Assembly (NCBI GenBank): GCA_000004695.1 | Contig: CM000153.2 | Span: forward strand, 3,488,001-3,552,000 | Direction: 5' to 3' | DNA length: 64,000 nucleotides | Source of the DNA: Dictyostelium discoideum | Lineage: Eukaryota | In this document: positions 1-64,000 of the stretch, in pieces | Position numbering within the stretch: the first letter of the stretch is position 1 | Layout: each line of letters begins with the position of its first letter | Position numbers and translations under genes: made by a program | Notes under the pieces: generated by a model | What the model saw: only the letters and a program-made list of their open reading frames with translations | Databases searched by the model: none | What the model was told of the DNA's origin: nothing

Positions 1-375
1 GAAAATTCTATTTTTGTAATAAAAGATAGTGACTTTTCCACCATTGATCTCTTAGGTTATTCAATTTTAAATCAAAACACCATTGCCAACGATTTAATAT
101 ACATAGTAAATAGCAGTTTAAATTTAGATAATAGTGTAATTAGATCACCAATGTTAGTTCCTCAACATATAATTAATTCAATTAATAGTTCAGTTTCAAT
201 TATTAATTTTAACCTTACAATCAGCGAACTACCAATTGTTGGATTTAATTCAAATATACATCTATTTAGTTCAGTTTTCACAAACGATGTTTACTGTGGT
301 TGCCAAGGCTGCTCATTTTATATTCAATTGGATTTGGTTGACCCATTAGAATACTTATCTCAATGCAATCTCTAA
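1..375 (+). CDS. 3' part of a 'family L' glycoprotein paralogue; its 5' end lies outside the window. It ends 20 aa after the CGCxGCSFY motif and has no Thr/Pro stalk, TM segment or tail, so it is either a secreted or truncated variant or a pseudogene.
   Basis: The frame is open from base 1 to the stop at 373-375. The translation ...NSNIHLFSSVFTNDVYCGCQGCSFYIQLD aligns with the membrane-proximal 'SFCGCQNCSFY' / 'IYCGCEECKYF' region of the L genes at 2502-4259, 5674-7545 and 16616-18448. Confidence 0.5.
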   Translation, partial: ENSIFVIKDSDFSTIDLLGYSILNQNTIANDLIYIVNSSLNLDNSVIRSPMLVPQHIINSINSSVSIINFNLTISELPIVGFNSNIHLFSSVFTNDVYCGCQGCSFYIQLDLVDPLEYLSQCNL

Positions 376-591
376 ATTTATTAAATCTAAAGTAATAAAT
401 ATAAATATATTACTGTAAACGTGTTTTAAAAAAGAATTAATATTTAATTTTGAACAATTTTTCTTTTATATTCTAAATTTTCTTTTATTTTTTTATTTTT
501 ATTAATTTTTAAAAACAAAAAAAAACAATTGATTTTTAAAAAAGAGTTTAAAATAAAATTTATATCTTTTTATTTTTATTTATTTGATGTT

Positions 592-1392
592 TTAAAACAA
601 TTCTTTTAATCTGGTAAATAGTAATGATCTACTATAAAGAGTATTTACATTTTTAAAAATGAGCTTCAAATAAGAATTCATATTTCCCATATAATCTTCA
701 TCTGATGTAAGAGAATCAACATAAAATTCTACTTCTTCTTTACAAGTTGGCATTAAAGATAAAATATCACTAAGTTCATTTTTAATTAAATTAAAACGGT
801 TTGAAATTAAAATAACAGATTTGATAGCCAAATCATAATTATCTTTAACAACTTGAACAGTGGCTGCATTGGGAGTACTTGGTAATAAAGAATTTTTTGT
901 TGAATTCATTGCTGAGGCCAAAGATGTTGCTGATTGTTTTATTGTGTCAATGCTTGATTTTAAATTATTAATTGATGTTGAAATTGTATCAAATTTTGAG
1001 GTATCATAATTGGTGTATTTGGTAATTGTATTAATATAACCAATTGTATTGTTTAAACAAACAAGAGAAATGTTGTTGACTTCATTATATAATGATATTA
1101 AATTATTATAATGAGTAACGGCTCCAAATGCATTACTTGTCGAGAGGGCAACGATATTATTCAAATAATATTTACTAAATATAATATTAAATACATCACC
1201 TTGAACTTCATAACTCATAGCTTTTGAAAATTGTAAAGCATCAATTTGATTAGAGTATGTAGGTAATGCAGCACGGGGTATATCAGCAGGGTTAATAAGA
1301 TCTCTACCTATTGCGGGTATATAATTTGAAACCAATGAGTTTGAAAAACAAACTAAATAAAGAATAATGACCAAAGGAATTTGGAAAAACAT
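592..1392 (-). CDS. 'Family S' secreted protein of 266 aa: N-terminal signal peptide, no TM segment, N-glycosylation sequons. Paralogue of 8907-9686 and 15514-16284.
   Basis: Uninterrupted ORF with a hydrophobic N-terminus (MFFQIPLVIILYLVCFSNS). It shares the motifs IGRDLN..DIPRA..PT and FSKYYLNNIVALSTSN.FGA with the two other S copies. Its composition is much less AT-biased than the flanks. Confidence 0.7.
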   Translation of the reverse strand: MFFQIPLVIILYLVCFSNSLVSNYIPAIGRDLINPADIPRAALPTYSNQIDALQFSKAMSYEVQGDVFNIIFSKYYLNNIVALSTSNAFGAVTHYNNLISLYNEVNNISLVCLNNTIGYINTITKYTNYDTSKFDTISTSINNLKSSIDTIKQSATSLASAMNSTKNSLLPSTPNAATVQVVKDNYDLAIKSVILISNRFNLIKNELSDILSLMPTCKEEVEFYVDSLTSDEDYMGNMNSYLKLIFKNVNTLYSRSLLFTRLKELF

Positions 1393-1824
1393 TTTTAAAA
1401 TTTTAAAAAAATGTATAAATTAATGTAAATAATAATTTAAAGGATAAATATTTGAATATTTTATTATTGAATGAATGAAAATGATAATGGAATTTTTTTT
1501 TTTTTTGGTTTAAATAGTGGAATATTAATTTTTTAAAACCAAAGAAAAATGTGTATTTTTTTTTTTTGTCATTTGCAAAAATTATTACAAACATGATTGT
1601 TGAAGATTTTCTTGGAATGGGTTTTTTTCTTTTTTTTTGTTCAACACCTTAACATATTTTTCTTTTTGTTTAAAGAGTTGTGATGTGATCACAGGATTAT
1701 TCCTTGATATCAAAAAAAAAACCTGGCCAATAAGGATTAAAAAAAATCTTTTAAAATTCCAGGAAAACAATGAATTATGTAAAATTTTTCTAATTTTTTA
1801 ATTTAATAAAGAAAAAAAGAAATG

Positions 1825-1870
<46 letters not shown>

Positions 1871-2501
1871 AAAAAATAAAAATGATTAAAAAAATTACTA
1901 AATCAAAGAAAGTTTAATTTTATTTGTTTGTATTTTTAAATTTTAATTAAAAAAACCAATATGCTTTTTAGTGTTTAAAATTTTTTATTAAAGAAAAAAA
2001 AAATAAAAAAAAAAAAATAAATAAATAATATATAATAAAAATAACTCCAAACAAAAGTAAATAAAGGAAAAAAAAAAAAAAAAAAAAAAAAAAATAATAA
2101 CTCTATGCAACTAACGAAAAGGAGTATCCCTAAGAGGACCTGATTTATTTTTGATTGTTTTTTAATTTTAATTTTAATTTTATTTTTTAAATTAATATTA
2201 TTTTTTCTTGGTTTAAATTATTAGTTATTATTATTTATTGTCACTAAAATGAGTTTGTAAAAAATGAAGATTTGTTTATTGGCAATTTAAAAACTTTTAT
2301 TAACCGTTACACCATTTTATCTAGTCATTTAATCTTATATTTAAGATTTATAATCTATGTTATTTTTTTTTTTTTTTGAAAAGATTTAGCTACTTCATGG
2401 GCTCCCAAATTTAACAAGGATCTAAATTTAATTGAAATTTACTGATTCATTAATCTTTCTAACCACTACTTAAAATTCTATAAGATTTATTCAATGATAG
2501 A

Positions 2502-4259
2502 TTATAACTGTTCTAGTTGTGCAAAATCTTCATACTCTTGTTCATAAGCCACTACCGATATGTCAATGGTCGGAGAAACTGCTTTTTCATCCTCATCTGC
2601 AACAGCAATACATGGGCTATCATTAAGTATGCTATCATTTGAACTAATTTTATCATGATTATGGAGTTGTGAGTTTGAGATATATTTATTATTTTTATGT
2701 CTTTTATAAATGAATGAGAATATAATAAGACATGCGATAGATGCAATACCTAAAATTGAAATAATAATAGAAATGTTCCTTGATCTGCTACTTTTAGGAG
2801 AGTTTGGCGTTGAAGTTGATGTTGGTGCTGATGTTTGAGTTGATGTTTCGGTTGATGGATTTTCTGTTGGTTGATCTGTTGGTGTGTCTGTTGGATTAGA
2901 ACTACAAATATAGTTTGTGGTATCATGTATGGTTTCTCCTAAATAAAAGCTGCAATTTTGGCAACCACAAAAGGATTTGTTTGTAAAAGTGATATGACCA
3001 AAAAAAAATATGGAGGAGTTACTTCCAATAATGGGTGTATCAGAACTACTTAGGTCCAAACCAGATAAACTGACTGAACTACTTTCTGTTTTTAAAAAAT
3101 AATTGGGTGATATAAGCGAAGAAATTTCAATGAATGCAAAAGAGAGTGAACTGTTTTCAACAAAAACTAAAAAGTTTTCAATTGAATTTAAGGAAAGAGT
3201 TGATTGCAAACAATCTTTAATTTCTACGTGGCTCTTTTTGATTACTGCAAATGAATCTTCATATTCAAGTCCAAGATATTTATTTCTGTGATAAAATGGT
3301 GTTTGTGTGGTATTCTCGTATTCAAAGTTAAATAGTGTTGCGCCATTGCAATCATATAAATATATGAATGTGGAGAGTTGGTTGTTTTTGAAAATCAATG
3401 CTTTCAGTGTGACCAAGGAGCTGATTGACAAAATGAATGGATTCACAGAGAAATTAATGTTTGATATTTTTTGAATTGGAATATATATCTCTCCACCTTG
3501 GATAAAAACAAACGGAGTAGACAAGAATGTTCCATTATCTATATTCATACCTCTATTAATAAAACCACCGACCACATAAATAGGTGGTACATAATCGGTA
3601 ACTGAACCTGGTGCAAACAGACTTGAAGACGACTTTAAGTTATAACCTAAGGTTGATATAAAATGTACAGTGGTGAACCTTGCGTTGTAAATCTGGCCTA
3701 AATTCTTTGGATAAACCATTAATATGCTACTTGATGAATATATATTTACACGATTGAAATAAAGAGCAAACGATTTTGAATTGTTAGTTGAAGTTAAATT
3801 TATTTCTTGATTAATGTTGATTTTTGCAATTGTTTGATCCCAATTTAAATGTCTTTGCGATGTACATGAATAGGTTGAATTTGGTTGATCTGGCTCTTCA
3901 ATATTGAGAAATGGTAGTTGCGTTGAGTTCCAACCATCAATGTTAATAGATACATTATCACTACTTGATTTAATATATAAAGTACCACAATAATTATATA
4001 AATTTCCCAATGAAACAGGTGTTGATCCATTAATATCACTATTAATAACAATACTATTATTACTTGTACTGGTTTTTGATAATAAAATAGCTCTATTTGA
4101 AGCATCTTCAAATGATGTACAAACTGGTTGATTATCTACACCACATTCTTCAAAAGAATTGTAATTTCTTTCAACATTATAATTAACTTTAATATCTGTT
4201 GCAACGCAAATATTTAATAAAAAAAATAATAAATAAAAATATTTTAATTTTTCAATCAT
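2502..4259 (-). CDS. 'Family L' type-I membrane glycoprotein of 585 aa. It has a signal peptide, a roughly 450-aa NxS/T-rich ectodomain, a CGCxxCxF motif, a Thr/Pro/Ser stalk, one TM segment, and a short acidic tail carrying DEKAVSPTIDxxVVAYE.
   Basis: Single long ORF. The N-terminus MIEKLKYFYLLFFLLNICVAT is a signal peptide. TDTPTDQPTENPSTETSTQTSAPTSTSTP is a mucin-like stalk. IIISILGIASIACLIIFSFIY is the TM segment. The protein is paralogous to 5674-7545 and 16616-18448. Confidence 0.8.
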   Translation of the reverse strand: MIEKLKYFYLLFFLLNICVATDIKVNYNVERNYNSFEECGVDNQPVCTSFEDASNRAILLSKTSTSNNSIVINSDINGSTPVSLGNLYNYCGTLYIKSSSDNVSINIDGWNSTQLPFLNIEEPDQPNSTYSCTSQRHLNWDQTIAKININQEINLTSTNNSKSFALYFNRVNIYSSSSILMVYPKNLGQIYNARFTTVHFISTLGYNLKSSSSLFAPGSVTDYVPPIYVVGGFINRGMNIDNGTFLSTPFVFIQGGEIYIPIQKISNINFSVNPFILSISSLVTLKALIFKNNQLSTFIYLYDCNGATLFNFEYENTTQTPFYHRNKYLGLEYEDSFAVIKKSHVEIKDCLQSTLSLNSIENFLVFVENSSLSFAFIEISSLISPNYFLKTESSSVSLSGLDLSSSDTPIIGSNSSIFFFGHITFTNKSFCGCQNCSFYLGETIHDTTNYICSSNPTDTPTDQPTENPSTETSTQTSAPTSTSTPNSPKSSRSRNISIIISILGIASIACLIIFSFIYKRHKNNKYISNSQLHNHDKISSNDSILNDSPCIAVADEDEKAVSPTIDISVVAYEQEYEDFAQLEQL

Positions 4260-4366
4260 AAATGAAGTTAATAGTTTAATATTTTTATATATATATTTTT
4301 AAAAAATTTTACTATAATAACATTAAAAAAAAAAGATCAAATCTCATAATAATTTTTTTCAACTCG

Positions 4367-4402
<36 letters not shown>

Positions 4403-4496
4403 CCAAAAACAGCGTTTTTTTCTCTTAAGAAGCAGTTGAACTTGATTTTTATTTTAAAAAATTTTTGAGAACTTATTTGGGCTTTAATTTTGGCCC

Positions 4497-4547
<51 letters not shown>

Positions 4548-4740
4548 AAAAAATATAAATATAAAAACTAAAAGAAACCTTAGTTTGAGAATTAAAAATT
4601 ATATAGGTTTAAAACAAAATTTTTTTTTTTCTTTATTTCTTTTTTATTTTTTTTATTTTAAAAGATAAAAGATAATCACTTTTTTTTTTTTTTTTTTTTT
4701 TTTTTTTCTTTCTTGATAATAATACAGTGTAAAAACGATA

Positions 4741-5655
4741 TGAGATCATGAAGTTGAGTTAACCATATCCAGCATAATCTTCAAATTGACGTTCATAGTC
4801 TACCACATGCTATAGATCAAGCCCAAAATAACTGTAACAATGATAATATTCCTAGTCTTACTATCAATTGGACTTGTTGTTGTTGATGTTGATGGTAATG
4901 TAGTTGAGGTAGTTATAGTTGTTGTAGTTGATGTTGTAGTTGTAGTTGATGTTGTTAAAGCTGATGTGGTTGGTGTTGTTGCAGCTGAAGTAGTTGATGT
5001 TGTTCCAGCTGATGCGTTTGATGTTGTTGAAGTAGTTGTGGTTGATGTTGTGGAAGCAAATGTAGTAGATGTTGTTGAGGTTGTTGGTGTCGGTGTCAGT
5101 GTCGGATCAATGCAAGTGTGGTTAACGATGGGAATAAATTGAGAACCATATATAAGAAAATATTTACATTCTTCACAACCACAATAAATGTTATTTAATT
5201 TAGTGCTTTTTTTTGATAAATTCACATCTGAATTATTTCCAATCCCAACTTGTGAAATTCATATATTGAAAGAAGAGCCATCTTGAACATGATTGAGTTT
5301 GGTTATTTTCTTCTTCTGGTTCATATGTCAGAAATGGTTGGGTTGAGCTTGATCCTCGATTATTGTATAATTATTATTTTCATTATTGATATTTTCTGAA
5401 GTGATCCACAAGGCACCACAATAATTACCCAATGTAATTTGTTCTGATGTTACACTTATATTACCAATGATACCAATACAAACACGACTATTATTTGATA
5501 TTAATAAAAATGCTCTATTAACAGCATCTTTGAGTGATGTGCATATAGGTTCATTATTCATACCACATCCTTTTGATGAATTATAAACAGTTGGGATGTT
5601 GTAATTTAATAAAATCGTTGAATTTGGGCATAGCGGCGATGAAATATTTGCCATA
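4741..5655 (-). pseudogene. Promoterless, internally deleted tandem duplicate of the neighbouring L gene (5674-7545). It keeps the ectodomain N-terminus, the CGC/stalk/TM region and the 3' flank. It lacks the signal peptide, about 0.8 kb of ectodomain and part of the tail.
   Basis: Near-identical nucleotide blocks: 5281-5640 vs 7111-7470, 5165-5260 vs 6185-6290, 4810-4880 vs 5868-5940, 4741-4808 vs 5656-5725. The ORF fragments 5328-5654 and 4800-5225 match the N- and C-terminal parts of the 623-aa protein. The duplicate reading frame starts MANISS with no signal peptide, directly abutting the 3' flank sequence of the parent gene. Confidence 0.7.
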
Positions 5656-5673
5656 TGAGATCATGAAGATGAA

Positions 5674-7545
5674 TTAGTCATATTCAGCATAATCTTCAAA
5701 TTGATGTTCATAGGCTACCAATGTGAGATCAATAGTTGGAGATACTGCTTTCTCATCTTCTTCAGCCACAGCATATAGGTTACTATCAAAGCTCGGTTTT
5801 TCAGTGGATGAGGTATGTGATATGAATCTCCTATTTTTATACATTTTATAGATTAATGAGAATATTATGAGAGATGCTATAGACGCAGTGCCCAAAATAA
5901 CCGTAACAATAATAATATTCCTAGTCTTACTATCAATTGGACTTGTTGTTGTTGTTGTTGATGATGATAATGATGATGATAATGTAGTTGAGCTTGTTGC
6001 AGCTGATGTAGTTGATGTTGTTCCAGCTGATGTAGTTGATGTTGTTGGAGTAGCTGTGGTTGATGTTGTTGAAGCCAATGTAGTTGATGTTGTTGAGGTT
6101 GAGGTTATTGTTGTTGTTGGTGTAGGTGTTGGTGTTGGTGTCGGATCAATGCAAGTGTGGTTAACGATGGGAATAAATTGATAACCATATATAAGAAAAT
6201 ATTTACATTCTTCACAACCACAATAAATGTTATTTAATTTAGTGCTTTTTTCTGATAAATTCACATCTGAATTATTTCCAATCACTGGAAACATATTTGA
6301 TTGTCCACCTACAGCATCTTGTAAACTGACTGAACTATTGATAATGATAAGTATATGATCCACTTGGATTGGAAATAAACTACTATATGTTATTTTTAAA
6401 GAACTTTCTTCTGCAAAAAATAGACAGTGTACAGAGACATTTGGATTGAGTCTGTTGACCAAATAATTTTTTATACCAAATGTTTTGCCACTGGAATTCT
6501 TCATTGTTATTGATGAATTCTCTAATTGGTATCCTAAATAACTCTTTCTTTGATAATTGAGTGGACTTGATACATTTTTGAAGTATATACGACTAAATAG
6601 ATCTCTTTCAGTGGTTTGTGGGAACTGTGAGATAAAGAGAAATGTACTCATTATAGTGTTGGAGAAATTAGAGTGACCAATAAAATCCAAGCTTGAATTA
6701 ATGAGAAACATGAATGGATTCTCGAAGAAATTACAATTTTCTATCGTTGATTCAGCAGAATATACAAATGATCCTTTTTCGATGTATATAAATGGAATTG
6801 CTTCTAATACACTATCAAATAAACTTAAATTGAAAGTAATTGAACCACCCATCACATAAATTGGTGATATAAAATCGGTCAAGGAATTTGGAGCTAAAAT
6901 GGTGGGCGGTTTTAGGTTGAACACTTTTGTATAAGTAAAGCCTATCCTCAAAGATTGATAGTTATAAATAAAAGCAATACTTCTTGGTGAAATTATATTA
7001 CAACTTTCGAAATATATGAAACTTGATTGTTTCTCGGAATTATCTGAAATTTGATTGGTCACAGAGACAATTGGTCTATCCCAATTTGTAAAATTTATAT
7101 ATTGAAAGAAGAACCATCTTGAACATGATTGAGTTTGATTATTTTCCTCTTCTGGTTCATATGTCAGAAATGGTTGGGTTGAGCTTGATCCATCGATTAT
7201 TGTATAATTATTATTTTCATTATTGATATTTTCTGAAGTGATCCACAAGGCACCACAATAATTACCCAATGTAATTTGTTCTGATGTTACATTTATATTA
7301 CCAATGATACCAATACAAACACGACTATTATTTGATATTAATAAAAATGCTCTGCTAACAGCATCTTTGAGTGATGTGCATATCGGCTCGTTATTAAAAC
7401 CACATCCTTCTGATGAATTATAAACCGTTAGGATGTTGTAATTTAATAAAATCGTTGAATTTGGGCATAGCGGCGCTGAAACCACAAAAACAATTTTTAA
7501 AAATATTGCAAACAAAATTGAAAAATTATTTGATTTTCTAATCAT
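5674..7545 (-). CDS. 'Family L' type-I membrane glycoprotein of 623 aa, parent copy of the adjacent pseudogene.
   Basis: Single ORF. The signal peptide is MIRKSNNFSILFAIFLKIVFVVSA. It has many NxS/T sequons, the IYCGCEECKYF motif, a (TP)n/Thr-Ser stalk, the TM segment IIIVTVILGTASIASLIIFSLIY, and the tail ...EEDEKAVSPTIDLTLVAYEHQFEDYAEYD. Confidence 0.8.
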   Translation of the reverse strand: MIRKSNNFSILFAIFLKIVFVVSAPLCPNSTILLNYNILTVYNSSEGCGFNNEPICTSLKDAVSRAFLLISNNSRVCIGIIGNINVTSEQITLGNYCGALWITSENINNENNNYTIIDGSSSTQPFLTYEPEEENNQTQSCSRWFFFQYINFTNWDRPIVSVTNQISDNSEKQSSFIYFESCNIISPRSIAFIYNYQSLRIGFTYTKVFNLKPPTILAPNSLTDFISPIYVMGGSITFNLSLFDSVLEAIPFIYIEKGSFVYSAESTIENCNFFENPFMFLINSSLDFIGHSNFSNTIMSTFLFISQFPQTTERDLFSRIYFKNVSSPLNYQRKSYLGYQLENSSITMKNSSGKTFGIKNYLVNRLNPNVSVHCLFFAEESSLKITYSSLFPIQVDHILIIINSSVSLQDAVGGQSNMFPVIGNNSDVNLSEKSTKLNNIYCGCEECKYFLIYGYQFIPIVNHTCIDPTPTPTPTPTTTITSTSTTSTTLASTTSTTATPTTSTTSAGTTSTTSAATSSTTLSSSLSSSTTTTTSPIDSKTRNIIIVTVILGTASIASLIIFSLIYKMYKNRRFISHTSSTEKPSFDSNLYAVAEEDEKAVSPTIDLTLVAYEHQFEDYAEYD

Positions 7546-7635
7546 ATATTAATAAATTTACAAAGAAAACTGTTTTTTTTGATGTGAGCAAAAAAATTTT
7601 TAAACCTTTTTTTTCATCAATATTTATTTTTTTTT

Positions 7636-7671
<36 letters not shown>

Positions 7672-7890
7672 AATCGGTGGGGAGGAGACACCCAAAGTGA
7701 TTGAAAAAAAAAAAAAAAAAGAAAACAATAAAAAAAAAAAAAAAAAAACAAAAAAATAAAAAAAAAAAAAAAAATCTGAAGTTCTTCCAATATAAACAAG
7801 AAAATAAAGAAGTATAATAAATAATCAAAATAAAAAAAAAAAAATAAAAAAAAATTAAAATAAAAAATTATTTAATATTATTTATTTGTA

Positions 7891-7944
<54 letters not shown>

Positions 7945-7962
7945 ATTTAATATTATTTTTGT

Positions 7963-7997
<35 letters not shown>

Positions 7998-8018
7998 TAA
8001 AAAAGTTTAAAAAAAAAA

Positions 8019-8093
<75 letters not shown>

Positions 8094-8906
8094 AAAACTG
8101 AAAAGCTGGTCCATTTGCACAAGTTTGCATTTTTTTATTTTTATTTTTTTTTTTGTTGCCAAAAAGTATCATTTAATTATGGATGCGAGGCTTTTGGTAG
8201 TTGCGCTAGTTTGTGAGATTTCAAATTTAGTGTGGAATTGTTAACAAATTTTTTTGTATGCTTTTTCTTATGTTAGGTACATTAAAATTTAATGATCTTA
8301 ATTTTTTGAGGGCTTTAAAATTAAACAATTGTTAGAAAAATAATGTGGGGTTTTTTAAAAAAATAAAAAACTAATCTTGAAAATAATATTTTGTGGTTGA
8401 ATAATTTTTTTAAACACACGCAAAATGGGTTGTAAAACAAAAAAAAACGAAACAATTTGTCGATAATCACCTACCACCATGGATTTTCATCTCCAAAAAA
8501 AAAACAAATAATAAAAAAAAAAAAAAAAAAAAAGCCATCCCCTTAAAATATATTATTTTATTGATATTAATAGGGTTTTCTTTTGAGTTTAAAAATACTG
8601 TATAGTTTCGCAAAAAAATGCATCTTCATATTTTAAGTGTAAGAAGTTTCTTGGTTTTAGGAAATTAATTGATACCAATAATTAAAAATTATTTAACGAG
8701 TTTTTTTAAAAATTCTTATTTAAACAAAATTTTTTTTTTTTTTATTCATTAAATTCAAAATTAAAAATAATAAATATATAAATACAAATAAATAAATATA
8801 AATTATTAAATTAAATAAATAAATAAAAAAATAAAAATCAAATAGAATAATTATTACATTTCTCTTTAAAATAAAATCTTTTCTATAAATAAATAATATA
8901 AATAAA
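7546..8906. promoter_or_regulatory. Divergent (head-to-head) intergenic region shared by the L gene 5674-7545 (-) and the S gene 8907-9686 (+). It contains a roughly 450-bp block of normal-complexity sequence (8100-8520) flanked by homopolymer runs.
   Basis: The two start codons point away from each other across this interval. Bases 8100-8520 have clearly higher GC and complexity (e.g. gctggtccatttgcacaagtttgc, ggatgcgaggcttttggtagttgcgctagtttgtgag) than typical intergenic poly-A/T. No ORF is present. Confidence 0.4.
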
Positions 8907-9686
8907 ATGAACAAATCTATTTTCTTTAAAATAATCATATTTTTCTCTTTATTCAGTTTTTCAAATTGCATAATAACAGATTATGTATTTTCTATTGGCC
9001 ATAATTTAAACTCCCCAGTTGATATTCCTCGTGCTGCCGTTCCTACTTTCGACAATCCATTGAATGAAAATATTGGTCATCTCCCATCAAGTGTATATAA
9101 TATTACACTTTCCACATTTTATTTAAATAACATTGTGTCTCTCTCAACAAACAATCAATTTGGTGCCTTGTTCCATTATAATAATTTAAATGCTTTATTT
9201 ACCAAAATGAATAACATAACCAAAGTAAATCTAAATAAAGCCTATAATGATATCAATGCTATTGGAAAGTTTTCAACTTTAAATCAAATAACTATCATTC
9301 AAATTAGAGAATATTGGCTAAATGCCCAATCAAATTATCATATTCTCCAAAATACTATAACCTCATTAATCATTTCTATTCAACAAACAAAAAATAATTT
9401 GCTCGTAAACTCTCCAAATTCTAATTTATATAATATTGTATTAAATAATTACGAGATCTCTATTAATGGATTAATACAACTAAATTCAACATTTCAAAAT
9501 ATTAAAACTACTCTTGATATTACTTATTCAGCCTTTAGTTTAATACTACAACAAAACCTAGAGTATAATCAAAGTCCTTTCAATGAAGCATATTACATAA
9601 CAAAATTAAATGAAGGATTAAAGGAATTATTGAAAAGTTTCAACAGTTTTTATCTTCAATCATTTTTATTGTGTAGATTAATATAA
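8907..9686 (+). CDS. 'Family S' secreted protein, 259 aa.
   Basis: ORF with signal peptide MNKSIFFKIIIFFSLFSFSNC. It carries the family motifs IGHNLNSPVDIPRAAVPT and TFYLNNIVSLSTNNQFGA. Confidence 0.7.
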   Translation: MNKSIFFKIIIFFSLFSFSNCIITDYVFSIGHNLNSPVDIPRAAVPTFDNPLNENIGHLPSSVYNITLSTFYLNNIVSLSTNNQFGALFHYNNLNALFTKMNNITKVNLNKAYNDINAIGKFSTLNQITIIQIREYWLNAQSNYHILQNTITSLIISIQQTKNNLLVNSPNSNLYNIVLNNYEISINGLIQLNSTFQNIKTTLDITYSAFSLILQQNLEYNQSPFNEAYYITKLNEGLKELLKSFNSFYLQSFLLCRLI

Positions 9687-10173
9687 TAATAAATAAATAT
9701 ATAAATAAAATTCATATAATAATTAGTTTTTTAAATTGTAATTATAATATTATTATTATTATTATTATTTTTTTCAAATAATTTTAAATTAGATAAATAT
9801 GGGTACAAAAAAAAAGCATATCCAAAAAATGGTTTTTTTAAGTATAATTCCATTGGAGGTTTAGATCTTTGGGGTTTTTTTTTTTTTTTTTTTTTTTGTA
9901 TTTATAGTAATAATTTATAATTTGTAATAGAAGTAAAATAAAAAAAAAAAAAAAAAAAAAATGTGTTTACATGTAAATTTACAACTATTAAAAAAAAAAA
10001 TTTATCCTTTTATTATTATTATTTAAATGTAAAGGTTTTTGAAAAATTAATTTTCTTTCTCTTCTAATTTTGCTTTTTCATCTTCAATTTGATCATCTTC
10101 AATTTTTTGCTCTCGTTCTTTTTCATATTGTTTTCTTCTTGTTTTTGTTTTTCATTATCATTATTATTATTAT

Positions 10174-13384
<3,211 letters not shown>

Positions 13385-13634
13385 ATTTTATTTAATGATT
13401 TTATTTTATTTGAAATGGAGAGAGAGAGAGATAGGACTGAAATTTATTAATTTCAATTTATACTAAATACATTATTTCATTTCGTTTGAAGAAAAAACGA
13501 CTTAAAAAAATAAAATTTTATTTTTTTTTTTTTTTTAATTTTTTTTTTTTTTTTTTTATTTTTTTTTTTTATTTTTTATTTTTTTTTTTTTTTTTTTTAT
13601 TTTTTTTTTATTTTTTATATTTTATCTTGAATAT

Positions 13635-13679
<45 letters not shown>

Positions 13680-14102
13680 TAAATACTGTTTTTATGGCAC
13701 CTATCGATCTAAATTTATTGTTCAATGAATAAATTAAATAAAATGAATAATAAAATTAAAAATAAAATCAAAATATTCAATAATTTCCATTTTTAAAATT
13801 ATTTATCAACCCAACAAAACCTTCAGTAGAAATTACCAATTTGGCCGAAAAAAAAAAATAAAAAAAAAAAAAAAAAATTAAATTTTATCATAATTATTAA
13901 TAATGTAACGAAACCTATAGTTGTTCGTTAAAATTATTAAATTATTAACTCACTTCGTTCATTATTATAATTATTATTTCTAAAATTAGTATATTATTTT
14001 AATTATTCTCTTTTAGTAAATTATGTCAACTCATTTTGTATAAAATGAAAATGAAAATTTTTTTTTCTGTTTTATTAGATATCTCAATAATTAAATATAT
14101 TA

Positions 14103-14143
<41 letters not shown>

Positions 14144-15513
14144 AATTAATCAATTAAAATAAATTGAATAAATATTAAATTAAATTAATAAAATAAATAT
14201 AATTAAAATAAATTTAAAATTAAATCAAAAAATAAATTAAATAAAATAAAGTCCTAGAGTATACCACTTCCGTTACAATAGTTAAATAAAGTTCATAAAA
14301 GTTTTTCATTAAAAAATTTTAGTAAAAGTGGAGTTTTGAATCGATAAAACTGAGGTATATTTATACGAAATATATAGTTAAATAGAGGAATTCAAGGCGA
14401 ATATAATCATATATGTGGTTATAATTAAAATTAAAAAATTAAAAATTTTCCACCCTTTTTCGAAAATATTTATTTTTTCATTTTTTTTATCATTTTTTTT
14501 TAAAGGAGATCGAAAACTAAGGCTTGTTATATAATCAATTGAAAATGGTAATCGTTTATTGATTCAAAGTTAGTAATAGTTATATTTTATTTTTAATTTT
14601 AAAATTAATATTATTTAATTTTATTATTATTCTTTATTTAATTATTTTTTTAATTTTTTATCTACTGAAAAAATTAAGTTTAAATCTACTTGTTACAAAA
14701 AAAAAAAAAAGATTCGATGGACAGATAATAATAATAACTAGATTGAGATCAAAAAAAAATCTAGTTCAATGAAAATAAAATAAACGATTAATTCTAAAAA
14801 TAGAGCAATCATTTTAAATTTTATTTCAATTTTCTACATATGCCTTTTTACAATTGGGAATACAAATTTGTAAAACTGGGTTGTTTTAATTTGAATTACA
14901 CATTCTTACTAAAGTTTGAGTGACTACTCAAAAAAATGAGTTTTGGAAAAAAAAAAAAAAAAAAAATAAATGTTTTAATTAATAATTTAACAATTCTTTG
15001 AATGAATTAATAATGGGGTGACCAAATTTTTTTTTTTTTATTTTTTTTGAAAGGGTGAGAAATGGGGTTGAATAAATATTTTCAAACCTACCTTTTTTTG
15101 TTTTGAAACCCCGAGTCTTTAGGGTTTTTTTTTTTTTTTTTTTTTTTTTATTACCAACCTCTTATACTATTTAATAATTTATTTTCATGGTTTTAATTTT
15201 TAAAAAAAAAGAATTAGTTTATTTTCAATTTTGATGGGGTTTTAAAAATAAGCTTTCTCAACTTCTTTACTACAACGCTTTATTTTCACTAATTTAATTA
15301 GTATTTCATTTTTCCTTGCAAAGAAAATAAGTTTTTCTTTTTATTTTTTTTTTTTAATTTTTTAATTTTTTCTTTTTATCCTTTTTTTTTTATTTTATAA
15401 AAAGAAAAAATTTTGAGTTTTAAAAAATCATTATTAATTATTTAATTAACAATTGTGTATTTTTAAAAAAAAAATTCTATATTTAATTAAACTTTAAAAA
15501 AAAAAAAAAAAAA

Positions 15514-16284
15514 ATGAAATTTAAATCATTACAAATATTAAATTTAATTATAATTTCTTTTTATTTTAATTTATCAAATTCTACAATTACAAATTATGTA
15601 CTATTAATTGGAAGAGATTTAAATTGTACTGAAGATATTCCAAGAGCTTCTTTGTTAACAATTACAAACCAAGCCTATGCTATGAATATAAAATTTGAAA
15701 CCAATGATGAAGTTTTTAATTTTACTTTTAGTAAATATTATTTAAACAATTTAGTTTCATTAGGAATTAATGAATCTCCAATAGCTCTTTTCAATTATAA
15801 TAATTTCACAAATTTAATAAATAATTTAACAAATGAATCTCAGTTTGGTTTAAATAATACTTTTAATTATATAAATACAGTTAGTAAATTTTCAAATTTG
15901 GATAATTTAAAATTGACAACAATTTCAAATTCAGTTTCTCAAATGTTAACTAAAATAAAATCAATTAAAAATGTTACAGTTGCTTTAGATAATAATATTA
16001 AAAGTATTAATAGTCCCACTAAAGTTGTAATGGATAGTTATCAACTTGTTAGTTCCTCTCTCAATTTTGTAAATAATCGTATATCTAATATTATTACCAC
16101 ACTAAACTCAATGAAACAAAATGTGAATGATTTTCAAAATGAGTTGGATTATTATTCAATTATTGGTGATGATGATGATCATATGACAACAATGAATGAC
16201 ATTATGAAATCTTTCTTAAATAATTGTTTTATGTATTACAATTATTCGGTTTTTTTTTCAAGATTTATGATTGATCTTAATTAA
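15514..16284 (+). CDS. 'Family S' secreted protein, 256 aa.
   Basis: ORF with signal peptide MKFKSLQILNLIIISFYFNLSNS. It carries the motifs IGRDLNCTEDIPRASLLT and FSKYYLNNLVSLGINESPIALFNYNNF. Confidence 0.7.
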   Translation: MKFKSLQILNLIIISFYFNLSNSTITNYVLLIGRDLNCTEDIPRASLLTITNQAYAMNIKFETNDEVFNFTFSKYYLNNLVSLGINESPIALFNYNNFTNLINNLTNESQFGLNNTFNYINTVSKFSNLDNLKLTTISNSVSQMLTKIKSIKNVTVALDNNIKSINSPTKVVMDSYQLVSSSLNFVNNRISNIITTLNSMKQNVNDFQNELDYYSIIGDDDDHMTTMNDIMKSFLNNCFMYYNYSVFFSRFMIDLN

Positions 16285-16615
16285 ATCCTTAAATAAATAA
16301 AAAAAATAAAAATAAAAAAAATAAAAAATAAATAAAAATAAAAAAAAATATGTAAATTAAAACCCCAAAATTTTTTTTTTTTTTTTTTTTTTTTTTGATT
16401 ATTTTTTTTTTTTCAAATATTTAAATCTAGTGATTCTATTATTAGATTTTTTTTTTTATTTTTTTTAACCCATACTTTTTTATTTTCATTTTTTATTTTT
16501 TTTTTGATCTATTTTTTGTAAACCAACCAAATGTTTTTTTTTTTTTTTTTTTTTACCTCATATTTTTTTTTTTTTTTTTTATAAATTAAAGTAATAAATA
16601 AAATTAAATAAAACC

Positions 16616-18448
16616 ATGAAAGAATTTATATATTATTATTTTTTATTTTATTTTTTTATTAAAATTATAAATTCTGAAAATATTATTTTTGTAGATTATA
16701 ATATTAAGAGGAATTATAATTCATTTGATGAATGTGGTAGCAGTGATCAACCAATTTGCACATCTTTCGAGGATGCAATCAATAAAGTAATTTTAATATC
16801 AATCAATTCTTTAGATACTCCTACTATTTATATAAATATAATTGGTGATATTAATGGTACAAATATAATATCATTAGGTAATTTATATAATTTTTGTGGT
16901 ACTCTATATATTAGATCAAATAGTAGTAATTCCAATATAAATATTGATGGAACAAATTCAACTCAACAACCATTTCTAATAATTCAAGAACCAGATGAAA
17001 TTAATTTAACAATTTCAAAATGTACAAAAAAAAGAGTTTTTATATTTCAACGTTTAAATTTTATAAATTGGGATCAAACTATTATTAGTATAAATATTAA
17101 TCAAGAAATTAACGATCAACCAATTGATCAATCAAAATTTTTTCAAATATTAATGGTTGATACTTTTATAATTTCATCAAGTAGTATAATATTTGTAAAT
17201 CCAAAGAATTCAAAAGATTTATTTAAAAATTATAATTTTAAGGGTTTACAATTTTATTTTACAACTTCATATTGTATTAATATGAAATCTTCAAAACTAT
17301 TAGCTCCGAATTCTACAGATAATTTTTTACCACCAATTTATATTATTGGTGGTTCGATTATAAGGTTTTTTAATATTCAAAATAGTTCAATATTATCAAC
17401 TCCTTTTATTTATATTAAAAGTGGATCATTGGAATTTGTTAATGATATTTCAATATCAAATAATAACTTTTCAATTTATCCAATTGTTTTATTAATAAAT
17501 TCAAAGTTTTCAACTTTAAAAACAATTTCATTCAATGAAAATGAATTTTTTACTTTTTTTTTATTTTATGAATGCCAAACTCAACCAATCACACCAATTA
17601 ACTTTTTTAATAATATTCAACCACATCAATCAAATTATCAGAGAAAATTATATCTAGGAATTCAATTGGAAAATTCAGTAACTGTAATAAAAAATAGCCA
17701 TTTTACAATACAGGAATATTTAAAGTTTACTTTAAATTTAAATAATACTATTGGAAATGATATATTTTATGTTGAAAATAGTAATTTTATTATTCAATTT
17801 TTGGGATTGGAAAGATTGATTCAAGGTAATCATATGATTAAGGTAATCAATAGTATAGTAACTTTTCAAAATATAGATTTAAAATGGGACGGATTTCCAA
17901 TTATTGGTTCAAACTCAACAATTGATTTCATATATTGTAAAAATTTAAATAATTCATTTTGTGGTTGCTCTACTTGTAATTTTTTAAATCAATCTTTTAA
18001 TTGTGATTTTAGTTCTTCAACAGCATCATCTTTTGAACCAACCGAAACTCCAACTCTTTCTGAAACTAATTCTCCCACAAACACTCAAACACCACCTACA
18101 ATAACCGAGACTCCAACTCATTCTAAAACCAATACCCCAACAAATACTCAAACCCCAAAAATAAACGAAACGCAACCATTTATAACAAATACCCCAACAC
18201 CAACACAAACTTTAAAAAAATCAAATAAAAATAGGAATATAGCTATTATTGTTGTAACTATAGTTTTAGGTGTCACATCAATTGTTTCACTTTTAATATT
18301 TTCAATATATAAAAGATATAATTCTAAATTATCAATTAGGGATAATGATAACATGTTTGGAGCTGGTGATGAAAAAGCATTCTCACCAAGTTTTGATATT
18401 GTGACACCCAATATAAATGAAGATTGCGGTCAAAAAGAAGGATTATAA
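16616..18448 (+). CDS. 'Family L' type-I membrane glycoprotein, 610 aa.
   Basis: ORF with signal peptide MKEFIYYYFLFYFFIKIINS. It has the shared ectodomain motifs VDYNIKRNYNSFDECGSSDQPICTSFEDAINK and SFCGCSTCNF, a T/P-rich stalk (ETPTLSETNSPTNTQTPPTITETPT...), the TM segment IAIIVVTIVLGVTSIVSLLIFSIY, and the tail GDEKAFSPSFDIV. Confidence 0.8.
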   Translation: MKEFIYYYFLFYFFIKIINSENIIFVDYNIKRNYNSFDECGSSDQPICTSFEDAINKVILISINSLDTPTIYINIIGDINGTNIISLGNLYNFCGTLYIRSNSSNSNINIDGTNSTQQPFLIIQEPDEINLTISKCTKKRVFIFQRLNFINWDQTIISININQEINDQPIDQSKFFQILMVDTFIISSSSIIFVNPKNSKDLFKNYNFKGLQFYFTTSYCINMKSSKLLAPNSTDNFLPPIYIIGGSIIRFFNIQNSSILSTPFIYIKSGSLEFVNDISISNNNFSIYPIVLLINSKFSTLKTISFNENEFFTFFLFYECQTQPITPINFFNNIQPHQSNYQRKLYLGIQLENSVTVIKNSHFTIQEYLKFTLNLNNTIGNDIFYVENSNFIIQFLGLERLIQGNHMIKVINSIVTFQNIDLKWDGFPIIGSNSTIDFIYCKNLNNSFCGCSTCNFLNQSFNCDFSSSTASSFEPTETPTLSETNSPTNTQTPPTITETPTHSKTNTPTNTQTPKINETQPFITNTPTPTQTLKKSNKNRNIAIIVVTIVLGVTSIVSLLIFSIYKRYNSKLSIRDNDNMFGAGDEKAFSPSFDIVTPNINEDCGQKEGL

Positions 18449-19241
18449 ATAAAATCTATCCACCAGAGAAATCTACAAATTCTCCCAACTTAGAAAGAAC
18501 GCGACCCTCCACATATCAAAGAAACAATGTTTCAAACGAGTTCAAAAAGGAACGATTCTAAAATATTTAAACAAAGAAATATTAGTTCAAGAAAACTAAA
18601 ACAGATTCATTGAAAATAAAGATGACTCCTGAGAACAAAGAAAAACTCACCTCCAAATAACTCAAAAAATTCGTCAAGAAGAATCAATTCCAACTCAAGG
18701 AGTAACAAAAATCACATTATTCAAATCCACAAAAAAAAAAAAAAAATTGTAAATTGACCATTTGTATCCTAATTATTTGTAATAAACATACTTTTTTAGA
18801 CCAACTTTATTTTATTATTATTATTATTATAAATTTTTTTTATTATTAACTATTAATTATTATCAAGATATTAAATATTATTTAATTTATTACTGTTTTA
18901 TTATTAAAACATTCTTAATGTCTTAGATAAATTTATAATCTCTCCAATCTCACTGGGTTCAAACAATTGACATTAACCATTTGATGGTTATGGTACTAAT
19001 AAATCCTTTCTCTATTATTTGATTGGTACCTATTTTTTAAAATTGCAAATACAGAGCAACAAAGTCATTTTACTTGTAATAACTGATATATACAGTTCCA
19101 AGATTATGCATTTGAACCAGGCTATGTATATGTATGAGAATTGATGAACCTGAAAAACCTGATGAAATTGTTAAACCTATACATATTAAACCTGCTAAAC
19201 CTGCTAAACCTGTACCTGTTAAACCTGTCAAACCAAATGAC

Positions 19242-19292
<51 letters not shown>

Positions 19293-19640
19293 CCAAATTA
19301 TATTTACCTATAATAGATATCTTTATTAAATTATATTTTCATTATTTGTTTTTTTTTTAAACTAGTAATTTCTTTGTTTGAGTTGGTTAATAAATTGGCT
19401 AATTAATAGTTGGGTATATCCAAGCTCTTTTTTTTTTTATTTATTTTTTAATTATTTTTAATAGTTTACATAAAAAAAAAAAAAAGTTTAAAAACAGTTT
19501 AATATTTCTATGTTAAAGGATATCTAAAAAGATACCTCTTTTAAGATTCTCAATTAATAAATGCAAACAAAATTTTGTGTTTCATAATTGACATTATTAA
19601 GTACATTCATGTACTTTTTCAAATAATATATTAGATTCAG

Positions 19641-19683
<43 letters not shown>

Positions 19684-19767
19684 TTGGGTTTAATTATTGA
19701 TAATTTGGGGGTAATAAACTTTTATCTGTTGATTTCCAATTAATGTGTGGTGTTTTTTTATTTTATT

Positions 19768-19802
<35 letters not shown>

Positions 19803-20065
19803 TTTTTTTTGATGGAATAATATTACATATACACCCCCCCACACACACATTACAATTTCAATTTTTATACAAAATTTCCTATTTTATATGGTCAAAATAA
19901 AAAAAAAAAATTAAAAAATAAAAAATAAAAAATAAAATTTAATATAAATAAAAAAAAAAAAAAAATACACTAAATTTAAGTATTTAAAGCAATTTAAATT
20001 TTCACTCTTTTTTTCATTAATAAAATAATTCAATAAACAAATAAAAAACAAAAAAAATAAAAAAA

Positions 20066-20104
<39 letters not shown>

Positions 20105-20113
20105 AAAAATAAA

Positions 20114-20581
20114 ATGAATTTTAATAAATTATTTGTAATATTATCAACAATATTCTTTTTAGCAACAAATTATATTAAGATTGGAGAGGCATCATGTTCA
20201 GAACAATTAGCAGGTTATTTCAATGAAAAAAATCAAAATGTTCAATTAACATTTGTTCGTCCACAAGGTGATGTAGTTTACATAAGCAATACCCTATCAT
20301 ATTATCCCTATGGAAGTTTCTTAACAAATGGTAATTCATTTCCAGCATTGTTTTCATCCAGGACCAAAACAACTCCATCAGGTGTGCAACCATTTGATAT
20401 TGATCAAAAACAAACATCATTCTATGATAGAAGTGGTATTATATTAAGACAAGATGGTTCATTATCAATGAGAGCTTTATGGTCTGGTCCATTCACTGTG
20501 AATTTAACATGTACAAATTCTGGTTCTCTTAATTATGGTATTGCTGATAATGGTTATTTAGTATCATTACAATTTAAATAA
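20114..20581 (+). CDS. Small secreted protein of 155 aa with unknown function.
   Basis: Clean ORF with signal peptide MNFNKLFVILSTIFFLATNYIKIGEA. It has balanced amino-acid composition in a strongly AT-biased context and a poly-A/T-rich 3' flank. Confidence 0.55.
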   Translation: MNFNKLFVILSTIFFLATNYIKIGEASCSEQLAGYFNEKNQNVQLTFVRPQGDVVYISNTLSYYPYGSFLTNGNSFPALFSSRTKTTPSGVQPFDIDQKQTSFYDRSGIILRQDGSLSMRALWSGPFTVNLTCTNSGSLNYGIADNGYLVSLQFK

Positions 20582-20801
20582 AATTATTTATTAAATAAAA
20601 TTATTTATTAAATAAAAAATATAAAAAAATAAAAAAAATAAAAAAAAACAGGCTCTATTCATTAATTTATTTTTTTTTTTTTTAAATTTTTTTTTTTTTT
20701 TTTTTTTTGATTTTTTTTTTTTTTTTTTTTTTCATACATTTCATTTTTTTTTTTTTTTTTCATATATTTTTAAAGTATCGAATAAACTTATATTTATAAA
20801 A

Positions 20802-21885
20802 ATGACAGAAATTCTTAGATATTGTCAAGGTATCATGCAACGTGGTATCAAAGAATCTATTAAAACATTATATTACACAGGTGAACTCAAATTTGGTACA
20901 TTAGTTGGTGTTGATAAAGTTGGTAATAGGTAATGATCAGAATTCTCTTTAAAAAGTACAAAATAAAATAAAATAAAAAATAAAGAAACAGTTTAGAACA
21001 ATAGCATTTAATATCGATATATAATAATAAATTTAGCAATAGTGTAATAGAATAGTATTAGTAATTGTAATTAGTAATAGTAATAGTAGTAAAAGTAATC
21101 AATAATCAGTAATAGTAATAGTAATAGTAATAGTAATAGTAATAGTAATAGTAATAGTAATAGTATAATAGTAATAGTAATAGTAATAGTAATAGTAATA
21201 GTAATAGTAATAGTAATAGTAATAGTAATAGTAATAGCAATAGCAATAGCAATAGTAATTAGTAATACTAATGGTAATAGTATTAGTAATAGCAATAGCA
21301 ATAGCAATAGTATTAGTAATAGTTAAAGTATAATAACAAAATTAGTGATCAGAAAGTGAAACAGAATAATAAAGTGAAATAACAGCAATATTAATAAAGT
21401 GTGAAAAAAATAATAAAAAAATAATAATATTGATTATTTGCAAATTATGATTAGAATGAAAATTGATATTAATTATGTATTATTTTTATTATTTCATATA
21501 TATAAAAAAAGATATTATGAAAATAGACAAGAAATCTATGGAAGACATAGATGGGTAGAATATGGAGATTACAAATCAAATGATCCAACCACCATCCCAC
21601 CAGAATATCACAGTTGGATTCACCACGTTTCTGATAAACTCCCAAGTGAAGTAAGTTAATAAACACAATCATATACTCTAACCTTTATTTTCATTTTTTT
21701 TTAACCCTACTTTATTATTATTATTATAATTTTAGATGCTTCCATTTTCACCAACATACAAAAGACCACATATTGCCAATCCAACTGGTACTGATGGTGC
21801 CTATACACCACCAAATTTCTTATTCAATATTGAAAAATCAAAAGAAGAACTTCAAAAAGAAGAAAAGAATGATAACAAACAATAA
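20802..21885 (+). CDS. ndufa12: NADH dehydrogenase [ubiquinone] 1 alpha subcomplex subunit 12 (complex I B17.2/NDUFA12), about 138 aa. Three exons: 20802..20929, 21512..21650, 21736..21885.
   Basis: The spliced translation is MTEILRYCQGIMQRGIKESIKTLYYTGELKFGTLVGVDKVGNR|YYENRQEIYGRHRWVEYGDYKSNDPTTIPPEYHSWIHHVSDKLPSEV|MLPFSPTYKRPHIANPTGTDGAYTPPNF... It matches the conserved NDUFA12 blocks GTLVGxDKxGNKYYE, GRHRWVxY and PPEWHxWLH. Donors are ag|GTAATG and gaa|GTAAGT; acceptors are aaaaaAG|A and ttttAG|ATG. Confidence 0.8.
21071..21310. repeat. (TAATAG)n / (AGTAAT)n hexanucleotide microsatellite of about 40 units with a few variants (AGCAAT, AGTATT), lying inside intron 1 of ndufa12.
   Basis: Direct reading: agtaatagtaatagtaatagtaat... 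from about 21071 to 21310. Confidence 0.9.
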
Positions 21886-22009
21886 TTTAGTATGAATAAT
21901 AATAATAAAATAATAATAAATAATATAATATATAAAAAAAAAAAAAAAAAAATAGTGATAATAAAAAAAAAAAAAAAAAAAAATAAAATTTTTTAAAAAG
22001 GGTAGTAAA

Positions 22010-24490
22010 TTAATTTATTATTTTATTTGAAAGTAATTGAATTTCATTTGGATTACCATTCAATTCTTCAATTATAATGATTGTTGCATATTGATTATTA
22101 TAGTTATTATTAAATAACCAATCTATTGGCACACTATATATTGATTGACTTGGTTTATTACAATCGATACGATAATTTGAAGGATCATATTCACCAATAT
22201 AACTATAATTCTCAATTGCTGATTGATTACAAATTGATTGAGTTGCCTCTATTAACCAATATCTACCAATTGAATATCCATTAACCCAAATCATACCTTT
22301 ATTCATGCTTGACATATCCAATGCATAAACTGTTGAACTAATATCAATTGGTAATCCAACCAATGATATATTTAATTTATACCATGTTAATGGTTTTTGA
22401 ATTAATGAGGATGATGATGATGATGGTGAAGTTTGCCAATTAATTGTATTATCGTTATTGAATATTTTAATATTTTCACCAATTAAACCAGATTTCATTA
22501 ACCATTGATTATTTGTTAAATTTTGAGAACCAATTAAAATTGAACCTAATATACCACGAGTATAATTTTCCATATGAGAAGCATAATTCTCTAAACCAAT
22601 TGTCATTGATAGAATTTGTAATTGAAAAGTTGTTGAATTATTAATTGGATTTAATTGTAATTGACATAATGATGGTGAAAATGCTGAACCTTGATATTCG
22701 TTATCAATGAAAATATGAACATAATCATAAAATTCTGTAATCGTTAAAAATATATTACCTTTCTCATTATAACTTAATGATGTAGTTGTTACATTTGTAC
22801 TATACCAACAATAATCACTTGTATCTTTTGTAATTAATAATTGTTCAATTGGTGATACTGAATTCACACTATTACCATCACCATCACCACCACCACCACC
22901 ACTGTTTAAATTAAAATCTGAAATTTGAAAAATTGATTGAATTATATTTTGATTAATTGGTTTAAAATTATTAATTGTATTATTATTGAATAATGTATTT
23001 GGTGGAATGAAAGAAGTGTCAAATAGAATTTCATTATTATAAATTATTAAAACTGACCATGGTTGAATTGTATAGGTTTGATTCATCCATTGAATAATTT
23101 TAGGTGTAGTGGATGTACCGTAATTTGTAATGAATGATAAATTTATACCATATTGATGAACTTCTATGAATTGTGATAGGAATGTTGGTGATTTTGGTGG
23201 TTGATTATTTAATAGGTCTGATTCAATTGCATGTAAAACTTGATGAAATTTTGAAGACAATGAAAATTTTGGTTCATTTGGTTGACCAAATTCATCTAAT
23301 GGTGCATCATAATCATAGGATGTGATAATCCAAGGACCACCTGAAGTTCTACCAAAATTTGTACCACCAAACCACATATAATAGTTTATCAATGAACCAC
23401 CATATGCAATGAATCTAGCATTGGAGTACAGTATATCTTGAACTGGTCTTTTTGGTTTTGCTTGACCCCAATTCTCAAACCAACCTATCCAATTCTCTGT
23501 CCAGAATGAAGGTTGATTAGGAAATTGTTCCCAATGACTTGAGATCCAATCATGGCAATAATAACCATTACAAGTGTTAATCGCACTTTCAATATCATTT
23601 TGTTGGCACATTATCCAAGGTATACCAATATTTAAACTTTTTGCAAAATCAATTGACCACTTGGCATACTCTGTCCCGTTGATACCGTATTCTTGTTCCA
23701 ACCATCCATACTCGTTTTCAACTTGTGCCAATATGATTGGACCGCCATTGGGTGCGAAATAATTGTCTAGATATTTCACAACGAATTCCATCCAAATTGA
23801 CATTTCATTCATCCATTGTTGATTATAATCTCTGTAGACAATATTGGGGATTTCTTTTAACCAAATTGGGAATCCACCATAGGTCCACTCTGCACAAACA
23901 TAAGGACCAATTCTAAGATTAACATATAAATCAAACTCTTTACATAAATCTAAAAATTTGGTTATATTTGCATTACCATCGAAATAATATTCACTCGGTG
24001 AATTTGGTTGATGAATATTCCAAAATATATAGGTATCAATAATATCAATACCTGCATCTTTACTTTGTTTCAATATAATTGGCCACATCTCTTCACTAGT
24101 TCTTGGATAATGAATTGATCCACTAAATAATAATTTTCTTTCACCATTAATTATTAATGATCTACCATCATATGTAACATTTATTATTTCATTTTTATTA
24201 TTATTATTATTTTTATTAATTGATTTACCATTCTTTTTTTTTAACAAATATTATTAATAATAAAAAAAAAAAAAAAAAAAAAAAAAAAGAGTTAGTTTTT
24301 TTAATTTTTTGAGAATATTCTATTTTTAAAAACAAAAAAAAAAAAAGAGATTTGATCTCAGTGTGTGTGGTTTAAATTTTTATTTTTTATTTTTATTATT
24401 TTTTTTTTTTTTTATTAATTTACTCACAACTAAAACAACGATTAATAATATTAACCACAATAACTGAAAGTTATTTTTAATAGTACCCAT
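22010..24490 (-). CDS. Glycoside hydrolase family 35 beta-galactosidase, about 761 aa. Two exons: a 21-aa signal-peptide exon at 24490..24428 and the main exon at 24232..22010.
   Basis: The main ORF carries GH35 hallmarks: YDGRSLIINGERKLLFSGSIHYPR, GPYVCAEWTYGGFPIWL, and QVENEYG with the catalytic Glu context. That ORF has no ATG; the ORF caller used TTG. About 240 bp upstream on the same strand is ATGGGTACTATTAAAAATAACTTTCAGTTATTGTGGTTAATATTATTAATCGTTGTTTTAGTT|GTGAGT, which encodes MGTIKNNFQLLWLILLIVVLV (a signal peptide) and ends at a strong donor. The only in-frame acceptor is aaaaaaaAG|AATGGT at 24233. Confidence 0.8.
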
Positions 24491-25398
24491 TATCAATATT
24501 TGTTTCTTAAAAAAATAATAAAAAAATAATAAAAAGTTACAGTGCGATTTAGAGAATTATCTTGAAAATTATTTGTAAACTGAAATGATTTTTTTTTTTT
24601 TTTTGTTTTTTTTTTTTTTTATTTTTATAACTTTTTTTTTTTTTTTTTTTATTTGATTGATCTTTTATTTGTAAATTATAAAATAATATATACTAATTTA
24701 TTTTTATTTTTATTTTATTTTATTTTTTTTTTTTTTAATTTCTTAAAAAAAAAAAATAATTAGAAAATAAAAAAAAAATAAAAAATTAAAAAAAAAAAAA
24801 TTAAAAAAACTATAAAAATTAACCAACCCCACACTTTACCACTAGGTTTACCAATTTTGTTTGGTAATTGGGTAAGTTATTTTTTTAAAAATAATATCTG
24901 GGTTGTTGTTATTTTTAAAATAATTATACATTATTGCCATTGATTGTGCATTCTTAAACATTTTTTATTTTTTTTTCTAATTTATTTTTTTATTGTGGGT
25001 TAAAAAAAAAAAAATTGTTAATAAAAACCTATTTATTGTTATTTAATATTTTCTTAAAAAATATATTATTATAATTTATATATATTTATTTATATTTATT
25101 TGTATTTTTTTTTTTTTAATATTTTTTTTTTAATATATTAATTAATTTTACTTTCACATTCCAATCAAACGGTAACATATACTTTTTTTACCCACATTCT
25201 GACCCCCACCCCTTTTCAAAAACATTTTTTTTATTTAATTTTTTTGTTTTTTTTAAATACCAAATCATAGATGATCAAAATAATTTATTTTAAAATCATT
25301 TTATTTATTTATTTTTTTTTAAAATTTTTTTTATATTTTCTTTTTTTTATCTAAATTATTTTAAAATCATTATTTTATTTATTAATTTATTTTAATTA

Positions 25399-25433
<35 letters not shown>

Positions 25434-26136
25434 GTATTATACAATTCACTATAAAAATTTGACCACACATACCAACCCAAAAATTTAACACACAAAAATA
25501 TTTATTTACCCACACTCAAATTAAACAAATCGTATGTACTCATAATACTTGAAAAAGTTCACAATCAAGAACAACAATACATAATATCAAATAATTTAAT
25601 TAATTCAAAAAATAAATTTCACACCAAAATAAAAAATAATAAAAAATAATAAAAAAATAAATTAAAAATAGAAATAAAATAAAAATAAAAAAATAAAAAT
25701 ATAAATATAAATATCACACACTTTCTCAATTAATTAAAAAAAAATAAACAAAACACCACCATACAAATATTATTATAATCAATTCAAAAATCAAATAAAT
25801 CAAAAAATAAATTAAATTAAAATAAATTTAATAAAAAAAACATATTTGCGCTATATATAAATATTTCGCTTTATATATATACAAAAAATAATAATAAAAA
25901 TAATAAAAATTAAAATAAAAAAAAATAAAAAAATAATAACAACAAAAATATTTACATATCATAAATTAATTTTTTTTTTTTTTTATTTTTTTTTTTTTTT
26001 TATTAACATTTTTTTTTAATTTTTTTTGTATTATTAATAAAATAAATATAAAAAACATAGTAAAATAGTAAAATAGTAAAATAGTAAAATCAATTTCCAT
26101 TTACTTTTTTTTTTTTTTTCTCCAAACACATAAAGA

Positions 26137-26188
<52 letters not shown>

Positions 26189-26191
<3 letters not shown>

Positions 26192-26418
26192 AAAAATAAA
26201 ATTATTTTTTTATTTTCAATTTTATTTTTTTTAAATTCTGTTTGTATGACAGTGACAAATTGTGAAGCATTAAATAATTGGTTACAAGATAAAAAAGGAA
26301 TTCACAATGGTTTCAATGTTTGTGCAAGTATTATTATTGGTGCCTTCATTGTAGGTACACCAATATTTTTAATTGTGAAATTAATTCTTGATCATGTAAA
26401 TAGTGAGTATCTTTTATT

Positions 26419-26468
<50 letters not shown>

Positions 26469-29190
26469 AAATTATACTTATTTTTATTTTTATTTTTATT
26501 TTTATTTTTATTTTTTAAAATTATTTAAATAAAAAGGTCAAAATAAAGAAAAACAACAAATTCAAGAAGCACAAAAAAGAATTAGTAAAAAGAATGAAAT
26601 GATGAAACAAAATACAACAGTGACTAATGGTGCAAGTTCACCAAAATCGACAACATCAGATTCATATAATAGTTCAAAGATGTTAAGAGAAGTTATTGAA
26701 AGAACACCATCATTAGATAAAATATTTGTAAATAATAATAGTAGTAATAATAATAATAATAATAAGAGTAATAGTTCATCAACCTCATCAACACCAGGCA
26801 ATCAATCACCATCAATAGGCGCTGGTGGGGGAGGTGGAAGTGTTGTTGACCCAAATAATACTAGTCCAAATTACTCATCACCAACATCATTATCACCAAG
26901 TTCAACAAGAAAAAATAATACAACAAAAGTTGAAAATTCATTAGTAAATTTAAAAAATAATGCAACTTTAGATATACATTCAACAGAAATTATTCAAACT
27001 TATTTAATAAAGAAAGAATGTGAACCACAATTATTAGTAGTTGATGGTGTTAATCAATTATTATTTAGTCCACCATCACCTGTTTTATCAACATTTGGTA
27101 AATCAACAATTGGTGCGAATAGTGCCAATGGTAATAGAAATTCAGAGGTTTCACCAATTTTAGAAGCAACCTTTTTTAATGGTACAGGTATCAGAAGGTC
27201 AACAACAATCATTGATGAAAATGATCCACAACAAATTCAAAATAAACAAAAGAATAAAGAATTAATTGATTCAATTGATAGTTTAATGAATGCAACTCTA
27301 ACATCATCACAACAATATCAATTACGTAAATTAAGTAACGCATCCTCAACATCTATAAACCAACATCATCATTATTCACCAAATATCCAATCTGGTAATA
27401 ACACACCAACTAGACAATCAGTATTAATTCAACAAGGTCCATTAAATACAAGTAATAGTAGTAATGGTGGTGGTTGCAGTAATCAAAATAGTGGATTTAG
27501 ACCAAAATCACTATCAATGTCACAAAATATATCATTGTTAAATTATTTATCAACAAATGTAATGCCAAAAGATTATCAATGGGGTTGTGTTGTTCAAAGA
27601 CTGTTGGAATTATTTCAATCTTATTTAATTTATACAAATAATCAAAGTTCACATGGAAAGTATACCGATAGTAGTACCACTAGTCAAGCAACATTCACCT
27701 CATTGAATCAATTTGAAATGGCAATTTCAAGCTATTCCGATGCAGAAAAGATTAAAAAGCGTATCTCCACTATCAACGATCAACGTTATTTCTCACCAAT
27801 CACATTTGAACTCTATAATAGAATAGTGCAAACACATGAATTCATTAGACAAAGTAAACGTACCTCTGAAAGGGACGTAACTGGTATCATTGGTATTTTC
27901 TCAATACTGATACCACCATTATTCAGATCAGTTTCGAAATATTATGATCAAGATTCCTCAAATCAAGATTTCCTAGAGAAGTTAAAAACTTTTGAAAGAA
28001 CTAAATTCAATTTACAAGAATTCACATCTTTATCATTGTTGGCATCTTATCAATCAAAGAAATTGGTTCATAAAGTTTCAACCTATAATTTAATTGATTA
28101 TTTAAAAACCATAACTACAATATCTTATAAAGCAAATACTTTTACAACTTTATTCCCAATCATTGATCAAGTAATGGGTATAAGTGATGAAATTGATAAA
28201 ATCTTATTTCAATCTGAAGAATTTAAAAAAGAATTATTTTTACAAACTCAACCACAACCACAACCACTACCAACTCAAATTTCTTCACCATCTTCAGGAA
28301 AAGGTACAAGAGGTTCTCAAAGTATTCCAATTGATCATGATATTTTAGATATGGTTAAATTAGATTTATTACAAAAACCACCACAATCACCACAATCACC
28401 ACAACAACCACAACAATCTCAACAATTAGAATGTGCAATTGAAATTAATGATTGCTTACCACAAACTCCAAATATTCAATCACCATCAAAACCAATTATA
28501 CCACCAATTAAAGTACAACAACAACCACAAATGTCACCACAAATTACACCAAGAACAGGTGGTGGTGGTATTAAATATTCACCAAGATTACAAACATTAC
28601 CTTCACCAAGACCATCACCAAGATTACAATTACAACAACCATCATCACCAAGACATTCACCAAGATTACAACAACCTCAAAATATTTCACCAAGACCAGT
28701 TTATGAATTCAATAAAATGGATGATGATTTAAAGTTTTTAGATTTCTTAAATACAAATAATAATTCAATTAATAGATCAATTTGTAATAAATTGGATGAA
28801 ATTGATATAAAAATTAGATCAAAACCAATAATTGACCAATCGAATAATAATAATAATAATGATTTTAATTTACAAAAACAAAAAAATATTTTATCAAGTT
28901 GTTATTCAAGTTTAGAATCTTGTTTAAATTTATTTAGTTTAACTGATAGATTCCATTCAAAATGTAAAGCTGATTCAATACCAATCATAAAATTATTATT
29001 ATCAACACTTCAAAACCTTGAAGATTATGTCGATACCGGTATCTCTATTGAGCAAATGATAACTTTAGATTTTATGGAATGGACAAATAATTATTCAAAA
29101 ACTATAACCTCTTTAAATAATACTTTAATTAAAAATTATCAAAATTTTAATAATAGTCCAAAAGTTGTTTCTCCAAATATACAATCAATA

Positions 29191-29252
<62 letters not shown>

Positions 29253-29814
29253 AAATAATAATACAAATAATACAAATAATAATTTTAATAATAATAATAC
29301 TTCAAGATTATCGAAAATTAGGACATTATCAACACCATTTGGTATACCTATCTCTGAAAATAATAATAATAATAATAATAGTAATAATGGTAGTATTAGT
29401 CCAAGATATAATAATAATGGTAGTAGTAGTAGTCCAAATATTAGTCCAAGATTAATTGGTTCAAATAATAATAATATAGAAGAGGAAGAATTAGGTATGA
29501 ATAATAATGATTGTTTAATTTTAAGAAGAATTAGAGAATTTAAAATTCCAAATGTTTTAGAAAGAAGTCAACATTTAATTGATTTATCTCAAGAGTGTGT
29601 TATGATTACAATTTTATCATCGTTTTCATTATGTTATAAAGAATTAAATAGTGTAGCTCAAAAATCACCATCAACAATCCCACAATTACCACAATTAACT
29701 GATGATAAACAAGCTACTGAATTTTTTAATAATTCTTTATCAATTTTCTTATCATCAATTAGAACAAGTATATTTTGTACAACTTTATTATTATCTCCAG
29801 TTTATTTTCCATAA
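26189..29814 (+). CDS. Large S/T/N/Q-rich low-complexity protein with unknown function. Tentative 2-exon model, 26189..26402 + 26537..29814, about 1163 aa, in which exon 1 contributes a signal peptide plus a TM segment. The alternative is a single exon starting at 26599.
   Basis: The ORF 26599-29814 is open upstream to 26533. The upstream ORF 26189-26422 (MKNKIIFLFSILFFLNSVCMTV...IIIGAFIVGTPIFLIVKLILDHVNS) ends at a canonical donor a|GTGAGT at 26403. Joining to aaaaAG|GT at 26537 keeps the frame (AGT = Ser). Confidence 0.5.
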
Positions 29815-30038
29815 GATCAGTAAAAGAGAAAATTAAAAAAAAGATTTTTAAAAAAATAAAAAAAAAAAAAAAAAAAAACCAGAGTACCATTATGTAACAC
29901 TATGTAAATAAAAAAATAAAATAAAATAAAATTAAATAGTTTTTTTATTAATAATTTCGATGCGTGTTAATTTTATTTTACTTTAAAAAAAAACTGGATA
30001 AATTGATGTCATTAAATTAATTAATTAATTATTAATAT

Positions 30039-30088
<50 letters not shown>

Positions 30089-30235
30089 TATAAATAAACT
30101 TTTTTTTTTTTTTAATTTTCATTATTAAACAAAATAAAAAAAAAAAACATATTAAAAAAAATATAAATATTAAATATATAAAATATTTCTCTAATCTCTA
30201 ATAAAACTAAATAAAAAAATAAAAAAAATAAAAAA

Positions 30236-30697
30236 ATGATTATTAAAATTTTATTATTAATTATTTCAATTTCATTATTTTTAAATATTTCAATTGGAAT
30301 TGATGAAAATCAAATTTGGAAATCATGTGGTACACCTCAAGATATTTTTCACATCAATTCAATTGTAGTTAAACCAACACCACCAGTTAAAGGAAAATTA
30401 GTAAAAGTTAATGTTAATGGTACTTTCATTAAAGATGTCGTTGCTGGTGAAGCTAAAATCATTGCAAAGTATAATAATATTATGACATTGTATAATGAAA
30501 CCAACGATTTATGTTCACCAACTGCTCAAGCTATCATTGGAAATTGTCCATTTAAAAAAGGTCCAACCTATTTACATTCTGCAAATTTCACAATTCCAGC
30601 TTCTGCTCCAAATGGTTATTATAGTGGTAATATCTTATTAACTGATAATTTTAATAATACAATCACTTGCATTAATGTTGCTTTTAATTTACAATAA
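30236..30697 (+). CDS. ML-domain (MD-2-related lipid-recognition) / NPC2-like secreted lipid-binding protein, 153 aa, of the phosphatidylglycerol/phosphatidylinositol-transfer-protein type.
   Basis: Signal peptide MIIKILLLIISISLFLNISIG. The size of about 150 aa, the conserved Cys spacing (SCGTP...CSPTA...GNCPF...ITCINV) and the beta-rich composition are typical of the ML family. Confidence 0.65.
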   Translation: MIIKILLLIISISLFLNISIGIDENQIWKSCGTPQDIFHINSIVVKPTPPVKGKLVKVNVNGTFIKDVVAGEAKIIAKYNNIMTLYNETNDLCSPTAQAIIGNCPFKKGPTYLHSANFTIPASAPNGYYSGNILLTDNFNNTITCINVAFNLQ

Positions 30698-31332
30698 ATT
30701 AATCAAGTATGCAAATTATTTTATTATTTTCAATAATAATAATAATAATAATAATAAATAATAATAATAATAATAATAATTTAATAATATCATATTATTA
30801 CTTTATATAAAATAAAATATAAAAAAATAAAATATAAAAAATAAAAAATAAAAAATCTGATTTTATTATAAAATTCATTATATATTTTTTCATCTTTTTT
30901 TTTTTTTTATTTTAGATCAAGATAATTAAATTGATTATAAAAAAAAAAAAAAAAAATTGATTAAAAAAATAAAAAAAACCCAAAATTAAAACAATTGAAA
31001 ATATCTCAAATATTGGGTCATTTTTCATTACTTGAAAAAAAAAATAAAAATTAAAAAAAATAAAAATAAAAAATAAAAAAAAAAATAAAAAAAATAAATA
31101 AAAAATAAATTTAATGAAAAAAAAAAAAAAAAAAAAAAAAACAAAACTATAATCCACAACAACATAGTAAAAAAACAATTCCATTAAAATAAAACAAAAT
31201 AAAAGATAAAAATAAAAAACACTTTTTTTTGATTTTGATTGTTCAACACCCACACACACAAAATATAGAAGGGAACAGTTATTTTTTTTTAAACCACACT
31301 TTTTTTTTTTCTCACACCAAACAGCGATAGGG

Positions 31333-31379
<47 letters not shown>

Positions 31380-31772
31380 TTCATAAAAGAAAATCAAAGC
31401 CAAAGAGATCCAAAACAAAAACAAAAATAGCAACAAAATAAAAATTTAAAATAAAATAAATACAAAATAAAATAAAATAACGTTCAATTATTCATCTTCT
31501 CCTTTATTAAATAATATTGTACTATTAATGTTGCGAATTTAGTTGTAATTTTTATATATATAAAAACATTTTGTTTTTTTATTTTATTTTATTTTTTTTT
31601 ATTTTTTTATTTTATTTATTTTTATTTTATATTTCTTTGTCATCCAATAATTAGATAATATTAGATTCAAATAAAACACACTTGTAATTTTACATAATAA
31701 AAACTAAATAATATATTATAATATTATATAATAAAACCAAACAAAAAAAAAACAAAAAAACAAAACAAAACC

Positions 31773-31803
<31 letters not shown>

Positions 31804-31878
31804 CAAATATCCTTGTATTTTTAATATTAAAAAAAAAAAAAAAAAAAATCCAGAAATAATAATAAAAAAAAAAAAAGA

Positions 31879-34685
31879 ATGGAAGAACAACAACCACCAT
31901 CAATAAAGAAAAAAATTGTTGATTTTTTAACAAATTTTTTAAAGAAAAGACCATCACATGAAGATTTAAGAAGGGATAATATTTTAGTTGCGCCAAATAA
32001 TGTATCACCAGCAATTCAACCATCAAGATATGAATTAGAAGGTCATTTAAATCCATCATCTCATAATAGAGATGATAGTAGTAATAACAATAATAATAAT
32101 AATAATAATAATAATACAGTGGAATATTCTAGAGGTCATTCAAAAAGTCATTCAAGAAGTGATTCAAAACATCATAATAGGGAGAATTCAAAGAGTGATC
32201 GTGATAATTCAAGGAGTGATAATATTCGTTTTGGTAGAAAAGATACATTTAAGAACGCATGGGATTATTTAAGAAATATAGATTTTACATTTTCAAAGAC
32301 AAAATATGGTAATACGGTTGTACATCGTTTAAAACATCCACAATTTGGACTTAGTCCTGAAGAGTTACAAAGTTTATATCCTGATCAACCACATGGTATA
32401 CCAATAGTTTTAACAAAATGTTTTGAATATTTATCAAAACATTTAGAAACTGAGGGTCTTTTTAGAGTACCTGGTTCAAATAGAGAAGTTAGTCTTTTAA
32501 AATTTAAAATTGAAGATGGTGATCTTGACTTTTCTGAAGTTTTAATACCTTATAATATTTGTGGTTTAATTTCAACATTTTTTAAAGAATTACCTGAACC
32601 TTTAATACCTTTTGATTATTATAATGATGCAATTTTAATTACAAGTAAATATAAATAATTTATATATATTTATATTCATATATATATATATATATATATT
32701 AATTTTAATTTTTTTTATTTTTTTTATATTTTTAGAATTAGGATCAAAAGATAAATATATAATTGGATTAAGAGATTTAGTATTATCATTACCACCAGCA
32801 AATTTATGTATGTTAAGAAAATTATTAGAATTTTTATTAACAGTTGAAAAAAAGAATGAATTTAATAAGATGACAATTTCAAATATTAGTATAATTTTCG
32901 GTGTAACATTATTAAAGGATCCAGATACAGTTGATCCAATGAAAAGTTTAAATAATATTCAAGCTCAATCAACTATTATAAAATATATGTTAGAATATTT
33001 TAATGATATTTTCAAAGAGGCTTCAGTTGTTAAAGCATATAGAAAATCAATTGTACCAAAAGAACCAATGGATACAACTTCAATTAGTTATTTAGATCCT
33101 GCTGAATCAAATGGTGGTTCACCAAGAACTTCAAATACGCCATATCAACAACAGCACCAATTATCGTCTCAATCAATGGCAAATATTAAACCACGCCCAC
33201 CTTCTCGTTCAAAAATGATGAGAGAAACCATTGTTTTAAGTCCAAGAGTATCCGGTGGTAATAATCAAGTATATGCAAATGCAACAATGACTCGTCCAAT
33301 GTCAAGATTATTTTTTGATCCTGAAATTATTCCATCACCACCTCCAACCACCACAACAACAACAACCACAACAACAAATACCACCACCACCACTACTACT
33401 ACAAATACTACTCCTAATAATACAACGACTGTCAATATTCAACAAAAACCAGTACCACCAAAACCAAATTTAATACCAAGAAAATTACCTCCTAATCCAA
33501 ATTATTCAACATATCCTGCACCATTACCACCAAGACAACCTAATACAATTCCATTGGCACCAATACCACCACCAAAACCCAATTCAACTTATAAAAAACA
33601 AATTACTCAACCACCTCCACCACGTAAACCAACTTCACCTTCACCACCAATTGCAACTTTAAAACCAACTTCAAAATCTGATTTTATACCTTCAACAAAT
33701 AATAATTTAAATAATAATAATACAACAACAACAACTAGCAGTTTAATTAGTATTCCAAAAGCAAAACCACCACCACCAAAGAGAAATAATGTGGTATCAC
33801 CAGCTATAGAAGAACCAATTAATCCAAATCTCAATATAAATTCAACAACAACAACACCAACTCCACCTTTAGCATCATTTAAAAATAATGGTACAATTTC
33901 ATCTGGTAGTAAATCAAATCCAAATTTACAAAATTTATTAAATACTAATCAACCATTAGTTTCATCGAATGGCCCACCAAATAAACCACCACCACAACCA
34001 TTTGAATTATTAAAATCAAAACCAATTACAACAACTCCAACTATTAAAAAAGGTGTAACATTTTCTGAAACTCCAAAAATTTCAAATTCTCCACCATCAC
34101 CATCATCATCCTCACCATCACCACCTCATAACCAACCAATTATTGTTAATAAGCCCATTCCATCTAAATCTGCTCCACCACCAGTTAGAACTACTTCTTC
34201 ACCTAGTATTGTTACAAAGAAATTTGTTCCAACTATACCAACTCAAACTACTACAGCATCATCATCATCAACACCAACCACACCAAAGAATCAACATTTA
34301 TCAAAAGATGACTCATCAATTCCACCAATTAATACTTCTCAAACCAATAATAATATTTCAAATTCATCTATACCAAGTCCAAAATCAAAATCAGCATTAA
34401 GTTTATCAACACCAAAGGATTCAATTACAGGTAAACCAATAAAACCACCTTCAAATAGTGATTTATCAATTAGCACAACTCCATTACCACCGACATCTTC
34501 ATCACCAACTTCATCATCACCTTTACAATCACCAAAAATATCTTCGCCTTCAGTTTTAACAGTTTCACAAAAAATAGCATTAAATGAAAAAATAGCTGCA
34601 AATCAAGCAAAGAAAAATCCTCTTTCAAATAGTGGGGGTTTAAAACAAATTTCACCAGACTTAATAAAATCAAATAATATCAATA

Positions 34686-34690
<5 letters not shown>
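31879..34690 (+). CDS. RhoGAP-domain protein with a long Pro/Thr/Ser-rich C-terminal region, about 906 aa. Two exons: 31879..32644 and 32736..34690.
   Basis: The RhoGAP signature GIPIVLTKCFEYLSKHLETEGLFRVPGSNREV...FKELPEPLIPFDYY continues across a 91-bp intron (aca a|GTAAAT ... tttttAG|AA) into ELGSKDKYIIGLRDLVLSLPPANLCMLRKLLEFL...NISIIFGVTLL. The C-terminal half is full of PPPxP/TTTT runs. Confidence 0.8.
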
Positions 34691-34722
<32 letters not shown>

Positions 34723-34911
34723 ATAAATAATAGTTGAATAAAAAAAAAAAATTAAATATTTAAAAAAAAAAAAAACAAAAAAAAATAATACACTTATTTA
34801 TTATATAAATTTTTTTTTTCGCATTAAATTTTAATTCCCTAATTATATATTAGTGAATTATTTTATTATTTTATTATTTTTTTAAAATTTATATAAATAA
34901 AATAGTGTTAT

Positions 34912-34945
<34 letters not shown>

Positions 34946-35047
34946 CCTTTTTTCTAAAGCTTTTTTTTTTTTTCTTCAAAAAAAAAATAATTAAATAATT
35001 ATTCCGTCTTAATTTAAAATTATAATTTTTTTTTTTTTTTTTTTTAG

Positions 35048-37270
35048 TTAAAGTTTTAAAGATTCAACTATTTTAATACAAGAAGAACTATATGACCAAG
35101 CATCACCAGATAATCTTTTAAATTTAATACCATACATATCCATACCATTTACTTTACATACTTCAATTTCGAAATTGATTGTTTCATTTCTTGGACACAA
35201 AGTTTTACAATCAAAAACATAAAAGTTTCTACGGTAGGAAATTTGAGTTGAATTTAAATTTTCTTCAATGTGTTCAATCAATTGAATTGGATTTAACATT
35301 GTAGTTGTTCCACTATTGAAAGGTCCTTTCATTGAACGAATCTTTGGATTCTTTCCTTTTCCAGATCTAATGGTAATTGCTTTGACAATATCCTCCAAAC
35401 TAAATCTTCTTTTCGATGAAGATGATGAAAATTGAGGTGCACTTGCAGATGCTCCATCAACATTAATATTACTACTACTAACATGTAAAATATTGTTATG
35501 ATTATTATTGTTTAAACCACCATTACTTGAAACAATAACAGGTGAGGAATTTGCTGAAACACTTGTAACAGATTGTCTCTTTTTGAAAATATTATGAAAT
35601 AAACTTGTACTATGATGATTTTGATGATGATGGTGATGGTGATATTGATTTTTACCAGAGGTATTAATATTATTTTGTGAACTACTTAAACTATTATGAT
35701 TATTATTTGGAATATGTCCAATATTTGGATTACTTGAAAATGTTGGTGGACTTCTTTGACCACTAACCGATAATGGTGATAATGGTGGTGTTGTTGAAGT
35801 TGATGGTGATGGTGATATAAATTGTGGTGAAATTGAATGTGGTGATGTTGGTGCACTACAATTAATTTTCTTTTCATCCAAACATGATGATGAATTAAAT
35901 TGAATTGGTTTAATTGAATTATTAATTACATTACTATTATTATTATTATTGTTGTTGATGTTAATGTTAATATTAGAATTACTACTAACATATTGTTTAT
36001 TTTGTGGTATAGTTAAATTTGGTGAACTTTGATTTAATGGTCTATTACTACCAATAATTGTGTCAACAAATAATGGTTTTGGTGATCTTGGTGAATGTTG
36101 TTGTAGTTGAGATTGTGGTTGTAGTTGTTGTTGAGTTTGTTGATGTTGTGGAGTTTGTTGTTGTTGTTCTTTTTCTAAACGATCAGAAACTTTTTTATTA
36201 TATTCTTGATCAGGTTCCATATCATAACCCTTATTAACCCAAACATGAGTTTTAATTTCATCAAGAGTAGCTCTTTCAACTGGTTCAGCAACAATCATTC
36301 TATTGATTAAATCTTTAACATCATCACTTAAAATTACATGAGATGGATATTTGAATTCACCTCTTAACAATCTATCCATACCTTCAACTTGAACACCATC
36401 AGTTAATGTCCATGGTAATTGACCAGTTACCATTGCATATAAAATTACACCCATACTCCAAATATCAACTTCATTACCATTATATCTTTTTTCTAATAAA
36501 ATTTCTGGTGGTGCATAAACTGGAGAACCACAAAATGTTGATAATAAATTTCCTGGTTTAATTATATTACTATAACCAAAATCTTTTTTTTTGTAAAAAA
36601 AAAAATTAAATTAATATATTATTATTTTATTTTTTTTTAAAAGATTATAATACATACCACTAATTTTTAAATTACCATCTTCATCAACTAATAAATTTTC
36701 CAATTTTAAATCTCTATGACACACCATATTTGAATGACAATAGATTAAACCACAAAGCATTTGTCTAAAGAATTTTCTACCTTCTTTCTCTGATAATCTA
36801 CCACGGGCGACAATGTAATCAAATAATTCACCACCAGAAACTAATTCTAAAATCAAACAAATTCTACCGACATCATCTTCATAAATTGCATCATGTAATT
36901 GAATGATGTTATCATGTTTTAAACGTTTTAAAATTGAAATCTCTCTTTCAATTTCTTTTCTTTCTTTTATTCTTTTAGGTTTTGTTATTTTAATAGCATA
37001 TTGTTTTCCAGTTAATATATTTGTACCGATTTTAACTTTACTTGATGTACCAGATCCAATAGTTTTACCCAAGAGATAATTTCCCATTTTGTGACCTTTT
37101 TTATGTTGTTGTTGTTGGGGTTTATTTCTATATCCAGGTGATACTTTATTTTGTTTTGGCGAATTTGATGATGAAGATGTTGTTGAATTTGATGAACATG
37201 ATGTTGAGCATGATACTTCTTGAATTGTTTCCAATTGAATATCATTATATGATGAAACAGCTGTTGCCAT
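35048..37270 (-). CDS. CAMK-group serine/threonine protein kinase of the AMPK-related / MARK-like type with a C-terminal KA1 (kinase-associated) domain, about 715 aa. Two exons: 37270..36658 and 36582..35048.
   Basis: Kinase subdomains: GKTIGSGTSSKVKIG (G-loop), AIK, HRDLKLENLL, then a 75-bp intron (AGT G|GTATGT ... aaaaAG|AT) that restores D-F-G (DFGYSN...), followed by GSPVYAPPE and DIWSMGVILY. The C-terminus RNFYVFDCKTLCPRNETINFEIEVCKVNGMDMYGIKFKRLSGDAWSY...IVESLKL is a typical KA1 fold sequence. Confidence 0.85.
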
Positions 37271-38019
37271 TTTATATTATTTTTTAAATTATTTATTAAA
37301 TTTAAAATTATTTTGTAAAATTTAATTAATCTTTTTTTTTTTTTTTTTTTTTAATTTATTATTATTATTTTCTTATTCTGATTTAAATTTGTAATGAGAC
37401 TGTTAATTTAAATAAAATTTTTTTTTTTTTATTTTTTTTTTTTTTAAATTTAAAATTAAATAAATTAAATTAATTAATAATTTATTTTTTTTATAGTTTA
37501 TGATAAATAAAAATACAAGAATTGAAATTTAAAATTTTATAAATAAAATAAATAATAATTAAAGAAAATAAAAATAAAAAATTTTAAATAAATGAAATTT
37601 AAAATTATAATTATTATTTTTTTTTTTTTATAATAAATAGTTATTTGGGTTTGGGTATTTGTTTGTGAGAGTGAAAAAATTCGGTTATTTGTTTAAAATA
37701 CCAATTAATAAATCAAAAAAAATTTATTTGATTTAATACTGGAAAAAAAAAAATAATCATTATTTGTTTTATACAAAAAAAAAAAAAAAAAAAACAATCA
37801 TATTAATTTTTAAAATAAAAAATAAAAATAAAAAATAAATCAAATCAAATAAAATAATCCATTAAGCATAAAAAGTAAACAATGTTTTGAAAAAGGATGG
37901 TGTTATTATGTGGGTCAGTGTTTATTTGTTTATATTTGTGTTTGGGTGTGTATGCGATTAATTTAACTTTAGGTTAAATATGTTACTTTTTTTTGGGATA
38001 TTGAAGAATATGTGTGTAT

Positions 38020-38215
38020 GTATGTGTGTGTGTGAAGGTTGATTGATTAATAATAATAATAATGGTGGGATTAATTATTTTTTTTGAGTCGACTATTGAG
38101 TTATTTTTAATGTGCTTATTTTTTTTTTTTATGTGTATCTGTATGTGTATTTGTTTGATTATGTGTATGTATGTGTGTGTGTGAGTGTGTGTTGTTAAGT
38201 TAATAAGTGTGGGTT
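38020..38215. repeat. Imperfect (TG)n / TGTGTGTATG-rich tract upstream of the kinase gene.
   Basis: The tract reads tgtgtgtatgtatgtgtgtgtgtgaagg ... atgtgtatctgtatgtgtatttg ... tgtgtatgtatgtgtgtgtgtgagtgtgtg. It stands out sharply against the poly-A/T background. Confidence 0.7.
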
Positions 38216-38345
38216 TTTGATTAAAATAAATATTTTTTTAAATGTGGAGGTTATTAATAATATTGTTGTTTGTTACCATATAAATCCATATAAATATATT
38301 TAAATATTATTAATGAAATGAAAGGATTTAGATTAAATAATTATT

Positions 38346-38376
<31 letters not shown>

Positions 38377-38825
38377 CTTGGGTTTTTTAATATTGAAAAA
38401 ATAATGAAAAAAAAAAATTAAATAATGATTATAGATAAAGATTTTTAAATCTGAATACAATAAAAAGAAATAATTGTATCGAAAATGGTTTGTTTTACAA
38501 ATTTAAGTATTATATCCATTTTTTATTTGTAAAATGTCGAAAAATAACCACAACACCACTCCCTCTCCTTAAAACACAAACGAAAAAAAATTCTGTCGCA
38601 ACTTTATCAATTATCTTTTATTATTACTTCAATTATTTTAAAATAATGAAATAAAATAAAACTATAAAAAAAAAAAAAAAAAAAAAAAAGTTTTACCCCA
38701 ATTGTTTATCATCACTAAATGTAGTGATGATGAAATTAAAAAATAAAAAATAATTAAATAATAATTTCTTTTTTTTTTTTTTTTTTAAGTATAAATTTGA
38801 TTATAATAAATAAAAGAGATATAAA

Positions 38826-38870
<45 letters not shown>

Positions 38871-39216
38871 ATTGAAAGGGGTGATTTTTTTTTTTTTGTT
38901 TATACATATTTAATCTAATATATTTAAAATATTTTTAATTTACACATCACATATATAATGAAACATACCCAAAATTAATATAATTTCTTTTTTTTTTTAA
39001 AAATTTTTTTTTTTTCCCAATTATCTGTTAAATTAAAAATAATCATTAATAATTTTATTACAAAACATTTAAATGATTCTATAAAAAATAATATTATGTG
39101 TGAATATATGTGTGGAGTGATATGATTTTATAGTAGTTTTTGGGGGGGTTAATTTTAAAAAAAAAACCCTGGATTTCCCAAAAAAAAATTTAAAAATAGA
39201 AAGGAAAATTAAAAAT

Positions 39217-39248
<32 letters not shown>

Positions 39249-39415
39249 CAAAAAAACCAACCTTTTTTTTTTTTTTTTTTTTTTTGTATTATTTATTTGA
39301 ATTTTATCAACATCAGTGAATGAAAATTAAATATTATAAAAGATTTTTGTGGTTTATTAAAGAAAATGAATTATAAAACTGAGAATAATTATTTGATTTA
39401 CTATTAATTTTTTAA

Positions 39416-39446
<31 letters not shown>

Positions 39447-39785
39447 AAAAATAATTAATTAAATTTTTTAAATTTTTTTTTAAACATATTTAAAATAAGT
39501 ATCTACCAAAAATATTATTATTTTAATAATTATTATTTCTTTAATCAAATAAAAATTTATTTACCCAATAATTGAAATTAAAAAAATAAAAAAAATAATT
39601 ATTAACAATACAGAAGTTATTGTTTAAAACATACTTATAAGTGTAACAGATCAGAAAGTTTGCCAGTATTAAAAAATAAAAAAAAATAATATTTATTTAA
39701 ATATTATTTTTATGTATTTATATAAATACTTAACAATAAAAATAATAATTAAAAAAAAAAAAAAAATTTTGATTGAATAAATAAT

Positions 39786-39792
<7 letters not shown>

Positions 39793-39857
<65 letters not shown>
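39793..39857. repeat. Uninterrupted poly(T) homopolymer of about 65 nt, one of many runs over 30 nt in the window.
   Basis: Direct reading. Confidence 0.9.
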
Positions 39858-41039
39858 CTGTTCCCACTAAATATTAAATACCCAAATGGAATTAATTATT
39901 ATTTGATTTGAATTTTTATTATGAACAGTGGTGATGTTGTTGCTACTTCATAAACTACAACTCTTATATATATATATATATAAATATGTTTTTTTTTTTT
40001 TTTTTTTTATTTTTTGAATACATACAAATAATATTATTTTTATTATTATTTTGTATTTTATTTCATAATAGGAAAATTTAAATGCTCTCTGTCAAATATA
40101 TTTTTTTACTACCCAATATAACAGAAGTATATTATTTTTTTATTTTTTTTATTTTTTTATTTGAGAACAAAAAAGGAGAGGATTAAAATTGAAGGAAAAA
40201 AAGAAAAAAAAGAAAAAAAAGAAAAAAAAACAATAATAAAAAAAAAAAAAAATTATTTTGATATGATATATTCTATTATGATAATAGTTTAAATGTTCAA
40301 CAAAACAACAAAAACAAAAACCCACCATTAGTGGTAATTTTCACTCAAAAACAGCAAAAATTATTTTTTAACAACACACACGATCCAAAAAAAAAAAAAA
40401 AAAAAAAAAAAAAATAAAAAAAACAAAAATAATAAAAAAAAAAAAACAAAACCCCAGAAAAAAGAAAGGTTTTTTTTTTTTTTCTATTTTAAATTTTAAA
40501 ATTTTTTTATCTCTATGTAAAATTAAAAGAATTCCCCCCACCAAAAAAAAAAAAAAAAAAAAAAAAAAAAACAAACAAAACACACTAACTAAACACACTC
40601 ACTTACACACAATTTTGTAAACATTAAAAAACCAACCAACGAATATCAGTATTAACTTTTTTTTTACATGTGCGATCATATTCGACTTAATAATAATATA
40701 ATTTTAAGTGAGGTTGGGATTATTATTTAATTGTGTGTGAGTGTGAGTGTGTGATTTTTTTTTTTTTTAATTTAAAGTAACAATACTACTAGATAGAAGT
40801 AAAAAATATATAAATAAATAAAATAATTATTTTTTGACAAAACAGTGTATCATTTTTTTTCCAGTTTTTTTTTTTTTTTTTTTTTTATTATTAAATTTAT
40901 TTATTTTGATTTTTCGTTCCAATGATATATACAAAAGTATGGGTAAAATCTCATGATTTTGAAATTTTTTGCGTATAAACAAACTATTAAATTTTAAAAT
41001 GGTTTTATTGTGGGGTGTAGTATAGTTTGAGTGTACACA

Positions 41040-41073
<34 letters not shown>

Positions 41074-41671
41074 ATTGGATGACAGAATAATAAGGTGAGG
41101 TCATTTTATTATTTTTTTTTTTATTTTTTATTTTTTTATTTTTTTTTTGTGGGGTTGATGTAAGATTTTGAAAATAAAACAATACTACAAGTAAAAAAAA
41201 AAAAAAAAAAACAATATTTAATCTGAATTAATGATTTTCTTATAAAATATTGCTATTTTCTTCTGTATATATGATTGTCTCGATAAACAGAGATAAAATT
41301 TTTATTTGAATAAACAACACAAAAAAAATAAAAAATAAAAAAAAAAGATTATCAAAAATAAAAAATAAAAAAATAAAAAAAAACAAATAAATAAATTACA
41401 AAATAATTTGAAAAATTAAAAAAAATATGGGCTTAATGATTTTATATGATGATCCCATATTTTTTTTTTTTTTTTTTTTTCTATTTCTTTTTTTTTTTTT
41501 TTATATATATGATTACAATTTGAATTTGGTACTTTTAATTTATTTATTTTTTGAAAAAAGAACAATTAAGTGATGTAAAAAAATTCAAATAAAGCTTACC
41601 TCTAAATAATTTATATTTCACAAAATTAACTTGAAATTTTTTTTTTTCTTTTTTTTTTATAAATAATATAA

Positions 41672-41714
<43 letters not shown>

Positions 41715-41899
41715 AAACTGGGTTTAATATATGTCCAAATATAAAAAAAAAAAAAATTTGATTGGAATATTAATAAATAAATATATATATATAACTGTGA
41801 TGTGCACGAAAATGTAACAACTATTTTGTTTTTTTTTTTTAATTTTAATTATATTTTTAATTTTGGGATTTAATTTAATTAAATTAAATTTGGTTTTAT

Positions 41900-41951
<52 letters not shown>

Positions 41952-42773
41952 CTAGATTTGTTTTAATGTATGAATAAATAAATCGAAATAATTATTAAAA
42001 ATATTTTCAAATAAATTAACTGAATGATGTTTTTTGTTTTGGTTAGGTTTTTTTTTTTTTTTTTTTTTTTTTTTGATTTTAAATATATATGGATTAATTA
42101 GGAAATTAATTTTTGTATTTAATGTACAATGAATGTTGTAGTTTAAAATTTAATAAATGAAAATAATAATTTAAAAAAGAAAAAAAAAAATGGTAATGTG
42201 CAGATAAAAAAATTAAATTTTATTTGTATTATTATTTTTATTTTTTTTTTTTTTTTATTTTTTTTTTTTAGTGTGTTGCTGAAAAAAACAAAGATATATC
42301 GTATCTTTTTAGGAAGTTATCTTTTGGATAATAATTTTATATTATAATTATTTTAAAATAATTTGAATCAATTTTTACTTGTGAAATAATAGCAACAAAT
42401 ATACTATGATATTTTTAAATTTGAAAGAAAAAAAAATTAAAAAAAAAAAAAAAAAAAAACAATAATAAAAATAATAATAATATTAATAATAAAAATATTA
42501 TTAATAATCCACACAAATTCACCCTTAAATACGGGTAATGGGAAAAATAACAATATTGAATTCACTATTGAATTTAACGATACTAGTAAAATAAAAGGTT
42601 ACATTTCTATCACCTTACTGAGATAATTAAAATATAATTTTTTTAATGGGAGAGATTGAGAAATTGTGAGTAAGTGAAATTATATATATTGTGGTAGAGT
42701 AGTGGTAGTAGTAGTAGTGGTAGTGGTGGTGGTAGTGGTAAGTTGGTGGGTGGGTGAATTTATTTTTTTAGTT

Positions 42774-42808
<35 letters not shown>

Positions 42809-43316
42809 TGAACAAATTTTACACTCACCCTCTGAACCTAACACACACACACATTTCAAAAGACCCACATAATGAGATTTATCTATCATATTAAATTTTT
42901 TTCCAATGTATTTAACAGCAACCAATATTAATAATAATAATAATAATAATATTAATTATAATAAAAAAAATAAAAAAATAATATAAATCTACAAAAGTTG
43001 AAAATTTTCAAATCCCACTGTTTTTACATTAAAGTTGGTACCATTAATGACGGATTTGTTTGATTTTTCTAATTTAGAAAATTGCCATTATAATTATTAT
43101 TATAACATCATTTTTTAATTTAACAATAAAATTGTTTATATATATATTTATATAAAAATTATTAAAAACACATCATAACACCATTTCGTTAAAACACAAA
43201 AATTTATAATTTTAATTATTATTATTATTTCATTTAATTTTTCAATTTTTTTTATTCAAAATTTTATTACATATGCATATTTAATTAGCAAATTCAAGAA
43301 AAAAAGCCCCGCATTA

Positions 43317-43351
<35 letters not shown>

Positions 43352-43931
43352 TACTATTTTTTATATTCACAATTTGCCCTTTTAATAATCAATATATACT
43401 AATATATATCGTAATAATAACTGATTTTTTTAAAAACAATGGTGTATCAATGATGATATATTGTGGGTATGTGGGAAGATAGATTAATTAATTATTTAAC
43501 CCATTTTTTAAAATTAAAAATAAAGATTTATCAAAAAAAAAAAAAAAAAAAGTGTATAAAAAAAAAAAAATAATAAAAAATAATAATAATAATAATAATA
43601 AAAATAATAATTATAATAAAAAAAAAATATTAATTTTATTTCCAAATTATTTCATATTAATATTTGGAATTATCACATATATAATGACATTATGTTTTTA
43701 TTATTTTGAATTTAATTTTTTATTTTATTTTATTTTTTTTTATTTTATTTTTTTTTTTAATTATTAATTAAATAAATAAATACATATAATTATTTATTTT
43801 TAATTTATTTTTTATTTTTTATTTTTATTTTTATTTTTTTGTTATTGTTAATTTTTTATTTTTTATTTTTTTTTTTTATTTTTATTTTTTTTTATTTTAA
43901 TTTTTATTTTTATTTTTATTTTTGTATCTAT

Positions 43932-44234
43932 CTACATTTGAATTGATGATGATTTATTATCTGGGTTACTTGAAAGTGTATGATTGTAAATCATGGAAAT
44001 AATATCAGTTATTGTTATAATACCAATAGGTTTTCCACCTTCAACTAAATGAACTCTATGAATTTGATTATTTAAAAATATATTGAATAATTCTGATAAT
44101 TTTGTAGATTTATCACATGTTATTGGTGGTCTTTCTTCAACATACATTTTTAATGGTAATGATAATTTATCTAAATTTGATGATGCATACTTTTTTTTTT
44201 TTTTCAAATAAATAAATTTAAAATTTAAAAATTA

Positions 44235-44312
<78 letters not shown>

Positions 44313-45242
44313 TAAAATAAAATTAAATAATAATAAAGATAAAAAAAAAGTTAATATCATTAATAACTGATTTATTTTTTTTTTTTTTTTTTTTTTTTTT
44401 ATTATTTTTAAAAAAAAAAAATACAAACTTTTAAATCATGAATTGAAATATTACCAACTATTTGATTTTTATCATTAACAATTGGCATACCATAAATTTT
44501 ATATTTTTGAATTAATTGAAATGCTTTAAAGACAGGTTCGGTATCAAGGATTGAATGTACTTTTGAGAAGGAATGAAGGTTGTAAGTACGATCTAAAGAG
44601 ATGATATCCTTATTTTTCATATCACCAAATTCATGAGCATTATCTTTAAACCATTTCAAAATTGATAATTGAGTAATCATTTCAATTTGTTTCTTTTCAT
44701 TTAAAATGAATGCTCTATGAACACCGGTATCAAAGTATTTCAAAAGTTGAAGAACTGATGATTTCTTATCCAATATCGTGAATGGGAATAACTCCATATC
44801 GGTTATTGAACTTTCGACGTAATCACCAGTTGGTGGGAATGGTAATTTATAAAGTATATAACTTAAAAAATGTTTTAAATCACAAATTCCAATAAATTTC
44901 TCTTTTTTTGAATCATAAACTGGTGCTGATAATTGGTCAATTATAACCTATACATAAATTATTAATATAAATAAAATGAAATAAAAAATTTTAAAATTAA
45001 TAATTTTATAATTAATATAAATAATTATAATTATAATTATAATTATAATAAAATAATTTTACATTAAAACCATCTTCAATTGAAATATTTGTATCTAAAA
45101 TTTGAACTTTTTGTAATTCTAATGTTGATGTTGAAATTGGTTGTAATAGGAAATGTAAAGGATTTTTCATTGTAATTATTTTTTCTGAACTACATTTTCG
45201 CATTCCATAATTTGATTGAGATTTTTTATCTGTTGCTGACAT
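43932..45242 (-). CDS. prkag: 5'-AMP-activated protein kinase gamma (CBS-domain) subunit, about 318 aa. Three exons: 45242..45063, 44947..44429, 44189..43932.
   Basis: The spliced product is ...KVQILDTNISIEDGFN|VIIDQLSAPVYDSKKEKFIGICDLKHFLSYIL...GVHRAFILNE...IYGMPIVNDKNQIVGNISIHDLK|YASSNL...IHRVHLVEGGKPIGIITITDIISMI. It aligns with the metazoan AMPK-gamma blocks [45 protein letters not shown] and VHRLVVVDE..VKGIVSLSDIL. Donors are AAT|GTAAAA and AAA|GTTTGT. The intron 44190-44428 contains an (ATT)n repeat. The last acceptor, aaaaaAG|TAT, follows an A-run and is less certain. Confidence 0.75.
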
Positions 45243-45547
45243 TTTTAAATGATTGTTAAAAAAAAAAATTAATTGAACTTAAATATATATATGTTTGTGT
45301 AAATATGAGTGAGTCTTTGTGATATTTAAAAATATAAAAAAAAAAAAAATAATAAAATTAAACAAAAATAAAAATTAAAATTAAAAAAAAAAAAAAGATA
45401 AAATAAGTTTATTTAATTTAGGGAGATCTACAAAAATTCAACTTCCAATTTTAGTAAAATTATTACATAAATCTCATTTCATAATTTTTTTTTTTTATTT
45501 TTGTTTTTTTTTTTTTTAATTAAAAATTAAAAACAAAAATAAATATC

Positions 45548-45579
<32 letters not shown>

Positions 45580-45627
45580 CCAAAAGTTTCAAAAAAGGAA
45601 ATAAAATATTAAAAAAATTTTTAATTT

Positions 45628-45665
<38 letters not shown>

Positions 45666-45870
45666 AAGGAAAAAATTGTTTTTTAAAAGCAAAAAATAAA
45701 AATTTTATTTTTTTTTTTTTTTTTTTTTTTAATTAAATTTTTTTTTTTTTTTTTTTTTTTTTAAAGTTAATGATCATCGAAAATAAATAATAATAATAAT
45801 AACAAAAATAATAATTTATGAATATATTTTATAAAATATAAATCATTTAAAATAAAATTAAAAAAAAAAA

Positions 45871-46521
45871 ATGAAAAGGATAATAACAATAATAAATTAT
45901 TTATTTTTAATTTTATTATTATTATTATTATCATTCATAAATTTAACATTTTCATTTAATATTGTAAATATAGAAGATTTTAAAATTGTAAATAATAATG
46001 AAAATTTAAATTATATATTCCCAAAACCAAAATTTGTAACATTTCAAGCATCAAGAGGTGATCCAAAGAATATAAACGAATTTGATGCAAAAAGACCTTT
46101 TATAGAATTAACAAACGAAACGAAAATTAAATTTCAAAATGATGAAAAATCATCATCATCATCACAAAATAAAAAACATTGGAATGAAAATGATATAGAA
46201 CATATTAAAAAATATTATCAATATTTATTTAAAGTTTATCCAATTAGAGAACAATCAAATATATTTAAAGATATAATAATTAATAATAAAAATAACTATG
46301 AGAATACCACTGGTACGACCTACACAATTGAAATCATTAAAACTCCAACTCTATCTGAAAAAGATTATAAATCAACACACAAAAATACAATCCCATTTGG
46401 GTCAAATGAAAACTACGAACTCCTATCATCACAATATGGTATTACAATTTATGTAAATTCAAAATTTGGTGTTTTACATGCACTAAAATCATTATTTCAA
46501 TCTGGTAATTTAGTTTTATCA

Positions 46522-46582
<61 letters not shown>

Positions 46583-47958
46583 GAATTAAGAAATTATATT
46601 TTTATAATTATCCATTTTCAATTGTTGATAAACCAAGATTAAATTATCGTGGTCTTTTAATTGATACTGGTAGACATTATCTAAGTGTAGAATATATTAA
46701 GGAAATCATTACATCAATGTCATTATTAAAAATGAATGCTTTACATTGGCATATAACTGATGATCAATCATTCCCATTAGAAATACCTGAATATCCATTA
46801 CTTTATAGAAAAGGTTCAAATCATTTAGGTTATATACATAATTTTATTTCAACAACAACAACAAGCAATAATAATAAAACAAATGAAGAAGAACAAAAAA
46901 AACAAAAACAACATTTAAATTATTATAAATTAAGAGACATTAAAGAGATTATTAAACATGGTGAATTTATGGGTGTTAGAATTATACCAGAGATTGATTT
47001 ACCAGGTCATACATTATCATGGGGTAAAGCATATCCGGAATTGGTTTGTTCATGTCCAAATTATTTAGAAAAGAGAAGAAATCCAATAAATGGTGAATAT
47101 ACATTCTCTGCACCATTAGATCCATCAAATGATTTAGTTTACACTATGATTGAATCAATTTTAAAAACTGTTAAATCAGTATTCACTGATCCATACCTAC
47201 ATTTAGGATTTGATGAAATTCCATTTGATTGTTGGATTGAAAATTCAGAATTAGTAACTAAAATGTTTCAAAAATATAATTTATCATCACCTTCAAAATA
47301 TTTATCTTTTTTTTTAAAAAAAGTTAATCAAATTTTATCAAATTTAAAAACAAATAATAATGATAATTCAATATTAATGTGGGAAGATATTATACCAATG
47401 TTAGATTCAATTGATCAAGATGAATATTTATTAAATAATGATGATGATGATAAACGAGATATAATATTTCAATTATGGAAAGGTAGAGATGAATATGATA
47501 GATTCTTATTAAAAAATAAGAAACCATTTATTTATAGTTTTGGTAATTATTTAGATCCATCATATCAATCATGTAATACATTCTCTGAATGTTTATTTAA
47601 ACAACAAGAATTAATTGAAGAATTTGAAAAGAGTAAATTATTAATTGGTATGGAAGCTTGTGCTTGGGAGATGATACCATATGGTGATATTAAATCAATT
47701 GAAAAAGATGGTATCTCAAAACATGATAGAGGTTATCCCGATAGAGTTTGGTCAAGATTATTAGGTATCGCTGAGAAAATGTGGTTTAAACCAATCTTTT
47801 CTTTCAATGAAACTGAAAATAAACAATTAACCCAATCAATTAAAGATCAAATTAAAGAAAACTCAATTACACGTGCAAAATATTTTATTAAAATTTTAGA
47901 TTTAATCATTCAAAATCAAAATTTAATTGATTCTTCAAAATTAAATAAAATTATTTAA
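45871..47958 (+). CDS. Glycoside hydrolase family 20 beta-N-acetylhexosaminidase, secreted or lysosomal, 695 aa.
   Basis: Signal peptide MKRIITIINYLFLILLLLLLSFINLTFS. GH20 motifs: RGLLIDTGRHY, HWHITDDQSFP, EIDLPGHT, HLGFDEI. A poly-N insertion is present. Confidence 0.9.
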
Positions 47959-48199
47959 AAATAAAATAAAATAAAAAAAAAAAAATAAAAAAAAAAATTT
48001 TCTCATTATTATTGTTATTAATAAAACAATTTGAGATATTTTTTTTTTTTTTTAAAAATCTTTTTTTTATTTTTTTTTTGTATTTCTTTTTTTTGTATTT
48101 TTTTGTATTTTTTTTTATTTTTTTTTTTTTATTCTTCTTTCTCTTCTTTGGTTGTGTGTTATTTAAATCTTTTTTTTTTTTATTATTATTTTTTTTTTT

Positions 48200-49509
48200 T
48201 TAAAATGATGATGAATTTCCAGAACCAATCTTATATGCAACTACAGTGGTATGATCCATTTTACCTGGATATTCTCTATAATCATTTGGTTGTTTTTTAT
48301 TTGGGAACTAAAAAAAAATAATAATAATAAAGAGGTAGAAAAAAAAAAAAAATTTGGTTAGTAATTTTGAGTTTTTTTTTTTTTTTTTTTTTTTGATTTA
48401 AAAAAAAAAGTATAGTTTACCTCTTGCATAAATTCTCTAGCATTTTTAGTAACAGTTGAACAATGATCAATAATTTTATTTGTGATATCAGTTGGAGAAA
48501 TTTTTTCATCAGGATTATTAAAGATCATTTCTTCGAGTAATGATTTCATGAATTGAGTTTTAGCACGTAATAAATCATCTTGAGGAAGATCTTCCCAACC
48601 TTTAGCGTCAATGTTTACTTCATCAGGCGTTTTACCTAACATTATTGGATCCAAATTATCATGAACACCATCGGAAACGATTAATGCTATATCATTCTCT
48701 TCGCAAAATGTAAAGTATAATTTCAAATTTCTAAGATCAGGCCAACCTTGACCAACGTATGGTCCTAATCTTCCACCTGGGTCTCTTGTATCACTTAAAT
48801 TACATCTATTACCATTGGTTACATCTGTTGCTTCCTTACGTTTATGTGATACTAAAAAAGCTTTACAATCACCTACACTAGCGCATAAGAATCCCCATTT
48901 TGGTGATGATTGATTACCACTACTACCACTACCATTACCATTACCATTACCATTACTACTACCACTACCATTGCTAATAACTTCTTCCCCATTTTCATCT
49001 TTATTTGATGAAGATGATGATGAAGGTTGTTGTTGTTGTTGTTCAAATTCCAATACTAAACCACCTAATAAAGTTGTTGTACCTGCTTCCCAAATATCAG
49101 GTTTACCCTCTACAATTTTATTATGAGCTTCACAAAATGCTCTCAATAGGAAATGACCTGCATCTTGTAGTGTATTGATTTCATTTTGTCTTTCGTTGAA
49201 ATACTCTGCAAAGGCTGCAATTGCATCCCTTGCTGCCATTGCTGGTCTTTTACCCCAATTACAGCCATCTGCGATCGCTAATACTGCCCTATTTTTATGT
49301 ACTTGAACGAATAATTTATCTGCTATCGGATCACCATCTTTTTCACCTCCAGGTAGTGTTGGATAGGTACTGATTGAACGGGTTGATAAAAATGGTTGAT
49401 CCGAATCACTATCGACTTGAATTGATTGAGTTGAACTCTTTAAATTGGTAACATTGAAATGTGGTAATTGATCATATTGTAATACAACAATTGGCACACC
49501 TAACGTCAT
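48200..49509 (-). CDS. PPM/PP2C-like phosphatase-fold protein, about 398 aa. Two exons: 49509..48421 and 48307..48200.
   Basis: PPM-like blocks LAIADGCNWG, EAGTTTLLGG, LCASVGDCKAFLV and ALIVSDGVHDNLDP. The ORF would otherwise run into a poly-A tract, but a donor GAG|GTAAAC at 48420 and the acceptor tttttttAG|TTC at 48308 give a clean 35-aa terminal exon (FPNKKQPNDYREYPGKMDHTTVVAYKIGSGNSSSF*). It is convergent with the hexosaminidase gene, about 240 bp between stops. Confidence 0.6.
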
Positions 49510-49553
49510 TTTTTTATTTTATATATAAAATTTATTGATTTCTATCTGTGTTT

Positions 49554-49584
<31 letters not shown>

Positions 49585-49963
49585 GGTTTTACTATTATAA
49601 TACAATATATATATTTATTTATTTATGTGGTGTGTGTTTTTTTTTTTTTTTTGATTTGATAAAAAAAATTTCTTTTTTTTTTTTTTTTTTAAATTATTTA
49701 ATGTAGAAAAGAAATAAAAAAAAAAAAAATAGTTAGTTTTTTTTTTCTTCCTTTAATCTCTAATTAGACTACTATTTTTACAAAATTTATATAATTATAT
49801 ATAAATAACTATTTTAACAACGACAACCAACAACTTTTTTGTTGTTTTTTTTTTTTTTTTATTATTGGTTTAATAAAAAAAAAAAAATTAAAAAAAAAAA
49901 AAAAAAAATTCAAAAAAAAAAAAAAAAAAAAAATTTTAAAAAAAAAATTCAAAAAAAAAAAAT

Positions 49964-50009
<46 letters not shown>

Positions 50010-51191
50010 TTTTAATGGATTTTAGTTAAAACCTAGGTTTTAAGTTTTCAATGATATTTTTTCCTTGGTCATTTTTAAAAAATTTATTCATTGTTGAATA
50101 ATTATATTTATTGAATTAATTAATTAAAACAGAAAAAAAAAAAATAATAATAATAATAATAAAAAGAATAAATAAAAAAAAAAAATAAAAAAAAAAAAAA
50201 ACAAAAAAAAGAGATAATTTGTTGTGTGAAAATCGTAATCTTTTAAAAGATATTCGTTGTAAATTTTCCCTGAAATTTTTAAAATTGTTGGATTAAAAAA
50301 AGAAGATATTTGCAATAATTTTTTTTTTTTTTTTTTTTTTTATTTTTTTTTTATTTTTTTTTTTTTTTGACAACCCAAATACATTATTGGATTCTTACCA
50401 AAAAAAAAAATAATTATTGAAAAAATAATAATAATAATTTTTTACTTGGCCAAATTGATGGGTTAGCAATAAATATTGGTGTTGTCAGTTGGTCAATCCT
50501 TTTTTTTTTTTTTTATTTTTATTTATTTTTTATTTTTTATTTTTTTTTTTTTTTTTCACAATTTCCATATCAACCAAATAATGACTATTCAAAAATAATT
50601 CAAAAAAAAACATCAACAGTTGTCAATGAAATAGATAGTAGCAGGAAGAGTGATTGCTTTTAAAAAAAAAAAAAAAAAAAAAAGAAAATAATAAATAAAT
50701 AAATAAATTTTAAATAAAAAAATAAAAATAAATAAAATATATAAAGTATTTATATAAATATATAAAAAAAACTAAACAAAAAAACAAAACAATTTACAAT
50801 AATTGATTTCCTATTATTTTGTTTATTTTTTTTTTTTATAGCTTTTATTTTTTTTCTAAACAGTTTTTTTTTTTTTTTTAACAGTTTTTTTTTAATTTAA
50901 TAACCAAATTAAAAATAATAATAAAAAAAAAAAAAAGAAGATTATTTTATTTATTTTTAGTGCAGATAAAATATCTAATTTTATTAAATTTTAATTAAAA
51001 TAAAAAAAATTAAAAAAAATAATAATTAAAATTTGATGTTAATTAATATAAATTAAATTGATTATTTGAATTAATTTTATAATTCTCCACAAATATTCCT
51101 AAATAATATAAAATAAGGTTAAAATTTTGAAAATTTTTGGAATTGAGCAATTAGGGACTGGCGCTGGATTTTTAGTAAAACAAAGAGAAGG

Positions 51192-51222
<31 letters not shown>

Positions 51223-52349
51223 GGGGGGGCAATGAAAATTGCGTGAAAAGATATTTTTTCAGTCAAAAATATTTTTTAGTTTGCTTCAAAAAAAGTTTTT
51301 ATTTGTATTTTCTCAAAAACAAGTTGATATTGATTTTCTACTTTTTTTTTGATTTTTTTTTATTTTGATTGACATTGTTTACCATTTTGTTTATATATTT
51401 TTTTTTTTTTTTTTTTTTGTTTAATTTTATTTTATTTATTTTTTTTATTTATTTTTTTTATTTCATTTAATTTTTATTTATTTTTTTTTTTTTTTTATTT
51501 TGCAAAGAGACAAAAAAAAAAAAAAAAAACCACTGCAAAACAGATTTTTTTTTTCAGTTTTCGTGCGATATTTATTATCTTCCAATCAGCTGATTGAAAA
51601 AAAAAAAAAATAAAAAAAAATAAAAAAAAAATATATTTTATGGTGAGGGGTTCAATTTTTTTTTATCGTCTTAAAAAAAAACTCGTTTTTAGTCTATAAA
51701 AAGATCTGTAAACAGGTTGATTATGTGAAAAAAAAAAAAAAAAAAACTATTATTCGCTAACTCATTGAGAGCTATCACAAAAAATCTGATTGATTTTTTA
51801 GTTTCTTTTTTTAAATTTTTTTTTTTTTTTTTTTTTTTTTCTCTCTTTTTTTTTCTTTTATTTTTTTTTTATTTTTTTTTTAATTTTTTTTTTTCTTTTG
51901 TTCAAAATAACCAAAAATTTTTATCATATTAATCGTCTAAATAATCTTAAAAAATATTTATTTATTTATTTAAAATATAATTAAAAATAATAATAAAATA
52001 AAATAAAATAAAAAATAATAATAATAATAATAATAATATAAATAAATAATTTTAACTTTAAATTCATTTAATTTTTTTTTTTTGATTAAATTTTCATTTT
52101 AAAAGGTAAAAACACAAAAAAGTTAAACTCCGTTTTTGGTATTTTTTTATTATTTTTTTATTTTTTTTTTCTATTATTCTTTTTATTATTGTTTTTTTTT
52201 TTTTATTATTATTATTTTTTTTTTTTTTTTCCTTTCTTTGATTACTGAAATAATCATGTGATAAAGAAAAATAATATTTTTTTTTTTTTTTTATTTTTTT
52301 TTTTTACTTTTTTCTTTTAAAAAAACATTATGAAAATAAAAATAATAAA

Positions 52350-52380
<31 letters not shown>

Positions 52381-53097
52381 TTCTATATTTAGAACATTTG
52401 ACTGTCACATAATCGTATTATTTTTATCAACACACTTCACACAAACACATAAATAAATTAATATTAAAAAAAAAAAAAATAATAATATAATAATAATAAA
52501 AATAAATAAATAAACAAGCTATGATATTATTGATAGTGAGCTTTGTTCAAAAATATTTATTTTTATATTATTTATATATATATATATTATATATATATAT
52601 ATAAATATAAATAAATAAATAAATAAATAAATAAAAAATACTATTTTTAATCTAAAAAAAAAATAAATAAATAAAAAAAAAAAAAATAAATGAAAAAAAA
52701 AAACCAACAACCAACTTCAAATAAATTAAACTGTTTTTAAAAAAGGAAGAAATACAAAACAACATTTTTTCCAAATTTAATTATTTTTTTTTTTGTTATT
52801 TTTTCAATCATTTTAACCCACCGTGTATTTTAGTATCATAAAACACACCAACCACCACACACAAGTATACTATTACTACACCACCACACGTTGTTTTTTT
52901 AATTACATTATATATAAAAAAAAATTATGCTATTTATATATACAAATATACAATAATATTTTTTTTTTTATTTTATTTTTTTTTTTAATTCTTTTTTTTT
53001 AAATTTTTAATTTTTTATTTTTTTTTTCTTTTATTCACTTTTTTTTTTTTTCCACTTTTTTTTTTTTTTTTTTTTTTATAAAGAAAACATACTAACC

Positions 53098-53132
<35 letters not shown>

Positions 53133-53731
53133 ACAATAAACAATCAAATAACACAAATACATATAATTTAAATTCAAAAAAAATAATAGAATTAAATACA
53201 GTAATTTTTTTTGTATTTTTATATCTATCATTCATACTTTAAAAAAAAAAAAACGAGTGTAAGCTTTTTTTATTTTTTTTTAAAAAATCTTTTTTTTTTT
53301 TTTTTATTTTTTTTTTATTTTTTTTTTATTTTTTTTTTTTTTTTGATTTTTTGTTTTATTTTTATTTTTTTTTTTTTTTATTTTTTTTTATTTTATTTTA
53401 TTATAAATATTAATATCTTCTGTAGCTTTAAATATATAGCCTTACTAAAAAAAAAAAAAATAAAATAAAATAAAAAAAATAAAATAAAATAAAAAATTGT
53501 ACAACAACCAAACATTCAACACACAACAAAATAAAATAAAATAAATCTTATATAGTAATCTTTTAATTCAAATATTAAAAATAAATAAATAAATAATAAT
53601 AATAATCCATAGAACATTTTAAAAAATAAAATAAAATAAAATCAAACAAACAATAACATATACTTTTAACCTTAAACAAATTGCAACTTATTTCAGCCTA
53701 TTTAAAATATATATATAAATAAATCAAAAAA

Positions 53732-54274
53732 ATGAGATTCAAGTGTTTTGGATCAGAAGAAACTGAACAAAGTTCAAAAATCGATAAAAGTATCGAAACA
53801 GATAGAAGAAAACTTAGAAAAGATGTAAAATTATTATTATTAGGTCCAGGTGAATCTGGTAAATCAACTATTTTTAAACAAATGAAGATCATTCAAGAAG
53901 ATGGTGGTTATAGTGTTGAAGAACTTTTAGAATATCGTGCATTCGTTTATTCAAATTGTATCAGTCAAATGGAAGCATTATTAACTGCATCTGCAAAATT
54001 AAATATTGAATTAGAAGTTGAAAATAAAGTAAGTTTTTATTTTATTTTTAGATTCGATTTAAATTTAAATAAAATATATTAATATATTTTTATTTTTTAT
54101 TTTTTATTTTTTATTTTTAGCAAAGAGCAGCAAATGTACTTCGTAGAACTATTGGTAATGAACCATGGTTATTATTAGCAGCTGATATTAAACACCTTTG
54201 GGAAGATAAAGGTATTAAAGAAACATATGCACAAAAAGATAAACATTTCCAATTAAACGATTCTGCTGCTTAGT

Positions 54275-54314
<40 letters not shown>

Positions 54315-54967
54315 ACCCACACACACATTGTGTAATTTTTAATTTATTAATTAATTTTTTTTAAATTTATTTTTATAGTTTCTTTGATAATATAGATAGA
54401 TATATGAGAGAAGATTTTGTACCAAATGAACAAGATGTTTTGAGATGTCGTGTTAGAACTACTGGTATACAAGAATCAGAATTTACATTTGATAAGATTA
54501 GATTAAAGATTGTAGATGTCGGTGGTCAAAGATCTCAAAGAAGAAAATGGATTCATTGTTTCGATTGTGTTACAGCAGTTATTTTCGTTGCCGCTATGAG
54601 CGATTACGATCAAGTACTTAGAGAAGATGAATCTGTAAATAGAACTAGAGAATCCTTAGCCTTATTCAAAGAGATTGTAAATTGTGATTACTTTAAAGAG
54701 ACACCAATCGTGTTATTCCTCAACAAGAAGGATCTTTTCAAGGAAAAATTAAAGAGAGTACCACTCCAATCTTGTTTCTCTGATTACACTGGTCCAAATA
54801 AATATAAAGATGCTGCCATGTTCATTCAATCACAATATCTTGCACAAGGTCCTTCACCACGTACTATCTATACTCATGCCACTTGTGCTGTCGATACTGA
54901 AAATATTAAATTTGTATTCAGAGCAGTTAGACAAACAATTTTATCTCAAGCTTTAGAACACTTCTAA
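53732..54967 (+). CDS. gpaD: Heterotrimeric G-protein alpha subunit, 345 aa. Three exons: 53732..54028, 54121..54272, 54379..54967.
   Basis: The spliced translation MRFKCFGSEETEQSSK...KLLLLGPGESGKSTIFKQMKIIQ...|QRAANVLRR...LNDSAAY|FFDNIDRY...RTTGIQESEFTF...VDVGGQRSQRRKWIHCFD...FLNKKDLF...TCAVDTENIKFVF contains all G1-G5 boxes. Donors are aaa|GTAAGT and ta|GTAAGT; acceptors are ttttAG|CAA and tttatAG|T. I believe the N-terminus matches Dictyostelium Galpha4, but the paralogue assignment is from memory. Confidence 0.9.
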
Positions 54968-55181
54968 AATAATCAATAGTAATCAAAAAAAACTAAAAAA
55001 AAAAAAATCAAAAAAAAAAAAAAAAAAAAACAACAACCCCCCCCTTCCAAGAAACAAAAGAATCAAAACAAACCTTGTAATAATACGAATAGTATTTATT
55101 TCAAAATTCTTTTTTTTTCCCGAACCAAAAAGCTAATCTACGTATCTCTCTTCAACGCCAACCTCAATATAAAGAAAACTT

Positions 55182-55229
<48 letters not shown>

Positions 55230-57426
55230 TAGGCTTTCATGAAAAAAAAAAAAAAAAAAAAAAAAGTTTAATTTCTCTTCAAATGGATAAATTCCAACCT
55301 TTTAAAAAAAAAAAAAAAAAAAAAATATAAATAAGAAAAAAAATTAAAAAAAAAACAAATATATAAATTTTTTTTTTTTATAGTTTCTAAATTTAATGTG
55401 TATATTACAAAAACAACTCCAGCTCATAAATAAATAAATAAATAAAATTTTTTTAAAATAAAAAAAAAAAAAACCAAACCTCTCACTGTTTCTTTTTTTT
55501 GTGTCAACTGATTTTCCAGATCACGATTATTTTTATTTTTATTTTTTTTCAGAAAATTTTTCATCCAACCAAACTCTCTTTTCAATGATTGGCCAACGGC
55601 TTACGGTCTAAAATTTGAATTTAATTTAATTTCGTAATCAGGAGTAGCCATTGGGCAACTATTCCTTTTTTTTTTTTTTATATTTTTATTTTTTATTTTT
55701 TTTCTAATCAATTTTCACCTACCCACACAAAAGGATCTATTTTTTTTTTTTTTTTTTTTTTTAATTTTTAAAATATCTGAAAAAAAAAAAAATTAAATAA
55801 AAAAAAATAATGGTAAAAATAAATTATAATAAAACAAATGAGTAATAAATACTTTTTGATTATTTAAAAACCACAAAATTTTATTAATTAATTTTTTGTG
55901 ATTGGTTGTGATAATTTAATTGGATTTAAAATGTTAATATTCCCAAAATAAAACTAAAATCTATGCACCCTGGGCCCAATCATTTTATTATGCAGGAGAA
56001 AGAATTTGACAAATTATAAATTTTATACCTTTAGTGATTGAAATTTCCAAATATTATTCAACCTGGATTTTTAAAAATATTTGGATAAAAAGATAGTTAG
56101 AGTAGATATAATAGTAATGGATTGAAACAAATTCAAAAGTTGAAAATAATAAAAGAAAAACATTCACACCATTTACTTATTTTTTCAAAACATAAATAAA
56201 CAAAAATGATAACAAATACAATTTAATTAAATTTTTTTTTTTTTTTATATTTTTATATTTTTAATTTTACTTTATTATTATTTAGTTTTATTGGATTTTT
56301 TATTAAAAAAAAAAAAAAAAAAAAAAAAGAAATTTATTTTACATGATTAATTATTTGTTTTTTTTAAATATAAAATTTATTCTTCTAATATTTCTAAAAC
56401 CTTTTTCTCTTTGTTAATTAATGCCATTTGTGGTGGTTTTGATTGTTCAGGTCTAGGTGTTAATCTTTTTCTTCTTCCTTTACTTGGTTCAGTGCTTTGG
56501 TTTGATTGAGTAGCATCTTTTAGATTAATTAAATTTACTATTTTTTAATTTATAAAAATAAATATTAATATTAATTTTCTGTGTTTTCCATAGGTTTTTT
56601 TTTTTTTTTTAAACAATTACATTTGTTGAAACCAATATTCATTTTACAGTTTTATTTTTATCTATATTTTATTAAACAAAACAAAAAAAAATTCTTTACT
56701 TTTTTTTTTTTTAATTTATTTGTTTTTTTTTTTTTTTATTTTTAATATTTTTATTTTATTTTATTTAAATTTTAATTTTAATTTTTATTTTTATTTTTAA
56801 AAAAAATAATGTAAAAGAGTTGCGACTAGGGGATATTAATTGTAAATCAAATATCATATATTTAATTTTTTTTATTTTTTTCCATATATTTTTCTTTTAA
56901 TAATAAAGTGAATGATTTCTTTAAAAAACCAATATTAACATTCTTATAATTATCTTTATTCTATTTATATATGTACCACACAAATAAAAAAAAAAAAATC
57001 AAAAATTAAAAAAAAAAAAAAAAAAAAATGGTTTATTGGTTTTTGTTTTTATTTAACAGATAAAATAAAAATTAATACAATAAAAAAAAAAAAACAAAAA
57101 AAAAAAACAAAAAAAAAAATAAACTTTTTAAAAGTGCATGGTTTTGAAATTCAAAATATAAAAGAGATAGCATTTTCCAAACATTTTTTTTTTCTTTTTT
57201 TTTAAAATAAAAAAATATGTCAATATCACAAACATAAATAAATATGTCAATATCACAAACATAAATAATAAAAATGGAATAATAGTAATAAAAATAATAA
57301 CAAAAATAATAATATATTGTTTTGGAAGTGGATATAATTTTAATAACCATTAGATATTAATGATTATTAATAAAAAAAAAAAAAAATCACAAATCTTAAA
57401 CCATAAAATTTTACTATCTTTACTAG

Positions 57427-57484
<58 letters not shown>

Positions 57485-57566
57485 TTTCATTTTTCAAAAA
57501 ACGACACTCCAAATTTTTTTTTTTTTTTATTTATATATAGATTGTTATTAATTTTATTCATCAAAA

Positions 57567-59171
57567 ATGTCAACAAAAGAAAAATCACATAAAAAAGAAT
57601 CAACTAAAAAAAAATTAGAAGAGAAATCAATAGCCTTACCAAAAACCAAAAAAGTTGAAGAAACTTCAACCACCACCACCACTATTGAATCAAAATCTAA
57701 AAAAGTAGAGAAAACTAAAAAAGCAGAAGAAAATAAAAAAGTAGAAGAATCTATAACAACACCAAAAACTAAAAAAGATAAAACTAAAAAAGAAACTTCA
57801 GCCACCACCACCACTGAACAAAAAGCCAAAAAAGTAGAGGAAACTTCAGCCACCATCACCAAAACAACACCAAAAACTAAAAAAGATGAGAAAAATAAAA
57901 AAGTAGAAGAAACTTCCACAGAATCAAAAGTTAAAAAAGCTGACAAATCAAAAAAAGTTGAAGAAAAGAAAACCGCACCCGCACCCGCACCACCACCAAA
58001 AGAAAATAAAACAACCACAATAAATAAAAAACAAAATGAAAAAGTTGAACAAACTAAAAAACCACAACAACTACAACAACAAAAACAACAACAAAAAAGA
58101 AAATTAGAAGAAATTGAAAGTTCATCATCAGAATCAGAATCAGAGGAAGATTTAGGATATGTACCAGATAGTAGTGATGATTCAGATGATGATTCAGATT
58201 TTGATGAAATTCAAGCAGATTTTGATATAGTACCAAGTGTTGATAAAGATTATCATTCAATCAAAAATATGATAGTAAGATTAGTACCATATAATGAAAC
58301 ATTGAAATTCAATGCAGGTGAATTAACCGATCTAATCATTGAACAAGCCACAAAAAAGAAATTTGGTAGATCAATTAATATTGATGGTTCTGAAGACCCA
58401 TATGGTTTCATATCAATTTTAAATTATCAATTAGTTAAGAATCAACCAACAATTCAAGGTTATATAGATTACATCAATGAGAAATTATTAGAACCTGAAG
58501 AAACATTCATTGATTCCAAATTAGCTGGTGGTGAAAAATCAATGAAATCATATCTCTCAAAATTATTAAATCAATCTAAAACCAATCAATTGGGTTTAAT
58601 TTTCTCTGAACGTTTTATAAATATACCAAATCAATTGGCTCATCCAATTTATCAATTTATGCAATTCGATGTTGAATTAATGCAAGAAAAAAATAATGAT
58701 AAAAATTATGATTTTAAAAATTATTTGGTTTTTACTTCATTTGGTATAACTTCAAAACCAAATGAAGAAGATCAATTACCACCACCATCAAAATCAATGA
58801 ATGTTGATGATGATGATGATGATAGTGAAGATCATGATGAACAACCAATTAAAAAATCAAAATCAAATAAAGGTACAATTAATAAAAAAGAAAATAAATC
58901 TAAAAATCAAAAATCAACAATAGTTGAACAACAACAACAAGAAGTTGAAGAAGTTGAAGAAGGTTTAGTTTTATATCAAAAATGTGAAGATAAATACTTT
59001 AGAGAATATGCTTCAGCTTGGTCAACTTTTGATATTCCATATCTTTATGGAAAAGGTTCAAAATGGACTCTTTACTCAAATATGATTAAAAAAGGTTTAA
59101 TTATGATTATTCCAGCTTCAAAATATCAACAATTTTTAAATGATTTAAAAGAAAAAGCAATTTATGATTAA
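57567..59171 (+). CDS. BCCIP/Bcp1-family protein (BRCA2- and CDKN1A-interacting-protein homologue) with a long K/E-rich N-terminal extension, 534 aa.
   Basis: Blocks that align to metazoan BCCIP: DFDIVPSVDKDYHSIKNMIVRL, AGELTDLIIEQ, YGFISILNY, LGLIFSERFINIPNQLAHPIYQF, and the C-terminal KWTLYSNMIKKGLIMIIP. The N-terminus is a KKVEE/TTTT repeat region. Confidence 0.8.
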   Translation: MSTKEKSHKKESTKKKLEEKSIALPKTKKVEETSTTTTTIESKSKKVEKTKKAEENKKVEESITTPKTKKDKTKKETSATTTTEQKAKKVEETSATITKTTPKTKKDEKNKKVEETSTESKVKKADKSKKVEEKKTAPAPAPPPKENKTTTINKKQNEKVEQTKKPQQLQQQKQQQKRKLEEIESSSSESESEEDLGYVPDSSDDSDDDSDFDEIQADFDIVPSVDKDYHSIKNMIVRLVPYNETLKFNAGELTDLIIEQATKKKFGRSINIDGSEDPYGFISILNYQLVKNQPTIQGYIDYINEKLLEPEETFIDSKLAGGEKSMKSYLSKLLNQSKTNQLGLIFSERFINIPNQLAHPIYQFMQFDVELMQEKNNDKNYDFKNYLVFTSFGITSKPNEEDQLPPPSKSMNVDDDDDDSEDHDEQPIKKSKSNKGTINKKENKSKNQKSTIVEQQQQEVEEVEEGLVLYQKCEDKYFREYASAWSTFDIPYLYGKGSKWTLYSNMIKKGLIMIIPASKYQQFLNDLKEKAIYD

Positions 59172-59352
59172 ATAAATAAATTAATATTAATAATAATAAT
59201 TTTTTAAAAAGTTTAAATATTTATTTTTAATGTTACCAAATATATTTATTTATTTTTTATTATATTAATACTTTTTATTTTTTATTATTATTTTTTTTTT
59301 TATTAAATTTATTATTTGTTAATTTATTATTTATTTTTTACTATTGTTATTA

Positions 59353-61914
59353 TTATTTAATAAATCTTCTTTTACGATCCATTTCTTCTAATTGATTAAT
59401 TAAATTTGGATTTGAAGCTTTAATTAAATTTAATAAATTTACAACATAACGAATTGGATATTCATCATGTTGTTTTGCCCATTCGATGACATCTTTTTCA
59501 GAGAAAGCAGCCAATTGATAGAAACCTTTGATATATTCTTCAGCGAAAGAAATATTTGGAATTCTTACACCACCACTAATTTTTTCGAGACCATTTTTCA
59601 AGCTCATAACATCTTGAATCATAGTGGCACGACCTTCATTTGTACATTTTCTAATCTTTGAATAACCATCGACCACTTGTTGAATGAAATATTCGAAAGC
59701 CAATTTAACGATATGATCACGTAATGGACGATTAATGACAGGAGTATCAGTGAATTGAGTTGAATTGGCAACACATTTATCTAAACCATTAAAGAAAATT
59801 GTAAACTCTTTAATGAAAGCATCTACATATGAGCTTTTACCGGGATTACTAATTTTCATATCCCATTTAATATTTGAAATTGTATTTGAGAAATATTGAG
59901 GACTTGCTTGATGAGTGAAAATGGCACTAATTGTACATTTAATTAAATGACCTTGTAATCCAGGTATGATACCAATGATTGAATTATAGAATTCATTAAT
60001 ATTATCAGTCTGATTTGGTGGTAATAATTGTTCAAACAATGGTCTACAAACAATCAATGCCTCTGCAATGAATGATAATGATTCAATAGCTACCATACGA
60101 ACTGGTAAATTAAAAAATAATTTTGGATCACCTAATTGTAAACCAAAATAATTAATTTTACTTGGCACCCATTTAATTGATCCATCAGCTTGAATTGTTT
60201 GTTGTGGTGTAATTGGTGTTGTTGGTGAAATTTGTTGTGATTGTTGTTGTTGTTGTTGTTGTTGAGATTGTAATGATTGTTGAGATTGTTGTTGTTGTAT
60301 TGATTGTAATGATGAAGTTGAATTTGAAGATTGTAATGTACTATTATTATTATTATTATTTTGAGATTGTTGTGGCGATAAATTTGGTGAATTTATATTT
60401 GAAGCTATATTTTTAATTGAAGAATTTATAAATGATAAAGTTGATAATGGTGAAATATTAGTAATGTTTGAAATACCAGAGATACCAGACATTACAGTAT
60501 TAGCGGTTGAAGTTGCAATATTTGTAGCTAAATTTGGTGGTAAACCAACACGTTCTTTCATTTTATTGATAAATTTAGAGACTTGTGGTTTTGTAAATGA
60601 TAAATCTTCAAATTGTTTCTCAGAGATTGTTTTCTCCATTTTTGTAGTTAAAGCTTCTAAACTGAAACCTTGTGGATCTAAATAACCACTGAATGAATAA
60701 ACAGTGTACATATAGTATTCAACCAATTGACAAATTGAATTAAAGATATCAACAGAAATATGTGGTAACATTTCCATCATCTCCAAGTATTTACCAATGT
60801 ATCTTACAAAACTAATAGTTGCAGATGATACTAATACTAAAGTTTCATTAACACCACTACTACCACCACCACCACCACCATAAGAATTGTCTTGTTTTTC
60901 TTTTTCTTTTTGTTTTTTTTCTTTCTTTTTCTTTATTGATTGATTATCATTATTGTTATCGTCATCAGAATCTTGATCTTCTTGAATATAATCTTGTTTT
61001 AATTCTTCATTTTCATCATCATCACTATCTTCATTATCTTTTAATTTTGTATCTTTTTTATTTTGATTAGTGGTTGCTGTTGTTGTTGTTGCTGTTGCTG
61101 CTGTTGTTGTAGAAGTTGATTTTAAAGTTGGAGAAGTTTGATTTGAAGGTAATCTATTCTTTTTATAAGATATTAATTCAGAGAAAGGGTTTCCTTTTTC
61201 TTTAATTGATTGAAATAATTGATCACCTCTTAAACGATCAGTATGAGAAACCTTTTGTTTTTTATTTAAACGTAATTCAGTTTTAGCATTGAAATCAGCA
61301 CCAACCGGTATTGAATTCCAAGGTTCATTCTCTAACATTGTACGTAAATCATCGACACGAGTACGATGAAAATTATCGAGATAAGTTTTACTTTGATTAA
61401 TGATCAATTGTTTCAATTGATGTGATGGATGACCACTAAACTCTTCACCAATCTCTGATATCTTTGTGACGGAATTTAAAACCAATAGGAAATCATCGAT
61501 TTTAAAATTTGATAGTTTTCTTGGTGCCAATAGATAGGAGACTTGTTTTTGCATGGTATCCCAAATGGTTGTTTTAAATCTTGTCAATGCCGCTGTAATA
61601 TCTTCAAATATTTTACTCTCTTCATGAAATTGATTCACCATATGAAATTGATTCATTAAATATAAACTTGCCATTAAATCACAAAGATATTCAAATACTG
61701 CCAATAAACAATTTACAAAATGATCATCCTTTAACTCTCTACATAATTCTTTATAACCTAATCCTTTAACTCTCTCTGGATTCATAATATTCTCTTCTGC
61801 TAATAAAACATGTGAATATACAATATTTCTAGTTTCTGGTTCAATTGGATCAACAAAATAACTTTGTAATTTATCTAAAATTCTATTTGCTCTACCTAAT
61901 AATTTATAACTAAA

Positions 61915-61951
<37 letters not shown>

Positions 61952-62846
61952 TAATTAATTATTAATTATTATTATTATTTATTTATTATTATTAATACAT
62001 ACGCTTGAAATACTCTTGAATAAGTTGTTGAATTAAAATCTCTACAACTTATTAAGAAATCTTTATCAATACGTTCTTGAACTACATGATAAATTTCTTG
62101 TAAATTTTTATCTAAATCAGGTACACAATTATAATGAAGATGTTGAGTGATTGTTCTTCTACATTCTAGATAATATTTGATAGTTGCAGGATAATCACCA
62201 TCAGATAATGTTTGTTTTAATAATCTTTCCAAATGAACGATCTCTCTAATTTGTGATAGATCCATATACATTTTAGTGAGTAAATTACGTTTGGTATATT
62301 TTGACATTATGATGAAAGCAGTTTGAGTTAAATTCTTTTTAGTTTGTGATAATGTTCTACGACCATTTGAACACATTACGGTTGAACGTTGAAGTTCAAC
62401 ACCGATTTCATGAATTTGTGACATACCTTGGACGAATTCTGTATAGTTTTCACGCACCCTATTGTATAATTTCGAATTTACATAATCCATTGCACGTGTG
62501 AATTGTTTGACATTACTATCTAAGAATATCGAGAACTCACTGGAACTATTGTTAACATTGGGTGGTAATAAATCTAAAATGAATTGAGTTGTATCGAATT
62601 TTGGGTCAAAGAAACCTGCTGGTGTTATCTTTAAAAATTCTTCTTCCGTTAATGATGGCTTTGTATCACTAATCAATTCCATATAGTATTGAGTTTTATT
62701 TGGTTTCTTTGATCCTGAATCACCCAATTCAACACCAATAATATTTGCTGCTGCATTAAATGTTTTCTTTGTAACTGTTTCAACTTCATCTATCTTTGCT
62801 TTCAATCTTGAAACATCAAATTTAAATGGCAATGGTAATGACGACA

Positions 62847-62847
<1 letters not shown>
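59353..62847 (-). CDS. Syndetin/VPS50 (CCDC132)-like subunit of the EARP/GARPII tethering complex, belonging to the Vps54 superfamily, about 1133 aa. Two exons: 62847..62003 and 61909..59353.
   Basis: The ORFs 61975-62973 and 59353-61785 are joined by a 93-bp intron: donor CAAGC|GTATGT, acceptor atttattttAG|T. The junction produces ...RVFQAYKLLGRANRILDKLQSYF, which parallels human syndetin ...[22 protein letters not shown]. Other matching blocks are MCSNGRRTL (vs ICTNGRRHL), DYPATIKYYLECRR (vs DYPGAIQLCLECQK), and the C-terminal KCTNEGRATMIQD...EYIKGFY (vs KCSNEGRALMQLD...TYIKAYY). The real start is the ATG after the poly-A run (MSSLPLPFKF), not the upstream poly-F ORF start. Confidence 0.75.
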
Positions 62848-62877
<30 letters not shown>

Positions 62878-62910
62878 TGAAATTATTATTTTAAAAAAAA
62901 AGTATATTAA

Positions 62911-62948
<38 letters not shown>

Positions 62949-63012
62949 CAAACACAAACACAAATACAAACAAATCGAATTTGATTTATGTATTTGGTGA
63001 ATTGCAATTTGG

Positions 63013-63075
<63 letters not shown>

Positions 63076-63339
63076 CTTTTTTTAAAATTAAAAAAATAAA
63101 AAAAAAAAAATTAAAAAAAAAATACAAAAATTAAAAAAAAAAAAAAATCAAAAACTGGTTAAAAAACGACCAAATTTTTTTTTTTTATTTTTTTTTATTA
63201 TTTAAAAATAAATTAATTCTGGCACATTTTGTTAAAAAAAAACGAAAAAAAATTAAAAAAAATCCAGATTACTATTTATATTATTTAATTGGAAACTATT
63301 ATTTATATAGATATAGATATATATATATAATATTACAGG

Positions 63340-63677
63340 ATGAATAGTTTATTTAAAAGAATTAATACCATTCAAATTAATACTTATCAAATTTCAAATA
63401 CATTTTTTAGAAATTATGCAAAATCAACACCACTTCAGAAATTGGTTGATGACCAAGAAAAAAACTTTTTATTAGCTAATAAAAATATTATTTCTGTTTC
63501 TTTATTTAAAGATTTTCATCAAGCTTTATTTGATAGTGTTGACCAAGAATTATTAGTGGGATCTAAAAAATTACCAATATCTAGGTAAGACCACACTATT
63601 ACTACTACCACGTCACTCACCAATAATTATCTAATAATACTACCACACATACACACAAACACACACAAACACACACA

Positions 63678-63718
<41 letters not shown>

Positions 63719-64000
63719 TTTACTAATATTTAAATATTGAAATTTTATAGATATTTGATTAAAACATCATTTGAAACTAGAGAAAAAGCAGCAGAATTTT
63801 TTAAACAGGCAAAAAAATTTGTAAAAAAACATATAGAAGAAACTGATGAAAAAAAAAAATTACAAAGAGAAAAAGATAAAGAAAATGAAAATGAAAATGA
63901 AAATGAAAATGAAAATGAAAATGAAAATGAAAATGAAAAAGAAAATGAAAATGAAAATGAAATTGAAAATGGAAATGAGAAAATAATAGGGGAAAGAAAA
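63340..64000 (+). CDS. 5' part of an unidentified gene that runs off the window end. Exon 1 is 63340..63584; exon 2 starts at 63751 and continues beyond 64000. The product becomes a K/E-rich protein with an (EN)n tract.
   Basis: The ORF MNSLFKRINTIQ...KKLPIS ends at ag|GTAAGA. The intron 63585-63750 contains a (CA)n/(TA)n stretch. The acceptor ttttatAG|A restores the frame: R-YLIKTSFETREKAAEFFKQAKKFVKKHIEETDEKKKLQREKDKENENEN... is open to the window end. A (GAAAAT)n repeat is present. Confidence 0.5.

Follow-up and report, generated by a model that had tools for sequence, protein, structure and literature searches.

A Ser-Pro block conserved in the predicted cytoplasmic tails of a lineage-specific family of Dictyostelium membrane proteins

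The window analysed here, a 64-kb stretch of contig CM000153.2 of Dictyostelium discoideum AX4, contains three genes, L1, L2 and L3, that encode paralogous type I membrane proteins (Table 1). From the N- to the C-terminus, L1 comprises a signal peptide, a predicted beta-helix ectodomain, a Ser/Thr/Pro-rich stalk, a transmembrane (TM) helix and a cytoplasmic tail, and L2 and L3 share this architecture. Three S genes are their neighbours. Annotation lists the products of the L and S genes merely as hypothetical proteins, a literature search with their identifiers found no mention of them, and L1-L3 and S1-S3 gave no Pfam match above the gathering threshold, all scores being far below the cut-off. 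The window also holds a degraded tandem copy of L2, in which the motif described below is deleted and only …YERQFEDYAGYG is left, out of frame. The same truncation was seen in a near-full-length copy from strain ACTFIR.

Table 1. Positions of the L and S genes, the degraded copy and the tail elements in the window
Feature	Position	Strand	Product or residues	Remarks
S1	592..1392	(-)	DDB_G0285629, 266 aa	secreted helical protein; gene neighbour of L1
L1	2502..4259	(-)	DDB_G0285775, 585 aa	ORF; exact match to XP_638176
L1 cytoplasmic tail	2505..2705	(-)	residues 519-585	net charge -7; predicted disordered
L1 VAYE	2541-2552	(-)		
L1 motif	2562..2591	(-)	DEKAVSPTID	Ser562-Pro563, codons 2571-2576
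L1 TM segment	2706..2774	(-)	residues 496-518	from hydropathy
Degraded copy of L2	4770..5654	(-)		internal deletions; stop inside TM segment (…VILGLIYSMW, then stop)
L2	5674..7545	(-)	DDB_G0285631, 623 aa	ORF
L2 cytoplasmic tail	5677..5847	(-)	residues 567-623	
L2 VAYE	5707-5718	(-)		
L2 motif	5728..5757	(-)	DEKAVSPTID	Ser602-Pro603, codons 5737-5742
L2 TM segment	5848-5916	(-)		
S2	8907..9686	(+)	DDB_G0285633, 259 aa	divergently transcribed from L2
S3	15514..16284	(+)	DDB_G0285791, 256 aa	immediately upstream of L3
L3	16616..18448	(+)	DDB_G0285423, 610 aa	ORF
L3 TM segment	18239-18310	(+)		
L3 tail	18311-18445	(+)		
L3 motif	18368..18397	(+)	DEKAFSPSFD	Ser590-Pro591, codons 18383-18388

Each of the three L proteins has one hydrophobic segment (in L1 the sole 19-mer, besides the N-terminus, with a Kyte-Doolittle value >1.8), which is followed by four Lys or Arg residues within the next ten. 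All of the N-glycosylation sequons, 12-19 per protein, lie N-terminal of this segment, as does the Ser/Thr/Pro-rich stalk. The hydropathy profile, the positive-inside rule and the placement of the sequons thus all fit a type I single-pass glycoprotein, and the tails are predicted to be cytoplasmic. The AF2 model of L1 shows a beta-rich core with pLDDT of 80-95 and a helix at residues 492-526, and the pLDDT of the L tails is ~30. The modelling suggests that the tails are disordered and thus probably accessible to cytosolic kinases.

The tail strings that a previous sequence-only reading had presented as shared by L1, L2 and L3 correspond exactly to what the 3' ends of the three ORFs encode. They contain the block DEKA[V/F]SP[T/S][I/F]D, situated 23-40 residues past the membrane, and a search of the 64 kb in all six frames found three occurrences of it only, in L1, L2 and L3. 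The strict regular expression proposed in that reading has a per-residue probability of 6e-12, which corresponds to ~4e-5 expected matches in a proteome of 7 million residues. The block was indeed common to all three tails, whereas the VAYE string, which had been counted as part of the same motif, occurs in L1 and L2 only; at its place L3 has IVTPNINED. The interval 2552-5860, to which the motif had been assigned, brackets the tails of L1 and L2, but it also takes in the complete L1 ectodomain, intergenic DNA and the degraded L2-like copy, which is without the motif.

Twenty-two tails from D. discoideum, D. cf. discoideum, D. firmibasis and D. dimigraforme, representing five paralogue clades, were compared; position counts refer to 21 tabulated tails, the D. 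firmibasis L1 tail being the additional one. The Ser-Pro pair, proposed before to be strictly conserved, is invariant in 22/22 tails, and the Ser is kept in the orthologues of the D. discoideum clade, where its loss would have spoken against the motif. The family consensus of the block is [DE]-[KRN]-[AD]-V-S-P-x-Φ-[DEN]. Val precedes the Ser in 20 of the 21 tabulated tails and also in the D. firmibasis L1 tail; Phe at this position is peculiar to AX4 L3 and one AX4-like Logan sequence (P0028). Position -4 is Glu or Asp in 21/21 tails and position -3 Lys or Arg in 18/21. On the other side of the Ser, position +2 is T, S, N, A or I and never R, position +3 is I, F, L or Y in 21/21, and position +4 is acidic in 19/21, with Asn in two or three L4 tails. 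Positions +2 to +5 contain no Lys or Arg in any of the 21. Between the ortholog pairs of AX4 and D. firmibasis, 9/10 motif residues are kept at an ectodomain identity of 44-64%.

The motif co-occurs with the membrane anchor: it is found in every TM-bearing member of the family, and the secreted members end before it. An exhaustive search of 1.84 billion (1.84e9) representative proteins with the tail profile returned eight L-family proteins and two repetitive chance matches. As the tail was found in no other protein family, the concern that the motif might be a low-complexity artefact recurring in unrelated proteins is not borne out. No L homologues were found outside the D. discoideum clade. 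The observation is real, and the block is best read as a short linear motif confined to this young family of type I membrane glycoproteins.

To assess selection we relied on the paralogues, among which dS is saturated (>1). In the motif, pN is 0 between L1 and L2 and 0.13-0.15 against L3, compared with 0.34-0.51 in the juxtamembrane and flanking tail and 0.36-0.42 in the ectodomain. The ten motif codons of L1 and L2 differ by five synonymous and no replacement changes. When the 7-residue blocks of the entire protein are ranked by conservation across nine aligned lineages, DEKAVSP comes sixth, and no other block of the tail ranks so high. When the columns of the tail alignment are shuffled, a score as high as that of the block arises in only 0.2% of cases. 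Since pN in the motif is so low despite saturated dS, the block is clearly under purifying selection and not a product of gene conversion. Between AX4 and D. firmibasis, dN/dS is 0.14-0.17 for the TM segment plus tail and 0.39-0.48 for the ectodomain, that is, the former evolves about threefold more slowly. This pattern fits a receptor-like protein, and the L proteins may be receptors.

The reading that we tentatively favour is that the block is a docking site for a cytosolic partner and that docking is switched by a proline-directed (CMGC-group) kinase acting on the invariant Ser. The block [DE]-[DE]-[KR]-[AD]-V-S-P-x-Φ-[DE]-Φ would dock a cytosolic protein, a kinase of this group would phosphorylate the Ser and thereby switch the docking, and the switched docking would connect signalling, or else regulated trafficking or turnover, with the L surface protein. 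Partner binding, phosphorylation of the Ser and the identity of kinase and reader are what we infer here. Ser or Thr followed by Pro is the minimal determinant of CMGC kinases, and it is present in 22/22 tails; as in CMGC sites of disordered receptor tails, the invariant Ser-Pro lies in a cytoplasmic segment predicted to be disordered and accessible. The mostly basic -3 position would suit DYRK-type kinases, and the mostly acidic +4 position recognition of the GSK3 type. Unlike typical kinase sites, the block is also conserved at Val(-1), Φ(+3), the acidic(+4) and Φ(+5). This constraint exceeds what a kinase needs, which argues for a reader contacting 8-10 residues.

Two specific kinase motifs were rejected. 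PMC6397043 gives [S/T]PR as the motif of ErkB and as the dominant chemotactic kinase motif in Dictyostelium, and an ErkB substrate site was ruled out by the lack of Arg at +2 in the L tails. A CDK site, [S/T]Px[K/R], was ruled out by the I, F, L or Y found at +3 in all tails. The Ser of a phosphosite is often replaced by Thr or an acidic residue, so its invariance counts against a switch; neither replacement was seen in our 22 tails, a small and closely related sample. The Ser-Pro could equally be a structural turn inside a phosphorylation-independent binding peptide.

Such a peptide is the core of a second reading, which we regard as possible but doubtful. The tail would carry a phosphorylation-independent sorting or anchoring signal, made of the acidic, hydrophobic-studded peptide, an ED patch and a C-terminal Q[KL]Ex[LIF], that is constitutively read by a coat or adaptor, with the Ser-Pro merely shaping the peptide. 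It might act in AP-1/acidic-cluster sorting, as in Dictyostelium Rh50, in ER export of the di-acidic or C-terminal hydrophobic kind, or through a cytoskeletal linker. The L tails are strongly acidic (net charges of -7, -6 and -2), DEDE or EEDE directly precedes the motif in L1 and L2, an invariant Asp lies within the second acidic patch, and the constraint, spanning 8-10 residues, includes hydrophobic positions. Moreover, no gene or UniProt identifiers or peptides of the L proteins were found in the available, possibly truncated supplement text of three phosphoproteomes (Nichols 2019, PMC6397043; a 2025 chemorepellent phosphoproteome, PMC12785797; an AMPK study, PMC8584165) and one life-cycle proteome (PMC12821622), an absence that argues weakly against phosphorylation.

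[quoted passage not shown] 2006, as related in PMC7079120). Like Rh50, L1 and L2 are Dictyostelium membrane proteins with a run of acidic residues towards the cytoplasmic C-terminus, where it adjoins the motif. This run, however, is not conserved across the clades (L3 has only D-E, in GAGDEK, and L5 has A-D-N-D, in AAADND), whereas the Ser-Pro is. A cluster of the Rh50 type, with ~4-5 consecutive acidic residues conserved in the family, was accordingly rejected, DEDE/EEDE being confined to the L1 and L2 clades. Other sorting elements fare no better: YxxΦ and [DE]xxxL[LI] are missing or unconserved, and the C-terminal Ex[LIF] is replaced by AEYD in the L2 clade and by LDGQ in D. firmibasis L1. 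The Ser and Pro are exactly the two residues that never vary, and we know of no acidic-cluster or coat signal that requires them.

The Y-E suggested earlier is not a feature of the whole family, since the L3 and L5 clades lack it. YEDF is confined to the L1 clade; it is present in four of the five L1 tails of D. discoideum and D. cf. discoideum, FEDF in the remaining one, and the D. firmibasis L1 tail has HEDC at this place. A YxxΦ sorting signal or an SH2-binding phosphotyrosine was ruled out, as neither the L3 nor the L5 tails have a Tyr at the place of VAYE.

A special case of the phospho-switch, which we judge distinctly unlikely, is that the block is a Cdc4/FBW7-type phosphodegron, read by an F-box/WD40 ligase, with ubiquitination and down-regulation from the surface as the outcome. 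Dictyostelium has F-box/WD40 proteins such as FbxA, and the Cdc4/FBW7 degron consensus is Φ-Φ-pS/pT-P-x-x-[D/E/pS/pT]. The segment A-V-S-P-x-Φ-[D/E] fits it, with hydrophobic or small residues at -1 and -2, Pro at +1, the largely acidic +4 and no basic residue from +2 to +5; as a pattern match only, it is found in 19/21 tails, the exceptions being L4 tails with Asn at +4. Canonical degrons, however, prefer Thr and often have Pro at +2, whereas the L proteins, which are membrane-bound, always have Ser in place of Thr and never Pro at +2. A proteome of this size should contain the loose degron core ~15 times by chance, so that the pattern match alone is weak.

It is very improbable that the block has no function and owes its identity to recent duplication or gene conversion of adjacent paralogues. 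The genes are indeed tandem neighbours and L1 and L2 are identical at 10/10 residues of the block; yet saturated dS between all three paralogues and the purely synonymous codon differences between L1 and L2 contradict this explanation, the flanking tail has diverged, the Ser-Pro was retained in five clades and four species, and the sole copy without the motif is the truncated duplicate. Hardly credible is that the C-terminal segment is not cytoplasmic, owing to a GPI-attachment signal or an inverted topology, and the motif is removed or luminal: a single C-proximal hydrophobic segment and nothing more speaks for it, whereas GPI signals end at their hydrophobic stretch and the L proteins continue past it with 45-67 hydrophilic residues, the N-terminal signal peptide, the four Lys/Arg residues past the segment and the location of sequons and mucin-like stalk oppose it, and a removed peptide would not experience the observed selection.

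Returning to the docking reading, we considered a broader setting for it, which seems rather unlikely to us: the L and neighbouring S genes may form an undescribed, rapidly diversifying ligand-receptor system for self/non-self, mating or prey recognition, confined to the D. discoideum clade, with the V-S-P block as its conserved phospho-switch output. The variable beta-helix ectodomain would do the recognising, and the block would relay engagement to the cytosol or trigger receptor down-regulation. In combining a variable exterior with a constant interior, such a system would parallel the D. discoideum allorecognition pair TgrB1/TgrC1, to whose parts its own are unrelated. TgrB1 and TgrC1 are encoded by adjacent surface-protein genes with strong strain divergence, a variable ectodomain and a more conserved membrane/cytoplasmic part, and the L family likewise shows neighbouring genes, strain divergence, a variable ectodomain and a steadier membrane/cytoplasmic part. 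In contrast to TgrB1/TgrC1, the L proteins are unrelated in sequence, without a Pfam domain and predicted to form a beta-helix instead of IPT/TIG domains; S is a secreted helical protein without a TM segment, and dN/dS of the L ectodomain is <1 overall.

The Ser-Pro motif is genuine, although features of its kind are ordinary, and the family that carries it is unstudied. Set in a tail that can otherwise vary, the motif provides a precise and cheap handle on whether the L proteins are surface decoration or receptors with a cytoplasmic output. If a partner were found, a lineage-specific and strongly strain-divergent surface family of a social amoeba would be tied to a cytoplasmic pathway; even without one, the L family shows a short linear motif held constant amid turnover of its surroundings.

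As to the ectodomain, the top Foldseek matches of L1 were all right-handed beta-helix proteins, and the predicted fold resembles that of beta-helix adhesins and tailspikes (PfbA, 4mr0; CBA120 TSP3, 6nw9; Ag43, 7ko9). All of these similarities are weak, with E values no better than about 1e-3, TM-scores of 0.1-0.27 and identities of 7-12%; they concern the ectodomain only and are silent on the motif. Some family members elsewhere have a CBM49 domain (PF09478) in place of the TM segment and tail.

The window is AT-rich (GC 14-29%), and its ORFs match Dictyostelium discoideum AX4 proteins exactly. The three paralogous type I membrane proteins L1, L2 and L3 (pairwise identity 42-47%) are annotated as hypothetical or transmembrane proteins and nothing more, and a Pfam scan of these three and of the neighbouring secreted proteins S1, S2 and S3 revealed no domain near threshold. 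Each L protein starts with a signal-like segment, followed by an ectodomain of ~430 residues that carries 12-19 N-x-S/T sequons, then by a Ser/Thr/Pro-rich stalk and one hydrophobic segment, past which four K/R residues lie within ten positions and a hydrophilic, net negative tail of 45-67 residues begins. A GPI anchor or an inverted topology was rejected on hydropathy, the K/R residues after the segment, the sequons and the long hydrophilic tail. In the AlphaFold2 model of L1, built from a 23-sequence family alignment, the core was beta-rich (pLDDT 80-95), the stalk (453-498) disordered and residues 492-526 helical; the tail (522-585) was modelled at pLDDT ~30. The Foldseek matches of this model in the PDB, among them the PfbA adhesin, phage tailspikes, AlgE epimerases and Ag43, were all right-handed beta-helix proteins and all weak (E 1e-3 or worse).

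The sequence-only reading had described a ten-residue block, DEKA[V/F]SP[T/S][I/F]D (Ser at position 0, Pro at +1), and a VAYE sequence as common to all L cytoplasmic tails. The tail strings on which it relied are exact translations of the window ORFs, and its core observation, the Ser-Pro block, was confirmed and could be extended. VAYE does not hold for L3, which reads IVTPNINED at this place. A six-frame scan of the whole 64-kb window found no copies of the block beyond the three listed in the table. At the local amino-acid composition, the strict pattern is expected 4e-5 times per 7-million-residue proteome, and ~15 chance occurrences per proteome are expected for the loose core [AD][VF]SPx[IFLY][DEN].

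Coordinates of the L and S genes, tail elements and related features (window-relative unless a locus is named)
Feature	Coordinates	Strand	Remark
L1 (DDB_G0285775)	2502-4259	-	585-aa ORF
L2 (DDB_G0285631)	5674-7545	-	623-aa ORF
L3 (DDB_G0285423)	16616-18448	+	610-aa ORF
L1 motif	2562-2591	-	six-frame scan
L2 motif	5728-5757	-	six-frame scan
L3 motif	18368-18397	+	six-frame scan
Phe codon at -1, AX4 L3	18380-18382	+	AFSP
Basic juxtamembrane stretch	2675-2705, 5817-5847, 18311-18340	-, -, +	shortened in D. discoideum L3
C-terminal tail element	2505-2522, 18428-18445	-, +	also in tails of related proteins
Degraded tandem L2 copy	~4770-5654	-	between L1 and L2; stop inside TM segment, after …GLIYSMW
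Same duplicate, ACTFIR strain locus (L003)	7317-9047	+	576-codon open ectodomain ORF; stop after …GLIHSMW
V/D-rich (VVDVV…) ORFs	4840-5142, 5867-6181	+	not genes
S1	592-1392	-	secreted protein, ~260 residues
S2	8907-9686	+	secreted protein, ~260 residues
S3	15514-16284	+	secreted protein, ~260 residues
Counterpart S genes, related locus (L001)	8094-8870, 15486-16286

Two word-seeded profile searches (full-length and ectodomain-only) of a 5.8-billion-protein collection confined the L family to five taxa, namely D. discoideum strains, D. cf. discoideum, D. citrinum, D. dimigraforme and D. firmibasis. The family looks young, since these searches returned no homologue from D. purpureum or more distant dictyostelids. 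Every TM-bearing member carried the motif (22 tails from five paralogue clades; those of D. firmibasis L1, L2, L3 and L5 were read from the syntenic locus). Conservation of the Ser in orthologues, which can be checked inside the D. discoideum clade, was borne out: Ser and Pro are invariant in all 22 tails. Counts for the individual positions cover 21 tails, in which E/D at -4, the Ser-Pro pair itself and I/F/L/Y at +3 are found without exception, K/R at -3 in 18 and D/E at +4 in 19; position -2 is A or D, position +2 is free (T/S/N/A/I), and no K/R occurs from +2 to +5. Position -1 is Val in 20 of 21, Phe being found in AX4 L3 alone. The L3 proteins of strains ACTFIW, ACTFIR, ACTFIY and ACTFIZ, D. 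firmibasis L3 and all other clades have Val there, so the proposed (V/F) is an AX4-lineage variant and not a family alternative.

Nei-Gojobori counts by region were obtained from a codon alignment of L1-L3, in which synonymous sites are saturated (dS>1) between all three paralogues. In the motif, pN was 0 for L1 vs L2 and 0.13-0.15 for comparisons with L3, as against 0.34-0.51 in the juxtamembrane tail and 0.36-0.42 in the ectodomain. The ten motif codons of L1 and L2 differ by five synonymous and zero replacement changes; this synonymous divergence excludes recent gene conversion as the source of the identity, and the pattern shows that the motif peptide is under purifying selection. Across a nine-lineage alignment, DEKAVSP ranks sixth among all 7-residue blocks of the protein by conservation and is the sole such top block within the tail, with a score reached by 0.2% of 100,000 tail-column shuffles. 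Between AX4 and D. firmibasis orthologs, 9 of 10 motif residues are kept at an ectodomain identity of 44-64%, and dN/dS is 0.14-0.17 for the TM segment plus tail vs 0.39-0.48 for the ectodomain.

A HMMER profile of 14 tails, run against 1.84 billion representative proteins, gave ten hits. Eight were L-family proteins and two were unrelated repetitive proteins, in which …VSPQLD… or …VSPTIDLG… repeats sum by chance. On this evidence the tail is neither a module reused on other ectodomains nor a low-complexity artefact. Since the search senses tail-length similarity (~38 bits or more) and is blind to an isolated 7-10-residue core, 'private to the family' applies to the tail and not strictly to the bare core. 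A tail-only search of the word-indexed database of 5.8e9 proteins was uninformative, as it returned one 57-aa fragment and missed the full-length L proteins themselves.

A block of 8-11 conserved residues in a disordered, otherwise variable cytoplasmic tail is typical of short linear motifs that a folded partner reads. The signalling or sorting function suggested earlier is supported by selection, disorder and exclusivity, and the block adds one more case of a well-known type of feature, here in a lineage-restricted family that is unstudied. We tentatively rank first a docking site for a cytosolic partner, with docking switched by phosphorylation at the invariant Ser, because the two invariant positions spell Ser-Pro, which is the minimal determinant of CMGC-group kinases. 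Conservation across clades does not fit an ErkB site, the substrate motif of which is [S/T]PR according to PMC6397043. The CDK pattern [S/T]Px[K/R] is likewise not matched across clades. The basic residue at -3 and the acidic residue at +4 would suit DYRK- or GSK3-type recognition. A CK2 site at the Ser was rejected because Pro at +1 and the absence of an acidic residue at +3 are unfavourable, and a 14-3-3 mode 1 site because this mode requires Pro at +2. Gene identifiers, UniProt identifiers and L peptides were all absent from the searched supplements of the ErkB (PMC6397043), 2025 chemorepellent (PMC12785797) and AMPK (PMC8584165) phosphoproteomes or of the 2026 life-cycle proteome (PMC12821622), and the searched literature contained no mention of any DDB_G or UniProt identifier of the six L and S genes.

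The main rival, a sorting or anchoring signal that would act independently of phosphorylation, is a real possibility, if a doubtful one. The L tails are acidic, and Dictyostelium Rh50 uses an acidic run, DDEEE, for targeting to the contractile vacuole (Mercanti et al. 2006, as summarised in PMC7079120); however, for each of the acidic runs, the Tyr and the C-terminal Ex[LIF] there is at least one clade without it, and S-P is never missing. YxxΦ, dileucine and family-wide acidic-cluster signals each fail on cross-clade conservation. Within the phosphorylation-switched docking reading, a Cdc4/FBW7-type phosphodegron, which the tails resemble in Φ-S-P-x-x-[D/E] and in the lack of basic residues downstream, would be a long shot.

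An S gene lies next to every L gene, and the pairing and gene order are syntenic in D. firmibasis. The S proteins share a conserved N-terminal block, NY.P.IGRDL..P.DIPRA. Their AF2 model shows four long helices packed as a bundle (pLDDT 69); its best PDB fold matches, ClyA/NheA/Smh alpha-pore-forming toxins, were not significant (E>0.1). Between D. discoideum strains, divergence at the L/S locus is unusually high. When AX4 was compared with ACTFIR, dS and dN were 0.113 and 0.034 for the L1 ectodomain, 0.125 and 0.057 for the L2 ectodomain and 0.33 and 0.135 for S2, vs 0.06 and 0.011 for the interposed poly-Asn gene used as a control; dN/dS of the L ectodomains was 0.3-0.5 overall. Between-strain identity was 89-95% for L and S proteins, compared with 98-98.7% for two small secreted proteins encoded nearby. 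These features leave some room for an unlikely reading in which L and S would be partners in a diversifying recognition system and the V-S-P block would serve as the constant output of the pair.

The degraded L2 copy of AX4 has internal deletions and has also lost the motif by deletion. Since AX4 and ACTFIR share the truncation point, the tail-less copy is old, and it may persist as a secreted or decoy form. The long V/D-rich ORFs on the opposite strand are translation artefacts: they read in antisense the stalk repeats, rich in Thr and Ser, of the L2 copies. Among related proteins (P0011-P0021, e.g. DDB_G0285771, outside the window), the same ectodomain also occurs in secreted forms of ~470 aa that end right after a CGC..C motif, and in D. 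citrinum in forms where a carbohydrate-binding module, CBM49 (PF09478), takes the place of the TM segment and tail; the family thus comes in membrane-anchored, soluble and glycan-binding versions. Several public gene models appear to be wrong: P0008 (D. firmibasis) fuses S3 and L3, P0001 (D. discoideum ACTFIW) fuses the truncated L2 duplicate with L1, and in P0010 (D. dimigraforme) a spurious intron has probably removed most of the TM segment.

Two further tail elements were observed. Directly after the TM segment, most clades conserve a basic stretch, YK[RM][HY]KN[NKR][KR][YF]I.N[ST]. The L1, L3, L4 and L5 clades end in …[ED]D..[AG]Q[KL]Ex[L/I/F]-COOH, an element in which the Asp is invariant; the L2 clade has AEYD in its place, and D. 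firmibasis L1 has LDGQ. This putative signal is similar to class III PDZ ligands or to C-terminal ER-export signals of the hydrophobic type.

Follow-up and report, generated by a model that had tools for sequence, protein, structure and literature searches.

The segment 4738-5657 of the window, by which we mean the whole analysed stretch of 64,000 nucleotides from Dictyostelium discoideum, is very probably an unprocessed (DNA-duplicated) pseudogene, which decayed lineage by lineage from a complete second copy (copy 2) of the neighbouring gene DDB_G0285631. A preliminary description of this DNA had regarded the segment as a promoterless, internally deleted and decaying tandem duplicate, and in addition as a product of recent unequal crossover. 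The first view is borne out by the analyses presented here. The second is not, as the lesion that shortens the tail is common to the copy in strain AX4 and to its counterparts in two other genomes (L001_c2 and L004_c3), and as the junctions in AX4 are non-homologous.

The parent gene and its family

The open reading frame (ORF) next to the pseudogene is an exact match to the D. discoideum AX4 hypothetical protein DDB_G0285631 (EAL64653.1, XP_638178.1, UniProt Q54MW5, 'Transmembrane protein'). The gene is intronless; its product comprises a signal peptide, a predicted parallel beta-helix ectodomain of ~440 aa and a CGCEEC Cys motif, followed by a (TP)n/T-S-rich stalk, a single transmembrane (TM) helix and an acidic cytoplasmic tail. 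Both the parent and the pseudogene lie on the minus strand of the window (Table 1), and the loci from other assemblies are given in gene sense, i.e. reversed with respect to the window. A literature search by identifier found no papers on DDB_G0285631 or on the neighbouring gene identifiers. The window is AT-rich (14-29% GC per 2-kb stretch) and contains long homopolymer tracts; poly(T)/poly(A) tracts of 30-65 nt flank the pseudogene and the parent at 4360-4405, 4490-4545, 4675-4708 and 7640-7780.

The family appears to be tiny and Dictyostelium-specific. A HMMER search of 1.84 billion cluster representatives identified 12 proteins related to the ectodomain (E<=1e-10), a family size that is counted among representatives at 50% identity, and a word-indexed protein search returned six matches with the full parent protein and five with the ectodomain alone. 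All named relatives found in homology searches belong to Dictyostelium species, and in Pfam scans neither the parent nor either ORF fragment of the pseudogene nor the paralogues had a match above threshold. According to structure prediction, the ectodomain would form a right-handed parallel beta-helix. Besides the two older paralogues listed in Table 1, the end of a third one, also at ~34% identity, is found at window 1-324. The motif EDEKAVSPTID..V.Y...ED in the cytoplasmic tail is conserved among these distant paralogues, which suggests a function of the tail in sorting or signalling; it is gone from the copy. In its extended form, (A/G)(E/D)EDEKAVSPTID..V.Y...ED(Y/F), as derived from the parent tail (5677-5800) and the tails of the paralogues, the motif is far better kept than the ectodomain.

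Table 1. Features of the DDB_G0285631 locus (window coordinates, unless another assembly is named)
Feature	Coordinates	Strand	Remarks
Parent gene (copy 1), DDB_G0285631	5674..7545	-	Intact, 623 aa
Whole pseudogene (remnant of copy 2, the 'short-tail' copy)	4738..5657	-	From the junction with the parent 3' flank to its own remnant 3' flank; from blastn blocks, multiple alignments and identity with L003
5' deletion junction	5645..5657	-	CATATGGC (5650-5657) is parent 3' flank; AAATA (5645-5649) is filler
N-terminal ectodomain block	5242..5644	-	Parent codons 22-156, 95.3% identical
1-bp deletion site, AX4-specific	5355..5356	-	ATCGA^GGATC versus ATCGATGGATC; from alignments
Internal deletion junction	5242..5244	-	3-bp GAT microhomology; 794 bp (parent 6284-7077) gone
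Ectodomain end, T/S-rich stalk and truncated TM helix	4800..5241	-	ORF 4800-5225; 80% match to parent 5874-6283; TAG at 4800-4802
Tail remnant	4738..4805	-	Out-of-frame last 15 codons, old stop TAA at 4759-4761 and 21 bp of duplicated 3' flank; 90% match to 5653-5720
Older paralogue	2502..4259	-	585 aa, ~34% identity
Older paralogue	16616..18448	+	610 aa, ~34% identity
(ACACCA)n units, AX4 parent	6105..6150		~4-5 units
(ACACCA)n units, AX4 copy	5085..5110		Degenerate, TLTPTP
(ACACCA)n units, L004_c2			~15 units
(ACACCA)n units, L001_c2	L001 13710..13886		~28 units

Anatomy of the AX4 pseudogene

Pairwise blastn of 4600-5700 against 5640-7700, complemented with a repeat finder, revealed three colinear blocks on the same strand. 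The first (5242-5644 versus parent 7078-7481) is 95.3% identical over 404 columns with one 1-bp gap (E=0), the second, which covers the stalk (4807-5244 versus 5874-6283), is 80.3% identical over 446 columns with six gaps in the T/S/P-rich stalk (E=3e-121), and the third (4738-4805 versus 5653-5720) is 89.7% identical over 68 bp (E=6.6e-22). Such an alignment was the check proposed in the preliminary description, and the similarity that it reveals is far above chance. In agreement, tblastn maps the parent residues 22-126, 119-156, 422-569 and 605-622 onto the copy. The 'near identity' previously claimed for the whole copy thus applies to the N-terminal block, but not to the stalk block with its indels.

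At its 5' end the copy is indeed fused to the 3' flank of the parent. Homology to the parent begins at TTTCA(T/G)CGCCGC / TTTCATCGCCGC (window 5644), i.e. already in the last codons of the signal peptide, 30 bp past the parent stop codon, and five nucleotides of filler lie between this point and the flank. The rest of the signal peptide and all upstream DNA are absent from the AX4 copy, including the spacer and the upstream region present in L001 and L004, so that the copy is promoterless, as had been described. A chance in-frame ATG at 5652-5654, 19 bp past the parent stop, is supplied by the CATATGGC octamer, and the ORF that starts there begins with 'MANISSPLCPNS'. This first ORF (5328-5654, 108 aa) is closed by a stop at 5328-5330, into which the frame is shifted by the 1-bp deletion at 5355/5356, found in none of the other copies aligned.

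Two larger segments are missing from the body of the copy. The internal deletion, estimated before at about 0.8 kb and measured here as 794 bp, corresponds to parent codons ~157-421, the core of the predicted beta-helix and its best and confidently modelled part. The loss from the tail amounts to 153 bp (parent 5721-5873) rather than to the ~110 bp reported earlier, and it is accompanied by a frame shift. The second ORF retains the CGC..C motif NNIYCGCEECKYF and the T/S/P-rich stalk, but closes with ...NIIIVTVILGLIYSMW* at a premature TAG inside the would-be TM helix, which is shortened to 16 residues, while the cytoplasmic motif is deleted. The stalk differs from that of the parent as had been noticed, but only moderately: instead of a TTS/STT-rich versus a (TP)n repeat, we find TLTPTP followed by a T/S-rich run in the copy and (TP)4-5 followed by a T/S-rich run in the parent. 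With a frameshift, two premature stops and two internal losses, the copy is decaying in the sense of the preliminary description. We also considered whether the truncated C-terminus (...SPIDSKTRNIIIVTVILGLIYSMW) may be read as a signal for a GPI anchor; its hydrophobic end and spacer fit, but the candidate omega sites precede proline or sit too near the hydrophobic stretch, and the anchor is retained here solely within the possibility, discussed below, of a working variant in wild isolates.

As the region contains tandem paralogues and is flanked by long homopolymer tracts, it is prone to mis-assembly, and one could imagine that two full copies had been collapsed, or joined into a chimera, in the repeat-rich AX4 reference. 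We regard the probability of such an artefact as negligible. In the independent long-read assembly L003 (GCA_054883475.1) the copy 4738-5655 is 100% identical, base for base, there is no difference over 4700-7600, and the parent protein is identical to that of AX4, yet L003 does differ from the window elsewhere: over this 10-kb stretch every difference sits in the long poly(T)/poly(A) tracts. The lesions are therefore real and not errors of assembly.

Coding potential and probable effect on the parent

With no upstream DNA, no signal peptide, and both the beta-helix core and the tail motif missing, the remnant would not be able to encode a functional protein. It cannot give rise to a protein that is secreted or inserted into the membrane, and a function at the protein level is most unlikely; we infer that it is not expressed.

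It could nonetheless be argued that the remnant still functions, either as a small non-secreted protein made from the 108-aa ORF or as a spliced product of 221 aa, which is annotated in L003. The former could use the in-frame ATG mentioned above; as to the latter, the combined loss due to the 1-bp and 794-bp deletions is 795 bp (265 codons), which leaves the N- and C-terminal pieces in one frame, and an automated annotation does propose such a gene. However, two in-frame stops separate the pieces, in the 112-bp out-of-frame stretch between the first and the second ORF, and the 221-aa product, the only gene model over the remnant, demands the removal of 96 nt. None of the 96-nt removals that yield 221 aa has GT..AG boundaries, and no single GT..AG intron of 40-300 nt was found that would join both ORFs into 221 aa. 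Moreover, neither product would have a signal peptide, although the domain is extracellular, cysteine-bearing and N-glycosylated, the beta-helix core is missing from both, and an ATG located 19 bp past the parent stop leaves no room for an upstream region. The exact 108-aa and 141-aa products of the two ORFs are absent from a collection of 15 billion proteins. A functional remnant is thus very unlikely, and the 221-aa model is regarded as an artefact of homology-based annotation, a trap for annotators in the form of a 'gene' with a non-canonical intron. This model is also all that was found of the spliced functional transcript which, according to the preliminary description, would speak against a decaying copy.

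A word-indexed protein search with the repaired translation of the copy gave no match, such searches being swamped by the T/S-rich stalk. When substitutions between parent and copy are polarised with the other copies, eight non-synonymous and four synonymous changes fall on the branch of the copy, and three and five, respectively, on that of the parent; the skew points towards relaxed constraint, but does not reach significance (Fisher p=0.36).

The main effect of the pseudogene is likely to be passive and would concern the 3' untranslated region (UTR) of the parent. In the spacers of L001 and L004, a cluster of AATAAA signals is located ~110-125 bp downstream of copy 1. In AX4 this cluster has been removed by a 478-bp deletion, and the first candidate poly(A) signals past the parent stop are ATTAAA at 5610 and 5199 and AATAAA at 4657, i.e. 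inside or beyond the pseudogene. In AX4, transcription of DDB_G0285631 thus probably continues into the pseudogene, where the transcripts would be polyadenylated, and the AX4/AX2 mRNAs would carry pseudogene sequence as their 3' UTR. The gene would then have different 3' UTRs in AX4/AX2 and in wild strains.

The same locus in other assemblies

Using exact-protein look-up of the closest homologues, we reached the same locus in three other assemblies (L001, L002 and L004). They probably come from a published set of long-read Dictyostelium genomes, which includes AX2-214, the wild D. discoideum isolates CR116C and OT3A, and the possible cryptic species M4B and S6B (PMC12745789). The gene number at the locus varies: there is one gene and a pseudogene in AX4, one gene and a full-length second copy in L001, two genes and a pseudogene in L004, and a single gene in L002. 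The view that the locus expands and contracts is thereby supported.

The preliminary description had proposed to look for an intact second copy in other strains. In L001, which is labelled D. discoideum, a 434-bp spacer separates the orthologue of the parent (631 aa) from a second copy downstream, L001_c2. This copy is of full length; it comes with an upstream region of its own, and its ORF of 576 codons ends with ...NIIILTVILGLIHSMW*. Apart from the short tail it is intact except for one T missing from a T-run in the signal peptide (TTTT versus TTTTT, at ~12349 within L001 ~12331-12400). The L001 annotation bridges this gap with an upstream exon, resulting in a 596-aa model that starts at 11971. 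The missing T may be an error, as the assembly is nanopore-based, or a real inactivating mutation.

In L004, also labelled D. discoideum, an array of three copies spans 5091-11300, with c1 (632 aa) followed by c2 (642 aa, at 7493-9421) and by the short-tailed c3. L004_c3 carries a ~290-bp deletion, a 13-bp deletion and several deletions of 1-2 bp, none of which is common to AX4. At L004 ~11120-11135, L004_c3 has TGG where the short-tail copies have the premature TAG, and its frame continues into the flank; the premature stop thus varies among the orthologues.

In L002, labelled D. cf. discoideum, there is just one close copy, and after it comes a fragmentary gene of the family with ~33% identity. 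This gene (L002 12127-13773, downstream of the parent orthologue) is split into models of 377 aa and 57 aa; its N-terminal ~95-120 residues are missing, and it may thus be a further member in decay.

The stalk begins with (TP)n, which is encoded by a hypervariable (ACACCA)n microsatellite with ~4 to ~28 units among the copies (Table 1).

Age and origin of the copy

According to the multiple alignments, the AX4 copy, L001_c2 and L004_c3 exhibit the same tail lesion, with identical breakpoints and a 2-bp shift. The shared sequence reads GGG--CTTGATC(T/C)ATAGCATGTGGT(A/G)GACTATGAA..CAATTTGAAGATTATGCTGGATATGGTTAACTCAAC and translates into ...VILGLI(Y/H)SMW, followed by a remnant of the last 15 codons. 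Such an identical rearrangement indicates that the three copies are orthologous. As L001_c2 is of full length and has its own upstream region, both the duplication and the tail lesion would be older than the split between the isolates, and the copy would have been born complete.

Three further lesions are specific for AX4/AX2, namely the 478-bp, 1-bp and 794-bp deletions. The 478-bp deletion corresponds to L001 11915-12392 and took the spacer, the upstream region of copy 2, the start codon and most of the signal peptide. Neither of the two larger AX4 junctions is homologous: one joins the flank to the signal peptide via the 5-nt filler, and the other, inside the gene, has the 3-bp GAT microhomology.

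On the basis of these comparisons we propose the following scenario, in which the order of events is putative. In an ancestor of AX4 and at least two wild isolates, the whole of DDB_G0285631 would have been tandemly duplicated, together with ~200 bp of upstream and ~45 bp of downstream DNA. Before the lineages split, the tail of the downstream copy 2 would have been shortened by 153 bp and put out of frame, so that the reading frame ended in the TM helix and the cytoplasmic motif was gone. After the split, copy 2 would have decayed separately in each lineage. In the AX4/AX2 lineage it would have suffered (i) the loss of ~478 bp, from 19 bp past the parent stop to its last signal-peptide codons, and with them of the spacer, promoter, start codon and signal peptide, (ii) the loss of a single base, and (iii) the loss of 794 bp, which took the core of the beta-helix ectodomain.

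The scenario implied by the preliminary description is different: the AX4 lineage would recently have undergone an unequal crossover or a partial duplication, from which the copy emerged already truncated, promoterless and starting at the mature N-terminus. That the copy adjoins the 3' flank of the parent, that 21 bp of this flank are repeated at its own 3' end and that its N-terminal block is 95% identical to the parent all fit such an origin, and within AX4 the parent and the copy resemble each other a little more (95.4%) than they do the copies of other genomes (93-94%). However, two diverged isolates carry the same tail lesion, and in one of them copy 2 is of full length and has an upstream region of its own; the 5' junction with its filler is unlike that expected of a crossover between aligned paralogues. 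Furthermore, parent and copy in AX4 have diverged by 4.6%, a figure similar in magnitude to the divergence between isolates, and at several sites, polarised with the other copies, the copy has the ancestral state and the parent the changed one. The multi-genome alignments thus appear largely to refute a copy truncated at birth, which we consider scarcely credible in comparison with lineage-by-lineage decay from a complete copy 2. Retroposition is argued against by the 21-45 bp of 3' flank that were duplicated and by the ~200 bp of homologous upstream DNA carried by the orthologous copies in L001 and L004; nor does the homology close with a poly(A) tail on its 3' side.

Dating of the copy is blurred by gene conversion. 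The absence of a second copy from L002 may mean that the duplication arose later or that the copy was lost in the L002 lineage. If the missing T in L001_c2 is an assembly error, the short-tail copy may still work in that genome, and it would be wrong to describe it as a pseudogene since the common ancestor. It is tempting to consider that in some wild isolates, as in L001, the short-tail copy is a working tail-less or lipid-anchored beta-helix surface variant with a (TP)~28 stalk, kept similar to copy 1 by gene conversion and lost in AX4/AX2. We consider this rather improbable, and for L001_c2 it hinges on whether the single missing T is real. If it were true, the locus would harbour a pair of surface receptors that is polymorphic for presence/absence and copy number and evolves like the tgr recognition genes.

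Gene conversion and unequal crossover at the locus

The upstream and coding regions of the copies group differently. The upstream regions group by copy type across strains, with L001_c2, L004_c2 and L004_c3 being 97-98% alike and ~72% identical to the c1 type. The coding regions, on the other hand, group by genome: in L001, the identity between c1 and c2 amounts to 100% in the N-terminal 395 columns and to 98.7% in the ectodomain, and in the coding comparison the AX4 parent and copy are 95.4% identical, whereas AX4 differs from the wild isolates by 6-7%. This pattern points to gene conversion across the coding part.

In the L004 lineage, unequal crossover can also be documented from the sequences. 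L004_c2 combines an upstream region of the copy-2 type with a full tail and 3' flank of the copy-1 type, and each of the two L004 spacers is a copy of the one spacer in L001 (95-97%). A hybrid gene together with a doubled spacer is what an unequal crossover between misaligned c1 and c2 would be expected to leave. A hybrid gene of this kind would be recognized by a junction in homologous register and a reciprocal change in copy number; L004_c2 exhibits this combination, whereas the AX4 copy does not, and the crossover documented at the locus would therefore not be the source of the AX4 remnant.

Relationship to known systems

The classical pseudogenes of the globin clusters are unprocessed (duplicated) pseudogenes in tandem gene clusters. 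The AX4 copy resembles them in that it was duplicated at the DNA level beside its parent and keeps flanking non-coding DNA, in that its promoter is gone and deletions, frameshifts and premature stops have disabled it, and in that it still exchanges sequence with its functional neighbour or resembles it. Unlike in the globin case, DDB_G0285631 is intronless, so the test of retained introns is inapplicable and the argument against retroposition relies on the tandem position and on the flanks and upstream DNA in other strains. Another difference is that three genomes show the orthologous copy in three different states of decay. In genes of the Lepore/anti-Lepore type, hybrids and changes in copy number result from unequal crossing-over. 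The L004 array, with its three copies, hybrid middle gene and duplicated spacer, matches this type, whereas the AX4 element is not a hybrid and its junctions are non-homologous deletions. The AX4 element is an ordinary, textbook unprocessed pseudogene in a tandem cluster, which requires no new mechanism.

A comparison can also be made with the tgr family (the tgrB1/tgrC1 allorecognition locus), i.e. clustered genes for single-pass cell-surface glycoproteins, with 26 tgr pseudogenes in AX4 and with duplicates, partial gene fragments and strain-to-strain structural turnover at the locus (PMC12745789). The DDB_G0285631 locus as a whole exhibits gain and loss of genes with concerted evolution, which recalls the description of the tgr genes in that study. 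However, there is no relationship to the tgr proteins in sequence or fold, the DDB_G0285631 family being a predicted right-handed beta-helix with no Pfam domain. To the pectin-lyase-like right-handed parallel beta-helix proteins (GH110, GH87, PL6, phage tailspikes, and the bacterial adhesins SRRP and PfbA) the resemblance is at the level of the fold only, with 8-12% sequence identity, no Pfam match and Foldseek E-values of 1.4e-3 or worse, and in the pseudogene the core of the helix is deleted.

Taken alone, the pseudogene matters little, being one more duplicated pseudogene in a eukaryotic genome. The locus is more useful as a worked example, in which one orthologous copy is found in three states (of full length, with the AX4-type deletions and with other deletions) beside a three-copy array with a hybrid, and in which tandem duplication, unequal crossover, gene conversion and deletional decay are documented within a few kb of a Dictyostelium-specific cluster.

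Other features of the cluster

Three small paralogous proteins of 256-266 aa (592-1392 on the minus strand, 8907-9686 and 15514-16284 on the plus strand), with 30-35% identity, hydrophobic N-termini and no Pfam domain, are also encoded in the window. Each of them adjoins a large member of the beta-helix family, and the cluster therefore seems to have been built from a two-gene unit. The c1/c2 tandem repeat comprises the large gene only. Finally, the 585-aa paralogue (window 2502-4553) has a copy of ~86% nucleotide identity past the left edge of the window (L003 20852-21872; L004 20453-22864), which points to a second, younger duplication in the cluster.
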